From a virus (taxonomy: Duplodnaviria; Caudoviricetes), in IMG/VR virus record IMGVR_UViG_3300026026_000024, positions 1-48,267 of that record: 48,267 nt of DNA; one strand, written 5' to 3'. Both the position numbers and the translations under genes were made by a program. Below the pieces are notes generated by a model, which was not told the origin of the DNA, ran no database searches, and saw nothing but the letters and a program-made list of their open reading frames with translations. Below are positions 1 through 48,267 of this stretch, one piece after another; the first letter of the stretch is position 1, and each line of letters begins with the position of its first letter.

Positions 1-99
1 GAGGGTTTATGCTTAAATTCCGGCCTCTGCATGATTTCAGGCAGCTTGTACTGAGCTGCATTCCATACTACATCTGCAAAATTTGCCATTTTTTATAAA
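1..99. repeat. Terminal direct repeat, left copy (identical to 48169-48267); circular-assembly overlap containing the capsid gene start
   Basis: gagggtttatgc...ttttataaa identical at both ends, 99 bp. Confidence 0.95.
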
Positions 100-142
100 T
101 TAAAATTAAAACTAAAATGGCTGCATCTTAGCCCTTAACTCC

Positions 143-1015
143 TTAAGCCTCATTCTCGGCTTCGAACTGCGCTTGTAATCGTTGACCTTCTTTTGACATG
201 GGGTCAATTTTGTTCTGCTCCATGTGTTTAAAAACATCATTTATGGTCTTGAATTTACCACTGGATTTACCAGAATCATCATCACCACCACGACCACCAC
301 CGTTTATCCAGTTGTTCTTTTTTGCGTAATCAACCAGGATAGTGTCAACAGGGATATACTTTTCAAGTGAATCCTTTAATGGTTTCCCATTATGTATCGC
401 AAATGGTTCACCGCCATCAGTGAAGTCGATTGAATAACCGTCCATTTGTAAGAGTGCTGAAAACTGATCCGCATTTACTACGTTCAGATTCTTTGGCATC
501 TTTGACAGGATAGTCTTTTGTACTTTGGTTGACTTCTCCAATCCGGTGTACTTGTCATTCCAGGATTTCAATTCATTTTCTTTTGCCTCTACAGTCTTTT
601 GAAGGTTTGTAAGACTTTCGGTTAATTCCTGGATTTTCTTGTTAGGCTCTACGCCTTTTGTTTTCTCGAAAGATTCATTTAGTGCCTTTGCTGTAGCGTC
701 AAAATCAATCTCTCCTTTGTCGTTTTTCTTAACCTTGCTTTCAAGGTCAATACTGGAAACCCTCTTTAATGCCTTAATAAGCATTTCAGAACCAGCTTCC
801 TTACCTTCAATGTAATACCCCGTTTTGTTTTCCTCTTTAACCCGATCCTTAAGCGACGAAAGTTCACTGTCAGACATGACATGAACCGTAGGTGCTTCGA
901 GTTTGTATGCTTCCTCTTTGCTCAGTGCTTCTTTGAGCAGATCAAGCGTCAATTCCTTGTCGCCGATCTTTACGCCTTTTAGCCTTCCGGCTATTAAATC
1001 AAAGTTTTCAATCAT
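143..1015 (-). CDS. Putative capsid scaffolding protein
   Basis: Charged coiled-coil protein with Gly-rich C-terminal linker, directly upstream of the major capsid gene across the circular junction. Confidence 0.65.
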   Translation of the reverse strand: MIENFDLIAGRLKGVKIGDKELTLDLLKEALSKEEAYKLEAPTVHVMSDSELSSLKDRVKEENKTGYYIEGKEAGSEMLIKALKRVSSIDLESKVKKNDKGEIDFDATAKALNESFEKTKGVEPNKKIQELTESLTNLQKTVEAKENELKSWNDKYTGLEKSTKVQKTILSKMPKNLNVVNADQFSALLQMDGYSIDFTDGGEPFAIHNGKPLKDSLEKYIPVDTILVDYAKKNNWINGGGRGGDDDSGKSSGKFKTINDVFKHMEQNKIDPMSKEGQRLQAQFEAENEA

Positions 1016-1300
1016 TTATTCTTTGTTTTGAAGTTCCGCTATTTTAGCTTCCATATCCGCCGTTTTAGCATTCTTTGCGATTGTACCTCCCAATTCTGCT
1101 ATCTGTGCGAATAATTCAGCCCTGTATTGCTTTTCATCCCGTACTTCTGATTTTGCTTCGTCAAGTTCGTAATGAAGCCCTGTTACACGGGTATCTTGGT
1201 TCATCATATCGGCATCTTTCTGGTCAATTGACACCTTGCGTATCACTGACAGAACCTTGCCCTGTTTGTCCACTTTCTGCTCCTGATAAATTTGTGGCAT
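1016..1300 (-). CDS. Small head-module protein with C-terminal HeH/LEM-like helical motif
   Basis: 94 aa; ELFAQIAELGGTIAKNAKTADMEAKI resembles HeH-type motifs; between portal and scaffold. Confidence 0.5.
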   Translation of the reverse strand: MPQIYQEQKVDKQGKVLSVIRKVSIDQKDADMMNQDTRVTGLHYELDEAKSEVRDEKQYRAELFAQIAELGGTIAKNAKTADMEAKIAELQNKE

Positions 1301-2900
1301 TTTCTTTTATTTTAGTTTCGACAAATTGTAAAAAATTATCGTGAAGTTTTTGATAATCAAGTTTCAATATTACTTCTTCGCTTAACGTAATCAACCATGC
1401 GTCATAAAAGGCACGTTTCAGATACTCTTTTAGGGGTAATGAAGTCTTTGCTTCTGCAATGGTTAAATGCCTGTAGTCGTTCGTGTAAAACAGTTTCTTT
1501 TGTATCGAAAGTGTCTTTGAATCATTGGCATACTTAGATTCATAATACTCTATCAGCGCATCATCAAGCCATTCAGTAGGTGCGCCTGATATACGTGCCG
1601 ATTCGTACCGTTTCCACAGGTCGTCAGTCTTTTCGATCATATACCTACGACCCAGGTTAATGGAGGATCCTTTATAAGTCCCCTGGTAGTGAAATTCACC
1701 GATAAAATCAGTGATATACTTTTCGGTTTCCTCTACCCAATCAGCATAATCGTTCAATGTATCATTTACGGGTTGTGAATCAATAAAAGCACCTGTAGCT
1801 GTTTCATTGTCTGCTTTTTCACGGGTATATGATCCTAAGATAGAATACTGAATAAGTTTTTCAAGCCATTCAAGTTCTGTTCTGAATTCCCGCCATGTTT
1901 CAAGGTCTGGTTGAACATAACCAGCAATATCCGGTACGAGTTTAGGTTCATCGTTGGTTGTAGGAGGTACTATACCAATAACATCGGAAACGTCTTTCTT
2001 AATATAATATCCAGTTCCCTTACATTCCCTGCATACGTGGCCTTCTATCAATCCCGTTCCGTCACACGTCTTACATTTAGCCGTTAACATTTTCCACATT
2101 ATAGGAAAGCCATGAGCAAACTCATACACGTTCTTAACAGAGTTTGTTCTTAGGTATTTATCGGCGAGTTCTGCAGCTATAGAAAACCGTGATTCGTACA
2201 GGTCTAAATTGTCATGAAATAAATCACCGATAACAAAACCGGGTACACGGCCCCATACATTGTCAAATGTCTGAGGTATTCCATTAAGTTCTTCGATGAT
2301 TTCAATATGGTCATTTATAAGTTTAACCATGTAGTCTTTTGCATCATCATACACCCTGAACCATTCAGCATCGTCCGTTTTCGGTAGTTTAAAGATGACA
2401 TACTCAAGTTTACGCCCGTTACGCTGGTAGTCATGGATTGTATTGATAGATTTGTACGTTGGATAACATATAAGGCCTTCTTTACCTTCTTTGTTTTCAA
2501 TCAGGATAACTCCGTTCGGGTCAGTAAGATACTTGTTTAATGCTTTATTCTGTATCCATTTACGGATCGGAACACCTTTAACATCCTTAAGTAAGTTTCT
2601 GAACTCGTCCTGTTTCGTGTCGGTAAGTTCGTAGTACGTCGATCCGCCTTTAGCAGAGAATACCTTGTTAATCACACGAATGATTGAGGAAAACAGATGC
2701 TTGTTTGAAATAGATGTATTCTTCCTTAATACAAGTTGATCAGAGTTCTCAAAGTTTGATATTTCACGTATGTATTCAATGACATTGTTTCCATTAACGT
2801 GCATATCCAGCTTTTTATGAGATTCGCACGCTTTTTCAATAAGCTCTTTTGAGGAAGGCTCTTTAATAAATTGTAGAATCTGACCTGTTGTAAGGATCAT
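1224..2900 (-). CDS. Portal protein with inserted DnaJ-type zinc finger
   Basis: 558 aa downstream of terL; CKTCDGTG...CRECKGTG. Confidence 0.75.
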   Translation of the reverse strand: MILTTGQILQFIKEPSSKELIEKACESHKKLDMHVNGNNVIEYIREISNFENSDQLVLRKNTSISNKHLFSSIIRVINKVFSAKGGSTYYELTDTKQDEFRNLLKDVKGVPIRKWIQNKALNKYLTDPNGVILIENKEGKEGLICYPTYKSINTIHDYQRNGRKLEYVIFKLPKTDDAEWFRVYDDAKDYMVKLINDHIEIIEELNGIPQTFDNVWGRVPGFVIGDLFHDNLDLYESRFSIAAELADKYLRTNSVKNVYEFAHGFPIMWKMLTAKCKTCDGTGLIEGHVCRECKGTGYYIKKDVSDVIGIVPPTTNDEPKLVPDIAGYVQPDLETWREFRTELEWLEKLIQYSILGSYTREKADNETATGAFIDSQPVNDTLNDYADWVEETEKYITDFIGEFHYQGTYKGSSINLGRRYMIEKTDDLWKRYESARISGAPTEWLDDALIEYYESKYANDSKTLSIQKKLFYTNDYRHLTIAEAKTSLPLKEYLKRAFYDAWLITLSEEVILKLDYQKLHDNFLQFVETKIKENATNLSGAESGQTGQGSVSDTQGVN

Positions 2901-2989
2901 TTTAGCTAAAAATGTTAGGCTAATATATACAATACAACAATCGACTTTTGAAAGTTAGCCTTGCATATATGTTTTACATCGTAAAATAC

Positions 2990-3223
2990 CTAACCGTTAC
3001 CCTTTATTTCCTGTATCGGTTTACCACGTTTTTTATTTGGGATGTGTTCGGCGTCTATGTTTACAACAAAGTGCCGGATAGTAAAAGTAGTTGAATGATT
3101 CAGTTTAGCCTTGTCAATCAGCTTATAAAGATCGTAAGTATATATCCCGATCATGTCAGAAGCGCACGTAAGGCAGCACGTTACTACCTTTCCTGTTTTC
3201 TCGTTTGTTACTGCGACTGTCAT
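2990..3223 (-). CDS. Hypothetical protein (NUMOD1/HTH-like)
   Basis: 77-aa ORF coupled to the terL stop. Confidence 0.5.
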   Translation of the reverse strand: MTVAVTNEKTGKVVTCCLTCASDMIGIYTYDLYKLIDKAKLNHSTTFTIRHFVVNIDAEHIPNKKRGKPIQEIKGNG

Positions 3224-4590
3224 ATACTTATTACCCTTATTCCGCTATGTAATTCGAACCACATCCGCATAAGAAGCATATCCATGTAGTCGGGTGAATG
3301 TCCTAATAGTTCCTTCATCTTATCTTTTGTAATGAGTTTCTTTTTATCGGTGTTCACATTATCCCTTTTCAAACATATACTAAGTTCTTTGCGTATTTCT
3401 TCCTGTTGCGCCGGAGTGCATATAATATGTATCTGCCCGTTATTGATCATTTCAGCCAGCTTAAACCCACACTCGTCTTTTATGTTACCAAACTCAACCG
3501 GATGCACCGCCCTTGCATTACCGTGAAACGTTCTTATGTTTTGAATATAAGCCGATAGGTAAGCACCAAGCCCGTCACTGTCTGCTATTATATTCGTGTT
3601 TCCTACTGCTTTAGCGTTCTTAAGCTCTGTTAAACTTTGTTCAATTATTTTACCGTCACTCTTTTTCATGTCAATAGATACAGTACACTGTAATCCATCC
3701 CAGTATCCAGCCACAAACTTGTCACGGCCCTGCATGGCTAAGTCAGCACTTATGTAACGTTGCCCTGGTTTTATGTGTGTGTTTGTAAATAGATTAATCA
3801 GTGAGTTATAGTCTACAAGTGCGGAGGGATCGTCGTCATATTCAAAGTTGCCATATAAAAGCCGTTGTTTTGTTACTTCGTCCGCTGTAGCCAAGTTATC
3901 AAAGAATGACTGAGGTACATGGGGATTGTCTGAGGGAAGTGCAGCGACAAACTTCTTATGTTCAGATAAATTACCTGTTATTGACGGTTTAACAAAGTCT
4001 GTATATATCCACGTTTTAGCAGGGTTACAGGTATATAAAACCTTGGGGACCGTCTTCCAGTCTTTTCCCTCTGTAACCGAGAACCTACCTTTTAACACCT
4101 GAGGAGCCTTGTAATGTATCTGTTGGGCTTCATCCAGAAAAGCATCCGTGAGGTCGTATGATCCTAACCTGTCAAACTCCGGATCAGAAGGCATGAACTT
4201 TATTTCCCGGAAGAATATCCTTGATCCGTTTTCAAACTCAAACTTAAAATCTTGGGCATTGTACCGATAATCTATATCCTTAGTAAGTCCGTAAAACTTT
4301 AACCGGTGAAAGAAGGTGAGTAATGTAGTATCTTTTAGTTTAGTCAACTCCTCACGGCCAATAAGTGAATAACTTTCAGGCATTGACAGCCTTCTGAATA
4401 TCTGCCAGTCGCAACCAAGAACGGACTTACCTGACCTGGCAGACCCTCCGTAAAGCACTTCATTTACTACATCATCTTCCAATAACGACAAAGCCTCTTT
4501 CTGTTTAGGGAATAGAGGCATCATTTCAAAGTCTTTAGCTTTGTATAATTTTATCAGGTCTATTGTGTCATTTAATGGATCACTGAGCAT
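3220..4590 (-). CDS. terL: Terminase large subunit
   Basis: Walker A YGGSARSGKS, Walker B FLDEAQQ, coupling motif YTCNP, RNaseH-like ISADLA and SPDYMD. Confidence 0.93.
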   Translation of the reverse strand: MLSDPLNDTIDLIKLYKAKDFEMMPLFPKQKEALSLLEDDVVNEVLYGGSARSGKSVLGCDWQIFRRLSMPESYSLIGREELTKLKDTTLLTFFHRLKFYGLTKDIDYRYNAQDFKFEFENGSRIFFREIKFMPSDPEFDRLGSYDLTDAFLDEAQQIHYKAPQVLKGRFSVTEGKDWKTVPKVLYTCNPAKTWIYTDFVKPSITGNLSEHKKFVAALPSDNPHVPQSFFDNLATADEVTKQRLLYGNFEYDDDPSALVDYNSLINLFTNTHIKPGQRYISADLAMQGRDKFVAGYWDGLQCTVSIDMKKSDGKIIEQSLTELKNAKAVGNTNIIADSDGLGAYLSAYIQNIRTFHGNARAVHPVEFGNIKDECGFKLAEMINNGQIHIICTPAQQEEIRKELSICLKRDNVNTDKKKLITKDKMKELLGHSPDYMDMLLMRMWFELHSGIRVISI

Positions 4591-5071
4591 CTTTACTTAA
4601 TTCTCTTTTAAGACGTACTCTCTCTTTTAGTTCCTCAATGGTTAATTCGTGGTTTATTGATTCGCCCTTTGTGGTTACGTCATGTTCTGTCTTGTCAATC
4701 CAACCCATATTTTTAAGGGCAAAAATAGCACCTATCGTATTACCTATTTGAAGTTGTTCCTCGTATTCCTGTTCGATAAATAACCTGGCTCTTTTTATAG
4801 TGTAACAAAACCCTTCTCTTTGTTCGTAAGCGTAAAAAGATTGCCTGCTTTCAAATCCTATAAAATAACACAATCCTGTTATTGTGGGAATGGGTACTTG
4901 TATTACTTGTTTATTTGATCCCTTACCTACAACGATAGACTTTTTCTTTATTCCGCTATTAAAATATCTATCAATAGCCTCTTGAAGCTCTTCAGGAGAA
5001 TTGAATATCGGAGGTCTACCACCCTTGTTAGGTTGTTTATCCGTTAATCCTGTTTTCTTATCTCGTGCCAT
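4580..5071 (-). CDS. terS: Terminase small subunit (P22 gp3-like DNA-packaging family)
   Basis: GGRPPIFNSPEEL...PTITGLCYFIGF...GAIFALKNMGWID; directly upstream of terL; start placed at MARDKK. Confidence 0.85.
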   Translation of the reverse strand: MARDKKTGLTDKQPNKGGRPPIFNSPEELQEAIDRYFNSGIKKKSIVVGKGSNKQVIQVPIPTITGLCYFIGFESRQSFYAYEQREGFCYTIKRARLFIEQEYEEQLQIGNTIGAIFALKNMGWIDKTEHDVTTKGESINHELTIEELKERVRLKRELSKDAQ

Positions 5072-5246
5072 GTTGTAATATATTATTAACTTCTTCAACT
5101 ATTTCCCTGCCATCGTAGGAATTATGAATTACTATCATATCACCGGTTTCAATAACCTTAACAGTTGGAATACATTCGCACGTGCTTTTATCAATGTGAT
5201 CCTTTAAGTCATTAACCGGTAAAATGTGATATATCATATCTTTCAT
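5058..5246 (-). CDS. Hypothetical His/Cys-motif protein
   Basis: HILPVNDLKDH...CECIP...HNSYDGRE. Confidence 0.6.
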   Translation of the reverse strand: MKDMIYHILPVNDLKDHIDKSTCECIPTVKVIETGDMIVIHNSYDGREIVEEVNNILQHGTR

Positions 5247-5404
5247 CTGAAACACTTTAAATACATTTTAACCAAATGTTCATTTTTGAAGTTATCGAAC
5301 TTACGGTTTACACCTTTAACCAGGAACACGGGGAATAAAGCTATTTTAATCACTATACAAGTAGTGGTTAATAGGAATAATCCGAATAGCTTTAAGCGTG
5401 TCAT
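5243..5404 (-). CDS. Small hydrophobic protein (53 aa; not in ORF track)
   Basis: Hand translation MTRLKLFGLFLLTTTCIVIKIALFPVFLVKG...; ATGA-coupled to the upstream gene. Confidence 0.45.
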   Translation of the reverse strand: MTRLKLFGLFLLTTTCIVIKIALFPVFLVKGVNRKFDNFKNEHLVKMYLKCFR

Positions 5405-5829
5405 TTCATCTTTACCCTCATGGCTTCTTCACACTCGGCGGAAATATCTTCAGTTTTGTTAAATAAGTTATTTTCAATCATTTCATTTTTCATTTTATAA
5501 ATTTCATCGGTGATGTAACCGATTAAATAAGCATATGACTCACCGCTATCATAAACTAAACCAATACCAATACGCCTGAAAAGGAATTCAACGGCGTGGA
5601 ATATTTCATGTGCAATTGTTTTTGGTGTTGTATCGTTAAACAGGATTGCAGTCTGCCCACCCGAAAACATTAAAGTTCTGGCTTCATATGTGCCTTCAAA
5701 TTGTTTTACTTCTGGACATATAACATTCGGAAGCCTATCTGTTAAGTATTTAGAGAAAGATTCATATTCTTCATTGATTCCTACAACAAGGTCAAATGGA
5801 TATACATGATATTTGATTCGTTTTATCAT
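5401..5829 (-). CDS. HExxH (zincin-like) hypothetical protein
   Basis: TIAHEIFHAV...GESYAYLIGY. Confidence 0.6.
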   Translation of the reverse strand: MIKRIKYHVYPFDLVVGINEEYESFSKYLTDRLPNVICPEVKQFEGTYEARTLMFSGGQTAILFNDTTPKTIAHEIFHAVEFLFRRIGIGLVYDSGESYAYLIGYITDEIYKMKNEMIENNLFNKTEDISAECEEAMRVKMK

Positions 5830-6079
5830 CTCAATGCTTTTTTAATTGCGTCATATACTGTGCCGATAATTGCAATGGCTATACAAGCGATAACGACAAA
5901 TGATAGGATTTTAAGTATTATCATTGGTTTGGTATTAATTTGCACTCGTCACCTTCATCCAGTCGGGCATAGGTTTAACTTTCACGGATTCGATTTCAGC
6001 TCTTTTTATGGCTATATTATTAGTAACGTTTTCAATAGCATTTTGATGTTTTCAAATATCCGGTTAAATTCTGAATCGG

Positions 6080-6472
6080 TCATTTTAACGATAATTTAGG
6101 TTTATCGGTTAATTCAAGCTCTGTTCCGGTTAAAGCAAAGTAAAGGTTTTGGAGTTGGTGGACGTATTCAATATAAACAGCGGTATATTCATTCTCAAAG
6201 TATACGCAATAATAATTTCCCCCTGTATTGGTTTTGGAAAGTGAAAAATACTCAATATCATGAAAAAGGTAATCGCCAGTAAACCCGAACTTCAATAACC
6301 ATTCTTCGGTAAGTGGTATGGGTTCAATAGTATCCATGAGTAATTGCGAACACTCAACCTCGTAAAAATCTGACAAACTCCATTCGAATACATCACCTGG
6401 GCAATGGCATGTACTTACTCCAGTTTCCGATTGTTTGACATAATTCCCTATTCTCAATTCATTTGCTTTCAT
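6080..6472 (-). CDS. Bacteroidota-phage hypothetical protein
   Basis: MKANELRIGNYV...PIPLTEEWLLKFGF...YVHQLQNLYFALTGTEL. Confidence 0.75.
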   Translation of the reverse strand: MKANELRIGNYVKQSETGVSTCHCPGDVFEWSLSDFYEVECSQLLMDTIEPIPLTEEWLLKFGFTGDYLFHDIEYFSLSKTNTGGNYYCVYFENEYTAVYIEYVHQLQNLYFALTGTELELTDKPKLSLK

Positions 6473-6496
6473 GTGGTTAAATTTAAAAGCGTTAAA

Positions 6497-6504
6497 CAAA
6501 TATA
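6497..6504 (-). promoter_or_regulatory. Bacteroidota sigma-A -7 element (TATATTTG) for the leftward operon
   Basis: Reverse complement aatgtgTATATTTGtttaac about 25 bp upstream of the 6472 ATG. Confidence 0.55.
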
Positions 6505-6554
6505 CACATTTTTATAATCCGAAGGTTAGATTTTTATTAACATTTTTCAATACC

Positions 6555-6700
6555 TACTTTAATCTCATATATCCAAGTGTTATTTATGCCTCCAGTTAAA
6601 GTCTTCACTATCCATTTGCGCAACTTCAATATCAAAGTGTTTTTTGATATATTCCATTTTAGCGTTTTCTGGGCCTATATCAACACATCTGCCCCTTGGT
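6555..6700 (-). pseudogene. Internally deleted remnant of the methyltransferase gene at 7860-8438
   Basis: 6555-6584 equals 7866-7895 exactly; 6586-6700 matches 8211-8325 with 7 mismatches. Confidence 0.85.
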
Positions 6701-6705
6701 AATTC

Positions 6706-6811
6706 TTATTTAGAATAATTCCAACTTACCAAAACATGACAAAAGTCATATATTAAGATGTAACAAACCTGTATATTTGACAGTATAAAATACAAACAAA
6801 CAATGACAACA
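6706..6811 (+). promoter_or_regulatory. Early promoter/operator module, copy 1
   Basis: TATATTTG -7 box, ATGAC-AAAA-GTCAT palindrome; ~89% identical to the reverse complement of 27038-27143. Confidence 0.75.
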
Positions 6812-7096
6812 GAAACCATGAAAGTAACAATAAAAACAAACAAAGGGAGATCAAACGAAGAAGTATTTACGTTTGACGTACAATTCGAAGGATCAGAAAA
6901 ACAAATTGAATTTGCATGCGACATTTTTGCTACAGTAATTAGTGGGTTATGTGACATGGTTGCAGGTAAGATGGATAACGAAAAAGTAAAAGCACAGTAC
7001 GATATGATCGTTGCTAAATTATTAACTCAGACAAGTGCTAAATTTTGGATTGAAAATCGCGGATTAAATTTTCAGGCAATTTACAAATCATTATAA
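6803..7096 (+). CDS. Hypothetical early protein
   Basis: 97 aa behind a promoter; EGSEKQIEFA...TSAKFWIENR motif. Confidence 0.8.
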   Translation: MTTETMKVTIKTNKGRSNEEVFTFDVQFEGSEKQIEFACDIFATVISGLCDMVAGKMDNEKVKAQYDMIVAKLLTQTSAKFWIENRGLNFQAIYKSL

Positions 7097-7107
7097 AACT
7101 TACTACA

Positions 7108-7377
7108 ATGAAAACTTACAATGTAACAGCAAGCGCAGAAAGAGAACCAAAATTAGAAGTAATGTTCGCTTTTAATGGTCAATTTGGAATTGAAACTACT
7201 CATGATTTTTCAGAAGCCTCGTTATTTTCAGAAGCTGTAAAATTAAATGTAAAAGTAAGCCATATGTTCCCCGGTACGACTGATGAATGGAACAGGCATA
7301 TTGATTATTGCATAACTGAAGAATTAAAAAAAGAAGGCATAACTTATACCAATGACTACGGCACATTTTTAAAATAA
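7108..7377 (+). CDS. Hypothetical early protein
   Basis: 89-aa ORF with AT-rich leader. Confidence 0.75.
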   Translation: MKTYNVTASAEREPKLEVMFAFNGQFGIETTHDFSEASLFSEAVKLNVKVSHMFPGTTDEWNRHIDYCITEELKKEGITYTNDYGTFLK

Positions 7378-7449
7378 CCCCGTCGCAGTTCCGTCGTAAG
7401 TCTTTTACGGGCCACCCCTACTTCCGAAAGGATTAGGGGTTTTGGCGGC
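7378..7449 (+). terminator. Multi-stem GC-rich RNA element ending in a terminator-like hairpin
   Basis: ACCCCTAcTTCC-GAAA-GGAtTAGGGGT-TTT, plus CGTAAG/TTTACG and GTCGC/GCGGC stems. Confidence 0.55.
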
Positions 7450-7462
7450 AAAAACATCAACC

Positions 7463-7555
7463 ATGCGACGGTTACCAAAATATTACATGGCCTTTCAATT
7501 CTTTTTATTAGTATTGATCATTATTTTAATCTTAATCTACAAGTATGCAAGCTGA
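7463..7555 (+). CDS. 30-aa single-TM peptide
   Basis: MRRLPKYYMAFQFFLLVLIIILILIYKYAS. Confidence 0.5.
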   Translation: MRRLPKYYMAFQFFLLVLIIILILIYKYAS

Positions 7556-7754
7556 AAAACTCATAAACTGATCTGAGTTATCCCGTATACTCGTACATGA
7601 TCGTAACTGTATACGATCAAACAAGATACCTTTAAAGCATCAGGAAAATGTCAAAGAACTATTGTCACTGATTGAAAACTGGAATGCCAGACGGTTAAAA
7701 AAAATGCCGACGGTTAAGAAAAATACCCCTACGGTTACCAAATTTCCGGAATAA
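7545..7754 (+). pseudogene. 69-codon ORF interrupted by an in-frame TGA at 7569-7571
   Basis: MQAEKLIN*SELSRILVHDRNCIRSNKIPLKHQENVKELLSLIENW...; frame stays open for 60 more codons. Confidence 0.5.
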
Positions 7755-7795
7755 ACATTGCAACGGTTACCAAAATTGTTGCGACGGTTGAAATT
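7691..7795 (+). repeat. Phased ACGGTT + A-tract repeats (iteron-like)
   Basis: ACGGTT at 7691, 7710, 7731, 7763, 7784; a further ACGGTTACCAAA at 7468. Confidence 0.6.
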
Positions 7796-7859
7796 TTCAG
7801 TTTATTAACTTTGTATGTTACATTTTGTAATATCATATTTGTTTTCATGGTTAATTGGG

Positions 7860-8438
7860 TTAATTTACTTTAATCTCATATATCCAAGTGTTATTCGTGA
7901 ACAGCCTGATTATTGGCCTTATACCAAAATGACGTAATGACGGGGTAATCCTTAACCGTTGTTTCCTGACAATCCGAAGTCCGAGCGGTTCAAGTATCCA
8001 CTTTTGCAGCCTTTTAGGTGACATTTCAATGAAATGCTTATCAGTCCACAGCCATTGAATACGGCCTGGTGTGCTTAGATATAACGTTCCACCCGATGGC
8101 CTTATCAGTGATTTAACCTCACGCATAAAGAAAAGCGGGTTTTGCAGGTGTTCGAGTATCTCAAAACAAAAAACGGTTTGAAAGGTATGACCATAGTTGT
8201 CGGAGTAGATATGCCGCCAGTTAAAATCTTCACTGTCCATTTGCACAACTTCAATATCAAAGTGTTTTTTGATATATTCCATTTTAGCGTTTTCTGGGCC
8301 TATATCGACACATCTGCCCTTCGGTGATATAAACTCACAGTAACGCTTAAATAACTTCACGTCGTTATAAAAAAGTGTCTTAGTTTCGCATTTTCCAGGA
8401 TTCATATTCAGACAGGATAAAGTTTTTAAAATCTTCAA
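7860..8438 (-). CDS. Class I SAM-dependent methyltransferase (Methyltransf_23-like)
   Basis: CVDIG, FQTVFCFEILEHLQNP, LIRPSGGTLYLSTP; true start may be 8405. Confidence 0.75.
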   Translation of the reverse strand: MKILKTLSCLNMNPGKCETKTLFYNDVKLFKRYCEFISPKGRCVDIGPENAKMEYIKKHFDIEVVQMDSEDFNWRHIYSDNYGHTFQTVFCFEILEHLQNPLFFMREVKSLIRPSGGTLYLSTPGRIQWLWTDKHFIEMSPKRLQKWILEPLGLRIVRKQRLRITPSLRHFGIRPIIRLFTNNTWIYEIKVN

Positions 8439-8988
8439 ATTTAGGATCGAGGTGTCCCTCGTTCATTTTGTCACACCACATATAAGGAATATCATTTAAC
8501 TGACACTCTAAAACCATGCGCGGCATACCGTCCCAATTATTAGGCCGAATGTAACAATCCACGTATGGGTAAATGGTTCGCATATCCGTTGTACCGTCTG
8601 TCTCGATAAAGGTTATAAGAGGAAAATACTTGAAATAATCTTTTAAATCGGTGAATATCTCATAACCGTAATACCAGTCAATATACTTTTGACCTCCAAG
8701 GTTTACGGGTTTCGGCCTGTAGTATAACACGTTAAACTTTTCGTGCCTTTTCTTTTCTACCTTGTCGGGGTACATCGGTGGATCAACTACCAACTTGGCA
8801 TTTATGTTGAACAGTTCAAGGTACACGTTAAGATTCTTGTGTACGGACCAGTGTTCAAACCTACCCCTTAACAGTTTCCACTTTATCCGGTAAAGAAAAA
8901 GTTTGATATGCCATAGCTTACTACTCGAAGGGGGATTGTTAACAAGCGTTAAAGCGTCGGTTCCGAGCCACCAGCAAATTAGTTTCAT
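8380..8988 (-). CDS. Glycosyltransferase-like protein (GT-B/GT4 nucleotide-sugar-binding half)
   Basis: YPYVDCYIRPNNWDGMPRMVLECQLNDIP resembles the D..v.PS..EgfP..vlEA...G.P motif. Confidence 0.6.
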   Translation of the reverse strand: MKLICWWLGTDALTLVNNPPSSSKLWHIKLFLYRIKWKLLRGRFEHWSVHKNLNVYLELFNINAKLVVDPPMYPDKVEKKRHEKFNVLYYRPKPVNLGGQKYIDWYYGYEIFTDLKDYFKYFPLITFIETDGTTDMRTIYPYVDCYIRPNNWDGMPRMVLECQLNDIPYMWCDKMNEGHLDPKFEDFKNFILSEYESWKMRN

Positions 8989-8991
8989 ATA

Positions 8992-9240
8992 TTAGTTTTT
9001 AAATTTAAACTTCCCGTAATACTGTTCGTGATACCCTTCTTTCAGGTATTTGTCAAAAAACCAACCCATTAAATACGTTAAAAAAAAGGCGGTTAATCCG
9101 GCAATAAAGTAAACAATCGGCTTTACATTGAAAACCTTTAACATAATAACGAGCGTGAACATAAATTGTATCTTCGAAACAAGAAACTGGCCCCAGGATA
9201 ACCGATTTATAATTTTGTTTATTACGTTTTTAAGGATCAT
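8992..9240 (-). CDS. Small two-TM membrane protein
   Basis: Two hydrophobic segments. Confidence 0.6.
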   Translation of the reverse strand: MILKNVINKIINRLSWGQFLVSKIQFMFTLVIMLKVFNVKPIVYFIAGLTAFFLTYLMGWFFDKYLKEGYHEQYYGKFKFKN

Positions 9241-9256
9241 AGTTTGTATTTTATAA

Positions 9257-9634
9257 TCAGTTGTTCAAGTAATTATCAATTATCTTTTTTGCTTCATCAA
9301 ATCCAACTGCAAAGTATGTTTCAAACCCCTTACAGTTTAATTTAGACAATACCCGTTCCTGTTCCCATATATGGTCACTAGAATAATCACCATTGCACTT
9401 CTTTAACTTAACGCCTTCACGCTTTAACTCTATAAACAAGCCGGCACATAATCCACGGGGTTCAGCTATGAAAAGATCAGGCCATGCACGTTCTGACCGC
9501 ATCCGTTTGACCTTTACAGCCTGGCCAATTGTCAGCTTCATTCCACTTGCCAGGTCACAAGTAAACATGACGTGCGGGTATTGATACCGTAGATAGTCGC
9601 AAACTGCAATTTGTAAGTTTTCTTCTTGTTTCAT
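9257..9634 (-). CDS. VRR-NUC / PD-(D/E)xK nuclease (resolvase-like)
   Basis: EENLQIAV...WPDLFI...GLFIELK...GFDEAKKII. Confidence 0.8.
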   Translation of the reverse strand: MKQEENLQIAVCDYLRYQYPHVMFTCDLASGMKLTIGQAVKVKRMRSERAWPDLFIAEPRGLCAGLFIELKREGVKLKKCNGDYSSDHIWEQERVLSKLNCKGFETYFAVGFDEAKKIIDNYLNN

Positions 9635-9635
9635 C

Positions 9636-10028
9636 TTACTTTGTTTCTGATTGTTGGCTTGTTTTTTCAATTACTTCAAAATATTCCTCTGAAACCAATC
9701 CCGTTCCGTCTGGGTGTGGGTCATGATAAAGTTTACCATTTTGATAAATACAGGCATGATGAATTTTATGATTTCTTGGAGACTGTCCAGAAACTATATA
9801 AAATTCATCCTTCACATCGGAATGGCCGGACAACCCATACATTATATAACCCCGTTTAAATAACCAATTTAACATAACGCTCACATACCTATCAGTCCCG
9901 TTATAATACTCCTGCATTTGTATGGCGTCTTCTGCGCTATCCAAATCAAGTAAGCAAGCGATGACAGCAGCCATGCAATTACCGTTTTGTTCGGGTGTAT
10001 GAAGTCTGGTTTGAATTAGCTTTTTCAT
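9636..10028 (-). CDS. Hypothetical protein (papain-like C...H...D motifs)
   Basis: GNCMAAVIACLL...HHACIY...HDPHP. Confidence 0.65.
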   Translation of the reverse strand: MKKLIQTRLHTPEQNGNCMAAVIACLLDLDSAEDAIQMQEYYNGTDRYVSVMLNWLFKRGYIMYGLSGHSDVKDEFYIVSGQSPRNHKIHHACIYQNGKLYHDPHPDGTGLVSEEYFEVIEKTSQQSETK

Positions 10029-10029
10029 C

Positions 10030-10452
10030 TTACTTTGTTTCTGATTGTGGAGGTTCGGGTACATTATTAGTCTCAAAAAAGAACTTACCGCAAAATGGTT
10101 TATCTACCGTTATTCCGAAAGCATCCGCTATCTCATTCATGTATTCTTTGTACCTTATTCGATGCGATACTTTGGGATTCTTCGGGCATTTTGATAATCT
10201 CACGTGAAAGTTCCTCATGTATAATCTGAACGATTCAAGGTTATGCCCTCTTTTGTAATGATTCACAATTCGTAAAGCGGGGAAAAGGTTTTCATCACAA
10301 TCAATAGGGGTATCCATATACCAATGAGCGTGTCTTTTGGGTTCCTGATGATCAATCTGCCAATTATCAACAAGCTGTTTGCCTGTATAAGCACACAAAC
10401 CATTGTACTTGTTATATATTCTATCTCTTTTTGTCATTTTACGTTTATTCAA
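10030..10452 (-). CDS. HNH endonuclease
   Basis: IYNKYNGLCAYTG...WQIDHQEP...NLFPALRIVNHYK. Confidence 0.75.
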   Translation of the reverse strand: MNKRKMTKRDRIYNKYNGLCAYTGKQLVDNWQIDHQEPKRHAHWYMDTPIDCDENLFPALRIVNHYKRGHNLESFRLYMRNFHVRLSKCPKNPKVSHRIRYKEYMNEIADAFGITVDKPFCGKFFFETNNVPEPPQSETK

Positions 10453-10693
10453 TATAACAAGTTGATCCGTGTTTTTTGATTATGTCAGCGTTTCTCAGCC
10501 CATCATTTTCCTTTTTCAGTCCCTCTATCTCCGCATCTTTAGAGACTATCTGAGTGTTTAACTCTGCTATCTGCCTGTCTTTTTCAGTAATCAATGCAAG
10601 TAAAGAGTTTGTAGAGCCAACCGTACCCGTATTGATTATTTTAAGCGTAGGTTCGATTATTCTAATTTTTGGTAATTCAAAGTCTTCAGTCAT
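10445..10693 (-). CDS. Hypothetical coiled-coil protein
   Basis: Start placed at the ATG following the junction repeat. Confidence 0.55.
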   Translation of the reverse strand: MTEDFELPKIRIIEPTLKIINTGTVGSTNSLLALITEKDRQIAELNTQIVSKDAEIEGLKKENDGLRNADIIKKHGSTCYIE

Positions 10694-10713
10694 GGCTGTT
10701 GGGTTTAAAGTTT

Positions 10714-10959
10714 TTATCGTGTCCATTCTTTGTATTCACCCTCTGAAATCTCAATGAAATTTGTTATTACAATTTCTTCAAATTTTAAATGAGCATTGTT
10801 TTCACTTATAAGTTCAATACATTTATTGCGATTCAAAAATGGCATTATTCCGGTAATAGTAATGTTTATTTGCCATGTGCAGGTTGAAAATCCATATTTA
10901 GCCAAATATAATACTATAAAATGCCTTGTGGTTCCGTTCTGTTCCTTCGTTTCATTCAT
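10714..10959 (-). CDS. Hypothetical protein
   Basis: 81-aa ORF bounded by 18-bp direct repeats. Confidence 0.6.
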   Translation of the reverse strand: MNETKEQNGTTRHFIVLYLAKYGFSTCTWQINITITGIMPFLNRNKCIELISENNAHLKFEEIVITNFIEISEGEYKEWTR

Positions 10960-10970
10960 GGCTGTTGGGT

Positions 10971-11351
10971 TTATTTTATTTCCTCAAAATCTACACATTC
11001 TGAATAATACCCGTTTGATTCTCCGAACCATCGGATAGTTATATATCCTTTGATTGTCGCAAATTTGTAAAACGTCCACGTACACGAGCCATATTCATTT
11101 GCATCCTTTGTTCTTTGTATATCCTTATCAGAAGTAGGCTCGTAATTTGAAACTTCATCTGCCATTAAAATCGGTGATCCAATAAGATCATTTAAATCAC
11201 CATCTATATCTTCAATTGATACTGATTCACAACAATCCTGATGATGGAACATACGATACACTTTATATTCTGATGTTATGAAGATAATTTCATCTGACTT
11301 CTTACTAATTGCAGCTAAAGTTTTTCCATGTAATTCAGTTATATCATTCAT
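10971..11351 (-). CDS. Conserved phage hypothetical protein
   Basis: [18 protein letters not shown]...[28 protein letters not shown]. Confidence 0.75.
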
Positions 11352-11405
11352 CTCTTTTGGTTTAGGTTAATTCATTGATTTGTCAGTGTTCATGGGATGG
11401 GGGTG

Positions 11406-11633
11406 TTAATTGTCATTTTCTTCCGGTTTAAACCACCTGCATTCCTTACACAAATAATGACCGTCGCCATCACAATGATTGAACCCCCTATAATTCGCCT
11501 TCATCCCCGGAGAATATGATTTACATGGATTATCTACGTCTCTTTTACCGGGAATCCCATACTTAATTAAACTTGGATTATCCTTTATCCGCTTATAGGC
11601 ATATAATACCAGCCATTTCCAAAAATTTTTCAT
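11406..11633 (-). CDS. Hypothetical Cys/His-rich protein
   Basis: CDGDGHYLCKEC. Confidence 0.6.
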   Translation of the reverse strand: MKNFWKWLVLYAYKRIKDNPSLIKYGIPGKRDVDNPCKSYSPGMKANYRGFNHCDGDGHYLCKECRWFKPEENDN

Positions 11634-11935
11634 CTCTTTTCCTCCTGTTGGGTTTCATGTTCACTAACTCCGTAATTGGCTTTCAACCACTCCATAAAGC
11701 GATTTATTTGCAAGCCATTGCCTGAAATATTTTTTAAAAGATATTTTTCAATCATATCAAAGTTAAGTGATACGTTTAGCATATCTGCCAACTCCTGAAC
11801 TTGTTCTAATTCTATATCTGGGTCATAGCATTGCAAATTAAAATCTGGAGTAACCAACTCAATCCATTCATCATAATCACCAGTTTCCCCAAGCGGGGCG
11901 TTGCGAATTTCTGCTCTGTATTTTTTTGTTTCCAT
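11630..11935 (-). CDS. Hypothetical protein
   Basis: METKKY start after junction repeat. Confidence 0.6.
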   Translation of the reverse strand: METKKYRAEIRNAPLGETGDYDEWIELVTPDFNLQCYDPDIELEQVQELADMLNVSLNFDMIEKYLLKNISGNGLQINRFMEWLKANYGVSEHETQQEEKR

Positions 11936-11936
11936 G

Positions 11937-12119
11937 TTATTTAGTTTGTTTGGTTTCATGTTGGGTTAATTCCCTGACTTCATAATTCACATAAGCACGA
12001 GGCCTATTATTTAATTCGTCACGCTTATTTATAGCTTGTTCATGCGTTAAATTTGATTCAATCACCCCTTCAAAGTGATCATCAAAATATCTTACTACTT
12101 CATACATTTTTGTTTCCAT
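11937..12119 (-). CDS. Hypothetical protein
   Basis: 60 aa, METKMY start after junction repeat. Confidence 0.6.
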   Translation of the reverse strand: METKMYEVVRYFDDHFEGVIESNLTHEQAINKRDELNNRPRAYVNYEVRELTQHETKQTK

Positions 12120-12120
12120 G

Positions 12121-12600
12121 TTATTTAGTTTGAGGGGTTAATTTCAACTGATCGAGAAAATAACAATGCACTTTATATGCCCTTAACCTGGTATTTGATT
12201 TTTCAGAATTATTATTTGGAAATTCATTAGGGTTATTCCAAAAGTTATTTTCCCATTCCGTACGAGTTCGGGTAAAGCAACCTAATTGTATATACTCAAC
12301 CCCTTTGTCTATCCATGAACCTGATGAATATTTGTAAAGATTAATACAGAACATTGCATTATAGTCGCCGATCTTTGCCCTGTCGCCGATCTTTGCTTCG
12401 TCGCCGATCTCTGCCCAGTTGCCGATCTCTGCCCCGTCGCCGATCTTTGCCCCGTCGCCGATCTTTGCCCTGTCGCCGATCTTTGCCCTGTCGCCGATCT
12501 TTATGTTTCTTGCATTGAGCAATGATTCAATGTCTGAGATATACTCATACTCATGTTTTTCCCATTGATAGTTGTTGTTACGTAAATAAATTGTTTCCAT
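12121..12600 (-). CDS. Hexapeptide-repeat (left-handed beta-helix) protein
   Basis: (A[KE]IG[DN]x)n repeats; C-terminal IQLGCFTRT...W. Confidence 0.75.
   Translation of the reverse strand: METIYLRNNNYQWEKHEYEYISDIESLLNARNIKIGDRAKIGDRAKIGDGAKIGDGAEIGNWAEIGDEAKIGDRAKIGDYNAMFCINLYKYSSGSWIDKGVEYIQLGCFTRTRTEWENNFWNNPNEFPNNNSEKSNTRLRAYKVHCYFLDQLKLTPQTK
12364..12502. repeat. 18-bp coding tandem repeat, about 8 units
   Basis: gtcgccgatctttgccct variants. Confidence 0.9.
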
Positions 12601-12618
12601 GTTATTTAGTTTGAGGGG

Positions 12619-12795
12619 TTAATTTCGTTCTATAACTTTCCAGCTTTCGTAACCAATAGGGAACCCCCCTGCTCGGTTTCTAAGAACCTGTTTCGCTTTT
12701 GCAATTACTATTTCATCTTCATCATTCTCATTACAGTTTACTTTTACTTCACCTGAATAAGTGGCAATCTGATATTTTACCGTTGCTGTTTCCAT
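12619..12795 (-). CDS. Hypothetical protein (58 aa; not in ORF track)
   Basis: METATVKYQIATYSGEVKVNC...GYESWKVIERN. Confidence 0.6.
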   Translation of the reverse strand: METATVKYQIATYSGEVKVNCNENDEDEIVIAKAKQVLRNRAGGFPIGYESWKVIERN

Positions 12796-12815
12796 AGTTA
12801 TTTGATTATTTGTGG

Positions 12816-12980
12816 TTAAAGATTAGCAATCATTATTTCCATTTCTTCAATGGTTAATGGCGCGGCTTGTTTTTGTTTCCTTGCTTTTTTCTTATCATAG
12901 AAACATTTTCTCCATCCTTTAGGGTCTATTTTTAACTCTTGAATATGAGTTTTATTCTTTTTTTTATTTTTATACGCCAT
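12816..12980 (-). CDS. Small basic protein (54 aa; not in ORF track)
   Basis: MAYKNKKKNKTHIQELKIDPKGW... Confidence 0.45.
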   Translation of the reverse strand: MAYKNKKKNKTHIQELKIDPKGWRKCFYDKKKARKQKQAAPLTIEEMEIMIANL

Positions 12981-13005
12981 CTCTTTTCAGTTATTAATTA
13001 TAGTT

Positions 13006-14124
13006 TTAAATCATTTCTATTTGGGAGGGGGTTAATGCCTTAAATTCAATAACCCACACGAAAGGATTCTTTTCCCATGAGCTTGGACCGTTGATGTTTT
13101 CCCAAAGGCTTCTATATGATACAATAGGAGATTCATCGTAGGTCGCTTTTTCCCCATAAATTTTATATCCCTTATTAACCATAAAGCCATTTTTCCATTC
13201 TTTAAACTCAATCCCCTCACTTATAGCATCCTGCTCGGTTATATCCTGCAACCGTTCAACCCTTACATTGGTTACTTCAAGAAATATGCGGGCGGCTTCA
13301 CGGGGCATATGGATTGAGGGTTTCCATTTTTCGTTTGTTGGTGTTAAGTCTTGTTCGGAAGTTGCTTTATATTCATAAGGAAACCCTATTGGAAAATTAT
13401 GCCTTTTGGGATGCCATGTTTCCCTTACCCATATTTTCATTCTGGTATACCAAAGCAAACTCTGCTTATAGCGGATTGTGACATTCCCAATATCCTTGCA
13501 ATATGCCTTTGTGAAGCCAATCCCTTTCCTACTACCCAACGAATATGTTCCCGTTCTTTGTCCGTCAATTTGCTCATTGGATGTTTTTCTCCTTCCATTC
13601 CGTGACCATGCAGTTTCCTGTCCTGCCAATTGTCTATTTGTGTTCCCCATTTCAGGTTCTCTGGTTTTGAATTTTGGGGATTTCCGTCCAAATGCCTGAC
13701 TTGCATTCTCATATTCTCCGGCATCCCATGAAACGCCATACAAATTAATCTGTGCGTGTTCTGAGTTACTTTCTTGCTCTGATGACATAAGGTTACAGAT
13801 GAATATCCCTTTTTTGTTATGTGTGGTATTAATGGATACCAATCCACGTACTCCTTTCTCCCAAAGCCTTTGTACTTCGTTCTTGAGTAAATCTGGCCAT
13901 CGCTGCCAGCCCGATAGTCGTCGTTCGGCGATATTGGTATCTGTTTCAAAATCAATTTTTCCATAATTTATTTCATTTATGGATGTAAAGATAACAAAAC
14001 ATCCGTCTTTACGTAAGTGAATATAAATATTTTTATCAACAAATTTTACAATTCTCCTTGTCTGGCTTTTCCTTCCTTCAAGTATGGCTTGCACCATTGG
14101 TGTTGAAAATAAGATTGGTTTCAT
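13006..14124 (-). CDS. ASCH/PUA-like phage protein with a ~180-aa insert overprinted by an HNH gene
   Basis: N-terminal PILFSTPMVQAILEGRKSQTRR; C-terminal WVRETW, WKPSIHMPREAARIFLEVTNVRVERLQDI, NPFVWVIEF. Confidence 0.8.
   Translation of the reverse strand: MKPILFSTPMVQAILEGRKSQTRRIVKFVDKNIYIHLRKDGCFVIFTSINEINYGKIDFETDTNIAERRLSGWQRWPDLLKNEVQRLWEKGVRGLVSINTTHNKKGIFICNLMSSEQESNSEHAQINLYGVSWDAGEYENASQAFGRKSPKFKTREPEMGNTNRQLAGQETAWSRNGRRKTSNEQIDGQRTGTYSLGSRKGIGFTKAYCKDIGNVTIRYKQSLLWYTRMKIWVRETWHPKRHNFPIGFPYEYKATSEQDLTPTNEKWKPSIHMPREAARIFLEVTNVRVERLQDITEQDAISEGIEFKEWKNGFMVNKGYKIYGEKATYDESPIVSYRSLWENINGPSSWEKNPFVWVIEFKALTPSQIEMI
13437..13964 (-). CDS. NUMOD4-HNH homing endonuclease nested in the +1 frame
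   Basis: YRAGSDGQIYS, HRLICMAFHG, VRHLDGNPQNSKPENLKWGT, GEKHPMSKLT, C-terminal HTH. Confidence 0.85.
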   Translation of the reverse strand: MEKLILKQIPISPNDDYRAGSDGQIYSRTKYKGFGRKEYVDWYPLIPHITKKGYSSVTLCHQSKKVTQNTHRLICMAFHGMPENMRMQVRHLDGNPQNSKPENLKWGTQIDNWQDRKLHGHGMEGEKHPMSKLTDKEREHIRWVVGKGLASQRHIARILGMSQSAISRVCFGIPE

Positions 14125-14127
14125 AGG

Positions 14128-15003
14128 TTATTGGTTAATCAGTTTGGGAAATTCAGTTCTCAGAATAAGCCGTTTGTCAAAGAAAGGCACTCCGGCAATA
14201 TCGCATTGAGCAGCGATTGAGGTAATCCATTCAGGTTGCATCGGGCGTTTACGGGGTCCATTCTCCGGACCTGCAATGATCCACCATTCCGATAAATCCA
14301 ACCCAACCCTATTGAATGTTGGAACCTTACTGAAATTTATAGGTCCCAACAAAGGTTCCGAACTCACAAACCGAACCTTTGCCGGTATCTGTAACAGGAT
14401 GGGAATTCGCTTGTCGGCTTGTTCCTGGTTCTCACAGGTTACGCCGAGCCATAAGTTTGTTAACGGCCAACCTGTTGTTTCTTTTGCTGTATGACCAAAA
14501 ATGCGATTATGAAGAAAACAAGCAGCATTATCGGGTTCATCGTCAATAGATATGCCCATTTCGTAACACGCATCTTCAAGGTTAGATGCTATTCCTTCCA
14601 ATGGACGATTGAAATATTCAAGCATACGTTCTGGCCTTTTTGTTAGCACAATGAAAATATGCTTTGTGGATAATGTAGCCCATGTAATTACCTTATCAAT
14701 CCACTCAAACGGCGTATTCTCATTAAACAAATCGCTCATGCTGCAGACGAAGATGGCGCGTGGTTGCTTCCAGTGGAATGGTTTTTCAAGTGCGGATTCG
14801 ACCAGGTGGGTTTTGCCGTTCCATTTTCCGTTGGTTATAACTTTGTCGTATCCTTCAATTCCGATACCTTTAAGCCTGTTTGCCATAATCTCAGCATAAC
14901 AGTGAGCACATCCAGGACTTGTTTTTTCACAGCCGATTTGAGGGTTCCATGTTTCCGGTATATAACCAGGGATGTTGAGCCATCCTATTTTGTGTTGTTT
15001 CAT
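14128..15003 (-). CDS. Gp37/Gp68 (DUF5131) radical-SAM-like protein
   Basis: TWNPQIGCEKTSPGCAHCYA, IFVCSMSDLF, LTKRPER, RFVSSEPLL. Confidence 0.88.
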   Translation of the reverse strand: MKQHKIGWLNIPGYIPETWNPQIGCEKTSPGCAHCYAEIMANRLKGIGIEGYDKVITNGKWNGKTHLVESALEKPFHWKQPRAIFVCSMSDLFNENTPFEWIDKVITWATLSTKHIFIVLTKRPERMLEYFNRPLEGIASNLEDACYEMGISIDDEPDNAACFLHNRIFGHTAKETTGWPLTNLWLGVTCENQEQADKRIPILLQIPAKVRFVSSEPLLGPINFSKVPTFNRVGLDLSEWWIIAGPENGPRKRPMQPEWITSIAAQCDIAGVPFFDKRLILRTEFPKLINQ

Positions 15004-15029
15004 AGGTTATTGGTTTATGCTGATTGATA

Positions 15030-15356
15030 TTAAATACAATACTCCGAAATAGCACTCATTCGCAACGATGTCCGTATGCCAGTCTTTTCAATCATAAGTG
15101 TTACCATGTCGGTTAATTCACTTTCACACTTCTGACCGTACAGGTTGTGAATTACCTTTTTGCAATGATTAGCCGTTGCATGGTCTTTATCAAACCTTTT
15201 AGCGGCATTTACTGGACCGTACACACAGGCGTAAAAGTATATACCTATCTGTCTCGGTCGCACTATATCCCTGAATCTCCGTTCAGTTATTAACTGTTCA
15301 GGTGTAAACCCCGTTACTTCTTTCAATGCCCTGTCAATACGTTCGTCTTTTATCAT
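15030..15356 (-). CDS. DnaA C-terminal-like HTH protein
   Basis: RRFRDIVRPRQIGIY...FDKDHATANH. Confidence 0.7.
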   Translation of the reverse strand: MIKDERIDRALKEVTGFTPEQLITERRFRDIVRPRQIGIYFYACVYGPVNAAKRFDKDHATANHCKKVIHNLYGQKCESELTDMVTLMIEKTGIRTSLRMSAISEYCI

Positions 15357-15796
15357 GATATAATTTTTAGTTTGTTTTTAGCCATGTGTATCCTTCTCTT
15401 TACCGTACTGATATCGATTCCCATGTGATCAGCGATTTCATGGTATTTAAAGCCGAACCGGTGTAAGTTTATAGTATCTTTCAGCTTTTCAGATATACGG
15501 TTTACGTGTGCTTCGATCTCGTTTACAGTGAGTAATGACTCAGCATCATTACACGATCCATTGAAGTTGTCAAGTTCAACCATATGTACACGCTGTTTAA
15601 CTCGGTACTGGTTTATAAACTCATTTTTCATTATCGTTATCAACCAGGACTTCATGTTACGGCCGTCGAATGATTCCAGGCTTCTGTAGGCACGCAAATA
15701 GGTTGTCTGGAGTAAGTCGTTAGCCTTATGTTTATCCCTCGTTAAATGAAAGGAAAAGCGTTTTAAATCGGTATCGTAGTCAATGGGTGTTTTCAT
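15353..15796 (-). CDS. ECF-type sigma-70 factor
   Basis: DLLQTTYLRA, SWLITIMKN, GFKYHEIADHMGIDISTVKRRIHMAK. Confidence 0.88.
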   Translation of the reverse strand: MKTPIDYDTDLKRFSFHLTRDKHKANDLLQTTYLRAYRSLESFDGRNMKSWLITIMKNEFINQYRVKQRVHMVELDNFNGSCNDAESLLTVNEIEAHVNRISEKLKDTINLHRFGFKYHEIADHMGIDISTVKRRIHMAKNKLKIIS

Positions 15797-15836
15797 CTTA
15801 CTTTGTTTCTGATTGTGGAAGTTTGTACGTTTAGTG

Positions 15837-16151
15837 TTACATAAATAGTTTTATTGTTATTGATTCGTCACTTGGTGTATAACTGTATTGATTATGAAAC
15901 CTACATCGTCCAGATTTTCCATTACGGGGTGAATAGTCTTTGCACTGTTTGCCACATGGATTATCAAACGGGTCTGATACATCAGCAAACTCCTGTACTT
16001 CGGTACAAAAGAACACGCCTGATATTTTTTCGGGCTTTGCCTTATATATCTTTAGCTCACTTATCCCATCCTCTTTCATTTTTTCTATCAGGGCGTTACG
16101 AGTATAAGCGCGCTCATCGTCCAACTCAGAAAAATATAATTTACTGCTCAT
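15837..16151 (-). CDS. Hypothetical Cys-motif protein
   Basis: FFC...CGKQCKDYSPRNGKSGRCR. Confidence 0.7.
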   Translation of the reverse strand: MSSKLYFSELDDERAYTRNALIEKMKEDGISELKIYKAKPEKISGVFFCTEVQEFADVSDPFDNPCGKQCKDYSPRNGKSGRCRFHNQYSYTPSDESITIKLFM

Positions 16152-16155
16152 ATCT

Positions 16156-16302
16156 TTATATTTTAGTTGAAATGTTTACAATCGGTTTCTTAACTTCCCG
16201 TGCCATTGCCTCGTCACAATAACGGACAATGTTACGGCATACTTGCTCGGATTTTAACATGCCTGGCAGGGTGGGGTTAGAAGGGGTCTGTTTTTTTTTC
16301 AT
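16156..16302 (-). CDS. Small hypothetical protein
   Basis: MKKKQTPSN... start overlapping the dnaB end. Confidence 0.4.
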   Translation of the reverse strand: MKKKQTPSNPTLPGMLKSEQVCRNIVRYCDEAMAREVKKPIVNISTKI

Positions 16303-17689
16303 CTTCAAATTCGTTTTTAGGTTCATAAAAGTCAGAACGTACTGATACAGGCTGTAACTGTTCATTCTTTTCGTCCTTGAAGTTGCTGCAATATTCATTT
16401 GTGTAAATGTTTACTATTCCTACCGGTCCGTTTCTGTGTTTACTGAAAATCAATTCCACTAAACCTTCTGTGCTTCCATTTTCGTTTTCTGTTTGCCCGT
16501 ATCTTTCAGGACGGTGAATAAATGAAACTATGTCAGCATCCTGTTCAATGTTTCCGCTTTCCCTAAGATCAGATAATTGCGGACGTTTATCACTACGCTG
16601 TTCAACGGACCTGTTTAACTGTGACAAAACGATAAATGGTATGTTTGTTTCTTTAGCCAGTGACTTTATTCCCCTGGTTAATTCCCCTAGTTCCTGATCA
16701 CGGTTTAATCCTTTGGCCCGTGCATTCATTAACTGTAAATAGTCTATAATAACGAGCTTAATACCATGCTTTAAAAGCCTTGTTACCTTTGCCCTCAATT
16801 GAATCAATGTGAGTGCTGGCGTATCGTCAATATGAAATAGTTCCTCGCCAATACCGGAAAGTTTAAAAGCCATTTGTTCCCATTGGTAATCATAAATCTT
16901 TCCTGTCCTTAATTCTGAAGGGCTTATATCAACCTTGTTTGATATTGCTTTATCGGTTATTTGTTTTTTTGACATTTCAAGTGAAAAAAACGCAGTTGGC
17001 TTTTTTGATCGTATTGCTTGCATGGCAAAGAACAATGCTAAAGATGTTTTACCCATTGAAGGTCTTGCCGCCAGAATGATTAAGTCAGTTTTTTGCCATC
17101 CACCAGTTAACCTGTCTACCTTTTGCAATCCAGACGTTACGCCTACTAAAAGTTGTGAATTCTTAGATATTTCTTCTATCTCATTAAGCCGTTCTTTTAA
17201 TAAGTTTTCGAGTGTTTCTGCATTTTCAACATTTGATTCACAAGTCAGTCTGTTTAGTTCAAGTGTATGGCTAACTAAAAGTTCGTCACTATTATTTGAT
17301 TCATCGTAAGCCTTACCAGCTAATTCAGATCCAATTCTTATAAGTTCACGTTTAATGAACATATCCTGAACTATCCTAGCATGATATTCTGAATGCCTTG
17401 AACTTGCAACTTCTGATGTTAATTTTGTTACATATAACGGACCTCCAACCTCATCAAGTGTTTTTAATGATCTTAATTTTTCAGTTACGGTTAATAAATC
17501 AATTGATCTTGTTTCTTTTCTTAACTCCGAAATGGCTGTAAATATTTTTTTATGTTCTTCTTTATAGAATGATTCAGGTTTTAAAATAGCTAATATATCG
17601 TCAATACATTTGCTGTCTATCAACATAGCACCTAAAACGGAACTTTCAACATCCGTTGCCTGTGGTGGTATTTTGCCTAAATCAATCAT
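16277..17689 (-). CDS. dnaB: Replicative DNA helicase DnaB
   Basis: LAARPSMGKTS, FSLEMS, IDYLQL, SQLNR, DLRESGNIEQDAD, KHRNG. Confidence 0.95.
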   Translation of the reverse strand: MIDLGKIPPQATDVESSVLGAMLIDSKCIDDILAILKPESFYKEEHKKIFTAISELRKETRSIDLLTVTEKLRSLKTLDEVGGPLYVTKLTSEVASSRHSEYHARIVQDMFIKRELIRIGSELAGKAYDESNNSDELLVSHTLELNRLTCESNVENAETLENLLKERLNEIEEISKNSQLLVGVTSGLQKVDRLTGGWQKTDLIILAARPSMGKTSLALFFAMQAIRSKKPTAFFSLEMSKKQITDKAISNKVDISPSELRTGKIYDYQWEQMAFKLSGIGEELFHIDDTPALTLIQLRAKVTRLLKHGIKLVIIDYLQLMNARAKGLNRDQELGELTRGIKSLAKETNIPFIVLSQLNRSVEQRSDKRPQLSDLRESGNIEQDADIVSFIHRPERYGQTENENGSTEGLVELIFSKHRNGPVGIVNIYTNEYCSNFKDEKNEQLQPVSVRSDFYEPKNEFEDEKKTDPF

Positions 17690-18411
17690 CTTACGTGTTC
17701 AATTTTATCAAGATTCCTACAGGTAAGAAGATTACCGGTAGTTGTATTTTGTATTGACATGCTTTTTCTGAGCTTATTTTCTTTTAAATCTTTTCTCATT
17801 CCGTTTCTTATTGTAGCAATCCAATCTATTTTCTTTTCACCCTTAGAGTTAGACCAATCCATAAATGAATCAAAATAGTACTTAAGATCAGCATCCTTAA
17901 ATTCTCCATCCTTAAATTCATTTCTAAACTTTTCGAAGTCTGAAAATTCATCATCCTTAAATAAATGATTTTTTTGAATTTGTGCCTTTATTACAATGCC
18001 ATTACCAGTATCATTATCATAACTGTCTATAACAGTTGTAGAACTGTTAAGTAACTCTTTGGGTATTGTAATTTGACCATTATTAAACAAACCATACTTT
18101 TCAAGTTCATAAACAGCCGACTGTTGTTGTCTTACCTTACTTTGCGGAAATCCAGGATACTGAAATACTATGAATTTAGGTATAAAATATAAGTGTTCCT
18201 TAACTGTTATGCAACGGTTGCCTAACTCTTTAATAACAGTTACGTAGTCTTTAATACCTGTTTGTAATAAACAAAGTTTTGGATTCAATTGAATTATTCC
18301 GGCATGGTTGCACTTTGTTAAAATGTAAATCCAAAGTATTTTACCATCTTTTGAAAGGTCCATAAACCATTCATCATCAAACAATCCTGTTTCTATAAAT
18401 CTTTTAGCCAT
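17686..18411 (-). CDS. Replication initiator / replisome organiser
   Basis: MAKRFIETGLFDDEWF...KILWIYIL wHTH; C-terminal DWIATIRN; directly upstream of dnaB. Confidence 0.75.
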   Translation of the reverse strand: MAKRFIETGLFDDEWFMDLSKDGKILWIYILTKCNHAGIIQLNPKLCLLQTGIKDYVTVIKELGNRCITVKEHLYFIPKFIVFQYPGFPQSKVRQQQSAVYELEKYGLFNNGQITIPKELLNSSTTVIDSYDNDTGNGIVIKAQIQKNHLFKDDEFSDFEKFRNEFKDGEFKDADLKYYFDSFMDWSNSKGEKKIDWIATIRNGMRKDLKENKLRKSMSIQNTTTGNLLTCRNLDKIEHVR

Positions 18412-18413
18412 TG

Positions 18414-18917
18414 TTATAAATTTTCACAGTCACTAGCAAAAGGATTAGTATCATCATTATAAAATGATTGCATTATTTCTTCCTTTTCGTTCATTCTTGA
18501 AATTTTGTCGTTTCTTTTTTCTATGCAATCCCTTAGTACATTAAAAATATCCGAAGCAATAACCCAATCCGGTTTATTATTATGAATTTCAATTGTGGGA
18601 CAAGTATATAAAACTGTATTTAATTCTGATAATGGTAAATTAAATGTTTTGACGAAAGCATCAATTATACTCAATGCTGTTTCATTCACATTATGTGCGT
18701 GTTCTTTAGCATGGCAAAATTCACACAATGTTATAAGATAGTTATCATCATATTCCCACGGTTCCTTATTTTCTAAATAAATAATGTGATGAACATTTAA
18801 TTTTTCTCCAGTTGCGCCACATATACGGCAGGTAAAATGATCTCGCCTTAAAATTGATATTCTCATGGATTTCCACCTGGGATCAAGCAATTTTTCTGAA
18901 TAAGTTTTTGTTTTCAT
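18414..18917 (-). CDS. HNH endonuclease
   Basis: LLDPRW...RDHFTCRICG...LNVHH...LITLCEFCH. Confidence 0.8.
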   Translation of the reverse strand: MKTKTYSEKLLDPRWKSMRISILRRDHFTCRICGATGEKLNVHHIIYLENKEPWEYDDNYLITLCEFCHAKEHAHNVNETALSIIDAFVKTFNLPLSELNTVLYTCPTIEIHNNKPDWVIASDIFNVLRDCIEKRNDKISRMNEKEEIMQSFYNDDTNPFASDCENL

Positions 18918-18927
18918 AATAAAAGAA

Positions 18928-19075
18928 GCCGGTCACCAATAAAAAAACCAGGGCTGTCAGTACACCGCAAAGTGTTACCCTGGTATTTTACCGATGAACC
19001 GGCGTATTTTAAAGATGAAGAAAAATCGTTCATTGTTTGCGGTGTTAAATCTGACATACAATACTACGAAATATT
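18928..19075 (-). ncRNA. Putative C4/CI-like antisense leader RNA with alternative pairings
   Basis: Long hairpin 18928-19003 whose loop (UUUGCGGUGUACUGACA) is complementary to upstream UGUCAG and ACACCGCAAA (19036-19056). Confidence 0.55.
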
Positions 19076-19203
19076 TTAATCCGTTATACACTTAACCGTC
19101 AAAATCTTCAATAAAGTTATCAACCACTGTTAACAACTTGTACGTTATCCGCACTGGTAACGGGGTTGGTGTTTTTGGTGTTCGTCCGTTTATTTTTCTT
19201 CTT

Positions 19204-20112
19204 TTATAAATTGCTTTCATCTTCGTATTTTTGAATGCTTTTGAATATTTCATACACTAATTGGACAACCACGCTATTGCCATACGCTTTTACGCTTTCG
19301 TTTCTCCATTTAGGAAAGGTAATTCCGTCCAGTCTACCGGAAAGCTCATCATTTCGGCTACAAAGCGGGGATTGAGTTGGAAATTCTGACCAACTTCTCT
19401 TTGGATATGTTCGTGAAGATTTACTCCCCTGGAGTATTGCTGTCTGGTTTGAAACACCTCTGAATCCTGTTTGAAACCGCTGCGATAATCCCTTGCTGCT
19501 GGTGTCGGTAGTAGTGATAAATTCATTAAGTCGTTTATCCTGTATCTTTTGTGATTTGTGTTTGTCATCTCGTATTCCATTGCAGCATGAAAAGCCCTCG
19601 GAGTGTGCAACAAACCAAATCCTATCCCTTCTGTGGGGAGCGTTGACGGAGCAAGCTGGAAGTAAAAACGGTAACACTTCGTAGCCTTCAGTTTCCAAAT
19701 CAGCCTGCACTTGGTCGAATACCAATCCCCCGTTCCAATTAGTAAGGCCGCGAACGTTTTCGAGAAGGCACCAATCCGGGCGAACCTGTCTAATGAGTTC
19801 AACTGTTTGAGGCCAGAGGTAACGGTTATCGTCCGTTCCTTTTCTTTTTCCTGCTGCTGAGAATGGTTGGCACAGCTACGGGAACCCGCCCACAACGATA
19901 GTTGCTCTGGACGGGTTCCATTTTCCTGAATTAATGATTGTTTCACGAGTTAATGTTTTTATGTTGTCATGTATTGGTATACCTGGAAAATGATATGCTA
20001 TAACCCGTTGGCAAAATTTGTCTATTTCACAAAATTGAACTGTTTCCCAACCGATCCATCTACCAGCCAAACTAAATCCACCAATTCCAGAGAATAAATC
20101 AATGATTTGCAC
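19204..20112 (-). pseudogene. C5 cytosine DNA methyltransferase, alpha frame, with in-frame TAG-CTG between catalytic Pro and Cys
   Basis: DLFSGIGG, CEID, GGFP*LCQPFS, LLENVRG, PHRRDRIW, AYGNSVV all in one frame. Confidence 0.85.
19290..19946 (-). CDS. Alternative-frame C5-MTase beta polypeptide (M.EcoHK31I-beta-like, motif IX)
   Basis: 218 open codons within the MTase gene; LLPTPAARDYR, QLNPRFVAEMMSFPVDWT. Confidence 0.7.
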   Translation of the reverse strand: MKQSLIQENGTRPEQLSLWAGSRSCANHSQQQEKEKERTITVTSGLKQLNSLDRFARIGAFSKTFAALLIGTGDWYSTKCRLIWKLKATKCYRFYFQLAPSTLPTEGIGFGLLHTPRAFHAAMEYEMTNTNHKRYRINDLMNLSLLPTPAARDYRSGFKQDSEVFQTRQQYSRGVNLHEHIQREVGQNFQLNPRFVAEMMSFPVDWTELPFLNGETKA

Positions 20113-20527
20113 GTTTCCTCCCCCTTGTAAACTGATTATTATGTGGTGAATATTTCCGGGTATGCTCTGCCTTAGGTAAACATTCTAAGTTGTCAATCCA
20201 ATTATGTGATCGAATTTCGTCTATGTGGTGAATATCCCAATTATCAGGTATTTTTCCTTTTTCCTTTTCCCAAACATAGCGGTGCATTAACCCACGATTA
20301 CCCTTCGTTAAACTATAATATCCAGTATCACGAAGCGTAAACTTTTTCCCGTCATATTCCTGATATGGTCTGAAATTGGGTCCACGAAGTTCTAGCCCAC
20401 GTTTTTTGAATGCTTTAAAAACACATTGCCTTGTAACTCCTAATTCTTTCGCTACCTGTTCAAGCGAAAGTCCATAAAGATAGAGTTTGTAAGCATTATC
20501 GTAAACAGGATTTCTTTTTTGTCCCAT
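20099..20527 (-). CDS. HTH-HNH homing endonuclease with its own promoter
   Basis: HRYVWEKEKG...IHHIDEIRSHNWIDNLECL; TATATTTG at 20532-20539 upstream of MGQKRN. Confidence 0.82.
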   Translation of the reverse strand: MGQKRNPVYDNAYKLYLYGLSLEQVAKELGVTRQCVFKAFKKRGLELRGPNFRPYQEYDGKKFTLRDTGYYSLTKGNRGLMHRYVWEKEKGKIPDNWDIHHIDEIRSHNWIDNLECLPKAEHTRKYSPHNNQFTRGRKRANH

Positions 20528-20566
20528 GATGCAAATATATAAAATATTGTTGACATTTGCAAACTT

Positions 20567-20596
20567 TATTCCGCTAAAAAGCGATCCGTGATTCAT
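20567..20596 (-). pseudogene. Orphaned original MTase N-terminus (motif I)
   Basis: MNHGSLFSGI, then the sequence switches to the HNH promoter region. Confidence 0.7.
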
Positions 20597-20793
20597 TGTT
20601 TAACTCTTGATTCATTCTTCACCGCGTCGGCAATTTCACGGTACATTGCATCGGGATTTCCGAACATAAATTCATTAATTGCCTCGTTAATCTCTTCATA
20701 AAGTTTTTCATAAAATTCCTGATCAGTCGTTTCTGACGTTATCAATCCCATAGCGACAACGGCCTGGTAGTTGCGGTTAATTAGTGTGTTCAT
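20593..20793 (-). CDS. MazG-like nucleotide pyrophosphohydrolase (short or truncated)
   Basis: KLYEEINE...EIAD. Confidence 0.5.
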   Translation of the reverse strand: MNTLINRNYQAVVAMGLITSETTDQEFYEKLYEEINEAINEFMFGNPDAMYREIADAVKNESRVKQ

Positions 20794-20796
20794 TGG

Positions 20797-21423
20797 TTAA
20801 AATAATGTTAGTTGTTTTTTATACAAATTAAATCTGTTAACTCCAGCATCAAAGTATTCACGGTCGATTTCACAAATGTCCAAATCAAACCCTTCCATGT
20901 CACAGGCAATGGCAGATGACATAGATCCACCGTGAGTGTCTAAAATACGCTGGCCTGGTTTGGCGTAGTTTTGAAGTAGATTATGGTATAATGATATTGG
21001 CTTTTGTGTTGGATGAATTGTACTTTCCTTTGATCTCCTTTTATCTGCATGGTTAAACCCATAACTTTCTATTTTAATCGCCCTACTCGTTTGATTAAAA
21101 CTCGTCCATGCCAACTCAAAATCACTAAACGAGTTAATTGGATTTCCCTTGTACCATGAAATCCAACACCTATTAACTGGAAGACAATCTGTAAAATAAT
21201 TACCACCCCATATTATTTGATTCTTACTTACTCTAATCAGTTCCGTAAAATATTTGAGATCAGGTTTATGATTCTCATAAACCTGATCTCCTGTACCATA
21301 ACGGAAATTGAAATGCTGTCCGCCACCATACGGAGGATCAACAATAGCCAAATCGTAAAAATTATCAGGCTTAGACTTCATAAACTCCATGCAGTCGATG
21401 TGATGAAAATTGATATTGCTCAT
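20797..21423 (-). CDS. N6-adenine/N4-cytosine DNA methyltransferase (beta class)
   Basis: IVDPPY, HPTQKP, ILDTHGGSMS, CEID. Confidence 0.9.
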   Translation of the reverse strand: MSNINFHHIDCMEFMKSKPDNFYDLAIVDPPYGGGQHFNFRYGTGDQVYENHKPDLKYFTELIRVSKNQIIWGGNYFTDCLPVNRCWISWYKGNPINSFSDFELAWTSFNQTSRAIKIESYGFNHADKRRSKESTIHPTQKPISLYHNLLQNYAKPGQRILDTHGGSMSSAIACDMEGFDLDICEIDREYFDAGVNRFNLYKKQLTLF

Positions 21424-21439
21424 TGAAATTGAAATAAAA

Positions 21440-21631
21440 TTAACATTCAACAATTTCTTTAATCCGGCTGTAATTTATATTCTGTCCGGCGGGATCGCCT
21501 TCGTTGGCTACGAAAGTGATGTATTCCTCTGTGTAGTCAACGATTTTACCGGCTTGCCTTGCTTCATATCCTTTGGTTGTGTAAACCAGGATAATGATTT
21601 TGTTCAGGTGAGATATGGCACGTTGTTTCAT
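21440..21631 (-). CDS. Hypothetical protein
   Basis: 63-aa ORF in operon. Confidence 0.5.
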   Translation of the reverse strand: MKQRAISHLNKIIILVYTTKGYEARQAGKIVDYTEEYITFVANEGDPAGQNINYSRIKEIVEC

Positions 21632-21663
21632 GGGAGAAGTAATTCGGGATTGTCGTGGATGTT
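21628..21663 (-). pseudogene. Orphaned original YopX C-terminus
   Basis: Reverse strand reads NIHDNPELLLP*. Confidence 0.7.
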
Positions 21664-21671
21664 TATGGTAA

Positions 21672-22208
21672 TCATCTTATAATAAATTTACTATTACAAT
21701 AAGGGCAACATACCTCCCCCTTGTGTAATCTCTTAGTCATTAATTCAAGATTTTCAATTCTATTATCATCTTTAATTCCGTTTTTGTGATGTACTGATTC
21801 TTCGGATATTAACGGGCGACCTAGATATTCCGACATTACTAATCTGTGTTCGTGTATATATCCCGCAAGTTTAGCATTGGGATGTCGGGGCATCCATAAT
21901 TGTATGTATCCGAATTTATCTTTTATTCTCCCACCTTTCCATGCCATACTTCTCTTGCCCTTGTGTGCTTCATTTCTTTTCTCTTGGGCCTTTAGTGAAA
22001 AGTATGGCTTATGTGGCTCGTATCCAGCGTCTATCATAAATTGCGTCCAATTGCCGAAATTCATCCTTATGGGCATATCACTAGGCGTATTTGAGTCCCC
22101 TTGCCAATCCTTCCTGTTCGGTTTTCGACCAATTCTTAGTTCCAAATCCTTCAATAATGAGATTAGTTGAGTCTTTGAGTAAGTCTGGTGTTTCATAAAT
22201 ATTTCCAA
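21672..22208 (-). CDS. HNH homing endonuclease with N-terminal HNH-associated repeat
   Basis: [45 protein letters not shown]. Confidence 0.85.
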
Positions 22209-22455
22209 TTAGATTACCATGTAAAGATATAACATCTCCTTCATATATACAAATATCCTGCCCATTCTTGTCTGTTAGTCCAGTGAATTGGCCCACTGTT
22301 TCGGGTATGACTTCATACATAGAAATAGCCCTATCTTGTATAAAGCAACACCAAAAAGTAGGATTTACTTCAGAAGGTTTTATTTTTTCAATATAATTAC
22401 CATAAAACCATTCCCCGTTATCAATCCGTTTTCCTCTAAATTTAATTTGTCTCAT
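22081..22455 (-). CDS. YopX family protein
   Basis: MRQIKFRGK...[12 protein letters not shown]...IYEGDVI...[11 protein letters not shown]. Confidence 0.85.
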
Positions 22456-22490
22456 TGTTTATCTTTTTAAGTGTTTATCAATCAATTCTC

Positions 22491-22934
22491 TTAATTCATC
22501 GGCTGCGATACCGAAGTAATAGTATTAACTGGTTTATTTCTATATTTATGTCCGTGATGTATTTCATTGTGATGCAATGAGCAAAGCCATCTTATTTCCA
22601 ATGGTTTATTGTAATCGTCATGATGACCTTGTGTTTTTTCATTTCCACATATTTCACAAGGCTGTGGTATAATCTCATGATTCCTAATAGCATTTTTCAT
22701 GATTAAATGCGCCTTGTATTTAATTGGATTGTTTGCCCTGTATTGTTGTGAATATGCAGTTAAATCTTCCCTATGTTTTATCCTACTACGTTTTCTAATT
22801 TCGTTGTAAGCTATTGGATGTTCAGTGGTCCATTTTTTGTTTTTTTCGCTAATCTTTTCTTTGTTTTTGATATAAAAATCGTGGCTTTTGATTTTATGAT
22901 AAGCCTTTCTTTTTTCTTTATCCTTGTAAGGCAT
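22491..22934 (-). CDS. HNH-like zinc-finger protein with basic N-terminus
   Basis: CEICG...GHHDDYNKPLEIRWLCSLHH. Confidence 0.7.
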   Translation of the reverse strand: MPYKDKEKRKAYHKIKSHDFYIKNKEKISEKNKKWTTEHPIAYNEIRKRSRIKHREDLTAYSQQYRANNPIKYKAHLIMKNAIRNHEIIPQPCEICGNEKTQGHHDDYNKPLEIRWLCSLHHNEIHHGHKYRNKPVNTITSVSQPMN

Positions 22935-22954
22935 GGTATTGAAATTTAATTTTA

Positions 22955-23359
22955 TTAAAGCATTCCTTTTTCTTTATAGAAATTGTATAAATCTATCGTT
23001 TTTTTATCTTCAGGTTCAGGAACCTCGTATCCTTCACTTCTGAAAAAGGTGACAAACTGATCAATGAAATGACTGTTCTGTTCTTTGTTCATCCCTGAAA
23101 GTGTTACAGGTATCAGGCACGTTTCACCGTTTACGTCAATCTCCTTGTGTACGGGAAATTTAGCAAGGCAAAACTGATAGATGTCATCTTTAGTATTTCC
23201 GGTCTCAGAACCTATATGAGTGAACACAAGCCACGTATATGCGTTCTGGCTTAAGGACCGGCTGACAGTGACAGGCTCAACCTTCAAAGTTTTACCCTTT
23301 TCAAATTGCTTTGAAATGTAAATGTTGAGCCTGTCGATTTCGTGCGAGTGGAAGATCAT
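22955..23359 (-). CDS. NinB/Orf-like recombination accessory protein
   Basis: RSLSQNAYTW...GNTKDDI...S.MNKEQ.S.FI. Confidence 0.6.
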   Translation of the reverse strand: MIFHSHEIDRLNIYISKQFEKGKTLKVEPVTVSRSLSQNAYTWLVFTHIGSETGNTKDDIYQFCLAKFPVHKEIDVNGETCLIPVTLSGMNKEQNSHFIDQFVTFFRSEGYEVPEPEDKKTIDLYNFYKEKGML

Positions 23360-23362
23360 TTG

Positions 23363-23716
23363 TTAAAAAGGATTGTCGTTTGTTTCGCTTTCTTTTTTGC
23401 CGAGCATCTGAATTGAATCAGCCAAAATCTCAGTTATATAAACCTTTCTACCGTCTTTTTCGTATTCCCTTGTTTTTATCTTGCCCTCAACGTATAACAT
23501 CTGTCCTTTTTTAACGAACTTTTCAAGGATTTCAGCCAGTTTGTTCCATGCTACGATACGATGCCATTCGGTTGTTACTACTTTTTGTCCCTGTTTGTCC
23601 TTGTATGTTTCGGATGTAGCAAGGTTAAAGTTTGCAACCATTGTTCCGCTATCCATTGTTTTTACTTCAGGATCAGCCCCAACGTTTCCGATTAGGATTA
23701 CTTTGTTTACGCTCAT
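23363..23716 (-). CDS. ssb: Single-stranded DNA-binding protein
   Basis: VNKVILIGNVGADPE...TEWHRIVAW...YVEGKIKTR; C-terminal DNPF. Confidence 0.95.
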   Translation of the reverse strand: MSVNKVILIGNVGADPEVKTMDSGTMVANFNLATSETYKDKQGQKVVTTEWHRIVAWNKLAEILEKFVKKGQMLYVEGKIKTREYEKDGRKVYITEILADSIQMLGKKESETNDNPF

Positions 23717-23719
23717 AAT

Positions 23720-24316
23720 TTATTGTTTTATTCTGTCGATTAATACTTTCACTTCACAAATTGATTTAAAAAGTCTTTCCTGTAGTTCCTCAAGGATTAA
23801 TTTATCCCGTTCAACCTTAATAAGTATCTGCTTTAATTTCGGGTTAGAGAACGGCATATAATCAATGTAATCCCATCCAGTACACAGTAACTGTCCGTGT
23901 ACTTGCCAGAAGTAATTTTTAGGAAGTTTTTGTGTTTCAAGGTATTCATTATACACCTGAAACGATGGACATTTAAACTCACAGCCTGCGTTATGTCCCT
24001 TTATCTTTCTGTCAGGGCTGGCACCTGTAAATTCATCAAACTCATAGAAGCCACCGTTTTCAGTTTCATTAAATGTAAATAGTTCATAATTTTCAACGGC
24101 AAACGGTTCCTTTTCATGTCCCCGTTCCATCCATTTGTTACTGAACTTATCCTCACTTTCACCGGTTACTTTTTCGTAAGCGACCTTTATAATTGCCTTT
24201 TGATAACCGGCTATTTTCTTATCCATGAACAAATCGCCAAACATTGAAGCGGTAAATTTGCCAAGCCTGAGAAGATCCCAATCTTCGCTATTCTGGTCTA
24301 TGTTGTAAAACTTCAT
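23720..24316 (-). CDS. YqaJ/lambda-exonuclease family
   Basis: QNSEDW...RLGKFTAS, GASPD, EFKCP, YFWQVHGQL. Confidence 0.9.
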   Translation of the reverse strand: MKFYNIDQNSEDWDLLRLGKFTASMFGDLFMDKKIAGYQKAIIKVAYEKVTGESEDKFSNKWMERGHEKEPFAVENYELFTFNETENGGFYEFDEFTGASPDRKIKGHNAGCEFKCPSFQVYNEYLETQKLPKNYFWQVHGQLLCTGWDYIDYMPFSNPKLKQILIKVERDKLILEELQERLFKSICEVKVLIDRIKQ

Positions 24317-24804
24317 ACAGCTTCATTCATTAATGTTTGTTCATTCTCCGGTGTAAGATCATACTTTGCCTTAACCTGTTCAATCGTTCCGTTCTTTTTT
24401 AGAAACTCTACCGCCTTGTCCCATACTTGAGTGCCTGGATTTAATTTAGGCTTTTCAATCTTTGGCTGTATATCCCGAATACGTAACCCCTCTGTGATGT
24501 CACCGAAGGCACGTATATCGTCTTTGATGTATATCTGAACCGGTATATTATGCCAGTCGGTAATATACGAACTTTTTGCGAATTTCTTAATTATTTTACA
24601 GTTTGTTACGTTCAAAACCATCGGTTTTAAATTCGGGTCGGTAAATGTGGCCACGTTCCTGTCCTGTTCTTTACCGTCTGTGTTCTTTACTTTTTTAACG
24701 GTAACTGATTTAATAATAGCTTTCAAGTCTTTACCGTCTTCAAGGTCGCAAGTTCCTAAATAATCGGAATTAAAAACCTTTTTCCAATGTATCTTTTCGG
24801 TCAT
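24313..24804 (-). CDS. Putative ssDNA-binding/annealing partner of the exonuclease
   Basis: HWKKVFNSDYLG..DL...LNVTNCK; position next to YqaJ. Confidence 0.5.
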   Translation of the reverse strand: MTEKIHWKKVFNSDYLGTCDLEDGKDLKAIIKSVTVKKVKNTDGKEQDRNVATFTDPNLKPMVLNVTNCKIIKKFAKSSYITDWHNIPVQIYIKDDIRAFGDITEGLRIRDIQPKIEKPKLNPGTQVWDKAVEFLKKNGTIEQVKAKYDLTPENEQTLMNEAV

Positions 24805-24837
24805 GGTTATTTAATTAATTGGTTTAATATCCTTGTG

Positions 24838-25377
24838 TTAAAAAAGAGATGCTTCAACCAAAACAGGCATAACAAGTGCCTCCTGATTGATTATACCAGG
24901 GACGTCGAGTAACATTCCTTTATCTACGCCTCCAAAATTTACACGGACATATCCTCCAGGTGAATACATTGCGTCCATAGCAATTTTCATTTGCTCAGGA
25001 TTGAATCCAATAAAATCAACTCCTTTAGCTTTGTATGCGCTGATTACCTTATCAAAATCGGGTATAAGTTCGCCTTTCCTGTCGAAGTATTCAAAGAATG
25101 CCTTTCGGCCATCTTTGTTGCTACATTCAACTCCATCCTCATTGGCTATAGCTGTTTCAAACTGCATAATATTTTTGTAGTTTTCCCTGTGGATGCTTTT
25201 GCCGTCAAGGTTTATGGCATCAAGTATTGAATGATATTCAAGTGACTGTTTGACGACGATGTTCCCATTGCTGGCGTATGCAAAACCGCCGACAAAGTGA
25301 ACACAGTTCATGATTGGCCGGATTTCATCATCCGAGCATGCAACATGTAATTTGGTAGTGAAATTGAATTTGTCCAT
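24838..25377 (-). CDS. Beta-clamp-like protein
   Basis: CSDDEIRPIMNCVH...ASNG, PDFDKVI, GFNP, LVMPV. Confidence 0.6.
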   Translation of the reverse strand: MDKFNFTTKLHVACSDDEIRPIMNCVHFVGGFAYASNGNIVVKQSLEYHSILDAINLDGKSIHRENYKNIMQFETAIANEDGVECSNKDGRKAFFEYFDRKGELIPDFDKVISAYKAKGVDFIGFNPEQMKIAMDAMYSPGGYVRVNFGGVDKGMLLDVPGIINQEALVMPVLVEASLF

Positions 25378-25398
25378 TTTATTTAAGGTATTTGATTT

Positions 25399-25800
25399 TT
25401 ATTCCGGTTTAATATCCTTGTGTTCTCCAAATGGTTCAAGTATTGTGTACAACTCCATGAAAAGCGTTTCAAGGTGTTCGATGAGTTTATTTCCGTGGTT
25501 ACCAAATACCCAATACTCATTCCAGTAAAAGTCATAAAACTTGAATATCTTTTCCTCAATCTCGAAGCACTCTTTAAGGTCTGTGCTTTTCCTGATTTGT
25601 TCAGTCTGGTCCATTACGGTTTCAATGTCTGTTTTGATCCAATCCATATCGTCAGATTCGATGTTGGCAAGCAATACCTTCATGTGAGTGTCGATAAGGT
25701 CACATTGTTTCACTGCCTTGCTGTGGATGTCTACAAACTGGCAGACTTCATTCCATGCCTGTTCTGTTCCGGCCATAAGTTCGATGTGTTCGGTTGTCAT
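25399..25800 (-). CDS. Hypothetical acidic protein
   Basis: 133-aa ORF in early operon. Confidence 0.65.
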   Translation of the reverse strand: MTTEHIELMAGTEQAWNEVCQFVDIHSKAVKQCDLIDTHMKVLLANIESDDMDWIKTDIETVMDQTEQIRKSTDLKECFEIEEKIFKFYDFYWNEYWVFGNHGNKLIEHLETLFMELYTILEPFGEHKDIKPE

Positions 25801-25811
25801 TGGTTATTTGT

Positions 25812-26093
25812 TTAAAAATCAATATCATAAACGGCATCGTATTCAATAGAATTAATTTGTCTGATTTCGTCAGCCAATTTTAAAATCATTTGGGGTGTTA
25901 ATTCCATTGATAGTATTGCTCCGTCGTTAAACGTTTCGTATATCTTAACTTTCTTACAAAATGTAATGTGCTTACATATGCCTAATGATTCATCAACCCA
26001 TTTAATCATATTTTTATCATCTCTTATGGGTTTACCATCATACTCAATTACTGCATCAATTGCATACATGGATGATTCAGATAATTTTCTCAT
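25812..26093 (-). CDS. Hypothetical protein
   Basis: 93 aa, bounded by 20-bp direct repeats. Confidence 0.65.
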   Translation of the reverse strand: MRKLSESSMYAIDAVIEYDGKPIRDDKNMIKWVDESLGICKHITFCKKVKIYETFNDGAILSMELTPQMILKLADEIRQINSIEYDAVYDIDF

Positions 26094-26096
26094 TGG

Positions 26097-26294
26097 TTAT
26101 TTGTTTAAAGGGTTTCTTAAATGGCTCTTACTTAATCCAAATGTATCCCGAACACTTCCAACGAATGTACCCTGTACAGATGAATCCCATAATAAAGTAC
26201 CACGACGTTTTTCATGTTTTGCCGGAAACATAAAATCTTTTGATTCAGAATTATAGAATCTTGCATAAATCTGTGATAATTCTTGTTTTTTCAT
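26097..26294 (-). CDS. Hypothetical protein
   Basis: 65-aa ORF. Confidence 0.55.
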   Translation of the reverse strand: MKKQELSQIYARFYNSESKDFMFPAKHEKRRGTLLWDSSVQGTFVGSVRDTFGLSKSHLRNPLNK

Positions 26295-26298
26295 AGTT

Positions 26299-26604
26299 TT
26301 ATTTATTTAAAGGTTTACGATCAATAGTATTTCCAGTTCTGGAATGATCCCTGAGTTTTGGCCAACTGAACATATCAAGCATGATTGCGAGAATTACCGT
26401 TACGGATAATATCGCAATAGCTAACGGCCCCCAAAAGTAAAGTATATCCTTCGGGATTGCCAGGAATATACCTAACTGCATAAAATCGTCTTTAATCGGA
26501 TGTTTACCGGCTTGACGAATTGTTTTGTAAACAGCATATCCGATCAGGAAAAAAGCCAGAAGTAATAACTTCCAGAGTTGCATGGATGTGGATGCTAGTA
26601 TCAT
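26299..26604 (-). CDS. Membrane protein
   Basis: Two to three hydrophobic segments. Confidence 0.6.
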   Translation of the reverse strand: MILASTSMQLWKLLLLAFFLIGYAVYKTIRQAGKHPIKDDFMQLGIFLAIPKDILYFWGPLAIAILSVTVILAIMLDMFSWPKLRDHSRTGNTIDRKPLNK

Positions 26605-26606
26605 GG

Positions 26607-26840
26607 TTATTTATTCTTTATGGTTTTAATATATACTTCGTCACTTTTAATCAATATGGTGTCGATATTATAATATTCAACACCATTCAATGACCCCGCA
26701 ATAATTATTCTATATTGATTTGAATATAAATACACATCGGATACTTTCTTGTATTCATAATCAAATGAATACGCACGTACGCCAGGATCAGGAAGTTCGC
26801 AAGATACACAAAAGAATAACATAAAAAATAATGCTTTCAT
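26607..26840 (-). CDS. Small lipoprotein
   Basis: MKALFFMLFFCVS-C lipobox. Confidence 0.65.
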   Translation of the reverse strand: MKALFFMLFFCVSCELPDPGVRAYSFDYEYKKVSDVYLYSNQYRIIIAGSLNGVEYYNIDTILIKSDEVYIKTIKNK

Positions 26841-26842
26841 GG

Positions 26843-27046
26843 TTATTTATTTTTTGGGGTTATTGAATCAAAAGCCATTTTAGAAGCCAACTTTTCAATT
26901 TGTGAGGGTTTGTAGTCGTCTTTCATCTTACGATAGAACGTTGCTTCACAGTCCCACCCGCAAAGTTCAATCAGCTTTTTACGGTATGTTACCCTGTCTG
27001 GTTTATCCAGACTTTGATAGTTAAGTTTTAAGAGGTTTGTTGTCAT
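26843..27046 (-). CDS. Small HTH regulator (Cro-like), first gene of the leftward early operon
   Basis: LIELCGWDCEATFYRKM; directly behind promoter copy 2. Confidence 0.55.
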   Translation of the reverse strand: MTTNLLKLNYQSLDKPDRVTYRKKLIELCGWDCEATFYRKMKDDYKPSQIEKLASKMAFDSITPKNK

Positions 27047-27143
27047 TGCTTGTATGTATTTTATACACGCAAATATACAGGTTTGTTACATCTGAATGTA
27101 TGACTTTTATCATGTTTTGGTAAGATAGATTTAATCTAAATAA
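27038..27143 (-). promoter_or_regulatory. Early promoter/operator module, copy 2
   Basis: TATATTTG; ATGAT-AAAA-GTCAT; homologous to 6706-6811. Confidence 0.75.
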
Positions 27144-27171
27144 AAAAACCTGCCGGGAACCAACCGGCAGG
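27142..27171 (-). terminator. Rho-independent terminator of the late operon
   Basis: CCTGCCGG-7nt-CCGGCAGG followed by T7 on the minus strand. Confidence 0.85.
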
Positions 27172-27199
27172 CAAACCCATAACCATGAAACAAACCAAA

Positions 27200-27583
27200 C
27201 TATAATTTATTCATAAGTATGAAATAACTAAAAGCAAGGCAAACACCCTGTAAGATTAACCACATCCATAGACTTCCCTGTGTGACGATCTTAATAAAGC
27301 TGTCGAACACGCCCACACCAATGTAATTCCACTTCAATCCGGATGCCAGGTTAAACGGTATCGACTTAGCGACAAAGTGCATGAGAATTAACGGTACGAT
27401 GAAATTACGCTGCCAGTTTATCCCAATCATAATACAGCCAATGAACGTAGCTAGGTAACACAGTTTTGACAGTTCAAGGAATAGGTTAAAATGCCAGACA
27501 TTAACCGGTTTTGTCTTTGCCCTGTACATAAAAGCATCTGCAAGGGAAAACAGAAGGGGTGATATGTAGATGAAGGAGGTCAA
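27200..27583 (-). CDS. Multi-pass membrane protein
   Basis: About four hydrophobic segments; TTG start. Confidence 0.6.
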   Translation of the reverse strand: MTSFIYISPLLFSLADAFMYRAKTKPVNVWHFNLFLELSKLCYLATFIGCIMIGINWQRNFIVPLILMHFVAKSIPFNLASGLKWNYIGVGVFDSFIKIVTQGSLWMWLILQGVCLAFSYFILMNKL

Positions 27584-27626
27584 TTTGTTATTGTTAGCGC
27601 ATATTTACTAGTAGTCTCGAAAAATT

Positions 27627-29534
27627 TTATTGAGCATTAATTATATCAGCTATTCTATTTCCTAATTGTATATACCCCACTGTTTCCAAATGCGATACTG
27701 ATTCGCCAGATTTCCATGTTAGATCACTCGTGTTGATCAGATAGTATTCAGAAACTGCTGTATCATTGGCTTCTTTCGCATCATTTACTACGCTAACATA
27801 AGGATATGTTGCGTTAGGCTCATTCGGTTTACATGAGTAAAAAGGTAGATTACCGTAATGCGATCTGACTGCAGATATAAAATTAACCTCATTTACCCTA
27901 TAAGCGGCAGACCAATTATCTTCATATCCATCTGTTTCGCCCTGAAACCAAATAATCCCTTTTACTGAGTAGTTAAAATGTTGCCCTATGTATGTAATAA
28001 TCGAATCCGTATGGTTTTTAAACTTGTCAAAATACTGCCCTACGGTATCTACAGACCAAGAGGTTCCGTATTTGAAAAGCCTCGTACCTCCCCATGCGCA
28101 CTTAATCACACATGGTTTGTGATTTACAGGCAAAACAATCTTTTTAAGAAATGAATTTTCAAGTCCGAAATAAGGTTGTCCAGATGTGGGCCAGTATGAG
28201 TTATAAGTTTTGGGGTTTATCGGCTCTATCTTATACTTTGTGGCAATATATTGATCATACTTGATACCATAATAGTACGCAGGACAATCAGTCAATGCGC
28301 CCTGTCCTGCTGCATTGGATTGCCCGATTAGAAACCAGACATCAAGAGTTTGTTTTTGAGTTGCATTTTCCATTGCAGTAAGTTGACTTCCGCTTAATTT
28401 ACGATTGACAGAAATGATGTTTTTAAGATATATAGAATCTGAAATATCAGAAAAAACATAATTATAATAGTTCGATACAAAGTCTGTAGATAATTTATTT
28501 CCATCCCAGAAAGAATTCGGATCGTATAAGGTATGATTCATTTTTAATTTTGTTTCAGCCCTATTATGACTATGCTTTTCAGCGGCGAAAATACCAGTAA
28601 ACACCCTACTATAGACAGTGCTTATTGTTCCCTTTTTAATCGCTGTATCACCGGCTGCCGAGAACGGAACGTAAATGTCAGGTATACCTTCGTATTGATA
28701 AAACATATAACCTTTTTGCAAGTTATAATGATAGTAATCCTGTTTTCCCCACCGGTCATGGAGTGTTCCACCAATTAAAAGATGTTTTCCTTCTCCAGAG
28801 GTATCGAAAATCTTAAGACCATAACCTTCTGCAACCGGGTATAATCTACCGTCTACAATCAACTTCCATGCCTTACCACATTGGCCAGGATTACCGCCAA
28901 TATACCAACCAGCTGCAGGCATTGTTCCTAATCCCGTATAAGTCTTAGTATAGGTCTGCTCATTATGTCCGTCGAACTTAACTATAAGAGTAGCGGTTCC
29001 GGATCCTCCTGTTCCGGTTATATTTAACGAAAGTCTATATTTTGTTTTAAGATAATATTTGATATTTGTCAGATTGGCCGTGGACGATGTACCTAACGTT
29101 AGCGTAAAAATAGTATCGTTCATCCGTAGGTACAACCGGTTCAGAGATGACCCGTCATTGTAGGTTGAATGAATCATCTGTTTTCCAGATTGAGAAACAT
29201 TATCAAACTCCCCTTCCCACGAAACCGTAAAGTTGTTGGGATTTATGTATGTATTTGGGATGATAATATACTTGTTAGTAGCAGAATCGTGGTAACAATT
29301 GCTTTGAACCAAATCCAAATCATTGTTGTTTCCGCTTCCGTCAATCCATTTATTCAAGGCGAAATTAAGTGTGTCTGAAATAAATAAAGTATCATAGCCG
29401 TTCTCCGCCTTCACCCTCCCTATGTCAATAGTGCCGGAACCGGACGAGGCAACCGTTTCGTTATCCAGGTCAATAGTTTGGTTATACGCTACAGAGCATA
29501 ACGCTAATAAGAGTAATGTTAGTAAGTTTTTCAT
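27627..29534 (-). CDS. Signal-peptide-bearing LamG-like + SGNH sialate-O-acetylesterase (SASA) protein; putative tail spike/depolymerase
   Basis: [19 protein letters not shown]; [23 protein letters not shown]-terminal H. Confidence 0.8.
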
Positions 29535-30040
29535 AGTGTTGAATTATGGGTTTGACGATTTAATGTGTTTGGTGGAGTATAAGATTTACCAATTATTTCA
29601 TATCCCGGCCAATTTCTTTTAATTCTTTTTCTGACTGAATTATCAGATATATCCAATCCCATGCCAGCGCTTCTGAATGAGGGATATATTTTTTCATTAA
29701 CCCTTATTGATATGCCTGTGAAATTATTTCCAAATATTGGCACATTGCGACCTCTTCCCTTTTTCTTCATATCATCCATATTATCTTGATTTGTACCAAC
29801 AAAAAGATGATCAGGATTGACACATGAAGGATTATCACATTTGTGACAAACAAGCATTCCTTTAGGAATTTCATTAACAAATAAGGCGTATGATAACCTA
29901 TGCGCCATATAAAATTTACCATTTATAATCATCCTACCATAACCTTTATTGTTTTTACTTCCCTTCCATTCCCAACATTGATTATTATTAATAATAGATT
30001 TTTCTATTATTTTTTTCTTTACTTTTAAAGATGTTTGCAT
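29531..30040 (-). CDS. HNH (His-Cys type) homing endonuclease
   Basis: CWEWKG...AHRLSY...[24 protein letters not shown]. Confidence 0.9.
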
Positions 30041-30218
30041 GATATATTTGATTTTATACCATAAAAGTAAGTATTTAAATGATAATCCGATTACAATTTT
30101 AAGGCTATATTAGCCACCATTAAATTAACCTGATATCACTCAGCTTAATGGCTCTGCATTCCCTCAACCGGTAGGGTAAGTTGATTAGACTTGTTTTACG
30201 TTCATTATCATTCAAAAA

Positions 30219-30587
30219 TTAAGCCTTTTTGCTTTCAATCCATTTCAAAACTGCACCGACAAGAAGTTCAATTGCGCCCTTGAAAATCAATCCTTCTGAA
30301 TCTTCATCCAGACCAGGAATGTCAACGAGTGAATTGAGTAAATCGGTTGCTGCAAGTTCAGCACCTTCCAAATCTTCTTTAATTGCTGCATCTGCAATGG
30401 CTGCCAGCTTTACTTTCAGTTCGGCTTTCAGTTTGTCAATTACCTGATCATCAATAAGAGTAATCAGTATTTTGGCTAAATAGCCGTCAACAAGTTCCAA
30501 GAAGCCTTTCAGTTTTACGGCTTCGTCTACTTTTTCGGCAAGAAACTTCTCCTGCGCTTTGTTAAAGATCCCTTTTTCGTCTGCCAT
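30219..30587 (-). CDS. Hypothetical helical protein in the lysis region
   Basis: 122-aa ORF. Confidence 0.65.
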   Translation of the reverse strand: MADEKGIFNKAQEKFLAEKVDEAVKLKGFLELVDGYLAKILITLIDDQVIDKLKAELKVKLAAIADAAIKEDLEGAELAATDLLNSLVDIPGLDEDSEGLIFKGAIELLVGAVLKWIESKKA

Positions 30588-30612
30588 TTGGTTAATTTTA
30601 ATTGTTTAAAAA

Positions 30613-30825
30613 CTATCGTTTGTCGATTCTGTACATCTCTTTATCTACGAAATGTTGTTTGGCTGCGTACCCTGTAAACATTGATACCAGAGCAAGCAAA
30701 ATTGCCTGATACGGTTGTGGAAGCGGAAAATTGGTGAGTATCGTAACAAGTGTCATGCCAAGCACGGTTTTATTACCATCCAATCCGGCCCACAGTTTTG
30801 CTAAAAGTTCTTTAAATCGTTTCAT
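30613..30825 (-). CDS. Putative holin (two TM)
   Basis: LDGNKTVLG motif and two hydrophobic helices. Confidence 0.5.
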   Translation of the reverse strand: MKRFKELLAKLWAGLDGNKTVLGMTLVTILTNFPLPQPYQAILLALVSMFTGYAAKQHFVDKEMYRIDKR

Positions 30826-31165
30826 TGTATTTATTTTGAAATTTTACACATTCATCCGTAAAAAATCCCAATTGGTGACAGTACATTTCATCGTTATCGG
30901 AATCCAATTCCTGACCAATAGCCAGATAAATCGTATTCAAAAAGTGTGCGCATTCATGTGCTAAATCACCATAGCTTGTATTCTTGTGAAATATTATATA
31001 AAACAGGTTTCCTTCTTTAGCAAACAATCCCTCAAAATCGCTTTTATCATCTGGAACATCTATACCCGATGTCATGGCAAAGTCAGTTATACAATCCGAA
31101 TCTTCAACGCAAACCAAATAAAGTTTGCTATGTCTGTGAAATTGTATATGAACCAGCTTTTTCAT
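30812..31165 (-). CDS. HExxH hypothetical protein
   Basis: LAHECAHF...DEMYCHQLG. Confidence 0.6.
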   Translation of the reverse strand: MKKLVHIQFHRHSKLYLVCVEDSDCITDFAMTSGIDVPDDKSDFEGLFAKEGNLFYIIFHKNTSYGDLAHECAHFLNTIYLAIGQELDSDNDEMYCHQLGFFTDECVKFQNKYNETI

Positions 31166-31962
31166 GCCCTGTATACTTTATGATCAATTATACTGTAGTT
31201 CGATACCTCAAATTCTGTCTTATCATACTCCACAAAAGCAAACCCCAAAGCCCATTCGTTGTTACGAGCGTATGGCGGGTGTTCCTCGCCAAGATGACCG
31301 GTTGACCAACATGAAACCACATGATTGTCAATTCTACGTGCGTTATGTTTTGAAGGCGTATGAAGGTGCGAACATATAGCCGAACACTTAGTTCTAGTAT
31401 ATAATGTTCTAGCGGGATTAACTAAAACACCCCTCATATTTATTTCATGCCCATGTAATACTGCTAATTTTCCAGTGTAAATTATTCTTTGATCATCTAT
31501 GCACTCAACACCTCGAACATAAAGATTGAAGTTATTGGCAAAAGTGAATGAGGGTGCGCCAATTAATTCCGGTGCTTTTGACATTAAATACTTCTCGTAC
31601 CGTTCGTCATGGTTGCCTAACTTGTAAAATATCTTTGCTGACGGGAAGGCCTTTTGAATCACATCTAACATCTGGTTTCCGGATTCAATTTCCTGAGCGA
31701 AATTCCTCCGGCGTGGATCTCTTAAGAAGTGACTTAACTGGTGAAAGTCCATGAAGTCACCGTTTATAATAACCGAATCACATTTTAACTTCTGAGCAAA
31801 TTCAAGCATTGTCAATACACCCACAAAATTATGGTAAGGAACGTGCATATCTGCTATTACCAATGTTCGTTTATGGACCAAAGGCATAACATACGGCTCG
31901 TATGAAGATTCAAAAGATTCCGGTATGTTATATTTTTTCGATAATTCTGAAAGGTCTAACAT
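31162..31962 (-). CDS. Calcineurin-like metallophosphoesterase
   Basis: ADMHVP, NGDFMD, GNHDER, LHGHE, SHLH. Confidence 0.9.
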   Translation of the reverse strand: MLDLSELSKKYNIPESFESSYEPYVMPLVHKRTLVIADMHVPYHNFVGVLTMLEFAQKLKCDSVIINGDFMDFHQLSHFLRDPRRRNFAQEIESGNQMLDVIQKAFPSAKIFYKLGNHDERYEKYLMSKAPELIGAPSFTFANNFNLYVRGVECIDDQRIIYTGKLAVLHGHEINMRGVLVNPARTLYTRTKCSAICSHLHTPSKHNARRIDNHVVSCWSTGHLGEEHPPYARNNEWALGFAFVEYDKTEFEVSNYSIIDHKVYRA

Positions 31963-32164
31963 GGTTTGTATTTTTTAGTTTTTTTCGATCTATATTACCA
32001 GATGCACCTCTGTAATATCTTATAATGCCTCGTGTGTGTTCTACGTTCGTAAATAAAGCAACGTTATCCCTGTAAATCATCCTGGCAAGCATCAATGTTG
32101 AAGCGTCTGGATATTTATTTAAATACTCTAAAACTACCTGGCCGGTCAATGTCGGACCTTTCAT
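31928..32164 (-). CDS. Small helical protein, possibly a detached N-terminal domain of the phosphoesterase
   Basis: 78 aa overlapping the next gene by 35 bp. Confidence 0.55.
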   Translation of the reverse strand: MKGPTLTGQVVLEYLNKYPDASTLMLARMIYRDNVALFTNVEHTRGIIRYYRGASGNIDRKKLKNTNHVRPFRIIEKI

Positions 32165-32700
32165 ACTACCTTTATTTCATCCACCCTGTTAATCCATCCA
32201 CGTATAAACTTTTCCTGCGACGGGTCTTTATCTACAATATAAGTATAATATTCTTTCCTGGCATGTTTATAACGAATCAGGAACGCATTATCAAGACTGT
32301 TGATAGCTTTTATCGTATTGATACCTATTATTCCGTCCACTCGCACGCCTGACAGTCTCTGTGCTGTTTTAATCGCCTTTACTGTTCCAGCGTTTACAGC
32401 AAAGTCGAAAATCTGTAAAGCGATGTTCGGATTTTCAAGTTCGTCGATGTTTAACGGCATCCAAAATTCGTTATAGTAAAAGTTGTAAACCATCTTGTCA
32501 AATTCTGGATTATCCACAAACTCGCCACGCTTTAACTGACAATTAGCATTATGTGCGTCGATTATGGGCCATCCATTCCAATTCGGATGCCATCTCCGGC
32601 TTATTCCCATGTATGTTTCTTTTCCCTTGTCGTTCGGATCGTTTGCGTAACCACCCTCACGGCGTAACACTACGGATATACAACGGTCAAATAGGTTCAT
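32161..32700 (-). CDS. Endolysin, GH108 lysozyme with peptidoglycan-binding domain
   Basis: REGGYANDPNDKGKETYMGIS, FDFAVNAG, DGIIG, FIRGWINR. Confidence 0.92.
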   Translation of the reverse strand: MNLFDRCISVVLRREGGYANDPNDKGKETYMGISRRWHPNWNGWPIIDAHNANCQLKRGEFVDNPEFDKMVYNFYYNEFWMPLNIDELENPNIALQIFDFAVNAGTVKAIKTAQRLSGVRVDGIIGINTIKAINSLDNAFLIRYKHARKEYYTYIVDKDPSQEKFIRGWINRVDEIKVV

Positions 32701-32701
32701 A

Positions 32702-32950
32702 TTATTTAAGTATTAAAACAAGTAAAGCAATTATTACTGCAGCTATACTTATAATGGTTGATATGTTAAACTTTTTTGATTCCTCTTGCTTGTCAAGTCG
32801 ATCAATCAATGTATTAACCCTATCCATTAATATAGGTACTGTTTCACGTAATCCAGGTTGACCGTTTCCGCTTATTACTTTATGTAACTCATCAACCTTA
32901 GTGCGGATTGCTGAAATATCAGCTTCCTTTGAGCAGACACAATTTGCCAT
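32702..32950 (-). CDS. Holin-like protein (coiled coil plus C-terminal TM)
   Basis: GNGQPGL motif, C-terminal TM, directly upstream of the endolysin. Confidence 0.55.
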   Translation of the reverse strand: MANCVCSKEADISAIRTKVDELHKVISGNGQPGLRETVPILMDRVNTLIDRLDKQEESKKFNISTIISIAAVIIALLVLILK

Positions 32951-32969
32951 TTTTTTTAATAGGTTATCA

Positions 32970-35543
32970 TTAATACAAAGTATATTCTAAAGCACCTATA
33001 TCTGTTGCAAAACCTAAAGGAACAGATGTTCCAATTAAATCTATTGTCGATCCATAACTATATCCACGATCAATCGCTAGCGTAGCTGTAGATTTAAGGG
33101 TATAATTGTGACCTACGTAATTTTCAAAATACTGAGCCGTTGATATATTATCAATATCTATATTATTCGATGTGTTTACCGTCGATGAAGTGTAAAAATT
33201 ATTCCTAACAATAGGGGAATTTGAAACATATACATTTATTGACCCATCAATTGTATTGTTATAGATGTCTAAGCCCAAACCTATTGGATTAAATATTCCA
33301 GTAGAAAACCCATAAATTATATTATAACTTATTTTTGTATTGAAATCCGCCTCGTCAGCAAAAAGAATGCCATATATTCCAGTTCCGTTAATGGAACGAA
33401 TTATATTTTGCCTGATAATTAAATCTTTTGCATCCCTTATTTTTATTCCGATTCCATTAGTTAATATTAAATTATCTTCATACACATGGCCTACGCTATT
33501 ATTATAAGAATCGTTGGGCGGTCGCATATAAATTCCATAACCACCCTGATTATACAGATAGCAATTTTTTATTGTGACATAATCAGGGTGCATGTAATAA
33601 ACACCTGATGCAGAAGTCATGTAAACACCGCAACCCCCACCGATAAATCGGCAATCCTCAATTACAGTATGATGATCTCTAACTTGTATGTTATATGCCG
33701 TTTCTGCGGTTGAATTAAAGCCCATATTAAAAGCACAATGCTTCGCAAATCCTCCATGCGTACCATCTGCAAACCTAAGTGCTGCTAGAGTGGATTTTCC
33801 AAATCTGCAATTAATAACATATGCGGGACTTGTTCCAATTTTTAAATGAGAAGGTTCAAAAACAGTAAGCCTCCCAACCGTATCAAATTCACAATCAATA
33901 AATTCAAACGGATCATAATTCACGGAATCTTCATAGCTGTTAGTGCTGACAACAAATTGAGACTGCCTCGAATTTATGTCGTTATTGTGTATCTTTAAGT
34001 TATAAAATCCCATATATCTGCTTTCAGAATAAGCCTCAATTGCACTTACCGTATAATCCTTCATGTCAAGGTTAAATACATAGATATACTCACACCGGCC
34101 CGTTATCCAGTTTGCCTCGTCACCGAAATACCAGCCCTGTGAATTGGATGGTGCTGTAGTTCCATCAAAAACAGGATCAGCACCGGACGAATAAACGCCT
34201 ATTAAAGTAGGATGTGTCGCACTAGCTAAATGTGCTTTGATCTCTGTAACTGCACCGTTAATTACAACACCACGCTTTAAGAAATAACCATACCCCGGCT
34301 GAAAGGTAACATCAGTTAAGTTATTGTACGGCTGTGTCCGCGTGCCTGATTCTGAAGATGAATAAGAATAATCAATAAATCTGCAATATGAATTCTCCTT
34401 TACATAAATCATTGCAGTATCAAGTTCTACCGTTCCTGCGGAAGTAGTTTGAATGATAAGATTGATAGTTGTATCTTGCCTTACTATCTTCCCGTTAATC
34501 TTAGTGTAATCAGAAATTGAAATTAATCCCGTGGCTGAATTAATAGAAAAGGCATTATTGAAGTTTGTTGTTATTGAATACGAACTTGATACACCCATCC
34601 ACGTCCAACATTTAAGCCAATAACCAACAGCATCTCCATTTGATACATTTTCAGGAATGGCATATTTTTGTTTTACTGCCAGGATGTAAGTTGAATCATA
34701 ACCATAACTGAATGATGGTATAAAAATAGATGCACCTGAAGATCGGATTGGAATAACTTTTACGTCGTTTCGATATGGGAATTTAGGTGTTTCATTTCTA
34801 TAAAAATACCCATTTGCAATAATAGGCACTTCTGCTTGTCCTAATTGGAAATTACTTGTCCCGTTATCATAAAGTGAATCAACCTGTAAGGCTGTAATAG
34901 GCCCATCGTAAAGATGCACATTATCAAGGTATCCGCCCAGCCAGTTTTGAGCAATACCGTCAGAACCAGATGATATAGCAAGTATTTTATTATCAGTCCA
35001 GTTAGTTAATATTGTTGAATCCGCCATTGGTATTTTTACGTCATTAAGATATAACGTTACATATCCACTATAAAAGTTAATAACCAAATGATACCACTGA
35101 TCATAAGCCATAACATTATTGGCAGTATAAAAATCATTGGGTGTGACACCGTCATAAGTTCGTCCGTATATTCGTTGATTTGTTTCATCCCAACGAATAT
35201 CAAAACCAGCAGAACCGCTATTTTCTTTATTGGTGAATATCATATGCGATCCACCGTAAAGATTAAACCTTCTCATCCAACAAGAAAAAGAAAATGTTCT
35301 ATCAGTGAAATTGTAAGCTGATGCTGATTCCCAGTTACTATACTCATTTCCTATCCATGAATGAGAACCTTCGTACTTTACCGAAGTGCTATAGGTCATT
35401 GGATTTACTCCTGTATGTCCCCCAGAAAAAGCGTTTCCAGAACTGTCGGCATCAGTACCGTCAAATGGTAACTTAAATATTATATTTTGACCAAATGTAG
35501 ATGATCCAATAAGAAATAATAGGATAAATAAAATCTTATTCAT
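32970..35543 (-). CDS. Signal-peptide-bearing LamG + cadherin-like + right-handed beta-helix protein; putative tail spike
   Basis: MNKILFILLFLIGSSTFG-Q; WYHLV..., GYLDNVHLY (LamG); FSINSATGLI (cadherin); PbH1-like repeats; terminal DIGALEY. Confidence 0.75.
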   Translation of the reverse strand: MNKILFILLFLIGSSTFGQNIIFKLPFDGTDADSSGNAFSGGHTGVNPMTYSTSVKYEGSHSWIGNEYSNWESASAYNFTDRTFSFSCWMRRFNLYGGSHMIFTNKENSGSAGFDIRWDETNQRIYGRTYDGVTPNDFYTANNVMAYDQWYHLVINFYSGYVTLYLNDVKIPMADSTILTNWTDNKILAISSGSDGIAQNWLGGYLDNVHLYDGPITALQVDSLYDNGTSNFQLGQAEVPIIANGYFYRNETPKFPYRNDVKVIPIRSSGASIFIPSFSYGYDSTYILAVKQKYAIPENVSNGDAVGYWLKCWTWMGVSSSYSITTNFNNAFSINSATGLISISDYTKINGKIVRQDTTINLIIQTTSAGTVELDTAMIYVKENSYCRFIDYSYSSSESGTRTQPYNNLTDVTFQPGYGYFLKRGVVINGAVTEIKAHLASATHPTLIGVYSSGADPVFDGTTAPSNSQGWYFGDEANWITGRCEYIYVFNLDMKDYTVSAIEAYSESRYMGFYNLKIHNNDINSRQSQFVVSTNSYEDSVNYDPFEFIDCEFDTVGRLTVFEPSHLKIGTSPAYVINCRFGKSTLAALRFADGTHGGFAKHCAFNMGFNSTAETAYNIQVRDHHTVIEDCRFIGGGCGVYMTSASGVYYMHPDYVTIKNCYLYNQGGYGIYMRPPNDSYNNSVGHVYEDNLILTNGIGIKIRDAKDLIIRQNIIRSINGTGIYGILFADEADFNTKISYNIIYGFSTGIFNPIGLGLDIYNNTIDGSINVYVSNSPIVRNNFYTSSTVNTSNNIDIDNISTAQYFENYVGHNYTLKSTATLAIDRGYSYGSTIDLIGTSVPLGFATDIGALEYTLY

Positions 35544-35545
35544 AG

Positions 35546-37414
35546 TTATTTTTTTAAGTCCGCTTCAATATTCTGTAACCGGTATTCTATTGATTTTTTA
35601 TATATGTCGTATTCCTTTTTAAGTGCATCGAGTTCCTGTTTTAACTCATAAGTATACCATAGATTACGCTCTAAAGTTGCTTGTAATGCTTGAACTTGAT
35701 AAGTAGGCCTTTTAATATTCGGAAGGTCGTATGTTTTAACGATCTTTCCTGATTTATCCATATACGACCACGCAAATTCAGGAAGCCCGTTTACCATTCT
35801 CATATCGGTGAAAAATTCAGATATTGACGACCTGTTAGCCTTTATATTCATAAATCCTGAAGCACCAAGCGAATCTGCAACCAAAGTTCCAGAAGCGTTT
35901 ACGAGCAACCACTGATCATAACCATTATCATATAGGTCAAGCGTTAACGAATCCTGAAAATGAGCTTCTTTTAATGCGGTAAACGGTTTGCGAATCTCCA
36001 TAGCATCGTCGGCATTATACCGGCTAATAACCAAACCCTCAGAATAAAGGAGGTTAGCCCCTTCTGAACTAAGTGATATTTGCTGGTCACCATTGTAAGT
36101 ATCGGTATAAACAACATACCACGTTACGCCGTAATCACCTGACATACGAATAGATGAAGCTGTTTGTAATATCTGATCTTTACCATTGTTGCTAATATCA
36201 GCATCAGAAGCGGCAATTCCTATATCAGACCATGTAGCACCGTAATTTACACTACGATATGTTTTATAGTTATATCCGGTTGCTAGTTGATAATGTCCAT
36301 CTCCTGACATGGCTACTTTTGCTAAATCACCTACCATTAATTTCTGTGTCCAAGTTACGCCTGAATCAGATGAAACCCATACACCACCCGTTTCAGGGCA
36401 GTAATCACAATCCAATGTCGTTGCGCTTAAATACTTTCCATTATCTGATATTTCAATGTCTGAGAATATCTGAGCGAAATCTAAATCCTTACGCCTAAAA
36501 GTAGCACCGTAATCGCTGGATTGATAAACGTATCCTGTAGTAAGATTATCATCACCCCAACAACCTACCTGATATTTACCATTTGTTGAAATATCAGTAA
36601 AATAAAATCCTAAACTATCCGGCATATTGATAAATGTTGCGCCATAGTTATTTGATCTTAATTGATAACCATTCCCGTCACCGATTAAAATATACTGTCC
36701 GGTATTTGACATTGAGACACCCTCATAAGCCCTTAAACTATCAAACGTGGTAAATGTGGCCCCGTAGTCATTTGACTTACGGATTCCCATTTGTTTACCA
36801 GCCGCAATTATATACTGGCCTGTTGATGATTGGTCAATATTATAAGTTGCGCTTCCTATGGTTCCGGTATAAATAGCTGCCATTGCTGGATTGTAGTAAA
36901 TTACATTAGGGTCTACCAATACCTCGGTAGAAGCTCCATTGACAACATTAATCATATTTCCCTCAGTGATAGAAGCTGATCCACCAGCATCTAACTGTGC
37001 TAATGTTCGAGAACCTGTAATAGGATCACTAAGACTTAATTGATTAGTGGTTACGTTAAAAGATAAATAACTCGAAGGGCCCAGATAAATCCTTCCTGAG
37101 AAATAAGCGTTTCCAGTAGTTCTCTGTGCTCCTACGATATACAACTTATCGTTATACGGATTGAGAACAGAACCTAAAGACAGGTTATGTGATGTCGACC
37201 TCGGAGTTATAATATTTGAACCATTAAACAACCAGGGTAAAGCGTATTCAATGGACATGCCGTATATATCATCTGTTGTCTTATTGAATAACAGAAGATA
37301 ATTGTTAGTTATCCCTGAATTTGTATGAGTTATCGAATCCCAATCAGTCGATAAATACTGAGCCGATAAAGCCATCGGGATCATTAAAACTATTGTTAAA
37401 AATATCTTTTTCAT
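35546..37414 (-). CDS. Signal-peptide-bearing BNR/Asp-box beta-propeller protein with C-terminal S74-like chaperone/coiled coil; putative tail fibre/RBP
   Basis: MKKIFLTIVLMIPMALSA-Q; six S.[DN].G.T[FW] repeats; C-terminal coiled coil. Confidence 0.75.
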   Translation of the reverse strand: MKKIFLTIVLMIPMALSAQYLSTDWDSITHTNSGITNNYLLLFNKTTDDIYGMSIEYALPWLFNGSNIITPRSTSHNLSLGSVLNPYNDKLYIVGAQRTTGNAYFSGRIYLGPSSYLSFNVTTNQLSLSDPITGSRTLAQLDAGGSASITEGNMINVVNGASTEVLVDPNVIYYNPAMAAIYTGTIGSATYNIDQSSTGQYIIAAGKQMGIRKSNDYGATFTTFDSLRAYEGVSMSNTGQYILIGDGNGYQLRSNNYGATFINMPDSLGFYFTDISTNGKYQVGCWGDDNLTTGYVYQSSDYGATFRRKDLDFAQIFSDIEISDNGKYLSATTLDCDYCPETGGVWVSSDSGVTWTQKLMVGDLAKVAMSGDGHYQLATGYNYKTYRSVNYGATWSDIGIAASDADISNNGKDQILQTASSIRMSGDYGVTWYVVYTDTYNGDQQISLSSEGANLLYSEGLVISRYNADDAMEIRKPFTALKEAHFQDSLTLDLYDNGYDQWLLVNASGTLVADSLGASGFMNIKANRSSISEFFTDMRMVNGLPEFAWSYMDKSGKIVKTYDLPNIKRPTYQVQALQATLERNLWYTYELKQELDALKKEYDIYKKSIEYRLQNIEADLKK

Positions 37415-38326
37415 TTATCCTTTTTTTAATGGTTTTCCTCCATGTGTTAATATCTTACCTCCGTGTTTCAGTCCGCCCTGTACTTCTTCTGGAGGAGTTA
37501 CTGATACCGGCGACTGAGTATATGTTCTTACAGTGGGTGTTAATTGAACTGAAATACTTGAATCTTTCTTAATCCAATATTTAAATGTTACTTTCAAATA
37601 ATTGCTTTTCCCTTGTGGCTCTGTGGCTACCTCTAAAATCTCTATCAAATCCCGTTTACCGCTTTCATCGGTGAAATATACAGAACTACACATCTGGACT
37701 ACTTTAAGAAGGTCCACAACGTTTGAATCACCGAGTATTTCACAACTTCTTAGCTTGTCTACTCTCCTATAAGTGTAAACATCCCTGTTATCAATCGTTT
37801 TCTGTGATTCTGAGTGTTCTGAATATTCCCCGTTATCAAATGACCGTCCACGATATGTAGCCGATAACATCTGCCTTGAATGGAATATGATATTGGAAAA
37901 CTGATCATCATTCGTGTATTCAATAGAAATCTGTTCGTTATATATACCGACCTTGAAAAGATCACTCCACCACTCATCGTCACCATTAACGAGATGTATA
38001 TAATAAATCCCCTGTTTTAATGCTGGCATTATAGAACCAGATGCGTAAGATATATACTGCTTGGTAATTTCAGAATTTGTGAAATACATGAAAGTAAAAT
38101 AACTTAACAGGTCTACCGTTCTGCCTGTTCTGAAATTTACCACTTCCGCCGTAGTCAATAACGAATAATCACCACCCGATTTATCATAAGCCACCTCGAA
38201 CGGAACGATGTACACCGGATCGACAATAAGCGGAACGAATAAGTTATATTGCATCGCTTCATGCCGCTTGTACAACGTATAATCAACCGAAGTATGAAAC
38301 CTTAAAGCCTGCACGATGTCATTCAT
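37415..38326 (-). CDS. Putative distal tail/baseplate protein
   Basis: Position downstream of TMP; no signal peptide. Confidence 0.55.
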   Translation of the reverse strand: MNDIVQALRFHTSVDYTLYKRHEAMQYNLFVPLIVDPVYIVPFEVAYDKSGGDYSLLTTAEVVNFRTGRTVDLLSYFTFMYFTNSEITKQYISYASGSIMPALKQGIYYIHLVNGDDEWWSDLFKVGIYNEQISIEYTNDDQFSNIIFHSRQMLSATYRGRSFDNGEYSEHSESQKTIDNRDVYTYRRVDKLRSCEILGDSNVVDLLKVVQMCSSVYFTDESGKRDLIEILEVATEPQGKSNYLKVTFKYWIKKDSSISVQLTPTVRTYTQSPVSVTPPEEVQGGLKHGGKILTHGGKPLKKG

Positions 38327-39980
38327 AAATTACCTCCGCTTTAAAGTTGTTTTCCTCTACGCATTTCGTTTCGAGTGACAATACCTTACCGTTACCGATT
38401 TTAGTTGTTAATAACTTGTTAATATCCGGTACTGAGGTAAAGTTTATATCCTGTTTTTTAAGTCTTCGAAGTGATAAAGCGGTAACAGCTTTCCCGGCAA
38501 TGTAAAAATCAGGCTGATAAGCGTTATACCTGTGAAACGTGTTAAGAACGTTAGCATTCGATAAGAAAGCGTTTTGGATAAGTTCACCACTTTTAAATCC
38601 TAAAACTGAGTTAACAACTCCGTTTACTGTATCAACGAGCAAAAAACCATCTGAAAGCTGATCTAAATGCTGTGAAAGTCCGTCAATATCTGTATAAAAT
38701 TCACTCAAAGATTTAGTCTTGGTGTTTTCTTTTACCCCGTTTAGCGCAGGAACAGTACCATAAAGAACTTCAATCTGTCCGAAGTCTTTATTCCATGCCT
38801 GAGATTCGGACATATATTCTCTGTTTGGCTTTTCTCCTGAGTTGTAAGCATATTTCAGCGAATCAGAATCCACGTCCTGCGATAAGGTAGGTTCACAATA
38901 TTTAACGTGTTCAATCCTTAAGTCTCCATTCTCGTCAATAAACCACCGTAAATCCTCTTTTAAAAGAAGATATTCGATTATTTTCTTAAGCGTGGTGACT
39001 TCCTTCGTTGTTTTCTGTGTTGCGTTAGGCTTCTTAAAATCAGAAATTGAAATAAGATATATCGTATTAGGTGTCATTCCGGTATAGACTATACTTTTGC
39101 CCGATTCCTGATCATCCCCGAAAAAAAGCGAAGATTTAACAGTCCCGGTGAAATTGGGACAGGCCTGCGAAAGAACCTTGTTTAATGAAGCTTTCAACTC
39201 ATAGCCTTTTACGGTTCGTGAGAAGATAAGGTTTATTCTATCATAGTAATAAGTTCTGCTAATTGAAGATTTAAGTTCCCAGGATTCGTTTAAGTAGGTA
39301 GTTGTTGTGATTATGTCATAAAAATCTTCACTATCGAAATTTAATCCCATGTGAACCGAAGGAATAGTAACATTTACCGGATATCGTTGATAGATTTTAT
39401 AGTCTTCCAAATCAGTAAGAAGTGCAAATCCTACAGGTGCGGTTTCGTCTTTGTAAATTATTACCGCTTCTGTACAATAAAGATTCTCTGAATAACCAAA
39501 CACACCGGCAATGATCCCAATTCGCATCCAGTAAGTATCCAGTGTTGCAGGAAGATTAATCCCTGCAATACTCTTAAACATCAGAAATGAGTAAACACTA
39601 TAAGTTATATCTACTCCGGTACCTGAAATTACATTCACTTCGATATCTTCATTCTCCTGTATCTCTGTGTATTTATCTCTTAGTGTGACTTTAAAAGAAC
39701 ACGTTTTCAGATAATCGTCAAATTCAATATCGTAAATAGTAAACTCCGAGGTCTGAACTAGTACACCGTTATCGAAGGTATTAAATGTGAACTTTTCATG
39801 CCTGCGTGTCTGTTCGAGTGTTTTAATGTAATCGTAATCCGATTTTATAAGTGTGACAGTACCATCTAGTTCTTTACGATAGGCATAAAGAAGATCACTT
39901 TCAAGGGTTTCCTTGATCTTAAGTTCCCTGGAATTGTACGGGTAAACCTGTCGATCTTCTATGAAATATGTCCACCTCAT
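38319..39980 (-). CDS. Putative tail hub/tip protein
   Basis: Directly after TMP; WFIDENGDLRIEH. Confidence 0.55.
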   Translation of the reverse strand: MRWTYFIEDRQVYPYNSRELKIKETLESDLLYAYRKELDGTVTLIKSDYDYIKTLEQTRRHEKFTFNTFDNGVLVQTSEFTIYDIEFDDYLKTCSFKVTLRDKYTEIQENEDIEVNVISGTGVDITYSVYSFLMFKSIAGINLPATLDTYWMRIGIIAGVFGYSENLYCTEAVIIYKDETAPVGFALLTDLEDYKIYQRYPVNVTIPSVHMGLNFDSEDFYDIITTTTYLNESWELKSSISRTYYYDRINLIFSRTVKGYELKASLNKVLSQACPNFTGTVKSSLFFGDDQESGKSIVYTGMTPNTIYLISISDFKKPNATQKTTKEVTTLKKIIEYLLLKEDLRWFIDENGDLRIEHVKYCEPTLSQDVDSDSLKYAYNSGEKPNREYMSESQAWNKDFGQIEVLYGTVPALNGVKENTKTKSLSEFYTDIDGLSQHLDQLSDGFLLVDTVNGVVNSVLGFKSGELIQNAFLSNANVLNTFHRYNAYQPDFYIAGKAVTALSLRRLKKQDINFTSVPDINKLLTTKIGNGKVLSLETKCVEENNFKAEVIYE

Positions 39981-42727
39981 TGAAGCCTGATAATTTTTGT
40001 TGAATTACCTTTTATCTGTAATATACTTCCGTCTTTGAGTGTTAAATAGTCTACCTTTTCTGTAAAATACTTAACCAAATCTTCACTTGACTGCCTTGTC
40101 TTTTTAAGTTCTGCAAGCATTTCGCTCGTTGAATCATACCGTTGATAATTGCTATCGGTAAGGTTATGGCTGAAATTCAGCTTAAACAGGTCTATATCAC
40201 TTAAAACACCGTCGTTAACAGCTTCAAGAAGCCTTTTTGAGCGCATTGTCGATTCTGCATTTATAACTGATTCGTGACGTTCTATTTCTACTATCTTTCC
40301 GCCTTGTGAGTGCGGTTTTGCATCTCCGGTTATATCTACTTCACCTTCTCCGTACTTTGAAATAGAGTTTATCTTATTCTTATATGCTGAGAATGCAGCA
40401 ATCATTGAAGCCACAGCAGCCAATCCAAGAATAACACCAACTATAGGAATATCAGAGTATGCTTCTATTATGTTAGCTGAAGCGGTTACTATATCACTTG
40501 CCTGAGCTGCTAACTGTATTTGAGCTTGTCTTTTTTGCGCCCTTTCAAGGTCTTTATTTGCCTTGTCTCTTACGGATTGTGTTTGTGCAATGGAATCAAC
40601 CAACCTATCGTAGTCGTTTGCCTTTCCTTCGTCTTTCAGCTTCTTTTCTTCATCAAGTTGGCTTTTTAAGGTATTCAGCTTTTCTTCCTGTGCATCAACT
40701 TCTTTTTGTGCAGCATCTATCTTACCCTGGTTAAGTTCATCAAGAAGGTTTAAAAACTGCTCTGCAAATTGCTGCGTAGCATTGATTAAGTCTTCGTTAT
40801 AGCTCATCCAAAGCGATATTCTTTGAACTAAGTATTCTTGATCTGAGCTATTACCTTTTTGATGCCATTCCTCTAAAAACCTTAAATCATTAGCGTAAAA
40901 TTCCTGATCCAGTAAACCCATTCTTTCATATAAAGCCTGACGGTCGTTTTCAATCTTCTGGTTACGCTGGTCGAGTTTCTGCATCACATCTTCCATTTCG
41001 TTGATGTGCGCCGGATCGGTTGACTTTCTGTTAAATGTTTGTTTTTTTATGTTGCTTTCAATAGCCTTTCCTAAATCCTTGTAATATTTAATCTCATTAT
41101 CTAAGGCTAATATTTCTTTATTGATCTGCTCAATGATAACCGGATCAGTGGCTTTTTTTACATTATATTCATAAAGAGCTTTTTTAGCTTCCAGTCTTTC
41201 AATTATCCCGGTTGCCAGTTCAAGTTCACGGCGTAATTTATCCAAAGTTTCATCAGTAACCGGAGCCACGCCTGAAGCCTTTTTAAACGCTTTAGCAAAG
41301 TCGTCCTGACTGGCTAATAATATCTGTAGCTCGGTTATCAAAACCTTGTTAGCTTCTTGCTGTGCCTTTTTGGTGCGTAATATTTTAAGTTCTTCAGTTG
41401 ATCGACTATTTTTTGATTCAATAGGGTTAATTTCAAACTGTAACTGATTAGCTTCGTTTATTGCGTCGTTTATTCTTTTCTGTATAGCAAGTCTTTGTTC
41501 TTCTTCTGTTTTAAGTTGCTTTGTCTTATCTATAAAGCTATTAAGCATACTCAATCCTTGTCCCTTACCTGCATCTTTCACGAATTGATCGGGATTCATG
41601 GCAAATCGTAACATCTCAAATTCATCAGCTAGAGATTTAAGAATACTTTTAAATGTTCCAGACGCCTTAAGCGATTCAACAAATAAAGTCCAACCGTTTT
41701 TAAGATCGTTAACGGCTGTTTGTAAATTATCAATAGTCTTTACGCTTTGAATTCCATAAGCCTTTTCAAGAGCAACAGCAAACTTAGGAAGTGCATCCTG
41801 GGCCAATACCTCGTTATTCTTGATCATTTTCATTAACTGAGGTATTGTAACATTCAGAGCGTCTGCCATTATTCGCATTGCACCAGGAAGATTGTCGCCT
41901 AACTGCCTTCTTAACTCTTCCGTTGAAATCGTACCCTTTGAAATCATTTGCTCCAGGGCAAGGAAAACAAGTTCCATTCTCTGAGCATTTAACCCCAAAA
42001 CAGAACCGGCCTTAGAAACAGATTCAAATATCTTACGTGCTTCTACTAAATCAAAATTAGAACCAGTTATTGCAGCCCTGAATTTTAAATAAGATTGTGA
42101 GGTTGAAATAACTTCAAGCCCATAACGCTTTGTTATATCGGTTAAAAATCCTTGTGTTTTTGCAAGTTCATTAACATCATTTACAAGGTATTTATACGAC
42201 TGACCAAGAACATTTAACTCCTTTGTGGTAGTAAATATGTTCTTTACAAGGCTAATAGCTGAATTTAACCCTAAATAAGCTACAGCCAAATTCTTAATCG
42301 AGGCAATAAAACTACTGATTACGCCTGGCTTATAAGTACCGTTTAACTTCTGCTGTTCTGTTATTAACTGATTCGTTGCCTGACGGTGTTCCCTTAAAGC
42401 TGCAGCTGCCTTTATGTTCTCAGGCGTCATTTTAGCTAGTTGGGTTGATAACTGTCTTTTAAAACTAAGCGCCTGCTTTTCGGCATCGGTTAATTTCTTT
42501 TGTTCTGCTGTCAGTTCACGTACAGAACCAGCAACCTGGTTCAATCTAGTTACGTTTTCACCGCTTATCGTTATGGGCTGTCCTAATTGGTCATAGATAC
42601 TCTTAAACTCGGTTTTTATCGTTCCAAGTCTACTCTGAAAACCGGCAACCATCCTATCGAGATCCTTTAGGATTGCTTCTATCGTACCCGGTGTGAGTAT
42701 GGTATCTTTGTCTATTCTTCCTGGCAT
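39977..42727 (-). CDS. Tape measure protein
   Basis: ALEQMISKGTISTEELRRQLGDNLPGA TMP domain; long helical; C-terminal HSQGG..VEIE..E.VIN. Confidence 0.9.
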   Translation of the reverse strand: MPGRIDKDTILTPGTIEAILKDLDRMVAGFQSRLGTIKTEFKSIYDQLGQPITISGENVTRLNQVAGSVRELTAEQKKLTDAEKQALSFKRQLSTQLAKMTPENIKAAAALREHRQATNQLITEQQKLNGTYKPGVISSFIASIKNLAVAYLGLNSAISLVKNIFTTTKELNVLGQSYKYLVNDVNELAKTQGFLTDITKRYGLEVISTSQSYLKFRAAITGSNFDLVEARKIFESVSKAGSVLGLNAQRMELVFLALEQMISKGTISTEELRRQLGDNLPGAMRIMADALNVTIPQLMKMIKNNEVLAQDALPKFAVALEKAYGIQSVKTIDNLQTAVNDLKNGWTLFVESLKASGTFKSILKSLADEFEMLRFAMNPDQFVKDAGKGQGLSMLNSFIDKTKQLKTEEEQRLAIQKRINDAINEANQLQFEINPIESKNSRSTEELKILRTKKAQQEANKVLITELQILLASQDDFAKAFKKASGVAPVTDETLDKLRRELELATGIIERLEAKKALYEYNVKKATDPVIIEQINKEILALDNEIKYYKDLGKAIESNIKKQTFNRKSTDPAHINEMEDVMQKLDQRNQKIENDRQALYERMGLLDQEFYANDLRFLEEWHQKGNSSDQEYLVQRISLWMSYNEDLINATQQFAEQFLNLLDELNQGKIDAAQKEVDAQEEKLNTLKSQLDEEKKLKDEGKANDYDRLVDSIAQTQSVRDKANKDLERAQKRQAQIQLAAQASDIVTASANIIEAYSDIPIVGVILGLAAVASMIAAFSAYKNKINSISKYGEGEVDITGDAKPHSQGGKIVEIERHESVINAESTMRSKRLLEAVNDGVLSDIDLFKLNFSHNLTDSNYQRYDSTSEMLAELKKTRQSSEDLVKYFTEKVDYLTLKDGSILQIKGNSTKIIRLQ

Positions 42728-43145
42728 TTATTTCCTTTTCAAAGTCCCGTAAATCGTTGTAATACTGAAATACTGTTAATTTGTGGCTATCCCTGTGGCT
42801 CCACTCAGTTAAAATCCTGTGTGTTGTTTCGTATTGTTGACGGATGTTTTCATGTTTGGTAAATTTGTTAAGTAGGTTTTTTAATTCAATTTCTACAAGC
42901 GCAATTTTGATGTCTAATGAAGCATCTTCCGTGTATCCTCTTTTTGCTTGTAATTTTACTAGTTGTTTGGTTTTGTGGTAAACTATTTGGTTAATTTCTG
43001 TTAGTCCAAACTCGTCAATCAGTTGACCGAGTAACTTTTCGTATAATTCCTTTGTACCGCCTTCGCAAAGTTTTGTATAATCGTTTTCTATTGATACCTC
43101 TTGGAAATTGTCAATAGGACAATTATATATAGTTAGCTCATTCAC
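42654..43145 (-). CDS. Putative tail assembly chaperone
   Basis: Directly upstream of TMP; LTVFQY motif. Confidence 0.5.
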   Translation of the reverse strand: MNELTIYNCPIDNFQEVSIENDYTKLCEGGTKELYEKLLGQLIDEFGLTEINQIVYHKTKQLVKLQAKRGYTEDASLDIKIALVEIELKNLLNKFTKHENIRQQYETTHRILTEWSHRDSHKLTVFQYYNDLRDFEKEINARKNRQRYHTHTGYDRSNPKGSR

Positions 43146-43287
43146 TTATTTCTTTGATTTTTTCCTTTAGTTCACTACAAATTTTATCGAGCTTATCTTT
43201 ATAAGATTCAATAACTTCATCTATTTGCTTATTAAGACTTTGGATAAATTCAGTTGTGAAAATGTCTGATTTAGTTATTGGCTTCAT
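43138..43287 (-). CDS. Small protein (49 aa; not in ORF track)
   Basis: MKPITKSDIFTTEFIQSL...; ATGA-coupled to the upstream gene. Confidence 0.45.
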   Translation of the reverse strand: MKPITKSDIFTTEFIQSLNKQIDEVIESYKDKLDKICSELKEKIKEISE

Positions 43288-43682
43288 TGTAACAATGCTT
43301 TTTGAAGGTTCCGTGCGTAAATGGGTATTAATAGGTTTGTAAATTCCTTTTCATTCTCCGGTGTAAGCCCGTAAATCTCACCCCAATTATACTCTAAAAG
43401 ATCACCCTTGCTTCTTGATCCCATTTCAATGAATTTATCAAATACCAGTGCGTACATTCCTTTGTAATGTTCCCCTGTATCGTTCAATGTTTTAGGTGTA
43501 AGTGGAATACGCTTTCTTTTAGCATAGGGAGAAGAATAAGGGGGAAGTTTCATTCCTTTGGCATCAAAACCAGCTTTTAACTGCTCTTGATTCATGCGGA
43601 TAAGGTCTTTTCTGAGTTCATTGACTGAATCCCTCCAGACCCTATCCTGGTCAACTTTTATCTTCCCCCAATCTTCTATCAT
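43284..43682 (-). CDS. Putative tail completion/neck protein
   Basis: NQEQLKAG..., LNDTGEHY, IYGLT. Confidence 0.55.
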   Translation of the reverse strand: MIEDWGKIKVDQDRVWRDSVNELRKDLIRMNQEQLKAGFDAKGMKLPPYSSPYAKRKRIPLTPKTLNDTGEHYKGMYALVFDKFIEMGSRSKGDLLEYNWGEIYGLTPENEKEFTNLLIPIYARNLQKALLQ

Positions 43683-44608
43683 TACGGTACAACTACAGCA
43701 CCACAAGTAATATCAAATCCACTTACGGTCACATGGACATCATACGTATGAGCAGTTGTCAGCAAGGCCGATTCATTAACCGTGAAGGTATGCGTACCAG
43801 CCACATAAGTAAGCGATCCGGAACCAGCAAGTGATTTATCTGCACCACCCGCCCTGTCTGCAAACTTAATTGAACTGTGTAATACCGATGAACTGGTAAG
43901 ATACAGTTTTGTTCCAGGAGCAGAAGGATCAACGTCATCCATTTCAAATACCAAGGTACATCCAGTTGTTGCGGGTGTTCCTACGGTGCCGGTTACATCC
44001 CTTAGTGAATAAAAATCTGAATCGTCGGTAACGTCTGCGCTGGCAATAGCTACAGCAACCATGTTATTCATGTCTGATCCGGTTTCAAGCCTAAACTTAC
44101 AAACGAGTTCAGATACCTTTTCCCGTGTCGGAGGTGTGTAGTTCGGAGTGGTAAGGTTCTGAATCCTGATAGGTTTCAAATCCGTTCCGTCCTTTATTCC
44201 AAGTACCTGGGTATCCTGTGTAACCGGATAGGCTGCGATAGCAAAATTCTGAAGGTCTTTCATCTGACCTACCAGTTTCGGGGCAATGTCATAGAAGGTA
44301 TATTCAAAGTCTACGGAACCATCCTGAAGCACCCTGAAATAACCGTTCTGATCAAATGCCAATGGCTCACCAGCCACAGCACCAGCGCCAAAACATAAAG
44401 GAGTGGGAACTACCTTTATTGAAGTGTCTGCCGAGAAATTAGGAACATCCATGAGTGCCGTCCATGTAGCCTTAACAGCCGCATTCGCAAGTGTTACCTT
44501 GTTGAGCGTGTTATCGTCCTTTTTATAAAGGACAAACATAAACCGGCGGATTTCGTCCGGTTTGAATGTAAAGTTGTACCCAATATTGGGTAAATTCGAT
44601 CCTGCCAT
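43682..44608 (-). CDS. Major tail tube protein with C-terminal Ig-like extension
   Basis: 308 aa, beta-rich, canonical position. Confidence 0.6.
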   Translation of the reverse strand: MAGSNLPNIGYNFTFKPDEIRRFMFVLYKKDDNTLNKVTLANAAVKATWTALMDVPNFSADTSIKVVPTPLCFGAGAVAGEPLAFDQNGYFRVLQDGSVDFEYTFYDIAPKLVGQMKDLQNFAIAAYPVTQDTQVLGIKDGTDLKPIRIQNLTTPNYTPPTREKVSELVCKFRLETGSDMNNMVAVAIASADVTDDSDFYSLRDVTGTVGTPATTGCTLVFEMDDVDPSAPGTKLYLTSSSVLHSSIKFADRAGGADKSLAGSGSLTYVAGTHTFTVNESALLTTAHTYDVHVTVSGFDITCGAVVVP

Positions 44609-44610
44609 TG

Positions 44611-44784
44611 TTATTGTATTTTAAGTTTTTCACCTGTTTTTAATTCCCAAACTTTTTTAATGGTAGCCGCTGAGGGTTTGGGAATTACCCCGCTTTCAAC
44701 GTACCCGGCTACAAGGAGTTGAAACCACTCAAAATTATTGGCTTTGAGTTTTTCAATGTTAAAATCCATCGTTTCCAGCGTCAT
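44611..44784 (-). CDS. Small protein (57 aa; not in ORF track)
   Basis: MTLETMDFNIEKLK...IKKVWELKTG. Confidence 0.45.
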   Translation of the reverse strand: MTLETMDFNIEKLKANNFEWFQLLVAGYVESGVIPKPSAATIKKVWELKTGEKLKIQ

Positions 44785-45293
44785 ATTCTGTAATTTATGT
44801 TTAGATCAACTCGTAAAGAAAAGTAAGGCGGTATATCTTCTATTGTTGTTTCAAAGGAAAAATCAGAAAATACCTGCGGGCCGGTGATAACGTTTTCAAG
44901 TTTGAATCCGTAAGGTTCATAACGGTATAAATCAGTAATAACCTTTATAAACTCGTAATCCGCCCGATGAGTAACTGAAGGGAATAAAGTTTCCAGGTTT
45001 ACATGAAATACATTACCGATTGTTACCGAGTATAACCCGTTTGTATTAACTGGATTTGTTTTCTCGTAAAAATAGCACACTACAGCCTTGTCAGTGGTAA
45101 ATAATGATTTACTGAGTTCCTTTGAAAACTTCACCGGTGTTACATCCTGACCGTCCTTAAGTTTATAAATCCTGTCATATATGTCAAATGTACCAGTAAG
45201 CAATCCAAGACTAATGAATTTAGCCTCTAATTTGCTTTGTATTGAATTTATCCTCTTATCAATACCTACCGTATTTGACCTGGCATGGATCAT
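44781..45293 (-). CDS. Putative tail terminator/neck protein
   Basis: 170 aa; position between head and tail tube genes. Confidence 0.5.
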   Translation of the reverse strand: MIHARSNTVGIDKRINSIQSKLEAKFISLGLLTGTFDIYDRIYKLKDGQDVTPVKFSKELSKSLFTTDKAVVCYFYEKTNPVNTNGLYSVTIGNVFHVNLETLFPSVTHRADYEFIKVITDLYRYEPYGFKLENVITGPQVFSDFSFETTIEDIPPYFSLRVDLNINYRI

Positions 45294-45721
45294 TTCGAAT
45301 AGTGAATTATCAAAGTATCCGCCGTTGAGTTTCCTTTATAAAGTGTCGTTACCCAATACTGACCTACTATATTATCAGCCCTAACTGTCTGTCCCATTAC
45401 CGAATCACCCTCGAAATACACTATTGATGCGCTCGTTAACGGAATAAGAGCTGTTAAAGCTACAGGCAGTTGGAAATGTTCCCCGTCTACAGATTCACCA
45501 CAAGCGATCTGAGCCGTTGAATTAGTGGCAAACGAGGGAAACTCATACCATATCAAAGCACCGTTAGGCGCACGTAACCTCTTCGCAACCGTCTCACTCG
45601 TACCTGTCATAGTAGCCGTGAATATGGTATCGTTCTTAAGAACTTTACCCCAATCAATAAGCTGTGATTTAGCCGGTACAAGAAACGCTACGAAAAAGGC
45701 TAAAAGAATTATCTTTTTCAT
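45290..45721 (-). CDS. Signal-peptide-bearing small beta-sandwich protein in the neck module
   Basis: MKKIILLAFFVAFLVPAKS-Q; sequons DTI, DSV, DTL. Confidence 0.75.
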   Translation of the reverse strand: MKKIILLAFFVAFLVPAKSQLIDWGKVLKNDTIFTATMTGTSETVAKRLRAPNGALIWYEFPSFATNSTAQIACGESVDGEHFQLPVALTALIPLTSASIVYFEGDSVMGQTVRADNIVGQYWVTTLYKGNSTADTLIIHYSK

Positions 45722-46782
45722 GTTATTATTATGGATGATTCGTTAAAAAGTGACTTTCTTACTCTATCTATTTCAATCTTCAGCTTTTGATTCAATCCCA
45801 CATTACGGGGTACATTCTCTCCAGTCTGTGTTTCCAGGTCGAAGGCTGCAATGTCAGGTAGTTTTTCATTTACCCTTTTCGTTGCGTTTATCCTTCCGCT
45901 GGTTTTAATTAACTCCAGGACACGAATAGCAAACGAGTAGCCCTGGATAGGGTCAAACATCGCTTGATTTGTCATTATAAGATTCGTGTAATCACAGAAA
46001 GAGGATATGTCAAGGTTCAGTCCCCAGCATTCCGACCGGTATGAAAGAGAGCCAATATCAAACAAATTTGTTCCGTTAGGTTCAACGCTTATTGAGCGTA
46101 ACCTGATACCGTTAAATGTTGTGTGTTTGTTTGCGCCGTTCCATACACGGTCGTATGCTTGGACAGTTCCTAAATCATTCTGAAAATATCCAAAATAGAA
46201 TTTACCCGATCCATACGTCGAAGTCTGATTGTAAAGTTTTTGATTCAATTCCAACTTGTAAAAGTCGTCGGCTACGGAAGTAGCACTAAAATCAGCAACT
46301 TTACTTTTCTTTGATGAATGAAATAGGTAGAGTTTAAAAGCCTTTACTCCGTTGAATTGCAGTATAACACTATTAAGCACATTTACAATATTAGCGGTTT
46401 CAGGTACTGAGATTTCAAAACCTACAAACTTACCCTCGTTTGCGATTGCGTTCTCGAACACATTCTCACGAGTGTAAAGCATCCTGTTCTCAATCAAATC
46501 CCTTTTACCCTCGAAAACACGGTTTAAACCTGTTTTAATCGCTTCTTTCTGCCATGTAAGTATCAAAGCGTTAACTTCAGCATCGGTGATGTCAGGATCA
46601 TCCTGGCAGTCTAAAATGTTAATGAAGTTAGCCAACGAATGAAACTCATCATACGTAAGCCCTGACCTTGTGACTTTGGAAGCAGCATCAAGTTTACCCG
46701 TGTAACCGGTTTTAGTGGGTTCCTTTAATCCAATACGCTGGTAAAGTCCCGTCGTGCCTAATATGGTCGTACTGTCGTACAT
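45718..46782 (-). CDS. Putative head-tail adaptor protein
   Basis: 354 aa two genes downstream of the capsid. Confidence 0.5.
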   Translation of the reverse strand: MYDSTTILGTTGLYQRIGLKEPTKTGYTGKLDAASKVTRSGLTYDEFHSLANFINILDCQDDPDITDAEVNALILTWQKEAIKTGLNRVFEGKRDLIENRMLYTRENVFENAIANEGKFVGFEISVPETANIVNVLNSVILQFNGVKAFKLYLFHSSKKSKVADFSATSVADDFYKLELNQKLYNQTSTYGSGKFYFGYFQNDLGTVQAYDRVWNGANKHTTFNGIRLRSISVEPNGTNLFDIGSLSYRSECWGLNLDISSFCDYTNLIMTNQAMFDPIQGYSFAIRVLELIKTSGRINATKRVNEKLPDIAAFDLETQTGENVPRNVGLNQKLKIEIDRVRKSLFNESSIIIT

Positions 46783-47214
46783 TTATTTTGCTATATACTT
46801 AGTAGTTAGCAATGTGGTATCGGCGGAAGTTCCTACGACTTTAAGCCTGTACATATAATCGTATGTTTTAAGCCTAAAGCGAGCTACTCCCGCGCCCACA
46901 ATAGTAAATGTATCGTTTGTACAGATTAAATCAGTGTCAACAGTGGTGTTCATGGATTTCCATGAAGTTCCATCAACTGATTTTTCAATGGTAATAGTAC
47001 CATCCGAAGTTCCACCGTAAGCATCAGTACAAAGAGTTTGAATGCTTAAATCCATAACCTTCGCAAATCCACCTACTGCCGGAATATAGATATAATCCGT
47101 TTCTGCATTTTTGTTGGTGTCTGCTTCTGAAGCCTTAACTGATTTATACGGAACCTGTGCGCTGGCTGCGATTGCTACAATCGCAAAAACCAACATAAAG
47201 ATTAACTTTCTCAT
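46783..47214 (-). CDS. Signal-peptide-bearing capsid-accessory (decoration-like) protein
   Basis: MRKLIFMLVFAIVAIAASA-Q; TIEKSVDGTSW...YRLKV beta-sandwich; directly after the capsid gene. Confidence 0.75.
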   Translation of the reverse strand: MRKLIFMLVFAIVAIAASAQVPYKSVKASEADTNKNAETDYIYIPAVGGFAKVMDLSIQTLCTDAYGGTSDGTITIEKSVDGTSWKSMNTTVDTDLICTNDTFTIVGAGVARFRLKTYDYMYRLKVVGTSADTTLLTTKYIAK

Positions 47215-48257
47215 TATGATTCAAGTAATCCAAATTTAACAATCGGAGAAAGATTTGATGTACTCATCGGGGCTTTCAGGAAAGCAACGTCGATAGTGAT
47301 TTCATATACTATGTCAATATCCTGAGATTCACCGTAAGTTGCACTGTTGTCAGCACCTGCAGCAAGTTCGTGAACTGCGAAAACAAGACCTGAACCCAAG
47401 GGATCAGGCATTGAGCGGTAACGACCACCAAGCTGGAAAGTGTTTCCAAAACCTTCACGGTTTTTAGAGGGAATCCAATCAATAAAACCAACAGTACCCG
47501 AAGGGAATACATAGCCCATACCATTGTAACCGGCATCGGTTGTAAGCTCCTCAGTTACGCCAAGATTAAGTCCATTGAACTGCCAACCGAGGTTAGTCGA
47601 GTTGCCCTGTCCCTGCTGGATCAGGTGTTCAGCTTCCTGCATGAAATACTCATCCACGATAGCGGAAAGTTCACCCTGATAATACTGCTCACGCATGAAA
47701 CCCCTTACCTTCTGAAATGCCCTGTCTTTGTTTGCATTGGCAATCTGGAAAAGGTAATTTGTTGCATCCCACGAACCCGATTTGGGAGTTAAGGAAACCG
47801 CAACCTGTGTTTTGTTAGTATTCAGCAAACCTAGGAAATAGGTTTCCAGGGTTCCGTGCAAGTCAATAGCTGCACTACGAAGCTGAACAGCCAATGCTTC
47901 AGCAAGTGAGAAAACGGATTTGTCACCCTGTTTAACAGAGTTTTTGAAAGTCCGGCCACGAGTTACAAATGACAAGGTTGTCTTTGTTCCGTCGTTGTTG
48001 TTACCGGATGCGGCATGGTTACGAACTGTAACGGCCGATGTTGATTGTTTGTTGAGTGTACTGATCTCAACGGTCTGTGAGTCGGAAGTTTTTACGTTCC
48101 ATACTCTTTCACGCTCTGAAGCAGGAACTAACATAGCACCGCCCTGCTTCAACGTCATAAGTGTCGTTGAGGGTTTATGCTTAAATTCCGGCCTCTGCAT
48201 GATTTCAGGCAGCTTGTACTGAGCTGCATTCCATACTACATCTGCAAAATTTGCCAT
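47214..48257 (-). CDS. Major capsid protein
   Basis: 347 aa following the scaffold gene in circular order. Confidence 0.75.
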   Translation of the reverse strand: MANFADVVWNAAQYKLPEIMQRPEFKHKPSTTLMTLKQGGAMLVPASERERVWNVKTSDSQTVEISTLNKQSTSAVTVRNHAASGNNNDGTKTTLSFVTRGRTFKNSVKQGDKSVFSLAEALAVQLRSAAIDLHGTLETYFLGLLNTNKTQVAVSLTPKSGSWDATNYLFQIANANKDRAFQKVRGFMREQYYQGELSAIVDEYFMQEAEHLIQQGQGNSTNLGWQFNGLNLGVTEELTTDAGYNGMGYVFPSGTVGFIDWIPSKNREGFGNTFQLGGRYRSMPDPLGSGLVFAVHELAAGADNSATYGESQDIDIVYEITIDVAFLKAPMSTSNLSPIVKFGLLES

Positions 48258-48267
48258 TTTTTATAAA
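48169..48267. repeat. Terminal direct repeat, right copy
   Basis: Identical to 1-99. Confidence 0.95.

Follow-up and report, generated by a model that had tools for sequence, protein, structure and literature searches.

Stop-first inserts at the catalytic Pro-Cys of phage C5 methyltransferases: probable ribosomal hopping over the end of a likely homing cassette

To our knowledge, very few cases of natural translational bypassing are known. The best comparison for the locus described here is gene 60 of phage T4, a topoisomerase gene interrupted by a 50-nt gap with an A-site stem-loop and a mini Shine-Dalgarno sequence. Its insert blocks nicking by the homing nuclease MobA and outlives the nuclease (bioRxiv 2022.08.31.505936), and its 5′ stem-loop has been modeled as a zipping motor (PMC5009743; bioRxiv 2024.12.09.627546). 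In synthetic E. coli constructs, a stop flanked by matched codons is hopped, so that nine nucleotides yield one amino acid (work of Weiss et al., 1987, described in PMC5009743); the available part of that 2016 review knows of no natural case of in-frame stop hopping. In the Streptomyces phage Hau3 terminase gene, a conserved phage gene, short inserts of 7-10 nt with a proposed 5′ stem-loop are bypassed, and bypass was shown by mass spectrometry in E. coli with the UUA codon replaced by a stop (PMC10732093). The ShiLan domain is a hidden HNH homing element inside actinophage methylase genes, without splicing (PMC11855218).

The inserts that we describe in C5 methylase genes would work like gene 60/MobA, but are not that element. 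Both systems have a non-coding insert at an invariant catalytic-site codon, a stop right after the take-off codon, one tRNA to read the take-off and landing codons, and a 5′ stem-loop. In both, a linked homing nuclease is often lost while the insert persists, one site has been invaded repeatedly, and nuclease types are exchangeable. The methylase gap is 6 nt long (rarely 7 or 9) and mostly in frame, compared to 50 nt in gene 60, with no room for the A-site stem-loop or the gap Shine-Dalgarno sequence. Take-off is from Pro rather than Gly/Asp, and the methylase landing codon tolerates wobble at positions 1-2. The 5′ stem-loop is conserved and covarying in the methylase inserts, whereas the available gene 60 literature reports it as not conserved between clades of gene 60 relatives. 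The host gene is a C5 methylase, not a topoisomerase, and the likeness to MobA drawn here is one of features. The E. coli stop-hops, in the account available, were constructs, whereas the methylase inserts are natural, widespread and accompanied by a stimulator. Hau3 differs in that a hungry UUA codon is the natural trigger, the inserts break the frame and occur in 3/100 genes, and no nuclease link is reported in the available text (PMC10732093). The ShiLan insertion is stop-free and read through, and 'bypass' is unmentioned in the available text (PMC11855218).

The window, which is the whole stretch of DNA analyzed, is a 48,267-nt IMG/VR virus record (IMGVR_UViG_3300026026_000024; Duplodnaviria; Caudoviricetes) with direct terminal repeats and terminase, portal, tape-measure and DnaB genes. 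CGCG is depleted in it (observed/expected 0.25), as is CTAG (0.46). Positions 19890-19864 on the minus strand read GGC GGG TTC CCG TAG CTG TGC CAA CCA. A profile search identified the frame as a C5 methyltransferase (PF00145, E 5e-41). Its alignment to M.HhaI reads 'gfp--cq', a 2-residue insert between the catalytic P and C, and P directly precedes C in all 120 intact homologues listed. This confirms the central observation of a preliminary description of this DNA, a Pro-Cys split by TAG-CTG. That description also called the 6-nt insert exact. The length is right, but at the DNA level the placement can shift one base either way because GT is repeated. The parts of the gene are as follows.

19204..19872, minus strand: methyltransferase C-half with Cys, ENV, RxR and motif X, the resident gene part (frame, profile, motif counts)
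19290..19946, minus strand: nested +1 frame, probable second subunit with a motif-IX-like stretch, kept open by the 6-nt insert (phrog_1008)
19870..19872, minus strand: catalytic Cys codon TGC, the putative resume codon (sequence, M.HhaI alignment)
19873..19878, minus strand: 6-nt insert, stop TAG (19878-19876) and candidate landing codon CTG (19875-19873) (sequence, M.HhaI alignment, stop first in 218/218 related inserts)
19879..19881, minus strand: CCG for the catalytic Pro of motif IV, the proposed take-off codon (covaries at its third base with the landing codon)
19879..20112, minus strand: methyltransferase N-half, 78 codons from motifs I-III to GGFP, apparently cassette-borne (frame, profile, mosaic pairs, selection)

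Motif I, Pro-Cys, ENV, RxR and motif X are all present in the sequence of the gene, with Pro-Cys contiguous only if a hop occurs. The statement that every other motif from I to X is in frame needs one correction: a stretch that we take to be motif-IX-like, LNPRFVAEMMSFP, sits in the +1 frame, not the main one. This nested frame (19946-19290, 218 aa) matches the DNA methyltransferase family phrog_1008 and is open across the insert, so the report of a preserved overlapping frame stands. The arrangement presumably resembles the two-frame C5 methyltransferases of the M.EcoHK31I type. The +1 frame is open for at least 150 codons in 109/115 insert genes compared to 73/76 intact genes; it is a family-wide background and does not explain the insert.

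No intact second methyltransferase copy was found in the window genome, and an Rfam search of 19000-21000 gave no match. The insert is only 6 nt long, and neither the RNA structure nor the splicing domain of a self-splicing intron or intein is present. Recoding of TAG in the window phage was considered as an explanation and discarded, because the corresponding stop in relatives can be TAA or TGA. TAG, the stop at the proposed hop, ends none of the 30 ORFs listed in the window.

The insert does not result from an assembly slip, because another IMG/VR record, L001, matches the window at 100% identity across 5537 nt and a Logan contig with a depth of 15.7 spans the site without a gap, although the run behind that contig may be the window's source. 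The one independent run (X2) gave a 210-nt contig with one difference that ends at 19893, short of the insert. No RNA run appeared among those listed for this sequence. Nor is the insert a matter of chance, because the same kind of insert occupies the same site in 218/218 methyltransferase hits from relatives. The possibility that it is unique to this contig or an assembly error is refuted by these observations.

As the preliminary description had proposed, relatives were searched for stops or 6-nt inserts between GGFP and C, and such inserts were found. A search with the window protein returned 10 loci, of which five carry a stop plus one codon at Pro-Cys, namely L001, which is the window phage again, plus four further loci; the stops are TAG, TGA or TAA. 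Three scans then left the six inserted bases unconstrained. In viral sequences, GGFP-N6-CQP gave 82 loci, 80 of them methyltransferases (stop first in 80/80), and GGFP-N6-CQD gave 36 loci, 31 of them methyltransferases by profile (31/31). The metagenome scan gave 118 loci of about 230, including 107 methyltransferases (107/107). Combined, a stop (TAA, TAG or TGA) opens the insert in 218/218 methyltransferase hits, a count from which 2, 5 and 11 non-methyltransferase hits had been removed per scan, one of them (L283) a stop-first insert under the profile cut-off. The collections overlap; together with the loci of the protein search and a genome scan they hold 171 unique contexts, and at <85% flank identity there are 104 clusters. 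The intact pattern occurs in about 6300 stretches of the same viral collection, so roughly 1% of family genes carry the insert. The genome scan, of GTDB, had 23 hits, of which 12 are methyltransferases, including one in the isolate Muriventricola aceti H5_61 (L273), whose take-off codon, stop and landing codon are CCT TGA CCC. GC content of the loci ranges from 33% to 69%.

Inserts of other lengths are rare. L476, a single contig, has a frame-breaking 7-nt insert. Five inserts are 9 nt long, with a Gly codon in the gap of L455 and two stops in a row in L466, L489, L490 and L491. All of these, from scans that demanded a stop-like first codon, have the stop first and a Pro-like codon last, with both halves open and the hairpin present. 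A search for other insert lengths between TGGFP and TGC CAA CC gave 44 loci, in which the methyltransferase hits had 6 nt only, and none of four hits to inserts in GGSP/GGWP-type motif IV was a methyltransferase. No cultured phage with the cassette was identified in the GenBank phage set, in which Paenibacillus phage matches span the C-half only.

The codons of the insert follow strict rules. Over the 104 diverse contexts, the stop is TGA in 44, TAA in 43 and TAG in 17. Position 1 of the second codon is C in 84, T in 18 and A in 2; position 2 is C in 64 and T in 40, never A or G. Among the 218 hits, position 2 is always C or T and 211 have pyrimidines at both positions, while position 3 takes all four bases. 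One GCG landing codon occurs in the genome scan. The Pro anticodon pairs with C or, by wobble, with U, and CUG in the window is therefore a typical landing codon. Third bases are identical between take-off and landing codon in 55/104 contexts, compared to 30.3 after shuffling (0/10000), a kind of test that is inflated by relatedness here and below. The second codon of the insert would always be readable by tRNA-Pro, and the codon pattern fits a tRNA hop. A transition bias could feed the C/T pattern, but not the covariation or the contrast with position 3. As in gene 60-type bypassing, a stop directly follows the take-off codon (218/218), and a codon that would pair with the retained peptidyl-tRNA lies directly before the resume codon.

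A stem-loop is predicted upstream of the insert.

19881..19919, minus strand: predicted 5′ stem-loop with a 12-bp basal stem, its 3′ arm ending on the first base of the take-off codon (z -2.8; insert-specific and covarying in relatives)

In the window, 19919-19908 pairs with 19892-19881. In 96/123 relatives, the last base of the stem is the first of the take-off codon. Insert alleles (140) have a median MFE of -27.6, compared to -10.4 for the 116 intact alleles, and z is below -2 against synonymous recoding in 101/140 insert alleles compared to 0/116 intact alleles; in 39/140 insert alleles the hairpin is weak or absent. When all pairs of columns were compared in an unfitted alignment, covariation was strongest at -29/+2 (A-U 44, U-A 34, G-C 32); intact genes showed no comparable pair. 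In an alignment of 30 sequences, hand-picked from 88 diverse ones partly for alignability, 89.7% of cells pair, with many G-U pairs, and there are 23 double changes compared to 7.2 after shuffling. When the register was fixed on invariant bases, a good partner arm was found in 39/84 insert and 4/84 intact sequences, and two variable stem positions were Watson-Crick in 38/39 and 32/39. Compensatory changes of this kind are those of a conserved mRNA stimulator. Loop lengths differ, which indicates that the hairpin geometry was rebuilt several times. The peptides upstream of the insert vary widely between insert types.

A mini-hairpin between the third bases of the first Gly codon and the Pro codon was also considered and rejected (85/171 paired, 82.1 after shuffling). 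When the genome was tiled with 72-nt windows, only 2/804 reached -25 kcal/mol, one of which may be a perfect 16-bp hairpin with a 3-nt loop at 21256-21290 on the minus strand (z -6.85). The ORF that contains it (20797-21453) encodes an adenine methyltransferase; the hairpin follows the DPPY codons by about 30 nt, and no stop or gap was seen there.

Upstream of the methyltransferase frame are a nuclease gene and what may be the left edge of a cassette.

20099..20527, minus strand: gene of a 142-aa HTH-HNH endonuclease with its ATG at 20527; overlaps the start of the methyltransferase (profile search, relatives)
20532..20563, minus strand: promoter-like site TTTG-N20-TANNTTTG, the only one on the window's minus strand (sequence)
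20567..20596, minus strand: second motif I, MNHGSLFSGI, a remnant from the start of the invaded gene; left cassette edge near 20567 (homology to L002 starts at 20567)

The promoter-like site matches what we take to be the Bacteroidota promoter consensus, and TANNTTTG lies ahead of the nuclease ATG in 25/28 free-standing relatives scored. A left edge similar to that of the window is seen between L209 and L040. Using five seed profiles (one, H13437, matched nothing and was dropped), we found an HNH gene ≤1 kb upstream in 74/126 insert contexts and 0/74 intact contexts with enough flank, the intact controls not being host-matched. In 52/126 insert loci no nuclease is nearby. Two nuclease types occur, with one HTH module common to both (26/26). 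The nuclease is either free-standing at the gene start, as in the window, or fused in frame before motif IV. In the fused form (L008, L021, L044, L273, L294, L302, L309 and L476), the HTH-HNH with its own Met lies between motifs III and IV, and the stop at Pro-Cys terminates the nuclease frame.

The window genome has at least five HNH-like ORFs. One, with HNH_3 and HTH (13437-13964), is nested out of frame in a longer ORF (13006-14124, minus strand), the hidden-HNH layout of ShiLan. Another, an endonuclease at 22491-22934 on the minus strand (phrog_2340), has an HNH core of the type that is fused into the methylase N-half elsewhere.

The distribution and boundaries of the inserts point to a homing cassette. 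On a tree of 379 C-halves there are 63 changes between insert and intact states compared to a shuffled mean of 117; the insert is therefore clustered, yet far from a single clade. In a tree-aware test with 9 independent pairs, the median p was 0.008 for the hairpin and 0.03 for HNH (range 0.008-0.5). These pairs support the link between insert and hairpin, and more weakly that between insert and HNH. Intact L115 and insert-bearing L384 are 98.9% identical upstream and 97.7% identical from motif IV on, with a swapped, longer block between. L118/L057 and L209/L040 also share flanks, with the right edge at motif IV. Judged from these mosaic pairs, intact methylase genes lose their 5′ part to the cassette, and motif IV is where the exchanged block ends. 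A nuclease gene tied to the variant allele, a patchy distribution on the host-gene tree and conversion tracts with sharp edges (all three pairs) are features of homing cassettes. L118 and L057 contain a tandem-repeat-like region about 800-1470 nt upstream of motif IV, with an 18-nt period and many offset BLAST hits.

We consider it probable, from these comparisons, that the insert closes a mobile homing cassette on its right-hand side and is skipped by a ribosomal hop. The cassette would consist, in order, of the promoter-like site, the HTH-HNH gene, the methylase N-half, the hairpin, and the stop with its landing codon. The nuclease would cut intact alleles at or near the conserved Pro-Cys DNA, its candidate target, and repair would copy the cassette in; the insert and the recoded flank would render the carrier immune to its own nuclease. 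During translation, a ribosome with peptidyl-tRNA-Pro on CCG would stall at the stop. Release after Pro is presumably slow; a literature search for slow termination after Pro gave no bacterial source. The upper hairpin would form outside the exit channel, and the stem would zip down to the take-off codon, draw the mRNA back by about 6 nt and prevent re-pairing. The tRNA would then re-pair on CUG by G-U wobble and decoding would restart at TGC, restoring Pro-Cys. Most ribosomes would probably terminate. We infer that intact alleles are cut and insert alleles immune, that ribosomes pause at Pro-stop and are moved forward by the hairpin, and that a joined protein is made; each of these steps has an analogy in the T4 gene 60 literature. 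In an E. coli cell-free 70S system, a 12-bp upstream hairpin promoted +1 slippage at a stop only without RF2, according to the available text (PMC6321510). The efficiency of the hop may therefore be very low.

The CCG-UAG-CUG hop suggested earlier is strongly supported by the comparison: the stop comes first, the landing codon is Pro-like, the two codons covary, a stem-loop is present, and 7-nt and double-stop variants exist. The alternative offered beside it, a scar that destroys the HNH target, is probably the reason for the insert, but it combines with a hop rather than competing with it. The suggested throttle on a toxic methylase is possible but unsupported; about 99% of family genes in the same collection are intact.

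The main alternative is a selfish knockout, in which the methylase is killed and the cassette spreads by homing alone, with no full-length enzyme. Neither the nuclease link nor the mosaic boundaries require a translation event, and phage methylases are often dispensable. Selection on the gene halves bears on this directly. The N-half is the more informative of the two, since it is always transferred together with the stop and would serve no evident purpose by itself. Its dN/dS outside the hairpin is 0.42 (45 disjoint pairs) compared to 0.31 in intact genes (33 pairs), an excess that a knockout would predict. However, it is 0.39 (12 pairs) where the nuclease is gone, so that purifying selection persists without it. 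The C-half value is 0.36 compared to 0.31 in intact genes (disjoint pairs), although its differences may predate the insertion and have accrued while in intact alleles. ENV is kept in 123/129 and RxR in 128/129 insert genes, and the frame downstream of the stop is not decaying, whereas decay was named in the preliminary description as counting against its reading. The free-standing nuclease has a dN/dS of 0.34 (8 pairs). By these measures both halves are under purifying selection, and the N-half is constrained but slightly relaxed compared to intact genes. Nor would a dead gene have any use for a constrained landing codon or for a covarying hairpin that contains G-U pairs. We regard a knockout as unlikely, and the comparative evidence, with purifying selection on both halves, counts as refuting the simple inactivation considered earlier.

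The six bases could instead be lost before translation, by DNA slippage at short repeats (phase variation) or by realignment of RNA polymerase by the nascent hairpin. CCGT..CTGT is nearly a repeat, with a period of 6 nt, and a hairpin in the nascent RNA can make the polymerase slip. However, the repeat is often imperfect and its changes obey G-U wobble, not identity. The constraint is that of being a stop in the methylase frame, and no deletion variant appeared in the contigs examined, though contigs drop rare variants. This explanation is very improbable.

Readthrough would place an amino acid at the stop and yield P-X-L-C, in an enzyme that tolerates two extra residues. An insert of 6 nt leaves the frame unchanged, and in 84/104 contexts the stop is followed by C, which makes it leaky. 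Against this, a sense codon occupies the stop position in 0/218 inserts, and the 12 genome-scan methyltransferases all have a stop there and none TGG, which the pattern allowed. All three stops are used, and P adjoins C in every homologue listed. Readthrough cannot serve the double-stop and 7-nt variants, since L476 read in frame ends 16 residues past the stop, and it leaves the covariation of take-off and landing codons unexplained. We give it very little weight. A split enzyme, whose N-half terminates and whose C-half arises as a chain of its own when translation re-initiates at the catalytic loop, is the least credible: MobA and MobE insertions do split other enzymes into two working chains (bioRxiv 2022.08.31.505936), and 18/104 contexts have CTG as landing codon, which could serve as a rare start, but ATG, GTG or TTG occurs at the landing, Cys or next codon in 0/104, and the next listed start in the window is 49 codons past Cys, after ENV.

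A likely origin of the arrangement can be read from the relatives in which the nuclease is joined in frame to the methylase, between motifs III and IV: there, the Pro-Cys stop doubles as the stop codon of the nuclease. A simple possible origin is that the Pro-Cys codons were duplicated in tandem and TGY then changed to TGA.

On balance, we favor the view that these inserts represent the first natural in-frame stop-hop, and probably one of the most widespread programmed bypasses. A search for a published description of a stop insert at Pro-Cys found none, by title or opening of the abstract, in the open literature covered. A minimal portable signal, composed of a hairpin, a stop and a wobble-matched landing codon, would let a homing nuclease break its own target in a catalytic dipeptide without splicing. 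It appears with several hairpin geometries and two nuclease types, and would work in hosts of several bacterial groups. In the fused forms, termination versus hopping would set the ratio of nuclease to methylase. The more than 100 distinct natural variants with covarying signals are a resource for bypass, and with them a 50-nt cassette is enough for a direct test of whether pairing of the mRNA behind the ribosome drives it forward. Because gene callers truncate at the stop, an estimated 1% of the methylase family would be filed as broken. The inserts would offer homing nucleases a splicing-free route into catalytic motifs, and other in-frame stops taken for pseudogenes or readthrough may be hops.
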